DNA from: an uncultured Candidatus Rokubacteria bacterium
Lineage (GTDB): Bacteria; Methylomirabilota; Methylomirabilia; Rokubacteriales; CSP1-6
Assembly (NCBI GenBank): GCA_963771355.1
Contig: CAVYTA010000005.1
Coordinates: 224,001 to 288,000, forward strand
Direction: 5' to 3'
Length of the DNA stretch: 64,000 nucleotides
Shown: positions 1-64,000 of the stretch, in pieces
Position numbering within the stretch: position 1 is the first letter of the stretch
Layout of the letters: every line of letters begins with the position of its first letter
Position numbers and translations under genes: made by a program
Notes under the pieces: model-generated
The model's database searches: none
Seen by the model: the letters and a program-made list of their open reading frames with translations, nothing else
What the model was told of the DNA's origin: nothing

Positions 1-600
1 GAGCGGCATGGCCAGGCGGCTGACGCGGGCCCGCGAGTCGAAGCGGTTCCCGGCGAGCAGGCCCAGGGGACCGTAGTGCCGGCGCGCGACGTCGGCGAGC
101 CGGGTGAACGTCGAGACCACCGCGACTCCGGCACAGGGCCGGCGCTCCGCAAGCGCGATCGACACCGCTCCGCCGAGGGATTCGCCGAAGCAGACGATAC
201 GTGCCGGCGCGGTCCCTCGGCCGATCTCGTGGTCGAAGGCGGCGACGGCGTCCAGATAGACCCCGGCCTCACTCGGAGCCCCCGTGCTGCGCCCGTATCC
301 GCGGTAGTCGTACGCGAGGACGCGGAGCCCTCGGCGGGCGAGGGCCAGGAGGACGTCCGCGCGCCCGCCGATATTGCCGGCATTGCCGTGTGACCAGAGC
401 AGGGTCGCCCCCGGGGCCGGTCCCCCTGCGTACCAGGCGTGGATGCGCTGCCCGTCCTCCGTCGTGATCCAGCGCTCCTCGACACCGGCGGGCGGCGGCC
501 CGATGCTCCGATCGGGGAAGAACGTGTAGGCGTCGATCATGGAGCACCCAGACAAGCACACTGCCGCCGCCAGGACCAGGCCGGCAGCCCGGCGATTCAT
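1..600 (-). CDS. alpha/beta hydrolase (Bem46/ABHD13-like), probable lipoprotein; 3' end runs off the window
   Basis: Manual translation, not in the ORF track: MNRRAAGLVLAAAVCLSGC... HGNAGN, YDYRGYGRS, nucleophile motif GESLG; start overlaps the stop of the upstream permease. Confidence 0.85.
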   Translation of the reverse strand, partial: MNRRAAGLVLAAAVCLSGCSMIDAYTFFPDRSIGPPPAGVEERWITTEDGQRIHAWYAGGPAPGATLLWSHGNAGNIGGRADVLLALARRGLRVLAYDYRGYGRSTGAPSEAGVYLDAVAAFDHEIGRGTAPARIVCFGESLGGAVSIALAERRPCAGVAVVSTFTRLADVARRHYGPLGLLAGNRFDSRARVSRLAMPL

Positions 601-1492
601 GCGCGCCGGCGTCCCAGCCCGGCGAGACCTTGCGGCAGCGGCAGCACCACGACGATGAGCGTGAGCCCCAGCCCCAGCATGTAGAGATAGCGGAACTTCA
701 CGAGCAGGATCTCGCCGGCCAGGCCGAGGAAGGCGGCGCCCAGCACCGGGCCCCAGAGGGTTCCCGCGCCGCCGACCAGCGCCATGATCACGGTCTGGAA
801 GGACACCAGCGGGCTGAACACCTGCGGATCGAGGTAGGTCCAGCGGGGCGCCATGGCGGCCCCGACCGCGCCCAGGAACGACGCGCTCAGAGCAAACGTC
901 ACGATCTTCACCCGGACCGTGTCGATCCCGAGCGTCTCCGCGCGCTCCTCGTCGGCGCCGATGCCCACCAGGGCCAGCCCCCAGCGCGAGCGCCGAAGCA
1001 GGGCGGCGGTGACGACGGCGGCGCGGCGATGGCGAGGACGGTGTAGTAGAGCGCGAGGGGCCGGGCGGAGCCAGGATGAGGCGCCCGACGGTGCCGGTGA
1101 CGCTCGTCTCGTACCAGATGAGCGAGTGCTTGACCAGCTCGGCGAGGCCGAAGGTGAACACGCGAAGTAGGGGCCGCGCAGGCGAAGAGCGAGGAGCCCC
1201 ACCGCGAGCGCCAGCCGGCCGCCACCGCCGCGCCCGCCAGCACCGGGATGGGCCAGGCAGCGCGCGCGACGGTGAGCGCGCTGGCATAGGCGCCGAGGCC
1301 GAAGAAGGCGCCGGTGGCGAGCGAGAGGTAGCGCGAGGGCCCCGAGAACATCGCCCAGCCGACGGCGAGCGCCACGTCGGCAGGATGGCGAGCGTGAGCG
1401 ACGCGGTGATAGCTGGACAGCCCGGCGGGGGCGGCGAGCAGGGCGGCCGCGAGGGCCATCAGGCCGAGGGCGGGCGCGAGCCTAGCGACCAA
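597..1492 (-). CDS. branched-chain amino acid ABC transporter permease (LivM-like), frameshifted; start approximate
   Basis: Pieces in ORFs 908..1621 and 597..1202: YLSLATGAFFGLGAY, LRLRGPYF, GADEERAETLGID, GGAGTLWGPVLGA. Confidence 0.8.
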
Positions 1493-2342
1493 AGAGACCG
1501 GGGGCGGAGGACAGGATGAGGGACAGCACCCCGTAGGACGCGATGACGGAGGAGGGCGCGTACACGGCGGCGGTCTCGACCAGCCCGAGGAGGAGGGCGC
1601 CCGCGAGGCTCCCCAGGACATTGCCGAGCCCGCCCAGGATCACCACCACGAGCGCGGTGACGGTGTAGGGCAGCCCCATGAAAGGCGTGAGCTCGAAGAG
1701 CATGCTGACGAGCGAGCCGGTGGCCGCCGACATCGCGATGCCGGCGCCGAAGCACCGGCCGTGCAGGCGGGCGACGTCGATCCCTACCAGGCGGGCGCCG
1801 TCCGGTTCCTGCATGAGGGCCCGCACCGCCTTGCCGGCGAGGCTCCGCCGGAGATAGACGTAGAAGGCCAGCGAAAGGAAAAGGGCCACGCCCGCCGCCA
1901 CCATCCGGTTGGCCGGGAACACGGTGCCGAAGAGACGCACGGGCGTGGCGAGGTAGCTAAAGCCCTGGAGATCCGCGCTCCAGATCAGCAGGGCGCCGTT
2001 CTGCAGCACGAAGAGAAGGCCGAAGGACAGCAGGAGCGAGCGAGCCTCGAGCCCGCCCGCCTCACCGGCGGCGAGGACGCGCGCGTAGAGGAGCCGGTGA
2101 AGCGCGACACCCACCGCGAAGGCCGCGGGCGTGGTGACGAGCAGGGTGAGCAGCGGGGGCATCCCCCACCCCGTGTGCAGGGTGAAGGTGAGGTAGGCCC
2201 CGAGCATGAGGAACTCGCCGTGGGCCACGTTGAGCACCCGCATGAGCCCGTACTGGAGGTTCAGTCCCAGCGCGACGAGCGCGTAGATGCCGCCCGTGGT
2301 GAGCCCGCCGATGACGATGTCGGCGAGAAGCGTTCCCGTCAC
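1482..2342 (-). CDS. branched-chain amino acid ABC transporter permease (LivH-like)
   Basis: GGIYALVALGLNLQYGLMRVLNVAHGEF and ILGGLGNVLGSLAGALLLG motifs. Confidence 0.9.
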   Translation of the reverse strand: MTGTLLADIVIGGLTTGGIYALVALGLNLQYGLMRVLNVAHGEFLMLGAYLTFTLHTGWGMPPLLTLLVTTPAAFAVGVALHRLLYARVLAAGEAGGLEARSLLLSFGLLFVLQNGALLIWSADLQGFSYLATPVRLFGTVFPANRMVAAGVALFLSLAFYVYLRRSLAGKAVRALMQEPDGARLVGIDVARLHGRCFGAGIAMSAATGSLVSMLFELTPFMGLPYTVTALVVVILGGLGNVLGSLAGALLLGLVETAAVYAPSSVIASYGVLSLILSSAPGLFGR

Positions 2343-2379
2343 GGGCGCACGCTGGCCGGCGCGCCGGGCCCCCGACGGC

Positions 2380-3591
2380 TCACGCCCAGGCGGGCTTGGG
2401 CACCACCGGGATGCCCGTCGCCACGCTCTTGGGCCAGACGAGCTCGAACTCGCCTTTCTGCCACTGGCCGACCATGCCGGGCGTACTCACGTTCTCGCCC
2501 TTCACGAACTTGATGGGGCCGGCCACGGTCTGGAACTCGGTGGCGTCGAGCATGGCCTTGATCTTCGGCCGATCCAGCCCCACCTCGCCCACGCAGCGCT
2601 CCAGGATCTGCAGCGAGGCGTAGGCGAAGGCGCTCGCCCACCGGTCCGGCTCCTTCGTGTGCTTCTTGACGTGGGCGTCGTAGTACTCGCGCGCCCCCGG
2701 GAACTTCACCTTCGGGTTCCAGCCCGCGATGCCCGTCACGCCCTCGGCGCCCTTGAAGCGGTCGCGATAGAAGGGAAAGGCCGTGCCCACCGCGGTGATG
2801 AAGACGGCGGGGTTCCAGTCCACCTCCTTGGCCTGACCGGTGACGAGGATATTGTCCGGAGGATAGGTGAGCCCGATGAAGCAGTCGGCGCCGGCGGCCT
2901 TGAAGCCCTTGAGGACCGGCGAGAGGTCCTTCACGCCGAGCGGGTAGCTCTTGGTGTCCACGATCTCGATCCCCGCCTCCTTGAGCGCCGGCGCGGTGGC
3001 GGTGTTCAGCTCGATGCCGAACAGGTCATTGACGTAGGCGACGGCGACCTTGCTGATCTTGCCCTGGGCCTTGAGGTCCTTGAGATAGGCGCCGAAGGCC
3101 TTCATCTGCGGCTCCGGCTGCACGAGCATGGTGTAGAAGTTCGGGATCGCCAGCTCCTTGAACTTGGCCGAGATCGCGGTGGGCCCGATCATGAGGATAG
3201 CCGAACTTGCTCGCCACCGGGGCGATGGCGAAGTTCATGGCCGATCCCCAGGGCGGCAGCATCAGGTCCACCTTGTCGTCGGCGGCGAGCTTCTCGTAGA
3301 AGCGGACCGCGGTCTCGATCTCGCTGCGGTCGTCGATGGTCGAGGAATTCGATCGGCCGCGAGGCCCTCGCCCTTGACCGCGAGCCCCCCGCGCACGTTC
3401 ACCTGCTCCTGCCAGAGGGTGTAGTTCGGAGCCTGGGTGATCCCAGCTCCCACCGCGTACGGGCCGGTGGCCGAGAGCGTGTAGCCGATCCGCACCGCCT
3501 TGGCCTGGGCGCGCGCGCGGCCATGCCACATCGGCACCGTCGCCGCGCCTGCCGCTGCTGTCTTGAGGAACTCGCGCCTGTGCATGGTCAT
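2380..3591 (-). CDS. LIV-type ABC substrate-binding protein with Tat signal, frameshifted near 3190-3360
   Basis: N-terminus MTMHRREFLK (twin-arginine), RIGYTLSATG, DDRSEIETAVRFYEKL, continuing in ORF 2380..3192. Confidence 0.85.
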
Positions 3592-3623
3592 GTGGGTTCT
3601 CCCCCTTGGAGTCGGATGTCGGG

Positions 3624-4351
3624 TCAGACGGGAGCCGCCGTCGGCTCCCCCAGGTACGCCTGCACCACGCGAGGGTCGCGCGCCACGGTCGCGGGCGGGC
3701 CCGCGCAGATCACCTCACCGTGATGGAGCACGATGCACCGGTCGGCGGTCGCCATCACCGCGTGCATGACGTGCTCGACCCAGAAGAGTCCGATGCCGCG
3801 CTCGTCGCGGATGCGTTGGAACAGCGCGATGGCTCCGCCCACCTCGGTGGGGGTCAGCCCCGCCAGTAACTCGTCGAGCAGGAGGAAGCGCGGGCCCAGG
3901 GCGAGCGCCATCCCCAGCTCGAGGAGCTTCCGGCCCACCGCGGTGAGCGCGCGAGCGGGCGCGGCCGCCTGCCCGGCGAGGCCGACGCAGGGCCAGGAGC
4001 GCCTCGGGCGCCTCCGCCGCACGCTCGCTGAACCGGGCCGCCGCGCGGACATTGTCCAGCGGCTGACAGATCGAGGAAGGGGCGCGGCGTCTGGAAGGTG
4101 CGCCCCACGCCCAGCCGGCTGATCCGGAAGGCGGGGAGCCCCACCAGCTCGCGCGCGCCCAGACGCAGGCTTCCCGCCGACGGCCGGACGAGGCCGCTGA
4201 TCACGTTGAAGAGGGTGGTCTTGCCCGCGCCATTGGGCCCGATGAGGGCGACGATCTCCCCCTCGGCGACGCTGAAGCCCACCTCGTGGAGGACGCGGAG
4301 CCCGCCGAAGCTCTTCCCGATGCGCGCGCCGGCGAGGCTCTCCCGCGCCAT
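3624..4351 (-). CDS. ABC ATP-binding protein (LivG-like), frameshifted near 4000-4060
   Basis: Walker A GPNGAGKTT, GRTFQ, LLLDE, VEH, C-terminal DPRVVQAYLG. Confidence 0.85.
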
Positions 4352-4781
4352 CAGCCGGTCGAGGTGCCCCGGAGCCAGTCGATCACGTCCGCCGCCCCCG
4401 TGACCGAGCCGAAGTAGGTCTCCACGTTGAAGATCGTCGCCGCCTGCTGCCCCTCGGGGCCGGCCGCCATGGTGGCATCGGCGCCGAGAATGGGCCAGTA
4501 CTCGTGGAAGAACGCGTCGCGGAGGGTCGACTCCACGCAGACATTGGTGGCCACGCCGGTGAAGACCAGGTGGGTGATGCCGGCTTGAGGCCGCGCCGCC
4601 GCGCGTCGGTGATGATGCGGTGCACGGTGTCCACCACCGCGCGGGCCCCCGTGATGTCGAGCCCCGCGAGGTCGAAGAGCCCGCCCCGCTCCACGAAGGC
4701 GTTCCGCATGTCCACCACGGCGAGCGCGGCGCGCGCCGGATCGAGCGCGAGCGGGTGGGGACGGGCCGCCAAGGTGCCCAT
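4351..4781 (-). pseudogene. RutB-like isochorismatase/cysteine hydrolase with an internal deletion and frameshift
   Basis: N-terminus ([24 protein letters not shown]) abuts the C-terminus ([24 protein letters not shown]) out of frame near 4585; the middle of the family fold is missing. Confidence 0.7.
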
Positions 4782-4797
4782 GGGCGCGAGCGGGAGG

Positions 4798-5865
4798 CTA
4801 CGACGCGCCGAGGGCCTTCTCGACGAACATCTTGGCGTCGAACTCGTCGGCCACCTTGGCGTCGTTCTCGAGGATGGCGAGGGCGTCCACCTGGGCAAAC
4901 TCCATCACGCCCATGTCCTCGTAGGCCTTGCGCACCCGCGGGCCCCAGAGGCCGATGTCCTTGACGGTGGGGACGATTCTCGAGAAGAGCCGCGTGCGGA
5001 ACATCTTCATGTACTCGGACTTCTCGACCGCCTCCACGCATTCCTTCACCGGCAGCCCGAGGTTCTCCCACACCTCGCCCTGGTTGAACCGGTCGCGCAT
5101 GTGGTAGCAGGCCTCCACCACGAACTCCTCGCGCTCGTCCCGCTCGGCGTCGGTGAGCTCCGGGTAGTACTCGCGGAGCGCCAGGCGGCCGAAGGCGACG
5201 TGGCGCGCCTCGTCCTGCATGACGTAGGCGTTGACGCCGGCGGCGAGCGTGTTCGACGAGGTGTCGCGGATGCGCTGGAAGGCGGCGAGCGCCAGGCCCT
5301 CGATCAGGACCTGCATCCCGAGATAGGTCATGTCCCAGCGCTTGTCGGTGATGGTGCTCTCCAGGAGGAGCGCGAGGGTACGGGTGATGGGATAGGCGAG
5401 CTTGACCTTCTCGTGCAGCAGCCGCGCGTAGGCCTCGACGTGGCGGGCCTCGTCCATCACCTGGGTGGCCGCGTAGAACTTCGCCTGGATGCTGGGGACG
5501 GTCTGGACGATCTTGGCCGTCGCGATCAGCGCGCCCTGCTCACCGTGCATGAACTGCGAAAGGGTGTGGGCCTGGAGGTTGCGCCGTACGTGGGCCCGCT
5601 CCTTGGCGTCGAGCCGGTTCCAGAGGTCGGTGCCGTAGATCGCGATGGTGCGGTCGTCGAGCCCCATGGGATTGTCCGGATCCACCGGCAGCGACCAATC
5701 GAGCCGCTCGGCGGCGTCCCACTGCTGCTTCTTGCCCTTCCCGTAGAGCTTCAGCAGATCCGCGCTGCCGTCCTCGTATTCCCAGGTGAAGGCGGTGGTG
5801 GTCTGGCCCTCGACCTTCCACTGCGTCTGCTCGACGGGCAGGCGGTACAGGAACTGGCTCGACAT
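4798..5865 (-). CDS. ferritin-like diiron protein (AurF/N-oxygenase-like)
   Basis: HGEQGA and two DEARH diiron motifs; GGAGGT Shine-Dalgarno before the ATG at 5865. Confidence 0.8.
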   Translation of the reverse strand: MSSQFLYRLPVEQTQWKVEGQTTTAFTWEYEDGSADLLKLYGKGKKQQWDAAERLDWSLPVDPDNPMGLDDRTIAIYGTDLWNRLDAKERAHVRRNLQAHTLSQFMHGEQGALIATAKIVQTVPSIQAKFYAATQVMDEARHVEAYARLLHEKVKLAYPITRTLALLLESTITDKRWDMTYLGMQVLIEGLALAAFQRIRDTSSNTLAAGVNAYVMQDEARHVAFGRLALREYYPELTDAERDEREEFVVEACYHMRDRFNQGEVWENLGLPVKECVEAVEKSEYMKMFRTRLFSRIVPTVKDIGLWGPRVRKAYEDMGVMEFAQVDALAILENDAKVADEFDAKMFVEKALGAS

Positions 5866-5965
5866 CGGGTGTGACCTCCAATCCAGGTTTCGCACCGAGG
5901 CCCGCGGGCCTTCGCCCCGGCCAATTGTCGGAAAATCATATCATTCGCGTTCGCCGGGCACCAGA

Positions 5966-5991
5966 CGCCAGGCGGCCATTGCCAGGGCGCC
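5966..5991 (+). repeat. 26-bp direct repeat, left copy (CGCCAGGCGGCCATTGCCAGGGCGCC)
   Basis: Identical to 9563..9588. Confidence 0.95.
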
Positions 5992-6219
5992 CCAGGAAGG
6001 AAATACTGCCGACGTTAGCTTACCCCGCTTCCGGGATCGGTCCACGTCTTGGCTTCATGAATCAGAAGGACGGCACTTCCTTTCAGCCGGTCCCATGAGA
6101 GCGGAACAACATACCCCGTTACCCAGTCGTTAGTCCCTAACCTCGGTAGTCCCGAAAGCTCGCATCATAACAGGAGCAACTATTGCCCGCCAATGCTGGG
6201 CCCGTCTCGTCCTGACGCG

Positions 6220-6235
6220 AGGCACGGCATATGCA
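6220..6235 (+). promoter_or_regulatory. sigma-54 (-24/-12) promoter upstream of the CsbD-like gene
   Basis: AGGCACG-GCAT-ATGCA fits TGGCACG-N4-TTGC with exact spacing. Confidence 0.6.
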
Positions 6236-6281
6236 GTCCCCCTGAAGAAGCGGATGCCTAACAGACAGTGGAGGACAATTT

Positions 6282-6728
6282 ATGAACGCGGATGTCTTTG
6301 CAGGCCAGTGGAAGCACATGCGCGGTGACGTGAAATCGTGGTGGGGGAAACTCTCCGACTACGACGTAGACAGAATCGAGGGTCAAAAGGACAAGCTGAT
6401 CGGCTTAGTGCAAGAGAAATACGGATATGCTCGCGCTCAGGCCGAGCAAGAGGTCGAGCGGCGATTCAAGGAGTGGAATGACAAAACGGGCGGGACGTTC
6501 GCCAAAATGACGGCCACCGCTCAGGAGCTCGGGGCGAGTGCCGCCACCAGAGCGAACGAAACGGCCACAGTCGTCGGGGAGAAGATCGCGTCGGCTGGCT
6601 CGTACTTGCGGGACAAGAAATTTGCCGACCTGGCACCCGGCGTTACTTCGTTGATCCGCACCTACCCGGTCCAATCTTTACTCATTGGTATCGGCTTTGG
6701 CTATTTGCTTGGCCGGCGCTCGTGGTAA
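6282..6728 (+). CDS. CsbD-family stress protein with an ElaB/YqjD-like C-terminal membrane anchor
   Basis: MNADVFAGQWKHMRG..WWGKLSD.D..RIEG..DKLIGLVQEKYG; C-terminal YPVQSLLIGIGFGYLLGRR; GGAGG RBS. Confidence 0.85.
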   Translation: MNADVFAGQWKHMRGDVKSWWGKLSDYDVDRIEGQKDKLIGLVQEKYGYARAQAEQEVERRFKEWNDKTGGTFAKMTATAQELGASAATRANETATVVGEKIASAGSYLRDKKFADLAPGVTSLIRTYPVQSLLIGIGFGYLLGRRSW

Positions 6729-7260
6729 GGGCGACGCCTGCGATGAAGCGCCCCGGTCGATCTCTCCCTGGTCGCGAGGCTCTGCCAACTCCATGTGCCG
6801 CGTCGGCGGAGCTTTTTCACGGCGTCATTCGCGCCGGTATTCTTGGAGGACCATTTACGGCCCCGTCGCATCCGCTCACGTTTTCCAGGCCGTCGTACTT
6901 GGCAGACGCCTTGCTCATCCAAGGGAAGGGAACCCAATGAGGCAGCTGTTTCTTACCAGTTTGGTCGTGGAGATTAGTCTCACGGCGGCGTGCCCTCGAG
7001 GAGGAATCAGGACCGTCCGACCCCAGGAAGCCCTCCGATCGACGCCGTGCAGCGGCCAAGACCTTCAGGGACTCGTCACCGCGCTACGCGCAGCACAGGA
7101 TCGGCGACGAACGCTAGAGCAGAACCTCGCCACGCTCAACTCCGACGCCGTTCCCGTGGGTAATCGATACCGGGTAACACAGACTCACCTCAGACTCGCC
7201 AACCACAATTGCGACAGCGTAAAGACCGCCAAACCTTCAACGAATGAGTGAGGACACTTC

Positions 7261-7470
7261 ATGAACGGCGGTACCTCTGACGATAAAACGGTGGGGAAAG
7301 TCGCCACAATGACTGCCGCGGCTCAGGAGCTCGGGGCGACTTACGCCACCAAGGCGAACGAAGCGGCCACAGTCGTCGGCGAGAAGATCGGATCGCTGGC
7401 GACCTTGATCCGGGAAAACGCTCCGCACGAAGGCGGCCTTGGTTATTTGCTTGCCCGGCGCTCGAGGTGA
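7261..7470 (+). pseudogene. shortened paralog of the C-terminal half of the CsbD-like gene
   Basis: MTAAAQELGA..ATKANEAATVVGEKIG and GLGYLLARRSR closely match 6282..6728 at DNA and protein level. Confidence 0.6.
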
Positions 7471-7712
7471 ACATGGAGCGCGGATCGCCACGCCGCGTGA
7501 GGCCAGGCTTCCTGTCATTGATCGGCGGCATCGCGACTGATGCCAAAGAATTGCTGCTTCGGCGGCATCGGGAGCGTCGGGACCGGCGGCTTCACTTTGC
7601 CGGTTCGCTGAAATTTGTTGACGAGATCGGCGGCATGGACTATCCCGCATTTCACGCTCCTCCTCCGGGCCCCCGCCGGAACTCACTTTCGGGAAGTCGG
7701 GGAAACGTCGTG

Positions 7713-8429
7713 ATGCATCGTGCCGTTGCCATCCTGTTGGTGCTGATCGTCGTTGTGCCCTCGGGGTGCGCTTCCACGTCTCCGCCTCAACCCACCGCGC
7801 GTCCGTTCGAGAACCTCCGCCAGCTCGTTGTCGTCGCGTCCGGCGATACCACCTTCGCGGTGACCGAGCACAGCGCGGAGCCCGGCCGCACGTTCGACGA
7901 GATCCTGAAGTGGGGCTCATTTGGCGGCTGGTGGTGGAAGCCCGCCGCCGACCTCGCCCACCGAGGGATCAACTGGCTGCTCCAGCTCAACCGCAAGTCC
8001 GACGCCAGCGCGGGCCTCGGGGGCGTCTCGCCGCGCGAGGTGGTCGCCGCGGCCTTCGCCTCGACTCTCCTCGCGAGCGGACAGTACGACGAGATCACCA
8101 CACTCACGGCCGAGCCCAGCGGCGACGATCGCCGAAGCACGGACGCGATCGTACGGCTCGCCGTGCCGGCGTGGGGCCTGGTGCGCGTGCGCGAGGGCGA
8201 ACCCGATCTTCACTCCACGTTCGCGGACGTGCGCGCCGAACTGGTCTTGCGGGGCACGGGCGTCATCGTCTGGAAGCGTTCCGAGGACGTCACGGATTTT
8301 GAGCGTGTGCCCCTCGCCACGTTCTCCGCCGATCGTAATTTCACGCGCCAGCAGCTGATCGACGTTCTGGAACGCGGGGGCCAACGCCTCGCCAGCGAGC
8401 TGCTCTATGCGAGAAGCGCCGGCCGATGA
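7713..8429 (+). CDS. hypothetical lipoprotein
   Basis: Hydrophobic signal ending in lipobox VPSGC; stop overlaps the next start (ATGA). Confidence 0.65.
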   Translation: MHRAVAILLVLIVVVPSGCASTSPPQPTARPFENLRQLVVVASGDTTFAVTEHSAEPGRTFDEILKWGSFGGWWWKPAADLAHRGINWLLQLNRKSDASAGLGGVSPREVVAAAFASTLLASGQYDEITTLTAEPSGDDRRSTDAIVRLAVPAWGLVRVREGEPDLHSTFADVRAELVLRGTGVIVWKRSEDVTDFERVPLATFSADRNFTRQQLIDVLERGGQRLASELLYARSAGR

Positions 8430-9031
8430 ACGCCGGCCGCTCGGTGGCGATTGCGGCACTCCTGTGTAGCCTGGCGCTGGCTTCGGGCGCCGGGTGCGCG
8501 CGCAATCAGAGGCTCGACGTGGGCTACCCGGAGGCCGGCGTCAACCGCGCGCTGCTGGCCTCGGTACCGCCGCAGCGCGTCGGCATCAGCCCGGTCGTCG
8601 ATCGTCGACTGGACACGAGCCGTATCGGCTCCCTGCCGAACGACGGCCGGGCCATGGTGACGCGCCGCCCCGTCAGCGACATTGTGCGCGACGCGCTCAC
8701 GGTCGAGGTCAGCCGTAACGGTCACGTGGTGCTTCCCGACGCCCAGGATGTGGTGCTCGCTGCCGAGGTCGAAGAGTTCTGGCTCGACGTGGTCGTCGGC
8801 CGCTCGCATGCGCAGTATGTCGGCAAGGTCGTACTCGCGCTCGCCGTGATCGACGGCCGCAACGGCGAAACGTTGTTCACCAGGCACTACGCCGCCACTA
8901 AACGTCGCGAGGCCGATGCCGACGCCAAGGACGTCGCCCGCGAGGTGATGGATGCCGCGCTGGCCCGCACGCTGCACGACTTCGCCACTGACCCGCAAGT
9001 GGTCGCCGCGTTCGACCGTCGCGCTCGCTGA
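8426..9031 (+). CDS. lipoprotein, YajG-like
   Basis: Lipobox GAGC; VVDRR..RIG motif and alpha/beta pattern resembling YajG-type lipoproteins. Confidence 0.6.
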   Translation: MNAGRSVAIAALLCSLALASGAGCARNQRLDVGYPEAGVNRALLASVPPQRVGISPVVDRRLDTSRIGSLPNDGRAMVTRRPVSDIVRDALTVEVSRNGHVVLPDAQDVVLAAEVEEFWLDVVVGRSHAQYVGKVVLALAVIDGRNGETLFTRHYAATKRREADADAKDVAREVMDAALARTLHDFATDPQVVAAFDRRAR

Positions 9032-9286
9032 CGTGCCGAGCTCCCTCGATCCAAACGTGCGTCGCCGCGCGATGGTACGCTAGGGCTTCACCTGTTCTAG
9101 GTACGAGATCATATGGTCTAGTGTAAGTGGGGTTTCGAAGCCGTTCGAGCGGTTGCGGCCGCGAGCTTGGTTGCCTCCTGCGCGGCCGGCCGGGAGACGT
9201 CAAGTAGCGGCACAGTCGGCACAATTGAGTGACATTCCTGAGTGAAGTCTGGGTAAATGAAAAGGGGCTAACCCCCTCGTCGTTCA

Positions 9287-9333
9287 TGGCTGCGGGGGCT
9301 GGATTTGAACAGCGACCCTTGGGTTATGAGCCC
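9287..9333 (-). tRNA. 3' half only of a tRNA-Met(CAT), fMet-like; att-core remnant, not a functional tRNA
   Basis: Minus strand GGG-CTCATAA-CCC AAGGGTC GCTG-TTCAAAT-CCAGC CCCCGCAGCCA: GGG/CCC anticodon stem, T-loop, CCA end; no 5' half upstream. Confidence 0.8.
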
Positions 9334-9562
9334 TTTCCCGTTCGCGACCACAGCCCACGCCACAAACAACACGTCGTAAACTAGCGCCTCTCACGCAAGT
9401 GACTTGGGCGCTCTTTGGCTCTCGTTGGGAGCAACTTCCTGGGTAATTCCCGGGTGAAGTCTGGGTGCGACGATGCGCGCTTGATGGCGACCGTGACAGC
9501 GCTGCTCCGTCTGGTTCCGTAAGCCTCCTACCGAACCTTGGTTCTCGAAGGCTTTTCGTTGC

Positions 9563-9588
9563 CGCCAGGCGGCCATTGCCAGGGCGCC
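9563..9588 (+). repeat. 26-bp direct repeat, right copy; contains the -35 (TTGCCA) of the SDR promoter
   Basis: Identical to 5966..5991; TTGCCA-17 nt-TAAGGT-7 nt-ATG. Confidence 0.95.
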
Positions 9589-9611
9589 GGGGCCACGCTA
9601 AGGTACGCGCC

Positions 9612-10421
9612 ATGTCCACCCCCACCGCGGGCCCGTCCCTGGACGGGCGCACCGTACTCATCACCGGTGCCGCCGGCGGCATTGGCGCCGCCACCGCGCG
9701 TCGGCTCGCCGCCGCGGGGGCCCGCCTGGTGCTCGCCGACCTCGACGGCGGCGGGGTCGAGAAGCTCGCCGCGGAGCTGGGGGCCGCCGCGGTGGCCGCC
9801 GACGTCACCCGCCCGGCCGATATCGCGCGAATGGTCGATGAGCCCTACCGGCGCTGGGGCCGGCTCGACGTGCTGTTCAACAACGCGGGCGTCATCCGGG
9901 TGCAGCCCATGCTGGACGTCACCGAGGCGGAGTGGGACCGCGTGCTCGACGTGAATCTCCGCGCCGTGTTCTTCGTGCTGCAGGCGGCGGCGCACCGCAT
10001 GGTGGATCAGACGCCGATGGCCGGCTCGGAGCTGCGCGGCAAGCTCATCCAGACCGCCTCCATTGCCGCCTATCGCGGCGCCAATCCGATGGTCGGGCCG
10101 TACGCCGCCTCCAAGGCCGGCGTGGTGAGCCTGACGCGCACCGCCGCCCAGGCGCTGGCGCGCCGGCGCATCACCTCGAATTGCATCTGCCCGGGCGCGG
10201 TGGACACGGCGATGTGGCAGCAGATCGATCGCGAGTGGGGCGCGCTCGAAGGCCTCGCGCCGGGGGAGGCCTGGAAACGCCGGACTTCCGGGATTCCGCT
10301 CGGCCGTCCCGAGACGGCCGACGACGTGGCGGGGCTGGTGCAGTTTCTCGCCGGCCCCGACTCCGACTACATGACGGGCCAGGCCATCAACATGGACGGC
10401 GGCCTCGTCATGGGCAACTAG
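9612..10421 (+). CDS. short-chain dehydrogenase/reductase (SDR; polyol/acetoin dehydrogenase-like)
   Basis: TGAAGGIG, NNAG, YAASK, YMTGQAINMDGG. Confidence 0.92.
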   Translation: MSTPTAGPSLDGRTVLITGAAGGIGAATARRLAAAGARLVLADLDGGGVEKLAAELGAAAVAADVTRPADIARMVDEPYRRWGRLDVLFNNAGVIRVQPMLDVTEAEWDRVLDVNLRAVFFVLQAAAHRMVDQTPMAGSELRGKLIQTASIAAYRGANPMVGPYAASKAGVVSLTRTAAQALARRRITSNCICPGAVDTAMWQQIDREWGALEGLAPGEAWKRRTSGIPLGRPETADDVAGLVQFLAGPDSDYMTGQAINMDGGLVMGN

Positions 10422-10582
10422 CCGCGCGCGTTCTTCCCCCACCTTTTGCGGATGTCCGTAACCTCCGCATCGAGCAATAATTACACGCCCTTACACGGTT
10501 ATTCCGGACCGGCTCGCCCGCTCCCAGGCCGGCCTCCTCCCGCTCGCGACTGTGTGGCGGGCGCTTGCGACGCACCGGCCCC

Positions 10583-10598
10583 TGGCACGGTGGATGCT
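10583..10598 (+). promoter_or_regulatory. sigma-54 promoter
   Basis: TGGCACG-GTGG-ATGCT. Confidence 0.6.
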
Positions 10599-10764
10599 CC
10601 GTTCTGCGATGCATGACGCGGAAAGAGATGCGTCGCCGGCTCCGTGACGGTCTTGCCCATCTCGGGCGTCTCCTCGAACTCGCACCTCGCCGTCACCCAT
10701 GGGTGATGGTGGTGCGAGCGCCCGGGACCACGGCGGTCGGCGCGCGATCAACAAGGAGGACGTC

Positions 10765-11145
10765 ATGAACGGAGAAGGTACGGCAACCACCTTCGTCGCC
10801 ATGGTGGCGTTCGGCATCGTGGTGCTGCTCGCCATCGGGATCATCGGGCGCCTGCTCGATCTGCGGCGCCGCCGCGAGGACGAGGCGCTCGGTCTGCAGT
10901 CGCGCGTGTCCGACGCGTTGATGCTCGAGCCCGGGCTCGCGGGGCTCGCGGTGACCGCCAGCATGCACGTGCCGCTGTGGCCGCGGAAGGCGCCGAAGCT
11001 CGAGATCGCGGGGCGGGTGCCCACGCCCGACCAGCACGAGCTCGCCTCCCGGGTCGCCATGCGGACGCTCGCCGACCGTGCCGCCCAGGTGGAGATCGAG
11101 GACAAGGTGTGGGTGGATCCCGTGATGCGGGAACACGCAGCGTGA
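10765..11145 (+). CDS. hypothetical membrane-anchored protein (possibly BON-like fold)
   Basis: AAGGAGG RBS, N-terminal TM helix, then a small alpha/beta domain. Confidence 0.65.
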   Translation: MNGEGTATTFVAMVAFGIVVLLAIGIIGRLLDLRRRREDEALGLQSRVSDALMLEPGLAGLAVTASMHVPLWPRKAPKLEIAGRVPTPDQHELASRVAMRTLADRAAQVEIEDKVWVDPVMREHAA

Positions 11146-11561
11146 AGTGGCTGAAGGGGCGCCGGGCCGCGATCGGCGCGGTCACGGCGCTGCTGGTTAC
11201 CGTCGCCGGTTACTCCGTCACGCGGGCACTAGTCGACGTTCACCCGGCGCCGAAACCCGACCGCGGCCGCGAGTCGCGTGGCTCCAGCTTCGAGGTAGAG
11301 GACGCCACGGTGAAGAAGGTGGATCTCGCGGAGTCTCGGATCGAGCTGGCGTCGGATCTGCTGGGACTGTTCGGCGCCCGGCTCGTGGTTACGGATCGCA
11401 CGGAGATCCTGCTGGACGGCCAGCAAGCCCGCCTGGCCGACCTTCCCGAGGGGGCGCGGGTCCAGGCGAGATACGACCTGCGTGACGGCATGAAAATCGC
11501 CCGAACGATCACCGCGGAGACGCCCAAGCCGGAGCCGGTCCCCACCCCCAGCGGCCGTTAG
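11142..11561 (+). CDS. hypothetical exported protein (DUF5666-like OB fold)
   Basis: GTG start overlapping the previous stop; TM segment; [27 protein letters not shown] pattern. Confidence 0.6.
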
Positions 11562-11587
11562 TAGCGCTCAGCGACTCCCGAGGACGC

Positions 11588-12241
<654 letters not shown>

Positions 12242-12271
12242 GACAATCCTCCTCGGCGCCCCCGGGCGCCG

Positions 12272-13468
12272 CTAGACGACGTTCTTGTCCCGCAGCGCCT
12301 GGATGCGCGCGGGCGTGTAGCCGTGCTCGGCCAGGATCTCGTCGGTGTGTTCCCCTCGCTGCGGCGCGGCCCGCCGCACCCCCGGGCTCATGCGCGAGAA
12401 GTGGAGCGGGGTGCCGACCACCGGGATCTCGCCGAGCTTGCTGTGGCGCACCCGCTGGACGATGCCGCGTTCCGCCGTCTGGGGATCGTTCATGACCTGG
12501 TCCACGGTATTGACCGGGGTCGCCGGCACATCGGCTTCCTCCAGGATCTTGAGGAGCGGCTCCCGATCCCGCTGCGCGATCGCCTGCTCCAGGATGCCTT
12601 CCAGCTCTGCGCGGTTCTTCACCCGATCCTGATTCTTGGCGAAGCGCGGATCCTCGGTCATCCCGCCCAGGTCGATGGCGCGGGCGAGCTTGCCCCAGAA
12701 GCGGTCATTCGCGGCGGCGATGAAGATCCACTGGCCGTCGCGGCACTTGAAGTTCCGGTAAGGAGACAGCGACGGATGCCCGGAGCCCAGCGCGGTGGGG
12801 ATGGCTCCGGTGAGGAGATACCCCTCGGCGTGGAAGGCGAGGAGGCTCACCGCGGTCTCGAGCAGCGAGGCGTCCACCCGCTGGCCGAGCCCGGTACGCT
12901 GGCGCTGGAGCAACGCGGCGGAGACACCCAGCGCGCAGAGAATCCCGGTGGAGAGATCGAGGAAGGAGACGCCCGCGCGCACCGGCTGACCGCCCGGCTC
13001 ACCGGTGATGGACATGATGCCGCTGAAGGCCTGCATGAGCGCCTCGTACCCCGGCGCGTCCTTGCGGGGCCCGGTACGCCCGAAGGCGGAGACCGAGCAG
13101 TAGATGAGCTTGGGATTGAGCTCGGAAAGAACCTCGTAGCCGAGCCCGAAGCTCTCCATGGTGCCGGTGCGGAAGTTCTCGATGACGACGTCGGCGCCCT
13201 TCACGAGCGCCTTCACCACCTCCACGCCCTCGGGCGCCTTGAGGTCCAGCGTCATGGCGCGCTTGTTGCGGTTGAAGAGGAGGTAGGCCGCCGCCTCCCC
13301 GTCCTTGTGAGGCGGCCAGGTGCGCGACTCGTCGCCGGTGCCGGTGTCCTCCACCTTGATGACGTCGGCGCCGAGGTCGGACAGCAGGGCGCCGCACCAG
13401 GGGCCGGCGATCACGCGGGAGAGATCCACCACACGGACACCGTCGAGGGCGAGCGGGAAGGGGGTCAT
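12272..13468 (-). CDS. class III CoA-transferase (CaiB/BaiF family)
   Basis: LDGVRVVDLSRVIAGP, LGADVIKVE, NRNKR, ENFR. Confidence 0.93.
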   Translation of the reverse strand: MTPFPLALDGVRVVDLSRVIAGPWCGALLSDLGADVIKVEDTGTGDESRTWPPHKDGEAAAYLLFNRNKRAMTLDLKAPEGVEVVKALVKGADVVIENFRTGTMESFGLGYEVLSELNPKLIYCSVSAFGRTGPRKDAPGYEALMQAFSGIMSITGEPGGQPVRAGVSFLDLSTGILCALGVSAALLQRQRTGLGQRVDASLLETAVSLLAFHAEGYLLTGAIPTALGSGHPSLSPYRNFKCRDGQWIFIAAANDRFWGKLARAIDLGGMTEDPRFAKNQDRVKNRAELEGILEQAIAQRDREPLLKILEEADVPATPVNTVDQVMNDPQTAERGIVQRVRHSKLGEIPVVGTPLHFSRMSPGVRRAAPQRGEHTDEILAEHGYTPARIQALRDKNVV

Positions 13469-13493
13469 GGCGGGTATGATACCGCGTCCCGGC

Positions 13494-14222
13494 TCAGATT
13501 TGCCGGGCGAGGAAGGCGGCCTTGTCCATGCGGTTCAGGATGCTCACCACTCGGCGTTGATACGCGGGCGACGTCGCCCCGGGATGCCAGGCGCGCGGCC
13601 TGGGCAGGCCGGCGGCCAGCGCGGCCGCCTCGCGCGGCTCCAGATCGGCGGCGGCCTTGCCGAAGTAGCGCTGGCTCGCCGCGCCCGCGCCGTAGACGCC
13701 GGGGCCGAACTCCGCCACGTTGAGGTAGAGCTCGAGGATGCGCCGCTTGGGCAGCGCGCGCTCGAGCTGCCAGGTGAGCACGGCCTCCCGGAGCTTCCGC
13801 AGTGGACTGCGCGACGATGAGAGCCACAGGTTCTTGGCGAGCTGCTGAGTGATGGTGGAGGCGCCCCGGGGCAGGCCGCCCTCGCGGAGGGCTTCCTCCA
13901 CCGCGTTCTGCATCTCCTTGAGCGCGAAGCCATGATGCGAGAAGAAGCCGATGTCCTCGGACACGAGCACCGCGCGCTTGAGGCTGGGGGAGATGGCCGC
14001 GTACGGCGTCCACGTCCAGACCATCCGCTCGGACTTGCCCTCCGCGCGCAGACGCGCCCGGTGGTCCTCGATGAAGGCGGTGGTGACGGGACGCTCGCGG
14101 GCGAGGCGTGCCACGTCGGGCCAGGTCCAGTACTCCCAGCCCGCCCAGCCGAGCATGGCCAGCAGGACCAGAGCCAGGACTCGAAGTCCCCACCGGGGTC
14201 GCGACTTGCTCCGGGCCGCCAT
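13494..14222 (-). CDS. mtgA: monofunctional peptidoglycan transglycosylase
   Basis: SED..F.HHGF, RGASTITQQLAKNL, KRRILELYLN. Confidence 0.92.
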   Translation of the reverse strand: MAARSKSRPRWGLRVLALVLLAMLGWAGWEYWTWPDVARLARERPVTTAFIEDHRARLRAEGKSERMVWTWTPYAAISPSLKRAVLVSEDIGFFSHHGFALKEMQNAVEEALREGGLPRGASTITQQLAKNLWLSSSRSPLRKLREAVLTWQLERALPKRRILELYLNVAEFGPGVYGAGAASQRYFGKAAADLEPREAAALAAGLPRPRAWHPGATSPAYQRRVVSILNRMDKAAFLARQI

Positions 14223-14280
14223 TTCCTCTATGTTCTCCCGGGACCCGCGCCTCACACCCTCAGAATAAGGAGACCCCGCG

Positions 14281-14859
14281 ATGCCGCCCGTCGACCCCAA
14301 TGAGCCCATGATGACCGGTGAGAACTCCTTCATCCGGCTGAGTCTGGATGGAGGCAAGAACCTGTCGGACCGCGCCAGCCACTGGCGGGTGCTCTGGTGC
14401 CCCGTGGGCGCCGGCCACACGCTGTTCCTCCAGAGCACGCTCACCGACAACAAGGTCCGCATCTACTCGGACAACATCGCGGTGGCCCGCTGGCTGCAGA
14501 CGAACATCGAGTCGCTGCTCTTCCCCACCTTCGCGGACACCGCGCTGCCGGTGATGTCCGCGGAGTTCGCGCGCGCGGGCGGCCCGCGCTCGGCGGCGAC
14601 GGAGACCGTGGCCGCCTCCGACGCCCGGATCACCATGTCCTGGTACGACTGCATCGACCCCTTCGTGCTCCACGCGCCGCCCGGCTTCAACAACCGCCCC
14701 ATCGGGGTCTTCAGCACCTTTTTCCCCGCGCGGTCGGCCCAGCTCGAGATCAACGGCAAGGTGGCGACGGGCAGCGTGTGGCCCGAGATGCGAGGCGACC
14801 GGCAAGGCTCCAGCGCCTGCCTCGCGTGGTCGGAAACCTGGGTGAAGCCGCGCGCGTAG
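14281..14859 (+). CDS. hypothetical protein
   Basis: AAGGAG RBS and coding-like codon bias; family not recognised. Confidence 0.75.
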   Translation: MPPVDPNEPMMTGENSFIRLSLDGGKNLSDRASHWRVLWCPVGAGHTLFLQSTLTDNKVRIYSDNIAVARWLQTNIESLLFPTFADTALPVMSAEFARAGGPRSAATETVAASDARITMSWYDCIDPFVLHAPPGFNNRPIGVFSTFFPARSAQLEINGKVATGSVWPEMRGDRQGSSACLAWSETWVKPRA

Positions 14860-14873
14860 GCAGCCCGCGGCCA

Positions 14874-14912
14874 CGCCGGGCGCCGCCCCGCTCGAGGGGG
14901 CGGCGCCCGGCG
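14874..14912. terminator. 16-bp GC-rich hairpin between convergent genes (bidirectional terminator-like)
   Basis: CGCCGGGCGCCGCCCC-7 nt-GGGGCGGCGCCCGGCG. Confidence 0.6.
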
Positions 14913-14917
14913 GAGGC

Positions 14918-15535
14918 CTAGGAGTTGAGCGCCTCGTGGACCTTGCCGACCATCTTGGCGCCGGGATTCACGAGGGTCTTGTCGCCCTCGTCCTTCCACT
15001 TCGACGGGCAGACCTCGTTGGTCTTCTTGCCCATGTAGAGGTTGGCCTTGAACTTCCGCATCATCTCGTCGATGTTCCGGCCGAGGTTGTAGAAGTTCAT
15101 CTCCATGTTCAGGAGCTTGCCCTCGGGGTTGATGATGAAGGTGCCCCGGAGGTCCAGGCCGGTGTTCTCGTCGTAGACGCCGAACATGCGCGAGATCTTC
15201 CCGGTGGGATCGGCGCCCATCTGGTACTTCACGTTGGCCAGCTCCTTCTCGCTCCGCTGCCACGCGAGGTGGGAGAACTGGGTGTCGGTGCTCACGGTGA
15301 CGATGTCGCAGCCCATCCGCTCGAACCGGTCATGCTGCTCTGCCAGAGCAGCGAACTCGGTCGCTCAGACGAAGGTGAAGTCGGCGGGGTAGAAGAAGAG
15401 GATGGACCAGCGCTTCTTGGCGATCTGATCCTTGAGGCTGAACTTGCCGAAATCTCCCTTGACGGGGTCGAAAGTGGTGAGCTCGAAGTCCGGGACGATC
15501 TGCCCCAGCTTGAGCCCCGTGCTCGAATCAGACAT
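14918..15535 (-). CDS. prxU: selenocysteine-containing peroxiredoxin (AhpC/PrxU type), Sec at codon 57
   Basis: FFYPADFTFV-TGA-ATE with TGA at 15365-15367 in the peroxidatic Cys position; frame open from ATG 15535; resolving EVCP retained; SECIS-like hairpin downstream. Confidence 0.9.
15334..15352 (-). promoter_or_regulatory. bacterial SECIS-like stem-loop
   Basis: GCTGCTCT-GGC-AGAGCAGC, 12 nt 3' of the in-frame UGA. Confidence 0.75.
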
Positions 15536-15636
15536 ACGGATCTGCCTCCCTGGCTCGTGATTTTGGTGTGCGTCTGGTCGCGCCCGACGCTGCGCGCGAC
15601 CCCTCCATAGCTAGCGGACGGGCGACGCGGTTGCGA

Positions 15637-16683
15637 CTAGTCGCGAGGCGCTGCCGGGGCCATGGGCGGCCGCGCGGGCGCGAGGCAGCAGCCGGGAGCG
15701 CAGACGTCGGGCGCGGGGCCCCCGCGCCCCAGCGCAAGACGGGGCGCGTCTCCGGTGCGTTCCCGAACCAGCTCGCGGATCATGGCCACGAAACCCGGAT
15801 GCGTGCCGACGGTGGCGGCGCGGGTGAGTCGCATGCCGAGCTCGCGGGCGCGCGCGGCCGCCTCGATGTCCAGGTCCCACTGGACCTCGAGGTGATCGGA
15901 CACGAAGCCGATGGGCACGAGGACCACCTCGGTGACGCCCCGCGCCCGGAGCGCGGCCAGGTGATCGCGGATGTCCGGCTCGAGCCAGGGCTGGGACGGG
16001 GGCCCGCTGCGGCTCTGGAAGGCGAGCGCCCACGGGTGCCGGCTCCGCAGCCGCGCCGCCACGAGCCCGCTGGCCTCCTCGAGCTGGGCCACGTAGGCGC
16101 TGGTGTCCGCGGTGGACCGCGGCACGCTGTGCGCGGTGAAGGCCAGATGCGCCTCCCCCCGCGCATCATCGGGGAGCATGGCCAGCGCCGCCTCGGTGTG
16201 CTCCACCATCGGCTCGATGAAGCCCGGGTGATCCCAGTACAGGCGGAGCTTGTCGATGACGGGCGCGCGGGCGCCCACCTCCGCGCGGGCGCGCGCGATG
16301 TCCTCCAGATACTGCCGGCACGACGAGTATGAGGCGAAGGCGGAGGTGACGAAGGCCAGCGCGCGGCGGATGCCGTCGTCCGCCATCCGCGCGACGGTCT
16401 CGGTGAGGAGCGGTTGCCAGTTGCGGTTGCCCCAGTAGAGCGGTAAGGCGGGTCCCTGGGAGTCCAGGAGCGCCCGCAGCGCCGCCAGCAGCGCACGATT
16501 CTGCGCGTTGATGGGGCTGACGCCGTCGAAGCGGTAGTAGTGTTCCGCCACCTCGAGGAGGCGCTCGCGCGGAACGCTGCGGCCGCGCGTGACGTTCTCG
16601 AGAAATGGCATCACGTCGTCGCGCTTCTCGGGACCGCCGAAGGACACGAGCAGGATCGCGTCGTAGGGAGTGGTCGAGTCCAT
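15637..16683 (-). CDS. hemH: ferrochelatase (HemH/CpfC)
   Basis: LLVSFGGPE, GVSPIN, YWGNRNW, FTAHS, QSRSG..PWLEP, GFVSDHLE. Confidence 0.93.
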   Translation of the reverse strand: MDSTTPYDAILLVSFGGPEKRDDVMPFLENVTRGRSVPRERLLEVAEHYYRFDGVSPINAQNRALLAALRALLDSQGPALPLYWGNRNWQPLLTETVARMADDGIRRALAFVTSAFASYSSCRQYLEDIARARAEVGARAPVIDKLRLYWDHPGFIEPMVEHTEAALAMLPDDARGEAHLAFTAHSVPRSTADTSAYVAQLEEASGLVAARLRSRHPWALAFQSRSGPPSQPWLEPDIRDHLAALRARGVTEVVLVPIGFVSDHLEVQWDLDIEAAARARELGMRLTRAATVGTHPGFVAMIRELVRERTGDAPRLALGRGGPAPDVCAPGCCLAPARPPMAPAAPRD

Positions 16684-16954
16684 GCCGAACAAGTGTAAGG
16701 CTTACACTCTCGCCATGTAATTCCTCCATTTTCGCTGCCGGCGAAGAATTCTCCCGCGGCGTGCGGGCGGCGGAAGGTCCTTGCCGCGCGCCATTTTACG
16801 ACGCATGCGCGATCGCATCTCGCGAGCATGGTGGTGGCCGGTGAACTCTTCCAACCGCGCGGCGGTTAGGACTGGTGAACGGATCGATAGCGGCGAGGGG
16901 CGCCCGAACGATCAGCGCGCCCTCGTCGAACAACTCAACCAGGAGGAGCATTCA

Positions 16955-17350
16955 ATGAGCAGGATTCGCCTCGTAGCGATGTTCGTGGCCGCCGCGTTCT
17001 CGGTGTGGACCGTGGGTTCCGCCGTCGCGCAGGCGCCCGCGCCGGCCGCCAAGCCGGCGGAGACCAAGCCCGCGGACCCGGCGAAGCCGGCCATGGAGAC
17101 CAAGCCGGCCGACAAGCCCACGGAGAAGTCGGCCACCAAGGAAGAGGGTAAGGCGAAGGACCCCAAGGCCGCCAAGAGCAAGGCCAAGGGCGAGGAGAAG
17201 ATGACGAAGTCGGGTGACAAGCCGGCCGAGAAGTCGGCGGCCACCCCCGCCACGCCGGCGGCGCCGGCCACGCCGGGTGACAAGGGGGCGGCCACGCCCG
17301 CGGTGCCGGCCAAGCCCGCCGAGCCCGCGAAGCCCGCCTCGAAGAACTAG
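16955..17350 (+). CDS. secreted low-complexity Pro/Ala/Lys-rich protein
   Basis: AGGAGGAG RBS, signal peptide ending AVAQ, KPA/PAT repeats, followed by a hairpin. Confidence 0.75.
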   Translation: MSRIRLVAMFVAAAFSVWTVGSAVAQAPAPAAKPAETKPADPAKPAMETKPADKPTEKSATKEEGKAKDPKAAKSKAKGEEKMTKSGDKPAEKSAATPATPAAPATPGDKGAATPAVPAKPAEPAKPASKN

Positions 17351-17370
17351 CTCTCGAGCGCGCCGTTCCC

Positions 17371-17402
17371 CCGGGGCGTCACCCAGATGGGTGGCGCCCC
17401 GG
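17371..17402 (+). terminator. putative terminator hairpin
   Basis: CCGGGGCGTCACCC-AGAT-GGGTGGCGCCCCGG after the stop at 17350. Confidence 0.55.
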
Positions 17403-17446
17403 TCGGGTTCCGGGGCCCTTGATCCGGGTGTAGTCTTGATACTGAC

Positions 17447-17983
17447 ATGTGGGCCATGGCGGGCGGATCGGTGCGGTCGTTCGGGCTCCTCGCGGGGGCA
17501 ATCCTCGCCCTGACGGCGTTGCCGGCCTCGGCCGGTTGGCTCGAGGAGTCGGGCCTGTCCTTCATCGATCCGCCGAAGGCCGCGGACTCCACGCCCTCGC
17601 CGTTCAGCTACCTCGATATCTCGGTGGTGCGCGATGGCACGGAGAGCGCGCTGCGCATGCCGCTGGCGCCCGGCGACGATGCGCGGGACTCGGCGCGCTT
17701 CAGTCGTTTCGTGCCTTATCTCTCGGTGGGCGCCAACCTGCTCGGCCTCGACAGCGGCCGGGATGCCACGGGCCCGCTGTTCGAGAACGCGCGGAATCCG
17801 CGCAAGGGTGTGGAGGTCGGCGCGGGAGTCGCGTGGAAGCTGTTCGAGCGCGTGGAGCTGTTCGGCGAGTACCGCTTCCTGCACGTGAATCCCGATCCCG
17901 CCGACGCCGCGAGCACCGGACTGTTCCGCCGCGATCTCGACGGACCCACCCTCAAGGGCGGCATCAACATCCGCCTACCGTAG
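17447..17983 (+). CDS. putative outer-membrane beta-barrel-like exported protein
   Basis: Signal peptide; amphipathic strands PYLSVGA, VEVGAGVAW, LFGEYRF, GGINIRL. Confidence 0.6.
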   Translation: MWAMAGGSVRSFGLLAGAILALTALPASAGWLEESGLSFIDPPKAADSTPSPFSYLDISVVRDGTESALRMPLAPGDDARDSARFSRFVPYLSVGANLLGLDSGRDATGPLFENARNPRKGVEVGAGVAWKLFERVELFGEYRFLHVNPDPADAASTGLFRRDLDGPTLKGGINIRLP

Positions 17984-18011
17984 GCGCCCCGCCGCTCCCA
18001 CGCCACCGAGT

Positions 18012-18127
18012 CGGCGAGAAGGGGCCAGATGCGAGGCGGCGCCCGAGTGCCGGATGCGAGGCGTAGTCTCTCTACGTCGAGCATGCGGCCGAGAGGCGCC
18101 AACGAAGCAGATGGACCCTTATCGCCG
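18012..18127. repeat. 116-nt nested imperfect palindrome (REP/MITE-like element)
   Basis: CGGCGA.AAGGG..CCCTT.TCGCCG termini with inner stems GGCGCC/GGCGCC, GCCG/CGGC, ATGC/GCAT and CGTAG/CTACG. Confidence 0.7.
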
Positions 18128-18847
18128 CTCGGGCGCCTGCCAGGAGGCGTGGCCGACGAAGAACGGCCCCAACCGCTCGATGTACTCCGAGGTCTGGATC
18201 GTCCGGCGCATGGCCTGGATCAGGTGCGAGAGCGGATGGAGCTCGGGTCCGACCAGGCCGATGACGAAGTCGTTGTCGTTGGTGTCGAGCCCGTAGCAGG
18301 CTAGCCGGATGTCATGCGCCAGGTCGGCCGCACCGTAGGCGCGGCCGATGGTGGCGTGCTCGCGCAGGATCTTCCCCTGGTCTTCCCGCGAGAGCTTGGC
18401 AAACGCTCCCGTGCGGCGCAACGGATACCAGATGGCCCAGGGCCAGGCCGGATTCAGCGCGGTGAGCCGGGGTCGCCGGAGGAGCCACTCCGCGAGATCG
18501 GGCTCGAAGCCGGACGCATAGCTCCGGCCGAGCATGGTCAGCGCGGGCCGGTGGGTGAGGGTGTCGAAGGGTTCGGCGGCCAGGATCTCGCGGAAGCGCG
18601 TGACGAAGAACGCCGGGTCCTCGTGCATCCCCAGCACGCCCACGCCGCGGGGATCGTTGACGTCGCGGTAGAGGGCCGCCTCCACGCCCGCCTTTTCCAG
18701 CGCGGCCGCGAGCGGCTTGGGATCCGCGCAGCCGCCGTAGACCTGGAGCTGCATGTAGAGCCGCCGGTCCAGGGCCTGGCCGCCGGCCCCGCGCTCCTGG
18801 ACGTCGATCTGAGTCTCTCCTGGCTTGGTCTCTCCCGGCTCGCTCAT
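18119..18847 (-). CDS. chlorite dismutase/coproheme decarboxylase (ChdC/HemQ) family protein
   Basis: WYPLRR, proximal His in ILREHATIG, YGLDTNDNDFVIG, GPFFVG. Confidence 0.8.
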   Translation of the reverse strand: MSEPGETKPGETQIDVQERGAGGQALDRRLYMQLQVYGGCADPKPLAAALEKAGVEAALYRDVNDPRGVGVLGMHEDPAFFVTRFREILAAEPFDTLTHRPALTMLGRSYASGFEPDLAEWLLRRPRLTALNPAWPWAIWYPLRRTGAFAKLSREDQGKILREHATIGRAYGAADLAHDIRLACYGLDTNDNDFVIGLVGPELHPLSHLIQAMRRTIQTSEYIERLGPFFVGHASWQAPERR

Positions 18848-18921
18848 GGCTCGCTCCGCCCCGAGGCTACCAGCGCTCGAGGGGCAAGACAACCGGCGGG
18901 CGCGGCGCTAGAATGCAGCCC

Positions 18922-20484
18922 ATGCGTCGCTTCGACGTGGTCATCCTCGGCGGGGCCTTCTCGGGCGCTTCCGCGGCCATTCTGCTCCGGCGCGAGCAGC
19001 CCGAGCTGTCCGTGCTCGTGATCGAGCGCGCCCCTGCCTTCGACGCCAAGGTGGGCGAGGCCACCACCGAGATGTCGGCCATGTTCCTTACCCGCCGCCT
19101 CGCGATGTGGAACCACTTGGAAGTCGAGCAGCTCCCCAAGGAGGGCCTTCGCTACTGGTTCTCCAACGAAAAAGTGCGGAGCCATGCCGACGCCTCCGAG
19201 ACGGGCGGCTTCCTCCGCAGCGCGGTGCCGTCCTTCCAGCTCCGGCGGGACGCGCTCGACGAGCACCTCCTCGCCACCGCGGTGGCAGAGGGTGCGAGCC
19301 TGGTGCGTCCCGCGCGGGTGGGGGACGTGGCGCTGGGGGACTTCGACCATCAGGTGACCTTCGAGCATGAAGGCCGGGCGGAGACGGTGGCCTGCCGCTG
19401 GGTGCTCGACGCTACGGGGAAGGCAACTTTCCTGGGCAAGCGCCTCGGTCTCATCGACAAGAACGAGCAGCACCCGACGGCGGCCATCTGGTGCCGCTGG
19501 AAGAACGTGCGGCACATCGACGACCTCGCCGCACGCGGGGATGGCGGGCTTGCCCACCGCGGGCTCGGCTCGCGCCGCCTCGCCACGAATCACTACATGG
19601 GCTTCGGCTACTGGATCTGGGTGATTCCGCTCGGGCACGGCGAGACCAGCATCGGCGTCGTCTACGACACCCGGCTCATAGGCCTCAGCGCGAGCCGTGA
19701 CCGCATGCGGGATTTCTGCGATTTCCTGCGCGCCATCCCCGCGCTGGCCGAGCTGCTGGAGGGCGCGGAGCCGCGCGGCGAGGACCTGCGCTTCTACGCG
19801 CATCTGCCCTATGTCACCCGCCAGTACATGGGGCGCGGGTGGGCGCTGCTCGGGGACGCCGCCGCGTTCCTCGATCCCTACTACTCGCCCGGGCTCGATC
19901 ACGCCGCGTTCTCGGTGGAAGCCACTCTCGCGATGATCAAGGCGGACCGGGCGGGAGAGCCGCTGGACGCCCGCATCGACGAGCACAACGCCACCTTCGT
20001 GCGCTCCTACCACCGGTTCTTCCAGGCCGTCTATCGCGACAAGTACTACTACATGGGCGAGCAGGATCTCCTCTCGGCCTCCTTCCTGATGGACACCGCG
20101 CAGTACTACCTCTTCGTGGTCATTCCGGCCTACCGGGTGCGCAAGCGCTTCTTCTGGATGCCGGTGCTCGGGGCGAAGCAGGCCTCTTTCGTTTATCACT
20201 TCATGCGCTCCTACAACCGGCGCTTCAAAACGATCGCGCTGGCGCGCCGGCGACTGGGCGCCGAGGGCCGCCGCAATCACGGGCGCCGGCTCAAGCCGTA
20301 CTTCGCCCTGGACTGGGCGCCCGTCCGCATGACGCTACGGGGCTTGCGGATGTGGATGGTGGCCGAGCTGGATCTCCTGCGGCTCCGCGCGCTGTCCCCC
20401 TTCCGACGTCCGACCCCACCGCCACTCCCGTCAGCGCGGCTCGGGCCAGCGGGGGTCGAGCCAGAGAAATCCGCGGCGGAGTAG
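18922..20484 (+). CDS. flavin-dependent halogenase-like oxidoreductase
   Basis: GGAFSG Rossmann motif, KVGE, WIWVIP (WxWxIP), GDAAAFLDPYYSPG. Confidence 0.8.
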   Translation: MRRFDVVILGGAFSGASAAILLRREQPELSVLVIERAPAFDAKVGEATTEMSAMFLTRRLAMWNHLEVEQLPKEGLRYWFSNEKVRSHADASETGGFLRSAVPSFQLRRDALDEHLLATAVAEGASLVRPARVGDVALGDFDHQVTFEHEGRAETVACRWVLDATGKATFLGKRLGLIDKNEQHPTAAIWCRWKNVRHIDDLAARGDGGLAHRGLGSRRLATNHYMGFGYWIWVIPLGHGETSIGVVYDTRLIGLSASRDRMRDFCDFLRAIPALAELLEGAEPRGEDLRFYAHLPYVTRQYMGRGWALLGDAAAFLDPYYSPGLDHAAFSVEATLAMIKADRAGEPLDARIDEHNATFVRSYHRFFQAVYRDKYYYMGEQDLLSASFLMDTAQYYLFVVIPAYRVRKRFFWMPVLGAKQASFVYHFMRSYNRRFKTIALARRRLGAEGRRNHGRRLKPYFALDWAPVRMTLRGLRMWMVAELDLLRLRALSPFRRPTPPPLPSARLGPAGVEPEKSAAE

Positions 20485-21222
20485 GGCGTCGCGGCGGTCG
20501 AGCGCGTAGCCGTGGCGGTCGGCCAGCCCCAGCGCGGCGGCCACGAAGCGCTGGCGTGGGGTGAGGGCCCGTCCCCTCGCGCGTTGCCAGGCCGCTTCCC
20601 AGGCGGCGAAGAAGCGATCGATGGCCCCCGCCGGCTCCGCGTGATGGATGAAGGCCTTGGGCAGCACCGCGCGGAGCACCCGCGGCGTGAAGTCCGCCCC
20701 GACCCGCGGCGCGAGCACCACCCCCGCGCGGCCGAGCGTCCCCCCCTTCCGGAACAGGGTGAACGCCAGCAGCCGGCCATGCGGGTCCGAGGTGCCCTCG
20801 ATGAGCAGCCCGTCCTCGGTGAGCGCGGCGCCCAGCGCCGTCAGCGCCCCCGCCACCGCGGCCTCGTCGTACTGGCGCAGGACATTGAAGGCGCGGATCA
20901 CGCTCGCCCGCTCGCCGCGCGCCAGGGGCAGATCGAAGCCGCCGTGCCGGAAGGCCAGCCCCGGTTCCGCGAAGGCCTGCGCCTCCGCCACCCGCGCGGG
21001 GTCGATCTCGACCCCCAACATCTCCAGCCTCGGGTTCAGTCGCCGCAGCCTGTGGAGCGTCTCCCGCGAGGTCACGGGATAGGCGCCGTAACCCAGATCC
21101 ACGTAGAGGCCGGGCAGGTGACGCAGGAAGGCGGGGAACGCCACCGCCAGGAAGGTGTCCGTCTTCCGGAGGCGATTCGGCGCGGTCTTCCCCCGCGTGG
21201 GCTGACCGAGCGGCTTTCGCAT
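20431..21222 (-). CDS. putative class I SAM-dependent methyltransferase
   Basis: TRGKTAPNRLR, YVDLGYG, GVEID, IRAFNVLRQYDE. Confidence 0.75.
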   Translation of the reverse strand: MRKPLGQPTRGKTAPNRLRKTDTFLAVAFPAFLRHLPGLYVDLGYGAYPVTSRETLHRLRRLNPRLEMLGVEIDPARVAEAQAFAEPGLAFRHGGFDLPLARGERASVIRAFNVLRQYDEAAVAGALTALGAALTEDGLLIEGTSDPHGRLLAFTLFRKGGTLGRAGVVLAPRVGADFTPRVLRAVLPKAFIHHAEPAGAIDRFFAAWEAAWQRARGRALTPRQRFVAAALGLADRHGYALDRRDALLRRGFLWLDPRWPEPR

Positions 21223-21250
21223 CGGACTCGATCTTAGTAGAGTCTCGCCC

Positions 21251-22504
21251 ATGGATGCTCCCTCGCTCGGCGATCTCCTCCCCGGTCCCCGCATCTTGCT
21301 GGGGCCCGGCCCCACCATGGCAGACCCGCGCGTGCTCCGCGCCATGGCCACGCCGCTGCTGGGCCAGTTCGACCCCGAGTTCACCGGCATCATGAACGAG
21401 GTGATGGCGCTCACGCGCTTCGCCTTCGAGACGGCGAACGCGCGGGCCTTCCCCGTGCCCGGCACGGGCCGGGCCGGGCTCGAGGCGGCCATCGCCTCCT
21501 TCGTCGAGCCGGGCGAGCGCGTGGTCGTGGGCGAATGCGGGCGCTTCGGCCTCCTGCTGATCGAGATCGCCGAGCGCTGCGGCGCGGACGTGGTGCCGGT
21601 GCGCGGTGAGTGGGGCCGCGCCCTCGAGCCCGACGCCATCGCCGGCGCGCTGCGCGGCGGGAAGACCCGCATGGTTGCCCTCATCCACGGGGAGACCTCC
21701 ACCGGCGTGCTCCAGCCCCTGGCCGAGATCGTGCGGCTTGCCCACGCGCACGACGCCCTCGTGATGGCCGATGCCGTCGTCACCCTGGGCGGCTGCCCGG
21801 TCGAGACCGATGCCTGGGGCGTGGACGTGATGGTGGCGGGCACGCAGAAGTGCCTTTCCTGTCCCTCGGGCCTCGCCCCCGTCACGTACAACGCGCGCGC
21901 GGAGGCCGTGCTGGCCGCGCGGCGCACGCGCGTGCAGAGCAACTATCTCGACCTCGGCCAGCTCGCGGACTACTGGGGCCCGCAGCGCTACAACCACCAC
22001 ACTGCGCCGACATCCATGGTGTACGGCCTCCGCGAGGCCCTGCGCGCAATTCAGACGGAAGGGTTGGCCGCGCGCTTCGCCCGCCACCGGCTCCATGGCG
22101 ACGCCTTGCGCGCGGGCCTGGCCGCGCTGGGGCTCACGCTCTTCGGCGCCGAGCCGCCCGAGCGCCGGCTGCCCTTCATCACGCCGGTGGTGGTGCCCGA
22201 GGGCGTGGACGAGCTGCGCGTGCGCCACCGGCTCATCGCGGACTTCGGCATCGAGATCGGCGCGGCCTTCGGCCCGCTCCAGGGCCGCATCTGGCGCATC
22301 GGCACCATGGGTTACTCCGCGCGCCGCGAGAACGTGCTGCTCGCGCTCGTCGCGCTGGAGAGCGTGCTGCGGCGCGAGGGGTGGAAGGCGGAGGCGGGCG
22401 CGGGGGTGGAGGCCGCCCTCGCGTGCTATGCGGCGTCGGGCGCAGCCGCGGGTGGGCGGGACGTGGACGAGAGCCTGGGGGCGGGCGGGATCGGGCGGAT
22501 GTGA
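21251..22504 (+). CDS. class V PLP aminotransferase (alanine-glyoxylate / PucG-like)
   Basis: LLGPGP, HGETSTG, GTQKCL (PLP lysine), NHHTAP, WRIGTMG. Confidence 0.9.
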   Translation: MDAPSLGDLLPGPRILLGPGPTMADPRVLRAMATPLLGQFDPEFTGIMNEVMALTRFAFETANARAFPVPGTGRAGLEAAIASFVEPGERVVVGECGRFGLLLIEIAERCGADVVPVRGEWGRALEPDAIAGALRGGKTRMVALIHGETSTGVLQPLAEIVRLAHAHDALVMADAVVTLGGCPVETDAWGVDVMVAGTQKCLSCPSGLAPVTYNARAEAVLAARRTRVQSNYLDLGQLADYWGPQRYNHHTAPTSMVYGLREALRAIQTEGLAARFARHRLHGDALRAGLAALGLTLFGAEPPERRLPFITPVVVPEGVDELRVRHRLIADFGIEIGAAFGPLQGRIWRIGTMGYSARRENVLLALVALESVLRREGWKAEAGAGVEAALACYAASGAAAGGRDVDESLGAGGIGRM

Positions 22505-22527
22505 TTGCGGCGGGTTTCCATCACCGG

Positions 22528-23529
22528 ATGATCACCCGCGCTTGGTTCGCAGCCACTCTCGTCTTCGCACTCCTCGCCGTGCCGCTCGCCGCCGCGCCGC
22601 AGCAGGCGGGAAAGGTCTGGCGGATCGGCATGCTCTGGCTCGGCAGCTCCCTTCAGGATCCCCCGATACGCGTGAGGTTTGACGCCTTCCGGCAAGGTCT
22701 GCGAGAGCAGGGCTATGTGGAGGGACGCAACGTTGCTTTTGAGCATCGGTATGCGAGAGGTGAGCACGGGTTGTCCTCCGGCCTCGCTGCCGAGCTGGTC
22801 CGTCTGAAGGTCGACGTGATCGTAACGCCGGGGAACACGCCAGGGACTCTCGCTGCCAAGCAGGCGACGAGCACGATCCCCATCGTCTTCATGGGAGCGA
22901 TCGACCCGGTTGCCCATGGGTTCGTCGCCAGCCTGGCGCGGCCGGGGGGGAACGCCACGGGAGTAAGCTCCCTGGTCAGCCCGGAGATCATCGGCAAACG
23001 ACTGGCGCTGCTCAAGGAAGCAATCCCGACGCTCTCCCGCGTCTCCGTGCTGAGAAATCCGACCAGTCCAGACATTCACGTGTTCATCAGAGAAGCGGAG
23101 CTCGCTGCCCGGTCATTGAAGGTGCAGCTTCACACCGTGGATGCGCGAGGCGCCGCCGAGTTCGAGAGGGCCTTTGCGGCCATGATCAAAGAGCGCGCCG
23201 GCGCGATTCTGGTGCAAGCCGACCCGGCGTTCCTTTTCAACAGCAGACAGCTCGCTGACCTTGCGGCAAGGAACCGCCTTCCCGCGATGTACGGGCCACC
23301 GGAGCATGTAGAGGCGGGTGGCCTCATGGCCTACGGGCATAACGTGGCCGAGGCGTCCCGACGGGCGAGCATCTATGTAGCCAAGATTCTCCAAGGCGCA
23401 AAGCCCGCCGACCTCCCCGTCGAGCAGCCCACGAAGTTCGACCTGGTGATCAATCTCAGGACGGCGAAGGCCCTCGGCCTGACGATTCCGCCCGCACTGC
23501 TGAACCGGGCGGATCAGGTGATCGAGTAA
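22528..23529 (+). CDS. ABC transporter substrate-binding protein (PF04392-like, orphan)
   Basis: GYVEGRNV, ATSTIPIVF, SLARPGGNATG, GAKPADLPVEQPTKFDLVIN. Confidence 0.9.
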   Translation: MITRAWFAATLVFALLAVPLAAAPQQAGKVWRIGMLWLGSSLQDPPIRVRFDAFRQGLREQGYVEGRNVAFEHRYARGEHGLSSGLAAELVRLKVDVIVTPGNTPGTLAAKQATSTIPIVFMGAIDPVAHGFVASLARPGGNATGVSSLVSPEIIGKRLALLKEAIPTLSRVSVLRNPTSPDIHVFIREAELAARSLKVQLHTVDARGAAEFERAFAAMIKERAGAILVQADPAFLFNSRQLADLAARNRLPAMYGPPEHVEAGGLMAYGHNVAEASRRASIYVAKILQGAKPADLPVEQPTKFDLVINLRTAKALGLTIPPALLNRADQVIE

Positions 23530-23581
23530 GTCATCTCTTTCGTGGGAGAAGCCTGGCGGCGGCGCAACACGCCCTGCCGGT

Positions 23582-25279
23582 CTACGTCTTGTCGGCCCGC
23601 TCGATCTTGGCCCAGGTGTCGCGGAGCCCGACGGTGCGGTTGAAGACGAGCGTGCCCGCCCGCGAGTCCGGATCCACGGCGAAGTACCCCACGCGCTCGA
23701 ACTGATAGCGGCTCCCCGGCTTGGCGCCGGCCAGGCCGGGTTCGACCCGCGCGTCGGTGACGCGCTCGATGGATGCGGGGTTGAGATGCGCCTTCCAGTC
23801 GAGTCCGTCTTTTTCGTCCGAGGGATTCGCCTTGGTGAAGAGGTTCTCGTACAGGCGCACCTCGGCGGGGACCGCATGCGCGGCCGACACCCAGTGGATG
23901 GTGCCCTTGACCCGCCGGCCGTCGGGGGCGTCGCCGCCGCGCGTGGCGGGGTCGTAGGTGCAGCGGACCTCGGTGATCTGGCCGGTGGCGGGGTCCTTGG
24001 TCACCCCCGTGCAGCGGACGAAGTAGCCGTAGCGGAGCCGCACCTCGGCGCCCGGCGCGAGCCGGAAATACTTCTTCGGCGGGTCCTCGCGGAAGTCGTC
24101 CTGCTCGATCAGGAGCTCGCGAGAGAAGGGGAGCTTCCGCGTGCCCATGGCCGGATCTTCGGGGTTGTTCACCGCGTCCAGCTCCTCCACCTGCCCCTCG
24201 GGGTAGTTCTCGATGACGAGGCGCAGGGGGCGGAGCACCGCCATCACGCGGGCGGCGCGGCGGTTGAGATCCTCGCGGATGCAGTGCTCGAGCAGCGCGA
24301 TGTCCACCATGCTGTCCGCCTTGGCCACGCCGATCCGCTCGCAGAAGTCGCGGATGGCCTCCGGCGTATAGCCGCGGCGGCGGAGCCCGGCCAGGGTGGG
24401 CATGCGGGGATCGTCCCAGCCCGTCACGTGGCGGCCTTCCACCAGCTCCAGGAGCCGGCGCTTGCTCATCACGGTGTGGCTCAGGTTGAGCCGCGCGAAC
24501 TCGATCTGCTGCGGGTGATAGACGCCGAGCGCGTCGAGGTACCAGTCGTAGAGCGGCCGGTGGTCCTCGTACTCCAGCGTGCAGATCGAGTGCGTGACGC
24601 GCTCGAGGGAATCGGAGAGCCCGTGCGCCCAGTCGTACATGGGATAGATGGACCACCGGCTCTCGGTGCGGTGATGGGGCACGCGCCGGATCCGGTACAT
24701 CACGGGGTCGCGCAGGTTGAGGTTGGGCGCGGCCATGTCGATCTTGGCGCGGAGCGTCTTCGCGCCGTCCTCGAACTCGCCCGCGCGCATGCGGCGGAAG
24801 AGGTCGAGGTTCTCCGCCACCGGCCGGTCGCGGTGGGGGCTCGGCCGGCCGGGCTCGGTGAGGGTCCCGCGGTGCTCGCGCATCTGGTCGGCGCTGAGGT
24901 CGTCCACGTACGCCTTGCCCGCCCGGATGAGGTCTTCCGCCCACTCGTAGAGCTGCTCGAAGTAGTCGGAGGCGTAGTAGAGGTGCGGGCCCCAGTCGAA
25001 GCCCAGCCAGTGCACGTCGGCCATGATGGATTCGACGTACTCCACGCTTTCCTTGGTGGGATTGGTGTCGTCGAAGCGCAGGTGGCAGGTGCCGTCGAAG
25101 TCCCGGGCCAGGCCGAAGTTCAGACAGATGCTCTTGGCGTGGCCGATGTGGAGATAGCCGTTGGGCTCGGGAGGGAAGCGCGTGATCACGCGGCCGCCGA
25201 AGCGCCCGGTGCGGCCGTCGTCGGCCACGATCTGGCTGATGAAGTGCTTGCCGGGAGCGGGCGTGGGATTCTCGATCAC
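23582..25279 (-). CDS. glnS: glutamine--tRNA ligase
   Basis: [36 protein letters not shown]. Confidence 0.96.
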
Positions 25280-25314
25280 CGGGCGGTCCTCACCACGAAT
25301 TCTACCATCGCCGC

Positions 25315-26496
25315 TCAGGCGCCCACCCGCGCGGGGTGCGCGCGCACCGCGGCCTCGTTCACCTCGGTGCCCCAGCCCGGTCCGCGCGGGATGGTCAGAT
25401 AGCCGTCCTTGACCTCCGGCTTGACCGTCACCAGGTCTCCGTACCACGGCACCACGTCGGGGTCGATCTCCATGATGCGGAGGTTCGGCACCACCGCGCT
25501 CCAGTGGGCGTTCATCATGGTGGCCAGGTGGCCGTAGAAGTTGTGCGGGGCCACGTTGACCTCGTAGGCCTCCGCCATGGCCGCGATCTTGAGCCCCTCC
25601 GCCACGCCGTTCCACGGCGTGTCCACGATGGCCACGTCCACCGACTGCTCCTCGAAGAAGGGCCGGTAGTCGCGCCGGCCGAAGAGGCACTCGCACGAGG
25701 CCACGGGGATCCGGGTGTGGCTGCGGATATAGCGCAGCGCCTTGGCGTCGCGCGTGTCCATCTCCACCCAGAAGAGGTCGAAGGGCTCCATGGCCCGGGC
25801 CATGGTGAGGAAGCCCTCGGTCTTGTAGTTGAAGTTGAGGTCCACCAGGATGTCCATGTCGGGCCCGGTGCCTTCGCGGAAGGCCGCGAGCTGGTCGCGG
25901 ATGGCGCGCACCACGTGGCGGTCGGCGTTGAGCTCGGGGAAGCCCGCGCCTCGCGCGAAGCCGGGCACGTGCGCGGTGGGCTTGTCGCCCAGCAAGAGGA
26001 CGTTCGTCTTCAGCGCGGTATACCCCTTGGCCACGACCTCCTTGCCGACCTTCACGATGTCATCCAGCGTGCGCACCGGCGGCAGCTCCATCTCCTTGGC
26101 CCGGCTCACGCGATAGGTGGCGCAGTGGGACCAGTAGAGGCGGATACGCTCGCGCACGGGCCCGCCGAGGAGCTCGTAGACCGGGATGCCGAGGCCGCGC
26201 GCTTTGACGTCGAGCAACGCGTTCTCGATGGCGCCGATGGCCTGCTGGGTCACCCCGCCCGAGGCCTGGCGTCGCAGCGCGTACATCAGCGCCACGTGCG
26301 CCTCGAAGGCGCGCGCGTCCTTGCCCACGAGCGAAGGCGCGAGCTGCTCGATCATGCCGGTCACGCCGCCGGGGCCGCCGAAATTCTCGTTGTACTCGCT
26401 CCAGCCGACGAGGCCGGTGTCGGTGGTGAGCTTGACGAAGTCGAAGTTGCGCCAGCCCCCGTCGGCGTGGAGCGTCTCGATCTGGGCGATCTTCAT
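25315..26496 (-). CDS. mandelate racemase/muconate lactonizing enzyme family protein
   Basis: [35 protein letters not shown]. Confidence 0.9.
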
Positions 26497-27533
26497 GCCG
26501 GCGGCACGCCCCCGGGAATGAGGCGGTAGAGGGGCTCCAGATGGCCCGGATCGGGCTTGATGGTGGCCCCCTGCGCGCGGAAGACCTCCACCACCGCCGC
26601 GTTCAGCGGTGCGGGCACGCCGAGCCGAGCGCCCTCGGCCGCCACATAGCCATTGAGGTGCTCGACCTCGGTGCGCCGGCCGCGCATCACGTCCTGGAGC
26701 ATGGACGGGCGCCCGCCCTTCCGGCTCGCCGCGTCGGCCGACACCGCCTGCTCCACCTCGGCCAGGCCGCGTCCCGCCGCCGCGTCCACGAAGCGCTGGG
26801 TGGCGATGCCCCAGATGGGCTCCACCTCGTAGCCGGCCGCGCGGCCCACCGTGATCACCTCGGCGCCCAGGAATACCGCCAGGCGCCGCATCGCGGGATC
26901 CAGGCGCACCTCGGCGGTGCCCAGGCCCGACAGTCCGGCGAGGGGATTCACCATGCAGTTGAGCGCGAGCTTGGACCAGCGCTCGCCCCAGAGATTGGTG
27001 GTGACCTCCGCCGGGGCGACGGCGGAGAGCAGCTCCGCCAGGCGCCGCGCGCGCGGCGTGTCCTTGCCGTCGTGCTCGCCGATCTTGAAGGCGGACTTGC
27101 CCGCGTCGGTACGCAGCGCGTGGCCAGGCTCGTACATGCCTGCGCTGATGAGGATCACACAGCCGAGCGTCCGCTCGCGCCCCGCCACCGCGGCCACGCG
27201 ATGGTCATTGATCCCGTTCTGGAAGTCCACCACCACGCCGTCGGGCTTGAGATAGGCGACGCCGAGCGCGGTGGCCCACTCGGTGTCATAGGACTTCACC
27301 GCGATGAAGACGGTGTCGAAGGGCTCCGCGACCTGCTGCAGCTCGTGGATGTGGAGCGCGCGCACCGGCACCAGATGGTCGCCGCAGGTGCCCGAGAGGC
27401 GCAGGCCGCGCGACCGCATGGTCTCCACGTGCTCCGGCCACTGGTCCACCAAGGTCACGTCCTGGCCCGCGCGCGCGAGAAGCCCGCCCACCACGCAGCC
27501 GATCGCCCCCGCCCCGATGATCCCGATTCGCAT
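26493..27533 (-). CDS. ketopantoate reductase family protein
   Basis: IGIIGAGAIG, AVKSYD, QNG, WSKL..N, SMLQD..RGRRTE. Confidence 0.88.
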   Translation of the reverse strand: MRIGIIGAGAIGCVVGGLLARAGQDVTLVDQWPEHVETMRSRGLRLSGTCGDHLVPVRALHIHELQQVAEPFDTVFIAVKSYDTEWATALGVAYLKPDGVVVDFQNGINDHRVAAVAGRERTLGCVILISAGMYEPGHALRTDAGKSAFKIGEHDGKDTPRARRLAELLSAVAPAEVTTNLWGERWSKLALNCMVNPLAGLSGLGTAEVRLDPAMRRLAVFLGAEVITVGRAAGYEVEPIWGIATQRFVDAAAGRGLAEVEQAVSADAASRKGGRPSMLQDVMRGRRTEVEHLNGYVAAEGARLGVPAPLNAAVVEVFRAQGATIKPDPGHLEPLYRLIPGGVPPA

Positions 27534-27597
27534 GGAGTCTCCTTTCGGCGAACCCGGGTAGGCTATCATGTCCGCGCCCACCCGGGAGGGGGCCAGC

Positions 27598-28137
27598 ATG
27601 CTCAGCGCCGCGGACTTCATGCAGCTCGGGCTCACCCGTCTTCACAAGTCGCTGGACAAGGCCATGGCCGACCTCACGCCCGAGCAGCTCCACGCCATTC
27701 CCGCCGGCCATCCCAGGGCCAACTCCATCGCCTTCGGGCTCTGGCACTACGCGCGCACCGAGGACAACGTGGTGCGCTATCTCCTCCAGGATCGACGGCC
27801 GACGGTATGGGGCGAGGGCGGCTACGCCGAGAAGCTGGGGCTGCCGCCGGTGGCGCAGGGGACCGGCATGTCCACCGCGGAGGCGCAGGCCCTGCGCATC
27901 ACGGACGTGCCGCTCTTCCGCGAGTACATGAGCCGGGTCTGGGCGAGCACGGACGAGTTCCTCGCGCGCCCCGACCGGGACGCGATGCTGGGCAAGACCG
28001 TCACCGTGAAGCCGCTCGGCGAGATGCCGGCCATCGTGGCGCTGGGCAACGTCTGCCTCACCCACGGCATGACCCACTTCGGGGAGATCGAGCTCGCGCG
28101 GACCCTGGTGGGCGCGTCCCCGGTGGCCGGGATCTAG
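27598..28137 (+). CDS. DinB-family protein
   Basis: NSIAFGLWH..R.ED and C-terminal HGMTHFGE histidine triad. Confidence 0.8.
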   Translation: MLSAADFMQLGLTRLHKSLDKAMADLTPEQLHAIPAGHPRANSIAFGLWHYARTEDNVVRYLLQDRRPTVWGEGGYAEKLGLPPVAQGTGMSTAEAQALRITDVPLFREYMSRVWASTDEFLARPDRDAMLGKTVTVKPLGEMPAIVALGNVCLTHGMTHFGEIELARTLVGASPVAGI

Positions 28138-28943
28138 CGGGGCCGGAGCACCTGGAGCGCCACCGCTCCCGCCGTCGCGACATTGAGCGAGTCCATGGCC
28201 GGCGTCATGGGAATGCGGACGTGGAGATCGGCGGCGGCGAGGGCCTCCGGACTGAGTCCGCGGCCCTCGGTACCCAGCAGCAGCGCGAGCCGCGCGGGCA
28301 GGGGCCGGTCGCGGCCCAGCGCATCGATGGCCACCGCGTCCTCCCGCGGCGTCAGCGCGACGAGCGTGTAGCCGGCGTCGCGCACGCGCTTGAGATCGCG
28401 CGGCCAGTCGAGCAGCCGCGCGAAGGGCAGGGCCACCGTCGCCCCCGCCGACACGCGGACGGCCTTCCGGTACAGCGGGTCGGCGGTGCCGGGCGAGAGC
28501 AGGATCGCGCCCGCGCCGAGCGCCAGCGCGTTCCGGAAGATCGCGCCCACATTGCTCGCGTCGCCCAGGTCCTCGAGCACCACCACCCGGTCGGTTCGCG
28601 CCTCGGCGAACACGGCATCGGCCGAGGGCTCGAGGCCGCGCTCGCCCACGGCCAGGCAGCCGTGGTGGAACTCGAGGCCCACGATGGCCTGCACGATCTC
28701 GAGCCGCACGAGGAAGGTCCGCACGCCGGCAGCGTCCAGCGCCGGCCCGAGCGCCTCGAGCGCCGGCGGCGTCACCAGCGCGGAGCGCGCGCGATAGCGT
28801 CCCGCGTCGAGGAGGCGGCGCACCACCTGGCGGCCCTCGGCGATGAAGGTGCCGGTGCGCAGGCGCCGCTGCGCGTCGCGGATATCGCGATAGTCGGCGA
28901 GGCGCGGGTCTTCCGGATCTTCGACGGGCTCGACGGGTGGCAT
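28134..28943 (-). CDS. TrmH/SpoU-family RNA methyltransferase
   Basis: FIAEG, NVGAIFRNA, LGTEGRGL, IPM...DSLNVA. Confidence 0.92.
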   Translation of the reverse strand: MPPVEPVEDPEDPRLADYRDIRDAQRRLRTGTFIAEGRQVVRRLLDAGRYRARSALVTPPALEALGPALDAAGVRTFLVRLEIVQAIVGLEFHHGCLAVGERGLEPSADAVFAEARTDRVVVLEDLGDASNVGAIFRNALALGAGAILLSPGTADPLYRKAVRVSAGATVALPFARLLDWPRDLKRVRDAGYTLVALTPREDAVAIDALGRDRPLPARLALLLGTEGRGLSPEALAAADLHVRIPMTPAMDSLNVATAGAVALQVLRPR

Positions 28944-28987
28944 GACGCCTGGACAATCCCTCCGCGGGCCCCTAGTATGCACACCTG

Positions 28988-29248
28988 ATGGCCGACCGTG
29001 AAGCCGCCGGGGCCCCGCCCCCGGCCGCATCCCCTGACCCCGCCGCCGCCGAGGCGGCCGCGCTCTTCGCGCTGGTGAGCGCGCGCTACGGCAGCCGGCT
29101 CGACGCCCGGCAGCTCGACGGTGTGCGCAAGGCGATCGAGGGCATCGTGGAGCAGGCGCGCGCGGTGCGGGCGGTGCGGCTCGGCAATGCCGACGAGCCC
29201 TATCAGACGTTCCGGCCCTATCGTGCCGACGAGGCGCCGCGGCCATGA
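28988..29248 (+). CDS. small hypothetical protein coupled to the amidase (GatC/AtzG-like partner?)
   Basis: ATGA overlap with the amidase; helical protein ending LGNADEP..F.P. Confidence 0.65.
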   Translation: MADREAAGAPPPAASPDPAAAEAAALFALVSARYGSRLDARQLDGVRKAIEGIVEQARAVRAVRLGNADEPYQTFRPYRADEAPRP

Positions 29249-30645
29249 GCCTCGACCCGGTCTTCATGCCGGTGCGCGAGCTGGCGGACCACGTGCGCGC
29301 CCGGCGCGTCTCGCCGGTGGCGCTCGCGGAGACCTTCCTCGACCGGCTGGAGAAGATCGGCCCGCGCTACAACGCCGTCGTCACCGTGACGCGCGACCGC
29401 GCCATGGCGGAGGCGCGGCGGGCGGAGGGCGAGATCGCCGCCGGCCGCTACCGTGGCCCGCTGCACGGCATCCCCTATGGCGCCAAGGACCTTCTCGCCA
29501 CCGGCGGCGGCATCCCGACCACCTGGGGCGCGGCGCCGTTCCGCGAGCAGCGTTTCGCGGAAGACGCCACCGTGATCCAGCGGCTCGAGGCCGCCGGCGC
29601 CGTGCTCTGCGCCAAGCTCGCCATGATCGAGCTGGCGGGCGGCATGGGCTATCGCCAGCCCGTCGCCTCCTTCACCGGGCCCTGCCTCACGCCGTGGAAT
29701 CGGGAGGCGTGGAGTGGAGGCTCATCCTCGGGCTCGGGGGCGGCCGTCTCCGCGGGGCTGGTCCCGTTCGCCATCGGATCGGAGACCTGGGGGTCCATTC
29801 TCTCGCCCGGCGGCAATTGCGGCGTGGCGGGTCTGCGGCCGTCCTATGGCCGCGTGAGCCGGCACGGGGCGATGGCGCTGTGCTGGACGCTGGACAAGCT
29901 GGGCCCGCTGGCCCTGACCGCCGACGACTGCGGCCTCGTGCTGGAGGCCATCGCGGGCGCCGACGCGGCGGACCCCACCACGAGCCCGCGGAGCTTTCGA
30001 TACGAGTCGACGCCGGGCGTGCGGCGGTTCCGCTTCGGCGTGCTGGCAGGCGCGCTCGACGGCGTGAGCGACGACATGCGCACGGCGTACGACCGCTCGC
30101 TGGACGTCCTGCGGGACTTCGGCACCATCGAGGACGCGGCGCTGCCGGATCTTCCCTGGGAGGCGGCCACGCGCATCATCCTCCAGGCGGAGGCGGCGAG
30201 CGCCTTCGAGGACCTCATCGAGAGCGGCGGCATCGCCGGCCTCACCGCACCCGAGGACCACTTCCTGCCGTACGCGCGCGACGCGGTGCTGGCCAAGGAC
30301 TACGTGAAGGCCATGCGGATCCGCGGCCTCATGGCCCGCGAGGCGGACCGGCTCTTCGAGCGCTTCGACGTGCTCGTCGCCCCCGGCCGCCTCACCGTGG
30401 CCACCGCGCTCGACCAGGAGTTCCGCGGCGGCATGCGCGGCACCGCGCGCGACGTCATGGGCGCGGTGGGCAATGGCGCGGGACTCCCCGGCCTCATCGT
30501 GCCCAACGGCTTCGGCGACCGTGGGCTACCCACGAGCCTCCAGTTCCTCGGCCGCGCGTGGGAGGAGAACACGCTGCTCACCGCGGGCCGCGAGTATCAG
30601 GCGCGCACGGCCTGGCACACGCAGCATCCCGCCGTGGAGGCCTGA
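29245..30645 (+). CDS. amidase-signature family enzyme
   Basis: GPLHGIPYGAKD, GGSSSGS, GSETWGSI. Confidence 0.93.
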   Translation: MSLDPVFMPVRELADHVRARRVSPVALAETFLDRLEKIGPRYNAVVTVTRDRAMAEARRAEGEIAAGRYRGPLHGIPYGAKDLLATGGGIPTTWGAAPFREQRFAEDATVIQRLEAAGAVLCAKLAMIELAGGMGYRQPVASFTGPCLTPWNREAWSGGSSSGSGAAVSAGLVPFAIGSETWGSILSPGGNCGVAGLRPSYGRVSRHGAMALCWTLDKLGPLALTADDCGLVLEAIAGADAADPTTSPRSFRYESTPGVRRFRFGVLAGALDGVSDDMRTAYDRSLDVLRDFGTIEDAALPDLPWEAATRIILQAEAASAFEDLIESGGIAGLTAPEDHFLPYARDAVLAKDYVKAMRIRGLMAREADRLFERFDVLVAPGRLTVATALDQEFRGGMRGTARDVMGAVGNGAGLPGLIVPNGFGDRGLPTSLQFLGRAWEENTLLTAGREYQARTAWHTQHPAVEA

Positions 30646-30703
30646 CCGCTCTTTCTCAACGAGACGCCGTCCGCGTCCGCGGGCGGCCGACAAGGAGCCC
30701 ATC

Positions 30704-31162
30704 ATGCTGGTCGTGGAGACGCCGCAGGACCTCAGCAAGCACATCGGGGAGACGCTGGGCCCGTCGGCCTGGATCACGGTGGACCAGGCCACGATCGACA
30801 AGTTCGCCGAGGCCACCGGCGACCACCAGTGGATCCACGTGGACGTCGAGCGCGCCAAGCGCGAGCTGCCGGGCGGCAAGACCATCGCCCACGGCTACCT
30901 CACGCTGTCGCTCCTCCCGCGGATGATGCCGGAGCTGCTCAAGGTGACCAAGCGCTCGCGCGGCGTGAACTACGGCTCCAACAAGGTGCGCTTCGTCAGC
31001 CCGGTCCCCGCCGGCGCCCGCGTGCGCCTCCGCTCCACCATCAAGAACGTCGAGCCCGTCGAGGGCAACGGCGTCCGCATCACCTTCGAGGCCGTCATCG
31101 AAGTCGAAGGCCAGCAGCGGCCCGCCATGGTCGCGGAGACGCTCGGCATCCAGTACGCGTAG
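30704..31162 (+). CDS. MaoC-family dehydratase
   Basis: FAEATGDHQWIHVD, TIAHGYLTLSL, NYGSNKVRF. Confidence 0.92.
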   Translation: MLVVETPQDLSKHIGETLGPSAWITVDQATIDKFAEATGDHQWIHVDVERAKRELPGGKTIAHGYLTLSLLPRMMPELLKVTKRSRGVNYGSNKVRFVSPVPAGARVRLRSTIKNVEPVEGNGVRITFEAVIEVEGQQRPAMVAETLGIQYA

Positions 31163-31188
31163 CTCGTACGCGTAGCGCCCGGCTCCAT

Positions 31189-31343
31189 GGATCGGGCGCC
31201 GGGGGGGCGGGCGGGTCCAGTCGACCACGGCGTTTGCGTGCGCTTCTACCGCCTGGGACTGGGCTCCACCGACGCGCGGGGTTCGAGTTGGGGTTGGAGG
31301 GGAACGGGTCTCCTGACCCGCCCGCCCCCCCGACACCCGATCC
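31189..31343 (-). repeat. structured element, copy 1 (29-bp stem enclosing an 89-nt conserved core)
   Basis: Arms 31189-31217 and 31315-31343 pair, with two G-U pairs on the minus strand; core 31222-31310. Confidence 0.8.
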
Positions 31344-31466
31344 CGCTCCCGGTCCCTATCCATTCAGTACGCACAAGGGTAGGGCGCGGGCGGGCGCTGC
31401 GGATCAGGACGGCAAGGGTAAGGGAGTGGGGGAGGGCGGGTGCTGTGGTTCAGGACGCCCAGGGGA

Positions 31467-31616
31467 GGGAGTGGGGGCAGGGGGCGGCGGGGTCAGCGAC
31501 CCGTTCCCCTCCGACCGCAACTCGAATCCCGCGCGTCGGTGGAGCCCAGCCGCGGCGGGTAGAAGCGCACGCAAACGCCGTGGTCGCGGACCCCGCCGCC
31601 CCCTGCCCCCACTCCC
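31467..31616 (+). repeat. structured element, copy 2 (perfect 28-bp stem enclosing the same core, inverted relative to copy 1)
   Basis: Arms 31467-31494 and 31589-31616 are exact reverse complements; core 31498-31586 matches copy 1 at 81/89 positions by manual count. Confidence 0.8.
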
Positions 31617-31642
31617 GGGCCGGGTCGGGTCGGGTCGCATAG

Positions 31643-32155
31643 CTACCGCGTGTCGTTCATCCCCAGCGCCCGCTCGATCGCCACCACGTCCGTCGGCCGG
31701 TCGAACGGCGCCGGCGCGGGCTCGCCCGCCGCGCGCGGGCGGCCGATGGAGCGGAAGAACTCCTCGAGGCCGTGGGGGGCCACGATCCACATCATGACGA
31801 GCTCGTCCGCACTCTCGTTGATGATCTCGTGCTTGACGTCCATGCCGAGGAAGCAGGCGGTGCCGGGCACCAGGGGATGGTTCTGCCCGTCCACCACCAC
31901 GCGGCCCTTCCCGCGGAAGCAGATCTGCAGCTCCACCTGATCGCCGTGCGAGTGCTCGCGCACCCGTCCGCCCGGCGCGATGGTCTGGTAGCCCATGGAG
32001 AGCCCGCTGAAGCGCGTCTTGTCCGGAGAGAGCGCGGGATCCGCGTGCCCGTTCGCCGGCACCGGCTGCCAGTAGGACGGGCCCTCGCCGGGCTGCACGA
32101 CCACGGCGTGCCCGCGGTGCGGCTCGCGCCCGCTGGCGGCGCCCGACGCGCTCAC
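31643..32155 (-). CDS. cupin domain protein
   Basis: REHSH...E.......G.G and KHEIIN cupin motifs; GTGA overlap with the upstream gene. Confidence 0.85.
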   Translation of the reverse strand: MSASGAASGREPHRGHAVVVQPGEGPSYWQPVPANGHADPALSPDKTRFSGLSMGYQTIAPGGRVREHSHGDQVELQICFRGKGRVVVDGQNHPLVPGTACFLGMDVKHEIINESADELVMMWIVAPHGLEEFFRSIGRPRAAGEPAPAPFDRPTDVVAIERALGMNDTR

Positions 32156-33201
32156 TTGGCGCCTCCGAGCACGGCGCGGGCGACCTCGAGGGTCTGCTCG
32201 ACCTGGGCCGCGCTCACGTCGAGATGGGTGACGGCGCGAATCGTCTTCGCCCCCATGGCGCCCATCCGGATTCCACGGGCGAGCAGGCGCTCGACCACGG
32301 TGGGCGCGTCCAGCGGGCCGGTGAGGTCGAAGAAGACCAGGTTGGTCTCCACCGACGCGGGGTCGAGACGGACGCCGGGCAGCGCGGCCAGTCCCTCCGC
32401 GAGGCGCCGGGCATTGGCGTGGTCCTCGGCCAGGCGCTTGACGTGGTGGCGGAGGGCGTAGACGCCGCCCGCGGCGATGATTCCGGCCTGGCGCATGGCG
32501 CCCCCCATCTGCTGCTTGAGCCGCCAGGCTTCCGTGATGAACTCGCGGGAGCCCGCCAGCGCGGCCCCCACCGGTGCGCCCAGCCCCTTGGTGAAGTCGA
32601 TCCACGTCGAGTCGAAGGGCGCGGCAAAGTCCCGCGCGGCCACGCCGCTGGCGACCACCGCGTTCATGAGCCGGGCGCCGTCCATGTGGGTCTTGAGGCC
32701 GCGGCGTCTGGCCACCTCCGTCACCGCCTCGATCTGCCGGAGCGGCCAGATGCTGCCGCCCCCCAGATTCGCCGTCTGCTCCACCCAGAGGAGCCGGCTC
32801 CGCGGGAAGTAGCGCACCTCGGGCGCCCGGATGGCGGCCTCCACGGTGGCGGCGTCGAACTGGCCGCGCGGACCGTCCACCGCCTGCACGTTCACGCCGG
32901 CCAGCGCGCCGGGCCCGCCCGACTCGAAGTGGATGGGGTGCGCGGTGCGATGCGCGATCATCTCCTCGCCCGGCCGGCAGTGGACGCGGATGGCGATCTC
33001 GTTGCACATGGTGCCCGAGGGCAGGAAGACCGCGGCCTCCTTGCCCAGGAGCTCGGCCACCATCTCCTGGAGGAGGTTGACGGTCGGGTCCTCGAACTTC
33101 TGCTCGTCGCCCACCTCCGCCTCGCACATGAAGCGGCGCATCTCGGCGGTGGGCTTGGTCAGGGTGTCGCTGTAGAGATCGACCTCGATGGTGGGCGTCA
33201 T
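32152..33201 (-). CDS. ltaE: low-specificity L-threonine aldolase
   Basis: DLYSDT.T.P, EDPTV..L, PSGTMCN, HMDGARL, FTKGLGAPVG. Confidence 0.9.
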   Translation of the reverse strand: MTPTIEVDLYSDTLTKPTAEMRRFMCEAEVGDEQKFEDPTVNLLQEMVAELLGKEAAVFLPSGTMCNEIAIRVHCRPGEEMIAHRTAHPIHFESGGPGALAGVNVQAVDGPRGQFDAATVEAAIRAPEVRYFPRSRLLWVEQTANLGGGSIWPLRQIEAVTEVARRRGLKTHMDGARLMNAVVASGVAARDFAAPFDSTWIDFTKGLGAPVGAALAGSREFITEAWRLKQQMGGAMRQAGIIAAGGVYALRHHVKRLAEDHANARRLAEGLAALPGVRLDPASVETNLVFFDLTGPLDAPTVVERLLARGIRMGAMGAKTIRAVTHLDVSAAQVEQTLEVARAVLGGAK

Positions 33202-33259
33202 GAGCGAATGATAGGCGACCGCCCCCGGCGTCGCAAGCGGCGCGGTGTAGAGTGAGGTC

Positions 33260-34064
33260 ATGGCGGTGGCGGCGCGCAAGCCCGATCTTCCGGTTCTGAT
33301 CGTCGCGCTCGCCGGCCTCGTGGTGGCGGGTTACCTCGCCTGGATCAAGTGGTCGGGCACGGGCGCGCTCTTCTGCACGGCGGGGAGCGGCTGCGACATC
33401 GTCCAGGCCAGCCGCTACGCGATCTTCCTGGGCGTGCCCACCGCGCTCTGGGGCGCGCTCGTGTACCTGGCCCTCGGGATCCTCGCGCTGCTGGGCCTCG
33501 AGGGACGGAAGTGGCGCGTGGCCGTGGTCCTGGCCTCGGGCGCCGTCGGCTTCTCCGCCTATCTCACCTTCCTCTCCATCACCCAGCTCGGGACGACGTG
33601 CCTCTACTGCCTCGTCTCGGCGGGCCTGTCCGTGCTGCTGCTGGTCGTGCTGCTCCTTCGGCGTCCGCGCGCGCCCGCCGGCGCGCGGGGCCTCCCGCTG
33701 GCCGTGCTCGGCGTCGGCGCCGGCGGTGGCCGCCATCGTGCTCGGCGCCTTCGTCTTCGCGGCGGGGCCCGCGGGCGCCACGCCGTACCAGCTCGCGCTC
33801 GCGCGCCATCTCGCCCAGTCCAAGGCAGTGTTCTACGGCGCGTACTGGTGCCCGCACTGCCAGGAGCAGAAGCACCAGTTCGGCGGAGCGGCCGGCCTCC
33901 TCCCCTATGTCGAGTGCGATCCCAAGGGGCCGAACGCGCAGCCGGAGCGCTGCGAGCGCGCGGGGGTGCGCGTCTTTCCCACCTGGGACATCGGCGGCAG
34001 CCGGCGCGAGGGCGTGCAGTCGCTGGAGGCGCTGGCCGAGGCCTCCGGCTTGCCGAAGAGCTAG
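33260..34064 (+). CDS. VKOR-thioredoxin fusion protein, frameshifted near 33725
   Basis: VKOR C..GSGC..V..S.Y and CLYC, then Trx-like YGAYWCPHC..QK..FG, YVEC, FPTW. Confidence 0.85.
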
Positions 34065-35620
34065 AGGCGCTGGGCGCCCGGCCGCCCGCTCTCCACCACG
34101 AACGAGGCGAGCGTGCCGATCGCCGTTCTCGGATCCACCGCATTCTCCAGCGCGCGTAGCTCGGTGAGCCAGCGCTCCGGCGTCACCGTGCAGCGCACAT
34201 AGCCCCGCGGCCGGCTGTCGAAGAAGCGCACGTGCGGATTGTCCGGCAGCAGCCGGGCGACGCGGTCGTAGGGAATCCCGGGCGAGCTGATCGAGGTGCC
34301 GACGAACTCGGTCGCCACCACCGGCGCCGACTCGGTGAAGTCCACCTTGAGGTCCGTGACCCAGTAGGAATGGATGTCTCCTCCGATCACGACGGGGTTG
34401 GGCACCCGCCGGTCGCGGAGCTGCGCGAGCACGCGCTGCCGCGCGTCCGCATAGCCGTCCCAGCCGTCCGTCCAGTAGGCTTCCGCGCCGGCTCGGTTGC
34501 GCTGGCGTAGCTGGGCCATGAGCTGCTGCTGGGCCAGGATCGTCCAGCGCGACCGGGCGCGGCCGAGGCCTTCGAACAGCCATTGCTCCTGCGCGGCGCC
34601 CAGTCGCGTCTGGGCGGGATCCAGGCGGGCCGCGCAGTCCGTCACCAGCTGGCCGCCGCCGGGCCGCCCTTCGCCGCAGGCCTGCACGGCGCGATACTGC
34701 CGGCCGTCGAGCACGAAGAAGTTCGCCAGCGTTCCCCAGCCGAGGTCGCGATAGAGCCGCATGTCGGGACCGTGGGGCAGGGTGGAGCGCCGCAAGGGCA
34801 TGTGCTCGTAGTACGCCTGGTAGGCGCCCGCGCGCCGGCGCCGGAAGGCTCCGGGATCGTCGCGGTGCTGCGACCGGTCGCTGGCGTAGTCGTTCGAGAC
34901 CTCGTGATCGTCCCAGGTGACGACCCAGGGATAGGCGGCATGCGCGGCCTGCAGATCGGGGTCGGTCTTGTAGAGCGCGTGGCGGCGGCGATAGCCGTCG
35001 AGGTCGGTGGCCTCGGGGAGATCGTGGCGGCGCACGGGCGGAGTCTTCGCCGAGGTCTCGTAGATGTAGTCGCCCAGGTGCACGACGAGGTCGAGGTTGT
35101 CGGACAGCATGTGGTGATAGGCCGCGTAGTGGCCGAACTCCCAGTGCTGGCAGGACGCGAAGGCGAAGCGGAGGCGCTCGGGACGGGTGTCCGGCCGCGG
35201 CGCCGTGCGGGTGCGCGCCACACGCGAGACCTCGTCCCCCACGTGGAAGCGGTACCAGTACCAGCGCGCGGGCTCGAGTCCCTGCAGCTCCACGTGGACG
35301 GAGTGGGCGAGGTCCGCGGTGGCCACGCTCGTTCCCTTCTGCACGATGCGCTGCATGCGCTCGTCCTCGGCCACCTCCCAGCCCACCGTCACCGGATCCG
35401 GCCCCATGCCGCCGTCGCGCTTGAGCGGCTCGGGGGCCAGCCGCGTCCAGAGCACCACGCCGTCGGGTCGCGGGTCGCCCGACGCGACGCCGAGCTTGAA
35501 GGGATGGTCGGAGAAACGGGCTCTGGCCCGGGCGCATCCGGCCAGGGTATGGCCCGTCAGGGCCAGGGTCGCGAGCGCTCCGGCGCCGGACAGGAGCTCG
35601 CGGCGGGTCAGCATGACCAT
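34061..35620 (-). CDS. phoD: alkaline phosphatase D, Tat-exported
   Basis: TRRELL signal, GVASGDP, HLGDYIYE, WDDHEV.ND, DGWDGY, GDIH. Confidence 0.93.
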   Translation of the reverse strand: MVMLTRRELLSGAGALATLALTGHTLAGCARARARFSDHPFKLGVASGDPRPDGVVLWTRLAPEPLKRDGGMGPDPVTVGWEVAEDERMQRIVQKGTSVATADLAHSVHVELQGLEPARWYWYRFHVGDEVSRVARTRTAPRPDTRPERLRFAFASCQHWEFGHYAAYHHMLSDNLDLVVHLGDYIYETSAKTPPVRRHDLPEATDLDGYRRRHALYKTDPDLQAAHAAYPWVVTWDDHEVSNDYASDRSQHRDDPGAFRRRRAGAYQAYYEHMPLRRSTLPHGPDMRLYRDLGWGTLANFFVLDGRQYRAVQACGEGRPGGGQLVTDCAARLDPAQTRLGAAQEQWLFEGLGRARSRWTILAQQQLMAQLRQRNRAGAEAYWTDGWDGYADARQRVLAQLRDRRVPNPVVIGGDIHSYWVTDLKVDFTESAPVVATEFVGTSISSPGIPYDRVARLLPDNPHVRFFDSRPRGYVRCTVTPERWLTELRALENAVDPRTAIGTLASFVVESGRPGAQRL

Positions 35621-35738
35621 GTCGCCAATCTTAACGCGGTGTCATCTCCTCGACGGCATGAGCTGGGGTGCAAGCTTTCTGCAACGGGGAAACACCGGAA
35701 ATGAAGGCAATGCGCCATTCGTGACGGGGCGTCTTCGA

Positions 35739-35754
35739 TGGCACCCGCCGTGCA
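35739..35754 (+). promoter_or_regulatory. sigma-54 promoter of the pilin gene
   Basis: TGGCACC-CGCC-GTGCA, about 55 nt before the ATG. Confidence 0.6.
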
Positions 35755-35810
35755 TACGGTCGCGGCGTCTCAGTGTCCGAGTCCTGTCTCTCACCTCAGG
35801 AGGACCCTTC

Positions 35811-36215
35811 ATGATCGAAGCACGCCGTCCCATGTCTTGCCGGCTCACGGGCGCACGCGGCTTCACCCTGATCGAGCTGATGATCGTCGTGGCGATCATC
35901 GGCATCCTCGCCGCGATCGCCATCCCGCTCTACGCGAACATCCAGGCCCGAGCCCGGATCGCGAAAGCACAGGCGGACGCGCGGACCCTGGTCTCCGCCG
36001 TGAGCATCTATTCGGCCCACATGGGCACACTCCCCGCGGCGCTCAGCGCCCTGAACTCGGTGGCGACGAACAGCATGGGGCAGACCGCCGGGCCCTTCAT
36101 GGCTTCGACCCCGGCCCCGCCGGCGGGCTGGACGGCCTATGGCTATACCTCGACGGCGGGCGGCACGTTCACCGTCTCGACCAGCGGCGACGCCACCACC
36201 GTGAGCCTCCCCTAG
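35811..36215 (+). CDS. type IV pilin / prepilin-type protein
   Basis: G|FTLIELMIVVAIIGILAAIAIP class III signal; AGGAGG RBS. Confidence 0.92.
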   Translation: MIEARRPMSCRLTGARGFTLIELMIVVAIIGILAAIAIPLYANIQARARIAKAQADARTLVSAVSIYSAHMGTLPAALSALNSVATNSMGQTAGPFMASTPAPPAGWTAYGYTSTAGGTFTVSTSGDATTVSLP

Positions 36216-36237
36216 GCGGCTGCTGTAAGCTAGAAGC

Positions 36238-36738
36238 ATGCGGTACGGCGCGGGCGCGATGATCCTCGTCTCGATGGCGCTGCTCTCCGGGTGCGCGACC
36301 TCGTCCGGCCTCCGGTACAAGCCGGAGCCGCCGGGCGTGGGCGCGTCCATCTCCGCCGACTACATGGTGCTCGTCGACCGCGTCCGGGTCGAGATCGACA
36401 CGCGCGGCGCCCGCCTGGAGGACATCCAGATCCTCATGCCGGACGGATCCGCCATCCGTCCCCAGACCATCGAGTACCCCGCCTTCCGCACCGATAGCGG
36501 CGTGAGCTTCGGGATCGGGGTGGGTGGGGGCGGATACAGGGGCGGCGGCGGCGGAGTCGGGACGGGTGTCGGCGTGGGCACCACCATGCCCGTGGGCGAC
36601 ACTCGCGCCGACGGCAATACGGTGGCGTATTTCCCCCTCGACCAGGTGGGGCCGGCCCCGTGGCGCGTGCGCACCCAGCTCACCGGACTGGGGCCGGCGT
36701 TCTTCGTGCTCGGAGGCAATACGGGCGCGACCAAGTAA
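36238..36738 (+). CDS. hypothetical lipoprotein with a Gly-rich segment
   Basis: Lipobox LSGC; GIGVGGGG..GVGVG. Confidence 0.7.
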   Translation: MRYGAGAMILVSMALLSGCATSSGLRYKPEPPGVGASISADYMVLVDRVRVEIDTRGARLEDIQILMPDGSAIRPQTIEYPAFRTDSGVSFGIGVGGGGYRGGGGGVGTGVGVGTTMPVGDTRADGNTVAYFPLDQVGPAPWRVRTQLTGLGPAFFVLGGNTGATK

Positions 36739-36821
36739 CCGTACCCGAACGCGATGCGGGCGCGACGACCTCGTCGCGCCCGCGCGTTCTCGCTTTCGCC
36801 GCCCTCGAACTCCCGCGCGAT

Positions 36822-37253
36822 CTACCGTCCGCTGAGGACGAGCACCGGAACCGACGACTTCCGTCGCAGCCCGCTGGCCAGGGAGCCGTAGAGCCGGCCG
36901 AACCAGCCACGGCGCGGCTCGGTGACCGCCACCAGATCAGCGCCGAAGGCTTCCGCTTCCTCGGCGATCTCGTCCGCAGGCTCACCGAAGCGCACCACCG
37001 ACTCCACCGGGACGCCCTGCAGGTGGGCCTGGGCGCCGCGCAGGTAGTCGAGCCGGCTGAAGGTGATGCGCTCCATCTCCTGGCTCTCGTACGCCACGAC
37101 GCGGCCGTAGTCGCCGAGCTTCTGCTCGGGAAGCCGGGCCACGTTCAGGAGCCGGACGGTTGCGCCGCTACTGCGGGCGATATCGGCCACGAGGGGCAGG
37201 ACAGCCTCCGCATGCTCACTTCGATCCAGCGGAACCAGAATTCGCTTTGCCAT
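36822..37253 (-). CDS. universal stress protein
   Basis: KRILVPLD.S, GEPADEI..A...ADLV, VPVLVL. Confidence 0.9.
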   Translation of the reverse strand: MAKRILVPLDRSEHAEAVLPLVADIARSSGATVRLLNVARLPEQKLGDYGRVVAYESQEMERITFSRLDYLRGAQAHLQGVPVESVVRFGEPADEIAEEAEAFGADLVAVTEPRRGWFGRLYGSLASGLRRKSSVPVLVLSGR

Positions 37254-37381
37254 ATGATTGCACCTCCCTCTTCCGCCTCTTTAGAGGGACGCGCGCCCGC
37301 GAGGGATTCCCCTCTTATTAGGGGGAATTCATCGGAATCTCCGCCCTGGCCTCCCGCATCGGAAGGGTGGAGGTGGCTGTC

Positions 37382-37744
37382 ATGGAAGCGATACTCGTAG
37401 GACTCCTGGTGCTGGCCATGGTGGTAGTGCCTCTCGCCGTGTCGGTCTGGTCTGACCGCCGGCGCGAGCAGGCCGACGTCGTCGCGGCCGCGGCCCGTTC
37501 AGCCGTACGACAGCGGCTCGAAGGTGACGCTTTTGTGACGGTGGACGTGACGGCACCGACGCCGTGGGCGGTGGGCCGCGTGGTGCTCGCCGCGCCGGCC
37601 GGATATGGCTGGATGGTGGAGCGCTCGTGGGCCGCGGTCGCTCAGCGGGTGCCCGCGGATTATGAGCTGGTGGTGCACGCCGCGCCCATTTCGGCCAAGC
37701 CGGGCTTGTCGGTCGGCGACACGGCGCTTCGCCGCGCCGCCTGA
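37382..37744 (+). CDS. hypothetical membrane-anchored protein
   Basis: GGAGG RBS, N-terminal TM helix followed by DRRRE. Confidence 0.65.
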   Translation: MEAILVGLLVLAMVVVPLAVSVWSDRRREQADVVAAAARSAVRQRLEGDAFVTVDVTAPTPWAVGRVVLAAPAGYGWMVERSWAAVAQRVPADYELVVHAAPISAKPGLSVGDTALRRAA

Positions 37745-37808
37745 TCCGACGGAGCCGATCCCGCCGGCCTGACACGCGGGGCGGGCCGCCGATGCGGTCC
37801 GCCCCGCC

Positions 37809-39155
37809 GTGCTACCATCCGACTCTGTGGCCGATTCCGTGGCCGATTCCGTGGCGAACTCCGGGACCGTCGCCGTGAAGGACTCTGCCGGTCCCGCGCT
37901 CCGCGTCGTCGCGCTTCTCTCCGCTCTCACCGCGGTCAGCCAGTTCTATCGCGCCTCGCTCTCCGCCATCGCCCCCGAGGTCTCGCATGACCTCGCGCTG
38001 TCCCCCGACGCCCTCGGACTCGCCAACGGCGTCTTCTTCCTCGCGCTGGGTGTGGTGCAGCTCCCGGTGGGCATGGTCTTCGACCGCGTGGGCCCTCGCC
38101 GCACCATCGGCGCCCTCACCCTGCTCGCGGTGGCGGGCTCATTGCTCCACGCCGCCGCCACCACCGCCACTGCGCTCGTGGTGGCCCGCGCGGTGATCGG
38201 GCTCGGCTGCGCCGGGAGCTTCATGGGCGCGGTGGTGCTCTGCCATCGCTGGTACGGGGGCGCGCGCTTCACCACCGCGCTGTCGTGGATCTTCGCGCTC
38301 TCGAATCTCGGCACCCTCGCTGCCGCCACCCCGCTCGCCGCGGTCACCGAGCACGTGGGATGGCGATGGGCGTTCGTGTACGCCACCGGCGTGACGGTGC
38401 TCGTGGGCGTGCTCTTCCATCTCCTCGTTCGCGATGCGCCGCCCGGCCGGACGGCTGCCGCGCCCACCGCGGAGCGCCTCGGGGCCATCCTGCGCGGGCT
38501 CGCGCAAGTATGGCGGAGCCCCGGGCTTCCGCGCGTGCTCGCCATCCACACGTTCGCCTACGCGAGCATGATCACCGTGCTGGGGCTGTGGGCCGGGCCC
38601 TACCTCCACGACGTCCACGGCATGGACGCCATCACGCGCGGCAACGTGCTCCTCGCGATGGGGCTCGCACAGCTCGTGGGCATCCTCGCGTATGGGCCGC
38701 TCGACCGGATCTTCAACTCGCGCAAGCGCGTGGTGCTGGCGGGCGCGGTCGGCTCCGTCGTGATCCTCGGCACGCTGGCGGCGCTCTCGCGGCCCCCGGC
38801 CTGGCTCGCGGTGGTTCTGCTGGTGCTGTTCTGCCTGGTGACCGCGTACGGCGTGGTGATCGTGGCGCATGGGCGGAGCCTCTTTCCCGACGAGCTGGCG
38901 GGACGCGGCGTGACCACCGTGAACCTGGCCCAGGTGGTGGGCTGCGCGGGGCTCCCCATCCTCACCGGGGCCATCATCGCCGCCTTTCCCGCGTCCGGGG
39001 GCGGCTCGCCCGAGCTGGCGTACCGGGTCACCTTCGGCGTGATCGCGGCCGGCCTCGCCGCCGGACTCGCAGTGTACGCGGGGGCGCGCGACGTCCCGCC
39101 GCGCCCTGCGCCGCCGCCCCAACCCGACAAGGGAGGACTGACGTGGGCCCGCTGA
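37809..39155 (+). CDS. MFS transporter; start uncertain
   Basis: G.VFDRVGPRR motif A; about 12 TM segments. Confidence 0.88.
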   Translation: MLPSDSVADSVADSVANSGTVAVKDSAGPALRVVALLSALTAVSQFYRASLSAIAPEVSHDLALSPDALGLANGVFFLALGVVQLPVGMVFDRVGPRRTIGALTLLAVAGSLLHAAATTATALVVARAVIGLGCAGSFMGAVVLCHRWYGGARFTTALSWIFALSNLGTLAAATPLAAVTEHVGWRWAFVYATGVTVLVGVLFHLLVRDAPPGRTAAAPTAERLGAILRGLAQVWRSPGLPRVLAIHTFAYASMITVLGLWAGPYLHDVHGMDAITRGNVLLAMGLAQLVGILAYGPLDRIFNSRKRVVLAGAVGSVVILGTLAALSRPPAWLAVVLLVLFCLVTAYGVVIVAHGRSLFPDELAGRGVTTVNLAQVVGCAGLPILTGAIIAAFPASGGGSPELAYRVTFGVIAAGLAAGLAVYAGARDVPPRPAPPPQPDKGGLTWAR

Positions 39156-39343
39156 CGTCGGCGGTGGGTCGGCCCTGACGCCGGCACCGGGCGGGATTGA
39201 CCGGCGCTGACGCCGCGCGCGCCGCGTGATAGTCTGGGCGGCGTGATTCGCCGTCCGCCCGCCGCCCGTTTCCTCACGCTCGTTGCCCTCGTGGTCCTTT
39301 CTCCGGTCCCTCTCGGAGGCACCCCCTCCGCCGGAGGCACCCG

Positions 39344-40633
39344 ATGAAGTTCGGCATCTTCTACGAGCATCAGCTCCCGCGCCCCTGGGCCGAGGGCGCG
39401 GAGCAGCGACTGTTCCAGGACGCGCTCGATCAGGTGGAGCTGGCGGACCGGCTGGGCATCGACCATGCCTGGGAGGTGGAGCATCACTTCCTCGAGGAGT
39501 ACTCCCACTCCTCCGCCCCCGAGGTGTTCCTCGCCGCCGCCTCCCAGCGGACCAAGCGCATCCGGCTCGGCCACGGAATCGTGCTCATGCCGCCCGGCTA
39601 CAATGCGCCCGCCCGCATCGCCGAGCGGATCGCCACCCTGGATCTGGTCTCCAACGGCCGCGTGGACTGGGGCACGGGCGAGTCGGCCTCCCGCGCGGAG
39701 CTGGAGGGCTTCGGCATCGACGCGGACGAGCGCCGCGCCATGTGGCGCGAGACGGTGGAGCAGGTCGCCAACATGATGGTGATGGATCCCTATCCCGGCT
39801 TCCAGGGGAAGTACTTCTCCATGCCGGTGCGCAATGTCGTCCCCAAGCCGGTGCAGAAGCCCCACCCGCCGCTCTGGGTGGCCTGCTCCAATCGCAACAC
39901 CATCCACCTCGCGGCGCAGCTCGGCATCGGCGCCCTCACCTTCGCGTTCATCGATCCCGCGGAGGCGCGGCAGTGGGTGGACGACTACTACGAGACGTTC
40001 AAGAAGGAGTGCGTGCCCATCGGCCACGCGGTGAATCCCAACATCGCCATGGTGACCTCCTTCTCCTGCCATCCCGACGAGGCCGAGGCGCGGCGGCGAG
40101 GCACCGACGGCTTCCGCTTCTTCCAGTTCGCCCTGGGCCACCACTATGCCTTCGGCACTCACAAGCCGGGGCGCACCAATATCTGGAACAAGTACGTGGC
40201 GGTGCGCGATGCCCTGGGCATGGAGCTGATGGGTGGCGGCACCGGCGGCATCGGCACGCCGGAGCAGCTGCGCCACCACCTGCGGACCTTCGAGGACTCG
40301 GGCGTCGATCAGACCGTCTTCATCCAGCAGGGCGGCAACAACCGCCACGAGCACATCTGCGAGTCGCTGGAGCTCTTCGCGGGGCAGGTGATGCCCGAGT
40401 TCCGCGAGCGGGAGGCCGCGCGTGCCGAGCGGAAGGCCCGGGAGCTCGCCCCTTACGTGGCCGCCGCCTTCGAGAGAAAAGAGAAGCTCAAGCCGCTTGC
40501 CGACGAGGACATCCCGACCTATCCCGCCTACGGGCTCACCGTGGCCCAGGTGGATCTCGCCACCCTGCCCGAGGCCAATCGCCAGCGCGCGCTCGTCTTC
40601 CGGAAGATGCGCGAGATCATGGAGCGCTCATGA
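39344..40633 (+). CDS. LLM-class (luciferase-like) flavin-dependent monooxygenase
   Basis: MKFGIFYE, EHHF, RIRLG, AERIATLD..S.GR, PKPVQKPHPPLW. Confidence 0.92.
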   Translation: MKFGIFYEHQLPRPWAEGAEQRLFQDALDQVELADRLGIDHAWEVEHHFLEEYSHSSAPEVFLAAASQRTKRIRLGHGIVLMPPGYNAPARIAERIATLDLVSNGRVDWGTGESASRAELEGFGIDADERRAMWRETVEQVANMMVMDPYPGFQGKYFSMPVRNVVPKPVQKPHPPLWVACSNRNTIHLAAQLGIGALTFAFIDPAEARQWVDDYYETFKKECVPIGHAVNPNIAMVTSFSCHPDEAEARRRGTDGFRFFQFALGHHYAFGTHKPGRTNIWNKYVAVRDALGMELMGGGTGGIGTPEQLRHHLRTFEDSGVDQTVFIQQGGNNRHEHICESLELFAGQVMPEFREREAARAERKARELAPYVAAAFERKEKLKPLADEDIPTYPAYGLTVAQVDLATLPEANRQRALVFRKMREIMERS

Positions 40634-41004
40634 AGGCCGTTCGGATCTACACCGGCGCCGACAAGAAGTCGCACTTCGAGGATCTGGACATTCCGCTCAA
40701 GCCCGGCACCTACGGCACCCTCTCCGATCTCGTGCCCTCCGAAGGCGTGATCTTCCGCGAGACGCCGGCGGGCGGCGCGCTGGACTTCCACGTGGCGCCG
40801 CGGCGCCAGTTCGTCATCACCCTGGCCGGGCGCGTCGAGGTGGAGTGCGGCGACGGCACCAAGCAACGCTTCGGGCCCGGCGACATCATGCTGGCCGACG
40901 ACACGACCGGGCAGGGGCACATCACGCGGGAGATCGAAGCGCCACGGAAGAGCCTCTTCATTCTGCTGCCGGCGAGCTTCGATGCCAGCGCCTGGAAGCT
41001 CTGA
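40630..41004 (+). CDS. small cupin-like protein
   Basis: RIYTG.D..SHFED, FHVAPRRQFV, DDTTGQGH. Confidence 0.8.
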   Translation: MKAVRIYTGADKKSHFEDLDIPLKPGTYGTLSDLVPSEGVIFRETPAGGALDFHVAPRRQFVITLAGRVEVECGDGTKQRFGPGDIMLADDTTGQGHITREIEAPRKSLFILLPASFDASAWKL

Positions 41005-41009
41005 AGCGG

Positions 41010-41739
41010 ATGGAGCGCGTCCTCTTCGACCACATCGCCCTCGGCCTGCCCCGTATCGCCGACGCGGCCCCCGTGCTCGCCGGCGTTGCTGGGCGGCGTG
41101 CCCGACGGCGGCCGGCCCTCGGGGGTCTTCCGCTGGGCCACCTGGGCCTACGAGGGCGGTGGGCAGATCGAGGTGATCGAGCCCACCGGTGACGACGGAT
41201 TCGTCCACCGCTTCCTGGCCCAGCGCGGGCCCGGTGTCCACCACGTGACCTTCAAGGTGCCGAGCACTCGCGCGGCCTGCGACCGCGCGCGGGCGCTCGG
41301 GCTCAATCCGGTGGGCTTCGACGACTCGGATCCCAACTGGATCGAGGCCTTTCTCCATCCCAAGGAGTCGCTGGGCATCGTGGTCCAGCTCGCGGAGTCC
41401 CGCGGAGTCGAGACGGGCGCGGAGCGGCCGCAGCAGCCGCCGCCCGGCGTTCCCGATCCGCCGCCCCCGCTCACGCTGCTCGGGTTGCGGCTCCGCGCGC
41501 ATAGCCGCGAGCGGGCCGACCGCCAGTGGGGGCAGATTCTCCAGGGCGTCGCGGAGGCGAGCGGGCCCGATGCGGTGACGTATCGCTGGCCGGGCTCGCC
41601 GATGCGCCTGGTGGTGGAGCTCGACCCGCGCGGCGACGAGGGCCCGCTGGCGCTCGAGTTCGCGAGTGGACGGCGCGTGCCGCTTCCCGCGGGGCCGCAT
41701 CCCGCCCTGGGCGTGGCGCTCACGCAGCGCCAGGAGTAG
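41010..41739 (+). CDS. VOC-family (methylmalonyl-CoA epimerase-like) protein, frameshifted near 41085
   Basis: FDHIA, IEVIEP, FL..RGPGVHHVTF, FLHPKE..G. Confidence 0.8.
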
Positions 41740-41755
41740 AGAGGATTCTGCCCCG

Positions 41756-41836
41756 ATGACATACGAGAGCATCCGACTCGATCACCGCGACGGGGTGTCC
41801 ACCATCACGCTGGACCGGCCGCCGGTCAACGTCTAG
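41756..41836 (+). pseudogene. 26-codon N-terminal remnant of an enoyl-CoA hydratase/crotonase
   Basis: MTYESIRLDHRDGVSTITLDRPPVNV* with a GAGGA RBS. Confidence 0.65.
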
Positions 41837-41845
41837 CCTCGTCCG

Positions 41846-44018
41846 ATGACCGCCATCCTCCACGCCGCCCACCTCGGGGCCGATCGCGTCCAACCCCGCG
41901 TCGGCGTCGACCGCATCCTGCATCCCCGCTCGGTGGCGGTGTTCGGCGCCTCCGACAGCAAGGACAAGTTCGGCGGCCGCATCATGCACTTCCTCCTGCG
42001 CCACGGCTTTCCGGGGGAGGTCTATCCCATCAACCTGCGCCGCACCGAGGTGCTGGGTCGCCGCGCCTATCCCGATATCGGCGCGGCTCCGCGCCGACGT
42101 GGACGTCGCCATCCTCGCGGTGCCCTCCGAGTCCCTGGTGCGCAGCGTGAGCGAGGCCGCGGCGGCCGGCGTCGGCGGCTGCGTCATCATCTCCACCGGC
42201 TTCGCGGAGGCGGGCGAGGAAGGGCGCGCGCGCCAGGCGGCTTTGGTGGAGATCGTGCGGCAGACCGGCATCCGCCTGGTGGGGCCCAACTGCATGGGGC
42301 TCATCGTCCCCCATCATCGCCTGGCCCTCTGCTCGTCCGTGGTGCTCGACACCGACCGGCTCCGCGACGGGCCCATCGGGCTGGTGAGCCAGAGCGGCGC
42401 CTTGATGGTCTCGATCTTCGACCGGGCCGGCACCGACGGCATCGGCTTCCGCCACTGCGTCTCCATGGGCAATCAGGTGGACCTGGAGATCTGTGACTTC
42501 CTCGAGTACCTGGTCGAGGACGCGGGCACCGAGGCCATCTGCCTCTACGTGGAAGGCCTGCTGGACGGCGCGCGCTTCCGCCGGGGCCTCGCCGCCGCCC
42601 GCCGCGCGGGCAAGCCGGTGCTGGTGGTGAAGACCGGGCGCACCGAGGCCGGCGTGCGGTCGGCGCGCTCGCACACCGCGAGCCTCGCCGGGGCCTTCGA
42701 GGTGTTCGAGGCGGTGTGCCGCGAGGAGGGCGCGGTGCTGGCCCGCGATCCCGACGACATGGTGCGCGCGGCGCATTTCCTCGTCCGCCACCGGAAGCCG
42801 CGGCGGGGCGGGGTCGGCGTGATCTCCTCCTCGGGCGGCGGCACCGGGATCGCGTCCGACCGGCTCACCGAGCTGGGGGTGCCGCTCGCCGTGCTGAGCC
42901 CCGGCACCCGCGCGGCGCTCGGCGAGCTCTTGCTCCCGCTCCAGGCGGACAACCCGGTCGACCTCGGGGGACGCAAGGCGCCCGAGGAGGTGGAGATCTC
43001 GGGCGACGTCTCGCGGCTGCTCTTCGACGATCCCGGCGTGGCCTACGGCCTCGTGATCCTCACCTCGATGCCGTTCTTCTCCGCGCGCAGCCGGCTCATG
43101 GCCGAGGCAGCGCAGAAGGCCGACAAGCCCGTGATGATCGCGTTCACGCCGGGAGCGGCGGCGGACGGGCCGCGCCAGGCGCTGCGGGACATCGGCCAGT
43201 TCTTCTTCGACCGCACGGAGGACGCGCTGCGCGTCCTGGTGCTGCTGGCCGAGCACGACGCGCTCCGCGTCGGCGCGCCGGCGGCGCCACTCCGCCCGGA
43301 TGGGCTGCCGGCGCCCTCCGCCCTCGCCACTCTTCCCCCGGGGCCGCTCACCGAGAGCGAGGTCAAGCGCCTGCTCGCGGGCTACGGGATCGCGGTGGCC
43401 AGGGAAGCGGTGGCCCCCACGCCGGCGGCCGCCGCCGCGGAAGCCGCGCGCCTGGGCTTTCCCGTTGCGCTCAAGGCGGTGTCGCGCCAGATCGCGCACA
43501 AGAGCGACGTGGGCGCGGTACGGCTCGACCTGGCCACGCCGGAGGCGGTGCGGGCGGCGGCGGAGGAGATGGCGCGCGCGCTGGCCGTCTCGGCGCCGGA
43601 CGCCGCGCTGGAGGGCTTCTCCGTGCAGGAGATGGTGCGGGGCGAGGCGGAGGTCATCGTGGGCGCCCGGCGCGATCCGCACTTCGGGCCCATCGCCATG
43701 GTGGGGCTGGGCGGAATCGCGGTGGAGATCCTCAAGGACGTGGTGGTGGCGCCGGCGCCGCTGTCCCCGGACCGCGCCCGCGCCATGCTCGCCGCCCTCC
43801 GCATGGCGCCGCTCCTTGCCGGCGCGCGCGGCCGCCCGCCGCTCGACGTGGACGCCATCGGGGACGCGCTGGTGCGCCTCTCCTGGCTCGCCGCCGACCT
43901 CGGGCCGCGCCTCATCGACCTGGAAGTGAATCCGCTCATCGTGCGGCGCGCCGGCATGGGCGCGGTGGCGGTGGACGGCCGTGGAACGCTTGCCGATATC
44001 CCCAAGGAGGAATCTTGA
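41846..44018 (+). CDS. acyl-CoA synthetase (NDP-forming), acetate--CoA ligase family; frameshifted near 42090
   Basis: HPRSVAVFGAS, GPNCMG, SQSG, SHTASLAG, HKSDVG, LEVNP. Confidence 0.9.
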
Positions 44019-44020
44019 CC

Positions 44021-45529
44021 ATGACCCGGATCCGCATCGTGCTCGCCGTCCTCGCGCTCACTCTCGCCGCCGCGGCCCCCGCGGGCGCGCAGGGGGTGCT
44101 GCGCATCGGGCTCAACGACGACCCCGACGCGATCGACCCCACCATCAGCCGCGCCTATGTGGGCCGGCTGGTGTTCGCCGCCGTCTGCGACAAGCTCTTC
44201 GACGTCACCCCCGATCTCCGCATCGTTCCGCAGCTCGCCACCGGCTACGAATGGGCGGCGGACAGCCGGTCCCTCCTCATCAAGCTGCGGCCGGGGGTGA
44301 AGTTCCACGACGGCGAGCCGCTGAACGGCGAGGCGGTGAAGTTCAATATCGAGCGGCACATCAACACGCCCGGCTCCTTCCGGAAGTCGGAGATCGGCGA
44401 CATCAAGACGGTGGAGGTGGTCAACGACCTCACCGTGCGCCTGCACCTCTCCCAGCCCCTGGTGCCGCTCCTCGCCGCTCTCACCGACCGCGCCGGGATG
44501 ATGGTGTCGCCCAAGGCGGCCCGCGAGCTCGGGGACAAGTTCGGCACCCGGCCGGTCTGCGCGGGGCCCTTCAAGTTCGTCGAGCGCGTGGCGCAGGGCA
44601 AGATCGTCACCGAGCGTTTCGCCGACTACTGGGATAAGGGCAACATCCACCTCGACCGGGTGGAGTTCGTCCCCATCCTCGATTCCACCGCCCGCTCGGC
44701 CAGCCTGCGCTCGGGTGACCTCCAGATGATGGAGCGCGTCTCGCCCGCGGACCTGGAGCAGCTCCGCTCCGACAGCCGGATCAAGGTCACCGGCGTGCCC
44801 GAGCTGGGCTACCAGGTCATCCGGCTCAACGTGAACAATGGCCCCCGGGGGAAGCTGCTCGGGGCCGACGTGCGCCTGCGCCAGGCCATCGATCTCGCCA
44901 TCGACCGCGAGACCCTGGTGAAGGCGGTGTTCAACAACGAGTACATCCCGGGCAATCAGTGGGTGAGCCCCAGCAGCCCCTACTACAACGCGAAGCTCCC
45001 GGTGCGGAAGCGGGACGTGGCCCGGGCCAAGCAGCTTCTGCGCGAGGCGGGACAGCCCAACCTCACCTTTACGCTCATCCTGCCGCCGGAGCGGGACCGC
45101 CAGGAGGCGGCCCAGGTGATCCAGGCCATGCTCGCCGAGGCCGGCATCACGATGAATCTCCAGACGCAGGAAAACGTCACCATGCTGCAGTCGGGGAAGA
45201 AGGGCGACTTCGAGGCCTACTTCACCTTCTGGAGCGGCCGGCCGGACCCCGATGGCAATGCGTACACCCACTTCGTCTGCGAGGGCGCCCAGAACGACAG
45301 CCACCACTGCAACAAGGATCTCGACGCGCTCCTCCTCAAGGCGCGCCAGGTGGCCGATCCCAAGGAGCGGAAGAAGCTTTACGACCAGGGTATCGAGCTC
45401 GTCCTGCGGGACGCGCCCGCGCTCATGCTCTGGCACCGGCGCGTGTTCACCGGCATGAGCGGCAAGGTGCAGGGGTTCACGCCCTATCCCGACGGGATCA
45501 TCCGCCTCCGGGGCCTGAAGCTGTCCTGA
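44021..45529 (+). CDS. peptide/nickel-type ABC substrate-binding protein (family 5)
   Basis: Signal peptide; LR.GVKFHDG, PVCAGPFK. Confidence 0.92.
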   Translation: MTRIRIVLAVLALTLAAAAPAGAQGVLRIGLNDDPDAIDPTISRAYVGRLVFAAVCDKLFDVTPDLRIVPQLATGYEWAADSRSLLIKLRPGVKFHDGEPLNGEAVKFNIERHINTPGSFRKSEIGDIKTVEVVNDLTVRLHLSQPLVPLLAALTDRAGMMVSPKAARELGDKFGTRPVCAGPFKFVERVAQGKIVTERFADYWDKGNIHLDRVEFVPILDSTARSASLRSGDLQMMERVSPADLEQLRSDSRIKVTGVPELGYQVIRLNVNNGPRGKLLGADVRLRQAIDLAIDRETLVKAVFNNEYIPGNQWVSPSSPYYNAKLPVRKRDVARAKQLLREAGQPNLTFTLILPPERDRQEAAQVIQAMLAEAGITMNLQTQENVTMLQSGKKGDFEAYFTFWSGRPDPDGNAYTHFVCEGAQNDSHHCNKDLDALLLKARQVADPKERKKLYDQGIELVLRDAPALMLWHRRVFTGMSGKVQGFTPYPDGIIRLRGLKLS

Positions 45530-45530
45530 C

Positions 45531-46478
45531 GTGACGCTTCCGGTTTACGTCGCGCAGCGGCTGGCGGTGCTGGTGCCGACGCTCTTCTTCGTCTCCGTCA
45601 TGATCTTCTCGCTGCAGCAGCTCCTGCCCGGTGATCCCGCCCTCGCGCTGGCCGGCGAGGAGCGGGATCCGCAGGCGGTGGAGGCGATCCGGAAGAAGTA
45701 TCACCTCGACCAGCCGCTGCCGGTCCAGTACGGGATCTGGATGGGCAAGGTCCTCCGCGGCGACTTCGGCGAGTCGCTCCGCAACAAGATTCCCGTGTCC
45801 GAGCTGCTCCTCTCCAAGCTCCCGGTGACGGTGGAGCTGGCCCTGGCCTCCATGGCGATCGCGCTCATCCTCGGCATCCCGGCCGGCATCATCTCCGCCG
45901 CCCGCAAGGGCACTCCGCTGGACGTGACCGCCAACCTCCTGGCCCTCACCGGGCTCTCGGTGCCGCACTTCTGGCTGGGCATCATGCTCATCCTGCTCTT
46001 CGCGGTGCAGCTCGGCTGGCTGCCCGCCTCGGGCTACGTGCCGCCCTGGGAGGACCTGAAAAAGAACCTCACCACGCTCCTGATGCCCGCCTTCGTGCTC
46101 GGCACCGGGGTGGCGGGCGTGATGATGCGCCACACGCGCGGGGCCATGCTCTCCGTGCTGGGCGCCGACTACGTGCGCACCGCGCGGGCCAAGAGCCTGC
46201 CGGAGCGCACGGTGATCCTCAAGCACGCGCTCCGCAACGCCCTCATCCCGGTCATCACCCTGGGCGCGATCGAGTTCGGGCGCCTCCTCGCGGGGGCCGT
46301 CCTCACCGAGCAGATCTTCGCCATCCCCGGCTTCGGCAAGCTCCTGGTGGACGGCGTGTTCAACCGCGACTACGCGGTGGTGCAGGGGGTGGTGCTGGTC
46401 TCGGCCACGCTTTTCGTGCTGCTCAATCTCGCCGCCGACATCCTCTACTTCCTCGCCAATCCGCGGCTGCGGGGCTGA
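45531..46478 (+). CDS. ABC permease (DppB-like)
   Basis: LPGDPA, GDFG.S, DYVRTARAK, RDYAVVQG. Confidence 0.92.
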   Translation: MTLPVYVAQRLAVLVPTLFFVSVMIFSLQQLLPGDPALALAGEERDPQAVEAIRKKYHLDQPLPVQYGIWMGKVLRGDFGESLRNKIPVSELLLSKLPVTVELALASMAIALILGIPAGIISAARKGTPLDVTANLLALTGLSVPHFWLGIMLILLFAVQLGWLPASGYVPPWEDLKKNLTTLLMPAFVLGTGVAGVMMRHTRGAMLSVLGADYVRTARAKSLPERTVILKHALRNALIPVITLGAIEFGRLLAGAVLTEQIFAIPGFGKLLVDGVFNRDYAVVQGVVLVSATLFVLLNLAADILYFLANPRLRG

Positions 46479-46479
46479 C

Positions 46480-47331
46480 GTGGCCGATCCCCCGATCGCG
46501 CGGCGCTCCCACGTGCTGCGCCGGCTCCTGCGGCGCCCGCCCTCGGTCATCGCCGCCGGCGTGGTGCTCCTCTTCGTGGGGCTCGCGGTGGCGGCGCCCC
46601 ACGTGGCGCCCTTCGATCCCGTGGCGACGAACTTCCTCGCCGTGCGCAAGCCGCCCTCCGCCGTCTATCGCCTCGGCACCGACGAGGTCGGGCGCGACGT
46701 ACTGTCGCGGCTCATCTGGGGCGCCCGCGCCTCGCTGCTCGCCGGGGTGATCCCGGTGTCCATCGCGGTGGTGGTGAGCATTCCCCTCGGCCTCTTCTCC
46801 GGCCTCGTCGGCGGCTGGATCGACGGGCTCATCATGCGGCTCACCGATGCCATGCTGGCCATTCCCTTCCTCATCGTGGCCATCGCGCTGGCCGCCTTCC
46901 TGGGCCCGAGCCTCACCAATGCCATGATCGCGATCGGGATCGCCGCCCTGCCCACCTTCCTCCGGCTCGCCCGGGGCACCGTGCTCGGCATCAAGACGGA
47001 GGACTACGTGGAATCCGCCCGCGCGCTCGGCTGCTCGCGCCCGCGCATCGCGCTCCGCCACGTGCTGCCCAACATGGTGCCCCCGCTCCTGATCCAGGCG
47101 AGCATCACGGTGGCCGCGGCCATCATCGCGGAGGCGAGCCTGTCCTTCCTGGGGCTCGGGCAGCAGCCCCCCGCGCCGTCCTGGGGCAGCATGCTCAACG
47201 CCGCGCAGCGCTACCTGTCCCAGGCGCCGTGGATGGCGCTCTATCCGGGCCTGATGATATTCTTCATCGTGATGGCGCTGAACGTGCTCGGCGACGGGCT
47301 GCGCGACGCGCTGGACCCGAAGCATTACTAA
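46480..47331 (+). CDS. ABC permease (DppC-like)
   Basis: LGTD..GRD, YVESARALG, EASLSFLGLG, GDGLRDALDP. Confidence 0.92.
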   Translation: MADPPIARRSHVLRRLLRRPPSVIAAGVVLLFVGLAVAAPHVAPFDPVATNFLAVRKPPSAVYRLGTDEVGRDVLSRLIWGARASLLAGVIPVSIAVVVSIPLGLFSGLVGGWIDGLIMRLTDAMLAIPFLIVAIALAAFLGPSLTNAMIAIGIAALPTFLRLARGTVLGIKTEDYVESARALGCSRPRIALRHVLPNMVPPLLIQASITVAAAIIAEASLSFLGLGQQPPAPSWGSMLNAAQRYLSQAPWMALYPGLMIFFIVMALNVLGDGLRDALDPKHY

Positions 47332-47345
47332 GGAGACATGATCCG

Positions 47346-48374
47346 ATGCGCGAGATCCTGATGCAGCCGGTGGCGGGGCCCCGGGCGTGGCGGGGCGAGG
47401 GGCTGGCCCGCGAGACGTCCTGGGCCGAGACGCTCGGCGCGGCGGAGATCGCCGACATCGAACGCGCGCTGGCCACCGCCAAGGCCAGCGGGCGGACCGT
47501 GGAGGAGATCGACCGCGAGCACTTTCCGCTCACCGTGACGCGGGAGCGGCTGGCCCGCGTCCTCGACGAGGTCTATGGAGGGCGCGGGTTCGTCCTCCTG
47601 CGCGGCCTTCCCGTCGAGCGCTACGACGACGACGACGTGGGGCTCATCCTCTGGGGCCTCGGGCGCTATCTGGGTTCGCCGCTCTACCAGAACCCCCAGG
47701 GAGAGCTGCTGGGCCACGTCTACGATCACGGCCGCGCCTACGGGCAGATCGACGTGCGCGGGTACGAGACCAACGCCTACCTGCCGTATCACACCGACGG
47801 CTGCGACCTGGTGGGGCTGCTCTGCCTGCGCAAGGGCCTCGAGGGCGGGCTCAGCAGCATCGTGAGCTCGGTGACGGTGCACAACGAGATCCTGGCCCGG
47901 CATCCGGAGTACATGGGCCTCCTCTACAACGGCTTCTACTACATCCGCCGCGAGGAAGCGCTCGGGTCCAAGGGCGTCTCCGACCGGCCGGTGCCGGTGT
48001 TCGGCGCCAAGGACGGCGTGGTGAGCTGCCGCTACATCCGCAACCAGATCAACGCGGGCGCGGTGAAGCGGGAGACGCCGCACACCACGCTGGAGAAGGC
48101 CGCGCTCGATTTCCTGGACGAGCAGACGCGCCGCGCCGATCTGCGTCTGGACATGGACCTCCAGCCCGGGGACGTCCAGCTCTGCAACAACTACACGATC
48201 CTGCACTCACGGACCGGGTTTCGCGATGGGCCCGAGCGGCACCAGCAGCGCCACATGCTGCGCCTCTGGCTCAAGTTCCCGCAGCCCTGGCCGCTGGACC
48301 CGGAGTTCCCCGAGCAGCTCGGCTACCAGCGCGCGGAGGGGCCCCAGGGGAAGCCCGCCCTCGTCGAGGCCTGA
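47346..48374 (+). CDS. TauD/TfdA-family Fe(II)/2-oxoglutarate dioxygenase
   Basis: YHTD (HxD), NNYTILHSRT, RHMLRLW. Confidence 0.9.
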   Translation: MREILMQPVAGPRAWRGEGLARETSWAETLGAAEIADIERALATAKASGRTVEEIDREHFPLTVTRERLARVLDEVYGGRGFVLLRGLPVERYDDDDVGLILWGLGRYLGSPLYQNPQGELLGHVYDHGRAYGQIDVRGYETNAYLPYHTDGCDLVGLLCLRKGLEGGLSSIVSSVTVHNEILARHPEYMGLLYNGFYYIRREEALGSKGVSDRPVPVFGAKDGVVSCRYIRNQINAGAVKRETPHTTLEKAALDFLDEQTRRADLRLDMDLQPGDVQLCNNYTILHSRTGFRDGPERHQQRHMLRLWLKFPQPWPLDPEFPEQLGYQRAEGPQGKPALVEA

Positions 48375-48377
48375 CCG

Positions 48378-49571
48378 CTAGCCCTCCAGCACGCCGCGGA
48401 GATAGTCGTTCAGGAAGCGGCCGGCGGGGTCCACCGCCCGCCGCGCCTTCCCGAAGCGCTCCCACTGGGGATAGAGCGCCCGCAGCTCCGCCGCGCGGTG
48501 GGTGTGGTGCTTGCCCCAGTGCGGCCGTCCCCGGTGGTTGCGGAACACGGCCTCCACGTCGGCGAAGAAGCGCTGGTACGGCCGCTCCGCCGCCTCGTGG
48601 ACCGAGATCGTCACGGTGGCGCGCCCCTGCGCCGGGCTCAGCGGGATCTCGTCGGCGGCCAGGGTCCGGTACTCGAGCGGCCACTGCACGTCGGGGAAGC
48701 GCGTCTGCATGAGGGCGCGGATCTCGCGGATGCAGTCGGGCCCCGCCGCCTCGGGCAGCGCGAATTCCGTCTCGTTGAACTTCACGTTGCGCTCCGAGGG
48801 GAAGATCTCGTCGCTCCACCCGATGCGCTCGCCCTCCCGCCCGGCCACGGACTCGGGGGCAGCCTCGGTCGGCTGGAGCGCCTTCATCTCGCAGCGGTCG
48901 GTGCGCGGGCGCCAGAAGAACTCGAAGTGACGGGTGGCGGCGATGCGCGCGTCGATGCGCGCCATGCACTCGTCGAAGGGCTCCTCCCACTTCCGCTCGT
49001 GGAGGCGGTAGGCGGGGAGCACGCGCAGGGTGATCTGGGTGAGCACGCCGAAGGCGCCGAGCCCGACGCGCGCGCAGTGGAAGAGCTCGGGCTCATGGTC
49101 GGCGTCGCAATCGACGAGCTCGCCCGCGGTGGAGACGAGGCGGAGTCCCGCCACCTGGGTCGAGATATTGCCGAGGCCACGCCCGGTGCCATGGGTGCCC
49201 GTGCTGATCGCCCCGGCAATCCCCTGCCGGTCGATATCGCCCATGTTGGCCATCGCGACGCCGTGCTGGCGGAGCAGGGGACCGAGCTGCTGGATGGTGC
49301 TGCCCGCCCAGACGGTGGCGAGCCCGGCCGCGCGATCGGCCGAGACCACGCCCTGGATCCCCGCGAGCGAGAGGAGCACTCCGTCGGAGGCGCACAGCGG
49401 GACGAAGGAATGACCGGTGGCGGCGACGCGCACGGGCTGGCCCGCCCGGACGGCGGCGCGCACGAGGTCGATGACCTCGGACTCGGTGGTGGGCGCGGCG
49501 CGGAGGGCCGGCCGGCAGGCGACCGAGCCCGACCAGTTCTGCCACTCGCCGGGCGAGGCCGGGCCCGTCAC
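48378..49571 (-). CDS. FAD-linked aldonolactone oxidase family protein
   Basis: WQNWSG, TGHSF, GAISTGTHG, GRPHWGK. Confidence 0.9.
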   Translation of the reverse strand: MTGPASPGEWQNWSGSVACRPALRAAPTTESEVIDLVRAAVRAGQPVRVAATGHSFVPLCASDGVLLSLAGIQGVVSADRAAGLATVWAGSTIQQLGPLLRQHGVAMANMGDIDRQGIAGAISTGTHGTGRGLGNISTQVAGLRLVSTAGELVDCDADHEPELFHCARVGLGAFGVLTQITLRVLPAYRLHERKWEEPFDECMARIDARIAATRHFEFFWRPRTDRCEMKALQPTEAAPESVAGREGERIGWSDEIFPSERNVKFNETEFALPEAAGPDCIREIRALMQTRFPDVQWPLEYRTLAADEIPLSPAQGRATVTISVHEAAERPYQRFFADVEAVFRNHRGRPHWGKHHTHRAAELRALYPQWERFGKARRAVDPAGRFLNDYLRGVLEG

Positions 49572-50600
49572 TGTCGAGCGGGGACGGAGTAGATCTCGAC
49601 GGTGTGGCTTCGCGTCTTGAGCTGGACCGGCCCGTGCGCGTCGACGCGGACGTCCTTGCCCAGCCCGTTCCGCGTGTTCTCGTCGATCAGGATCGGCCGG
49701 CCGAGGACCTTGGTATGCGCCTCCAGGTGGGCGGCGAGATTCACCGTCTCGCCCACGCAGGTGTAGGTCACGCGCTGCTGCGTCCCCGTGAAGCCGGCGA
49801 CCAGCGGCCCCGCGGCGATACCGATGCCGATCCGGATCTCCGGCCGGTTCCGGAGGCTCTGCTCGCGGTTGAACCCCTCCACCAGCTCGAGCATGTCCAG
49901 GGCCGCCTGCACCGCGCGCTCCCGGTGGTCCGTGTGGGGCAGGGGCGCCCCGAAGATCGCCATCAGCCCGTCCCCGAGCATCTGGTTGACGATGCCGCCG
50001 TGACCGCCGATGGCGTCGAACATGAGCGTGTAGTAGCTGTTCAGCAGCTCGATCGTCTCCACCGGCGAGCGGGCCTCGGTGAGGCTGGTGAACGCGCGGA
50101 TGTCGGAGAACATCACGCTGGCCTCGACGTGCTTGCCCCCCAGCGTCAGGCCGGTCTTCAGGAGCTCTTCCGCCACCTCGGCGGTCGCGAACTGCCGGAA
50201 GAGCTCGCGCTGCCGGTCGCGCAGCCGCTTCTTCTCGAGGCTGGCGCCCACGCGCGCCCTCAGCAGCACCGGGTTGACCGGCTTGAAGAGGTAGTCCTCG
50301 GCGCCCATCTCGATGCACCGGGCCACGCTGTCCACCTCCTCCACCGAGGACATCATCACCACGGGGAGCTCCCGGAGGTGCGGATCGACGGCCAGGGCGG
50401 CCAGCACCTGATAGCCGTCCATCTCGGGCATCTCGATGTCCAGGAGGACGAGATCGACGGGAGTCTTGCGCAGGCCCTCGAGGGCCTCGCGCCCGTTCTC
50501 GGCGAACGTCACCGTGTGGCCGAGCTGCTCGAGGGCGCGCCCGAGCAAGAGCCGGTTCACCCGGTTGTCGTCCACCACGAGGAGCCGGCCGGACTGCGTG

Positions 50601-50617
<17 letters not shown>
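49568..50617 (-). CDS. response regulator: receiver domain plus class III nucleotide cyclase domain
   Basis: VVDD..LLDIEMP..DG..KP, then MFSDIRAFT, GDGLMA, GETVNLAAHLE. Confidence 0.9.
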
Positions 50618-58485
<7,868 letters not shown>

Positions 58486-58544
58486 GGGTGCCGCGACTGC
58501 GCGGCATTGGTCGCTAGGCTAGGCGAAAGCCCCCGCGCGGGCAA

Positions 58545-58582
58545 GTGAATCCTCCGCGACTAGGTGAATCCTCCGCGACTAG
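58545..58582. repeat. 19-bp tandem duplication (GTGAATCCTCCGCGACTAG x2)
   Basis: Two exact adjacent copies; the second overlaps the stop codon of the YbaK-like gene. Confidence 0.9.
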
Positions 58583-59073
58583 CCCGTCGGCGCCGCCTGG
58601 GCGAGGCCCGGCACGACCTGGACCCCGGCCAGTCGCAAGAGCGCCTGGGGCGAGATCTTCACCTTGGCCGAGCGGCTGCCCGCGCCGAGAATCATCCAAT
58701 CCAGCGCCATGATGCGGTCGTCCACGTAGACGGGCAGGTCGGGGGGCAGGGCGAGCACGGTGACGCCGCCGATCTGCATGCCGGTCAGCGCCATGGTCTC
58801 GTCCGCCGAGGCGAAGGAGACCCGGGAGGCGCCCATGAGGCGCTTCACCGCGTGGTTGACGTCCAGACGGGTATTGGCGAGGACGAGGCAAGCGGCGTAC
58901 TGCTTCGGCTCCTTCTTCGAAGCCACGATGATGGTATTCCCGCTGACGTCGAGGCCGTAGCCGTACTTCTCGCAGAAGGCGGCGGTGTCGGCGAAGGCGG
59001 GGTCGATCTCCACGATTTCGTACGGGACGCCGAGCCCGTCGAGGACCCGGCGTACCTGCGCGTCGTCGCTCAC
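58579..59073 (-). CDS. YbaK/EbsC-family (aminoacyl-tRNA editing-like) protein
   Basis: DTAAFCE.YG, TGMQIGGVT, GAGSRSAK. Confidence 0.82.
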   Translation of the reverse strand: MSDDAQVRRVLDGLGVPYEIVEIDPAFADTAAFCEKYGYGLDVSGNTIIVASKKEPKQYAACLVLANTRLDVNHAVKRLMGASRVSFASADETMALTGMQIGGVTVLALPPDLPVYVDDRIMALDWMILGAGSRSAKVKISPQALLRLAGVQVVPGLAQAAPTG

Positions 59074-61355
59074 TTCTTCGGCGCCGCGCGGAGGGCGGCC
59101 CACACCTTCTGCGGCGTCAGCGGGATCTCCACGTGCTCGATGCCGAGCGGGCGCAGCGCGTCCACCACCGCGTTGGCGATGGCCGGCGTGGAGCCGATGG
59201 TGGCGGCTTCCCCGATGCCCTTCACGCCCAGCGTCGTCCGCGGCGAGTCGGTGCGGGTGTGATCGTTCACGAAGGAGGGGAGGTCGTCGCCCTTGGGCAG
59301 CGTGTAGTCCATCAGGGTCGAGGAGAGGAGCTGGCCGTTCTCGTCGAAGGCCGCCTCCTCCCAGAGCGCCTGGCCGATGCCCTGGGCGAGGCCGCCGTGC
59401 ACCTGGCCCTGGACCAGCAGCGGGTTCACGAGGAAGCCGGCGTCGTCGATGGAGAAGTACTTGAGGATCTTCGGCTTGCCGCTGTCGCGGTCCAGCTCGA
59501 CCATGGCCACGTGCGCCCCGAAGGGGAAGAGCGTGCCATTGCCCTTGATGTCGCCGCAGGAGGTCAGCGCGCCCTTGGCCGCGGCGGCCACCTGCGACCA
59601 GGTCACCGAGCGGTTCGGCACGCCGCGCACGGAGAACTTGCCGTCGGCGTGGACGATGTCGGCCACCGCCGCCTCGAGGAGACCGGCCGCCACCTGCATC
59701 GCTTGCTCGCGCACCTTCACCGCGTTGCCCAGCGCGTGCATGCCGCCCTTGGCGATGGACCGGCTGCCGAAGGTGCCCACCCCGCTCCGGACCTTCACGG
59801 TGTCGCCCTGGATCACGGTGACGTCCGCGATGGGCACCTGCAGCTCGTCGGCCACGAGCTGGGCGAAGGCCGTCTCGTGCCCCTGGCCGTGCGAGGCCGC
59901 CCCCGTCATCACCGACACCTTGCCGTCGTCGGCCACCACCACATCGGAGGTCTCGTCGTCCTCGAAGCCGCAGATCTCGACATAGGACGCCAACCCGATG
60001 CCCACCAGGCGCCCCTGCGCGCGCGCCTGCTGCTGCTCCCGCCGCAGCTCGGCATAGCCCGCCTTGGTCAACGCGTGATCCAGGGCGCGGGCGTACTCGC
60101 CGGAGTCGTAGTTGTTGCCCATCACGGTCTGGTAGGGGAAGCGGTCGGGCGGGATGAAGTTCCGCTTCCGGACGTCCGCGGGATCCATGCCCAGCTTGGC
60201 GGCAAGGCTGTCCATGGCGCGCTCGATGAAATAGGCGGCCTCGGGCCGGCCGGCGCCGCGATAGGGCACGGTGCCCATCGTGTTCGTGAAGGCCACCTGG
60301 ATGTCCACCCGCGCAGTCTGGATGTCGTAGCAGCCGGTGATCATCTGCCCGCAGAGCACGGGCAGGAGGCACCCGACGTGATAGAGGCAGAAGCCCGCGT
60401 TGCCCACGATCTTGGCGTCGAGGGCCAGGATGCGGCCCGTCTTGTCGGCGGCCAGCCGGAGATGAATGCGCACGTCGCGCCCATGCCCGGTCACCTGGAG
60501 ATCCTCGCTCCGCGTCGCTGCCCACTTCACCGGGCGCTTGAGCCGGCGTGCCAGCAGCGGAACGATGGTGTCCTCCTGATAGACGGGCACCTTGGCGCCG
60601 AAGCCGCCGCCGACGCGGCCGGTCATGAGGTGGATCTGGTCGGGCTGGAGCTTGAGCCGCTCGGCGATCTGGTTCCGCATGGTGTGCGGGATCTGGGTGT
60701 CGCCGTACATGACCATCCGCTGCGCCTTCTCGTCCCAGGCCGCGCTGCAGGCGCGCGGCTCCATGCAGACCGGCAGCACGCGCTGGTTGAACATGTGCAT
60801 GTCCACCACCACGTCCGCCTTCTTGAACGCCGCGTCCACCTCGCCGGACTCGGCCTTGAGGCTCACGCCGAGATTGGTCTTGGTGTCAGGATAGAGGAGC
60901 GGCGCGCCGGGCTTCAGCGCTTCCGCCGCGTCCACCACCACCGGCAGCGGCTCGTAGTCCACCATCACCGCGTCGGCGCCGTCCACCGCGGCGGCGGGGC
61001 TCTCCGCCGCCACCACCACCACGGGCTCGCCCACATGGCGCACCCGGCCCTCGGCGAGCAGCGTGTGCCCCTGGCGATTCATCGAGGCGAACATCTCGGG
61101 CGGCAGCGGCGTGTGGATGACGCCCACTTCCGCGTTGAGATCGGCGCCGGTGAGGACGGCCACCACCCCCGGCACCGCCCGGGCGGCCTTGGTATCGATG
61201 CTCTTGAGCACGGCATGGGCGTGCGGGCTCCGGACAAAGGCCAGGTACACCGCCCCCGCGAGCTTGAAGTCGTTGACGTAGGGATCGCTGCCGGTGATGA
61301 GCTTGGGGTCTTCGACGCGCTTGATCGGGCGCCCGACGTATTGCTGGACAGGCAT
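59070..61355 (-). CDS. xanthine dehydrogenase family molybdopterin-binding large subunit (CoxL-like)
   Basis: RSPHAHA, VGGGFGAK, YRGAGRPE, GQGHET, QVHGG..QG, KGIGE. Confidence 0.92.
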   Translation of the reverse strand: MPVQQYVGRPIKRVEDPKLITGSDPYVNDFKLAGAVYLAFVRSPHAHAVLKSIDTKAARAVPGVVAVLTGADLNAEVGVIHTPLPPEMFASMNRQGHTLLAEGRVRHVGEPVVVVAAESPAAAVDGADAVMVDYEPLPVVVDAAEALKPGAPLLYPDTKTNLGVSLKAESGEVDAAFKKADVVVDMHMFNQRVLPVCMEPRACSAAWDEKAQRMVMYGDTQIPHTMRNQIAERLKLQPDQIHLMTGRVGGGFGAKVPVYQEDTIVPLLARRLKRPVKWAATRSEDLQVTGHGRDVRIHLRLAADKTGRILALDAKIVGNAGFCLYHVGCLLPVLCGQMITGCYDIQTARVDIQVAFTNTMGTVPYRGAGRPEAAYFIERAMDSLAAKLGMDPADVRKRNFIPPDRFPYQTVMGNNYDSGEYARALDHALTKAGYAELRREQQQARAQGRLVGIGLASYVEICGFEDDETSDVVVADDGKVSVMTGAASHGQGHETAFAQLVADELQVPIADVTVIQGDTVKVRSGVGTFGSRSIAKGGMHALGNAVKVREQAMQVAAGLLEAAVADIVHADGKFSVRGVPNRSVTWSQVAAAAKGALTSCGDIKGNGTLFPFGAHVAMVELDRDSGKPKILKYFSIDDAGFLVNPLLVQGQVHGGLAQGIGQALWEEAAFDENGQLLSSTLMDYTLPKGDDLPSFVNDHTRTDSPRTTLGVKGIGEAATIGSTPAIANAVVDALRPLGIEHVEIPLTPQKVWAALRAAPKK

Positions 61356-61468
61356 ACCGTGGCCTCCCTTGCGAGTGAGCGGGCTGGACGGCCCCGAGGG
61401 GCCGGCGACCGTCGAATGGTAACACAGCGAGTTTGACGGAACCGAGGCGAGGTGACATCCTGTAGCGC

Positions 61469-62695
61469 GTGCTCGATTCCGCCGAAGCTTCGCTCCGACG
61501 CGACGTCCGCGTCATCGGTCTCGTCGGCTCCGCTCACTTCTTCAGTCACTTCTTCCAGCTCGTGCTGCCGCCGCTCTTCCCCATTCTCAAGGACGAGCTG
61601 GGCGTGCCTTACGTCGCGCTGGGCCTGGTGATGGGCGTCTTCTTCGCGGCGTCGGGGATCGGCCAGACGGTGTCCGGCTTCCTGGTGGACCGCTGGGGCG
61701 CCGCCCGCGTGCTGCTGGCGGGGATGGCGCTGCTCGCGGGCGCCATGGCCGCCATCGGCCTCACGCATTCGTACGGGGCGCTGCTCGGGGTGGCCATCCT
61801 CGCCGGGCTCGGCAATAGCGTCTTCCATCCCGCGGACTACTCGATCTTCAACGCGTCGGTGAACGCGCGCCGGCTCGGCCGCGCCTATAGCGTGCACGGG
61901 ATCTGCGGCAATCTCGGCTGGACGGCGGCGCCCGCGGTGGTGGTCGGTCTCACCGGGCTGTACGGCTGGCGCGCCGCGCTCACGATCGTGGGCACAGTGG
62001 GGCTGGGCGCGGTCGCGCTCCTCGCCACCCAGGCGCATCTCCTCGCCGACGGCGGAGGTCGAGCCGCGGCGCCCGCCATGGGCCGACCCCGGAACCTGGC
62101 CGACGATCTCCGTCTCCTCACCGCCGCGCCCATCCTGGCCGCCTTCGGCTACTTCACGCTGCTGGCGATCTCGCTCATCGGCATGCAGACCTTCTCGGTG
62201 GCCGCGCTCATGGCCATCTACCACGTGCCGCTCGGACTGGCCACCGGCGCGCTCACCGCGATGTTCCTCGGCTCCGCGCTGGGCGTGCTCGCGGGCGGCG
62301 TGCTCGCCGACCGCACCTCGCGCCACCACGTGGTGGCGGCGAGCGGCATGACCGCGGGCGCCGTGCTGGCCCTGGTGCTCGCGAGCGCGGCGCCCCCGGC
62401 GGCGCTCCTGCCGGTGGTGATGGCGCTGGCGGGCTTCTTCCTGGGCTCCACCTCGCCGTCGCGCGACATGCTGGTGCGCGCGGCGACGCCGCCCGGCGCC
62501 TCCGGCAAGGTGTATGGCTTCGTCTACTCCGGGCTGGACCTCGGCTCGGCGCTCACGCCGCTGGCCTTCGGCTGGCTGCTCGACCACGGCGAGCCGCGCG
62601 CCGTCTTCGTGGTGGCGGCGGTCTTCATGCTCCTCACCATCGCCACCGTGGTCCAGGTGCGCCGTCATGGCGTTCCCGCCGTCGCCCGCGCCTGA
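61469..62695 (+). CDS. MFS transporter (fosmidomycin-resistance-like)
   Basis: HFFSHF, G.LVDRWG, GNSVFHP. Confidence 0.88.
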   Translation: MLDSAEASLRRDVRVIGLVGSAHFFSHFFQLVLPPLFPILKDELGVPYVALGLVMGVFFAASGIGQTVSGFLVDRWGAARVLLAGMALLAGAMAAIGLTHSYGALLGVAILAGLGNSVFHPADYSIFNASVNARRLGRAYSVHGICGNLGWTAAPAVVVGLTGLYGWRAALTIVGTVGLGAVALLATQAHLLADGGGRAAAPAMGRPRNLADDLRLLTAAPILAAFGYFTLLAISLIGMQTFSVAALMAIYHVPLGLATGALTAMFLGSALGVLAGGVLADRTSRHHVVAASGMTAGAVLALVLASAAPPAALLPVVMALAGFFLGSTSPSRDMLVRAATPPGASGKVYGFVYSGLDLGSALTPLAFGWLLDHGEPRAVFVVAAVFMLLTIATVVQVRRHGVPAVARA

Positions 62696-63029
62696 GGGAG
62701 CGGCCCCGGGCGGTCCCACGCCGGGCGGCAGCACGCCGGACGGTAAGGTCGCCCACTGCGATCTCTGCCGGGCCAAGAAGATCACGCCCTGGTATCACGA
62801 GGACGAGATCTGCTGGATCGCGGAGTGCGACATCTGCGAGACCCCGATGGTGGTCTGGCGCCGGCACGGGGTCACGCCGCCCGCCGAGGACCTCGCCCAC
62901 ATGCTGACGTGCCTCAAGAAGGTGGCCGCGGAGCGCGTGGGCGAGTACTGGGTGGACGACCACATGCGGAATATCCCCGACCACTTCCACGCGCACGCGC
63001 GCCCCCGCGGCGGCTTCTTCGGTCGCTAG
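62667..63029 (+). CDS. small Cys/His-rich HIT-like protein; start uncertain
   Basis: CDLC, CWIAECDIC, IPDHFHAHAR. Confidence 0.7.
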   Translation: MAFPPSPAPEGAAPGGPTPGGSTPDGKVAHCDLCRAKKITPWYHEDEICWIAECDICETPMVVWRRHGVTPPAEDLAHMLTCLKKVAAERVGEYWVDDHMRNIPDHFHAHARPRGGFFGR

Positions 63030-63042
63030 CGCTTCCGCTCCC

Positions 63043-64000
63043 GTGCGGCTTCCCTTCTTCTACGGCTGGGTGGTGGTGGCCTCCGCGTTCGTCACCATGG
63101 CCATCGGGGTCAACGCGCGGACCGCCTTCTCGCTCTTGTTTCCGCCCATCCTCGACGAGTTCGGCTGGGAGCGCGGGCTCACCGCGGGCGCCTTCGCGGT
63201 GGGGTTCGTGGTCTCGACGCCGTTCTCACCCTGGCTCGGCTGGCTGATGGACCGCCGCGGGGTGCGGGCGCTGATGCTGCTCGGCGTGCTCATGATGGGG
63301 AGTGGGCTCGCGCTGGCCACCCTGATCACGCGCCCGTGGCATCTCTACCTCACCCTGGGCTTTCTCGTCTCGGGCGGCAGCCTCTGCCTGGGCTATACCG
63401 GGCACGCGCTGTTCCTGCCCCACTGGTTCGCGCGCCGTCGCGGGCTGGCCATGGGCATCGCGTTCTCCGGCGTGGGGGTGGGCTCCATCGTGCTGCTGCC
63501 GTGGGCGCAGCACCTCATCACCACGCGGGGCTGGCGGACGGCCTGCGTCGGGCTCGCGGTGGTCATGTTCGCCGTGCTGATCCCCCTCAATGCCATCTTC
63601 CCGCGCCGCCGTCCCGGAGGACATCGGGCTCTTGCCCGACGGCGCCCGAGCGCAACCGGCCGGCACTCCCGCGGTCGCGCCCGTCAATATCGTGGATCCC
63701 GTCTGGGCCGCCACCGAGTGGACCCTGGCTCGCGCCACACGGACCGCGCGCTTCTGGTGGGTGTTCATCGGCTTCTTCACGGGGCTCTTCGCCTGGTACG
63801 CGATCCAGGTCCACCAGACGCGCTATCTGATCGACATCGGGTTCCGCCCCGAGCCGGCCGCGTATGCGCTGGGCATGGTCGCCCTCGCCGGGGTGGTGGG
63901 GCAGATCGCGATGGGGCATCTCTCGGACCGCTTCGGCCGCGAGCCGATCTGGACCCTCGGCTGCGCGGGTTTCGTGGCGTGCTTCCTGCTCCTCCTCGCC
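63043..64000 (+). CDS. MFS transporter, frameshifted near 63600, runs off the window
   Basis: Manual translation: PFFYGWVVV, EFGWERG, G.LMDRRG, WFARRRGLAMGIAFSG, G.LSDRFGR. Confidence 0.85.
   Translation, partial: MRLPFFYGWVVVASAFVTMAIGVNARTAFSLLFPPILDEFGWERGLTAGAFAVGFVVSTPFSPWLGWLMDRRGVRALMLLGVLMMGSGLALATLITRPWHLYLTLGFLVSGGSLCLGYTGHALFLPHWFARRRGLAMGIAFSGVGVGSIVLLPWAQHLITTRGWRTACVGLAVVMFAVLIPLNAIFPRRRPGGHRALARRRPSATGRHSRGRARQYRGSRLGRHRVDPGSRHTDRALLVGVHRLLHGALRLVRDPGPPDALSDRHRVPPRAGRVCAGHGRPRRGGGADRDGASLGPLRPRADLDPRLRGFRGVLPAPPR

What the first reader, a model, noticed from the sequence alone, without database searches (positions are those of the whole stretch)
31189..31616. Two inverted copies of an unexplained ~150-nt structured element with co-varying long stems
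Seen: between the convergent MaoC and cupin genes are two copies, in opposite orientation, of an 89-nt core (copy 2: GACCCGTTCCCCTCCGACCGCAACTCGAATCCCGCGCGTCGGTGGAGCCCAG...GGTAGAAGCGCACGCAAACGCCGTGGTCG; 81/89 identical). Each core is closed by its own 28-29-bp stem. The two stems differ in sequence, yet each pairs. The two imperfect positions in copy 1 become G-U pairs only on the strand that matches copy 2's sense. A further G-rich arm-like stretch lies between the copies. Inference: structure conserved through sequence change, with strand-specific wobble pairs, points to a functional ssRNA/ssDNA element (novel ncRNA, ribozyme-like RNA or REPIN/MITE-type unit). It is much more than a simple terminator needs, and I do not recognise it as a named family.
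Basis: partly seen in the sequence, partly recalled or inferred. Interest (0 to 1): 0.72.

Follow-up and report, generated by a model that had tools for sequence, protein, structure and literature searches.

The report
Flippable-core hairpin repeat of Rokubacteria
The two hairpins are real copies of a repeat found between genes in many soil Rokubacteria: its core is strongly conserved, it occurs in either orientation between long stems whose two sides change together, and an RNA-guided jumping gene is inserted in some copies; it is likely a slowly spreading, REP-like mobile element, but the enzyme that would copy it was not found.

Summary
Observation confirmed. The two copies belong to a dispersed intergenic family, found in 52 of 124 genomes of the order (1 to at least 32 copies). 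An 81–93-nt core with conserved motifs sits inside a near-perfect stem (median 37 bp) whose sequence is private to each copy. Relatives show that the core occurs in both orientations at the same gene junction, that an unrelated core can take its place, and that one arm can be an inverted copy of host codons. Stem 'covariation' is therefore better explained by template switching than by RNA selection, and the core shows almost no two-sided covariation. An IS110 clade is inserted at the core's 5′ motif, with matching bridge-RNA guides, but it is missing from the genus richest in copies. No RAYT, reverse transcriptase, TnpB, Rfam match or target duplication was found. Best reading: a REP/REPIN-like non-autonomous single-strand element with an unknown copying enzyme (55%); a multicopy structured RNA is the main rival (25%). 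Earlier notes of this scan describe similar long-stem, conserved-core families in Rokubacteria and other phyla.

The parts
30704..31162 (+). MaoC-like dehydratase gene (left neighbour, ends toward the element)
   Evidence: PF01575, E 1.6e-23
31189..31217 (-). Copy 1 outer arm (3' arm on the element's sense strand)
   Evidence: I3, 29 nt, 93% complementary to 31315-31343
31223..31310 (-). Copy 1 core, 88 nt; the middle motif is slightly decayed
   Evidence: HMM hit E 8e-11; 91% identical to copy 2 core
31315..31343 (-). Copy 1 inner arm (5' arm on the sense strand); gives two G·T pairs on this strand
31354..31384 (+). Spacer: small hairpin holding a partial repeat of the MaoC 3' end; likely trace of a local duplication
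   Evidence: D16, 31147-31158 vs 31361-31372, 92%; 9-nt match to the G002 junction
31376..31465 (+). Two orphan arm-like G-rich units of about 45 nt, without a core
   Evidence: D2/D6; 76% alike to each other, 56-62% to copy 2's arm
31467..31494 (+). Copy 2 5' arm
   Evidence: 28 perfect pairs with 31589-31616
31498..31585 (+). Copy 2 core, 88 nt, with three conserved blocks (5' GACCCGTTYCC, middle GGAGCCCAGCC, 3' CGTGGTC)
   Evidence: HMM hit E 1e-13; column conservation
31498..31508 (+). 5' core motif: the position (CC at about 31501-31502) where IS110 relatives are inserted in other genomes; empty here
31589..31616 (+). Copy 2 3' arm
31643..32155 (-). Cupin gene (right neighbour, ends toward the element)
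   Evidence: PF07883, E 3.6e-12

Best explanation
This is a dispersed intergenic hairpin repeat of Rokubacteria that is likely a slowly spreading, non-autonomous REP/REPIN-like element acting as one folded single strand, with its copying enzyme unidentified. Shown: the family, its patchy occupancy of the same gene junctions, both core orientations at one site, an unrelated core at that site, paired changes in the arms, strong constraint on the core motifs, and IS110 insertions at the 5' motif. Inferred: the sense strand folds into a long stem capped by a junction (GACC/GGTC with a bulged T, plus a 4-5-bp GTTYC/GGRRY helix). A protein acting in trans would recognise that cap, while the stem needs only to pair. 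Replication template switching would keep the arms matched, extend them into host DNA and flip the core. The window pair likely arose by local duplication and one flip. The IS110 is likely a parasite using the repeat as a landing site.
For: Family: 52 of 124 genomes, patchy by genus (g15 15/15, g42 0/8, g43 0/6). Arms: 122 of 134 copies have stems of 25 bp or more; 117 of 134 own-arm pairs score 20 or more, against 14 of 1500 cross-copy pairs; 4322 Watson-Crick pairs vs 242 mismatches. Placement: intergenic, 28 convergent, 35 tandem and 5 divergent of 79 (my own gene caller). Gain or loss: the element lies upstream of alaS in L076 but in none of 30 other loci; at one junction 6 of 17 genomes carry this core, 3 an unrelated core and 1 the arms alone. 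Flips: 3 of 9 orthologous site clusters hold both orientations, and 3 vs 3 at that junction. Templating: the L076 arm mirrors the last four recX codons; 78 two-sided vs 53 one-sided or broken arm changes in 18 non-independent pairs. Template switching is reported to homogenise arms and invert spacers (PMC8604942, abstract; PMC8794818, passages). Constraint: 19/600 vs 130/255 differences at conserved vs variable columns in six position-found copies. Strand: G·T excess on the sense strand in both transcription contexts (19 vs 5; 26 vs 13). IS110 guides match and co-vary with targets.
Against: No copying enzyme was found. Y1_Tnp: 0/1 own, 6/44 genomes, 0/11 in the richest genus. RAYT model 0/5. 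A TIR-flanked Y1 transposase occurs in 28/159 genomes but 0/17 in that genus. None of 150 neighbouring genes is a transposase, recombinase or reverse transcriptase. There is no target-site duplication and no two identical copies among 30 in G089 (by eye), so no recent movement is shown. The architecture is the reverse of REPINs, whose arms are the conserved part. Strong constraint at each site also fits a host function. Opposite orientations at one site could be independent insertions rather than flips. The inner helix is short and varies almost only on one side (8/500 shuffles reach the paired percentage, on a structure derived from these sequences).
Confidence: 0.55

Rival explanations
1. 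A multicopy structured RNA family, comparable in behaviour to TwoAYGGAY. The sense strand would be transcribed, the stem cut by RNase III, and the conserved cap bound by a host protein.
For: Wobbles favour one strand. 61 of 66 armed copies chosen only on the 5' motif are full length and keep the 3' motif. 8 of 9 close pairs are back to back, as 68% of TwoAYGGAY doublets are (bioRxiv 10.64898/2026.09.22.753630, section 8 read). Cores carry 1-6 GGA words.
Against: No Rfam hit at gathering level, and no TwoAYGGAY hit at all, in the window or in 20 loci. CsrA is present in 2 of 45 genomes. Core loops fold no better than column shuffles. No sigma-70-like promoter or terminator in the window locus and no conserved flank motif. 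G·T wobbles also occur in DNA hairpins.
Confidence: 0.25
2. An invertible regulatory switch: the core would be flipped between its arms to change read-through or mRNA stability of the neighbouring genes.
For: Both orientations occur at 3 of 9 site clusters and at one junction in genus g15. L057 and L069 have nearly identical arms around inverted cores.
Against: The arms are not conserved, whereas invertase sites are (own knowledge). No recombinase among 150 neighbours. In tandem gene contexts the orientations are 19 vs 24. No mixed population was observed.
Confidence: 0.07
3. Mainly a 3'-end mRNA stabiliser or terminator; the core is a passive relic carried along.
For: Copies lie close behind stop codons (medians 13 and 41 nt) and avoid divergent regions. 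An earlier scan note on a similar family preferred this (e1-4531810, unchecked).
Against: The core is far more constrained than the stem. The wobble bias follows the core, not the transcribed strand. There is no T tract.
Confidence: 0.06
4. The IS110 recombinase itself spreads the element.
For: It is the only mobile enzyme found on the element: 3 insertions in this family, 2 in a variant and 1 probable, among 12 places.
Against: It is found in 11 of 159 genomes, with 0/17 in the richest genus and none in G000. Its guide treats the element as target. Sister IS110s are guided to other hairpin families, like IS621 on REP (PMC11208160, passages).
Confidence: 0.05
5. Assembly fold-back or chance.
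For: Long inverted repeats can confuse assemblers; L210 shows an N gap beside one copy.
Against: The copies differ (91% cores, unlike arms). 200 distinct armed cores come from many assemblies. G002 carries copy 2's arms at the same junction.
Confidence: 0.02

Closest known systems
REPINs / REP-BIME elements with RAYT transposases (PMC3116915, passages; bioRxiv 10.1101/2021.07.10.451892, passages)
   Same: Extragenic, hairpin-forming, non-coding, dispersed, diverse within a genome, kept at orthologous sites, found after or between gene ends, and used as IS110 targets.
   Different: Here the arms vary and the loop is conserved, the reverse of REPINs. No RAYT is associated, the stem is much longer (median 37 bp), and the core occurs in both orientations.
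TIR repeats of TIRYT transposases and CGTC REPs (PMC3733652, abstract and section 16)
   Same: The inner end of the arm often reads GGGGTC, close to the GGGGWSAS motif of TIRs. CGTC REPs also lack a known transposase.
   Different: The TIR-flanked Y1 transposases of this family lie mostly in genera poor in the element and carry their own conserved TIRs.
TwoAYGGAY RNA motif, RF01731 (bioRxiv 10.64898/2026.09.22.753630, section 8)
   Same: Multicopy, variable copy number, long basal stem, divergent doublets, GGA-containing words.
   Different: No RF01731 hit, no two covarying AYGGAY hairpins, and a different phylum.
IS621 on E. coli REP and ISPpu10 on a Pseudomonas stem-loop repeat (PMC11208160, passages; bioRxiv 10.64898/2026.03.19.712850, abstract and outline)
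   Same: An IS110 with left and right target guides in its 5' non-coding end sits at a fixed dinucleotide of a host repeat.
   Different: The core is CC rather than CT, and sister elements are guided to several different long-stem families. This describes the parasite, not the repeat.
Bacterial MITEs such as Correia, RUP and ERIC (recalled, not from a call)
   Same: Short, non-coding, hairpin-forming, dispersed.
   Different: No conserved terminal inverted repeats and no target-site duplication.

Membership tests
REP/REPIN-RAYT | Extragenic, multicopy, hairpin-forming | tested here: met
REP/REPIN-RAYT | Two conserved REP arms around a variable spacer | tested here: not met
   arm-arm identity median 56%, core motifs near invariant
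REP/REPIN-RAYT | A RAYT (Y1 HUH) gene flanked by the repeat | tested here: not met
   the MAGs are incomplete
REP/REPIN-RAYT | Excision or insertion intermediates in reads | not testable with these tools
   only low-share contig runs were available
MITE of a DDE transposase | Conserved terminal inverted repeats | tested here: not met
   outer ends are private to each copy; no flank consensus
MITE of a DDE transposase | Target-site duplication | tested here: not met
   longest direct repeat outside the arms 4.30 vs 4.15 in controls, 176 copies; arm extension could hide one
TwoAYGGAY RNA (RF01731) | Covariance-model match | tested here: not met
TwoAYGGAY RNA (RF01731) | Two covarying hairpins with AYGGAY loops | tested here: not met
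TwoAYGGAY RNA (RF01731) | Divergent doublets and variable copy number | tested here: met
   8 of 9 pairs; 1 to at least 32 copies
Self-cleaving ribozyme | Match to a known ribozyme model | tested here: not met
Self-cleaving ribozyme | Self-cleavage in vitro | not testable with these tools
   bench test
Retron / RT-linked ncRNA | Linked reverse transcriptase | tested here: not met
   0/1 own and 0/5 high-copy genomes
IS110 target repeat | IS110 inserted at a fixed dinucleotide with matching target guides | tested here: met
   both junctions are visible for L218, L219 and L228, one each for L217, L224 and L227
Invertase-driven inverton | Conserved inverted recombination sites and an invertase; both orientations within a population | tested here: inconclusive
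   both orientations between genomes; arms not conserved, no recombinase neighbour; populations not tested

The most novel reading that the evidence does not exclude
These repeats are one family of an undescribed class of host-maintained single-strand elements: interchangeable, flippable conserved caps presented on self-correcting stems and read by an unknown, non-RAYT enzyme. Several cap families compete for the same gene junctions, and each is tracked by its own reprogrammed IS110 bridge RNA. The partner would be a new nucleic-acid-mobilising or -binding protein.
Probability: 0.3. Interest if true: 0.8.

Novelty: new variant of a known kind. Interest (0 to 1): 0.52.

Why it matters
It points to a repeat system in an abundant soil lineage whose copying enzyme or host reader is unknown, and it gives exact motifs for fishing that partner out. 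It is a natural caution for RNA discovery: the long-stem 'covariation' here goes with core inversion and host-templated arms, as template switching predicts. It also yields a set of natural IS110 bridge-RNA/target pairs with a CC core and co-varying guides. It is not yet shown to do anything for the host.

Tried and rejected
Rfam: only sub-threshold miRNA-like hits, in the window and in 20 loci. Copying enzyme: Y1_Tnp; RAYT model NF047646, accession recalled, 0/5; TIR-flanked Y1 transposase, mostly in element-poor genera; reverse transcriptase; TnpB 0/5; four-helix-bundle IVP 0/5; DUF559 one weak hit in 5, not flanked; IS91 0/5 with no positive control ringing, so uninformative; stand-alone GIY-YIG in 2 of 5, not flanked; no long-range inverted repeat in G000 of this family around a gene. 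CsrA sponge: 2/45 genomes. An internal 43-nt duplication of the core was not significant (P=0.38). Group II intron domain 5, retron and sigma-54 resemblances were considered by eye from recall and dropped. Viruses: 0 hits to the full pattern; 28 partial-pattern hits, none matching the core HMM. RNA runs: small shares only, with one depth-2 contig over 31489-31674, so no evidence on expression. The 100% pairing of the inner helix is partly built in by the anchoring pattern, so one search is used instead. Literature: 8 searches listed no paper on this family; subscription journals are largely outside the library and no supplements were read.

Full report
1. Observation. All features are present as described. 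The cores are 81/89 identical and inverted. Copy 2 has a 28-bp perfect stem; copy 1 has a 29-bp stem with two mismatches that are G·T only on the strand matching copy 2's sense. I call that strand S and its complement R. The neighbours are MaoC and a cupin. Rfam gives nothing above noise.

2. It is a family. G000 holds three copies: the two here and one on C7. BLAST matched 27 of 61 relatives. A sequence-only model found it in 52 of 124 genomes of the order, 50 of 107 in the window's family, with 1 to at least 32 copies (32 was the scoring cap). It is patchy by genus. No viral contig carries it. I infer the Rokubacteria lineage of the window from those titles.

3. Anatomy. 122 of 134 copies with full flanks have a stem of 25 bp or more; arms from different copies almost never pair (14 of 1500). 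Median stem length is 37 bp (5-95%: 27-49; 176 copies), and arm-to-arm identity between copies is 56%. Defined by their ends alone, 200 distinct cores are 81-93 nt long; 184 carry the middle block GGAGCCCAG and 16 a variant or different middle. RNAalifold on 78 cores finds no compensatory pair, mutual information shows no convincing helix, and the loops fold no better than column shuffles as RNA or DNA. The only inner structure that survives is inferred: GACC/GGTC with a bulged T, and a short GTTYC/GGRRY helix. On 48 diverse cores 97.3% of cells pair, mostly through wobble-compatible one-sided changes; 8 of 500 shuffles reach this and slid controls give 33-56%. The structure was derived from these sequences, so this is modest support.

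4. Strand. With symmetric scoring, G·T on S outnumbers G·T on R by 95 to 52 and by 57 to 27 copies, with 55 ties; copies are related, so the p-values (5e-4, 0.0014) overstate. The excess holds whether S (19 vs 5) or R (26 vs 13) is the transcribed strand, so it follows the core and not the mRNA. The S 3' end lies a median 13 nt from a facing stop codon (n=95), against 41 nt on the 5' side (n=49). Gene calls are from my own simple model.

5. Behaviour at orthologous sites. At the MaoC-cupin junction, four genomes of the genus have a short spacer, one has a single different copy, and G002 has one hairpin with copy 2's arms around a chimeric core with a 3' end on both sides and a decayed middle motif. 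Copies 1 and 2 are 91% alike, against 68-74% to the C7 copy, and the spacer repeats the MaoC end, so local duplication plus one inversion is the likely origin. At one junction in genus g15 (17 genomes, found by flank): six carry this core, three each way; three carry an unrelated core of about 85 nt between similar long arms, also both ways; and L237 has nearly the arms of L235 with the core gone and a remnant of the opposite orientation. The rest have remnants, other hairpins, nothing, or a different upstream gene. Upstream of alaS the element is in L076 and in none of 30 other loci, and its right arm is an inverted copy of the last four recX codons. Across the collection, 3 of 9 site clusters with both flanks homologous hold both orientations, and arm changes are two-sided 78 times vs one-sided or broken 53 times in 18 overlapping pairs. 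Arm homogenisation with spacer inversion is the reported signature of template switching (PMC8604942, abstract; PMC8794818, passages). Independent re-insertion at one site is not excluded.

6. Constraint. In the six position-found copies, conserved columns differ 19/600 times and variable columns 130/255 (the column classes come from motif-selected copies). Among metagenome hits chosen on the 5' motif only, 61 of 66 armed copies are full length with the 3' motif and 3 are internally deleted. Left out of that count were 42 hits without an arm (mostly chance), 7 with the middle motif but no arm, and 8 near contig ends. Thirty copies in G089 are all different. This resembles the slow, persistent REPIN populations described in bioRxiv 10.1101/2021.07.10.451892 (passages) and implies selection on each copy or on the ability to be copied. 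Close pairs are back to back in 8 of 9 cases.

7. IS110. In G127 an IS110 (P0001; PF01548 and PF02371) begins right after the left arm and GACCC, and the core follows behind an N gap. Homologues occur at 12 places in 11 of 159 genomes. Three sit in this family, two in the variant with the same ends, one probably (contig end), five in other hairpins, and one in another context. Their 5' non-coding ends hold a left guide equal to the left target and a right guide complementary to the right target, and the right guide changes with the target in seven elements; both guides fall in an internal loop of the predicted fold. This matches the bridge-RNA scheme of IS621 on REP (PMC11208160, passages). 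The clade was not found in g15 (0/17) or in G000, so it is best read as a parasite.

8. No copying enzyme. 150 of 171 neighbouring genes were scanned; they are metabolic, transport and repair genes, some have no family, one is a Uma2 fragment, and none is a transposase, recombinase or reverse transcriptase. Family searches were negative or did not track the element. There is no target-site duplication. These are incomplete MAGs, and a family outside those I tried remains possible.

9. Mechanism. Most likely (0.55) a REP/REPIN-like non-autonomous element: strand S folds, the conserved cap is read by a trans-acting protein, the stem needs only to pair and is kept paired by template switching, and new copies land behind stop codons. 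The family, flips, core replacement, constraint and IS110 targeting are shown; folding, the reader protein and transposition are inferred. The main rival (0.25) is a multicopy structured RNA like TwoAYGGAY, which shares the doublet habit but not the model match. Expression could not be judged.

10. Novelty. It works like a REP/REPIN but fails two defining tests (conserved arms, RAYT), so it is not filed as a member. Eight literature searches listed no description of it. The scan's own unchecked notes report similar long-stem, conserved-core families in Rokubacteria, Omnitrophota, Patescibacteria and others. A look-up by sequence found no look-alike, so I cannot say whether any is this family. 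IS110s in host hairpins were also noted often. What this locus adds is the combination of core inversion, core replacement, host-templated arms and guide-matched IS110 insertions. Verdict: new variant of a known kind, interest 0.52.

Noticed in passing
G000 C7:435685-435775, C8:5979-6059, C5:662558-662649, C6:1996025-1996105, C6:2396308-2396390, C7:155458-155540, C7:431746-431826: A second long-arm family (7 copies seen) with G-rich variable arms and a short conserved loop containing CTCAGTACAGCATTC-like words.
   Followed up: no
G000 C1:165159-165285, C5:216680-216804 (outside the window), C5:125443-125619, C6:1873458-1873585: A MITE-like family with more conserved terminal repeats and a conserved inside, unrelated to the finding.
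   Followed up: no
L239, L236, L242, L078:5730-5802, L035:617-685, L210:2939-3000: Family E: an unrelated core of about 85 nt between long variable arms, with an inner hairpin whose 3-nt loop reads GAA, GCA or AAA (DNA-type GNA mini-hairpin, recalled) and a compensatory change; not found in G000.
   Followed up: partly
L220, L221, L223, L225, L226: Sister IS110 elements sit in other hairpin families; where both sides could be read, the right guide matches the target.
   Followed up: partly
L200:928-1925, L202:1365-2350, L203:966-1956: Y1 transposases of about 300 aa flanked by 24-27-bp terminal repeats starting GGGGTCAG (TIRYT-like), common in genus g46 (12/21).
   Followed up: partly
L324, L336, L379 (metagenome): Internally deleted copies that keep both end motifs and the arms.
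   Followed up: no
arms of 176 copies; window 31421-31494: 63 of 176 5' arms fit a three-G quadruplex pattern; the significance was not tested.
   Followed up: no
window 31151-31176: A 10-nt direct repeat of the MaoC 3' end just behind its stop codon (sequence).
   Followed up: no
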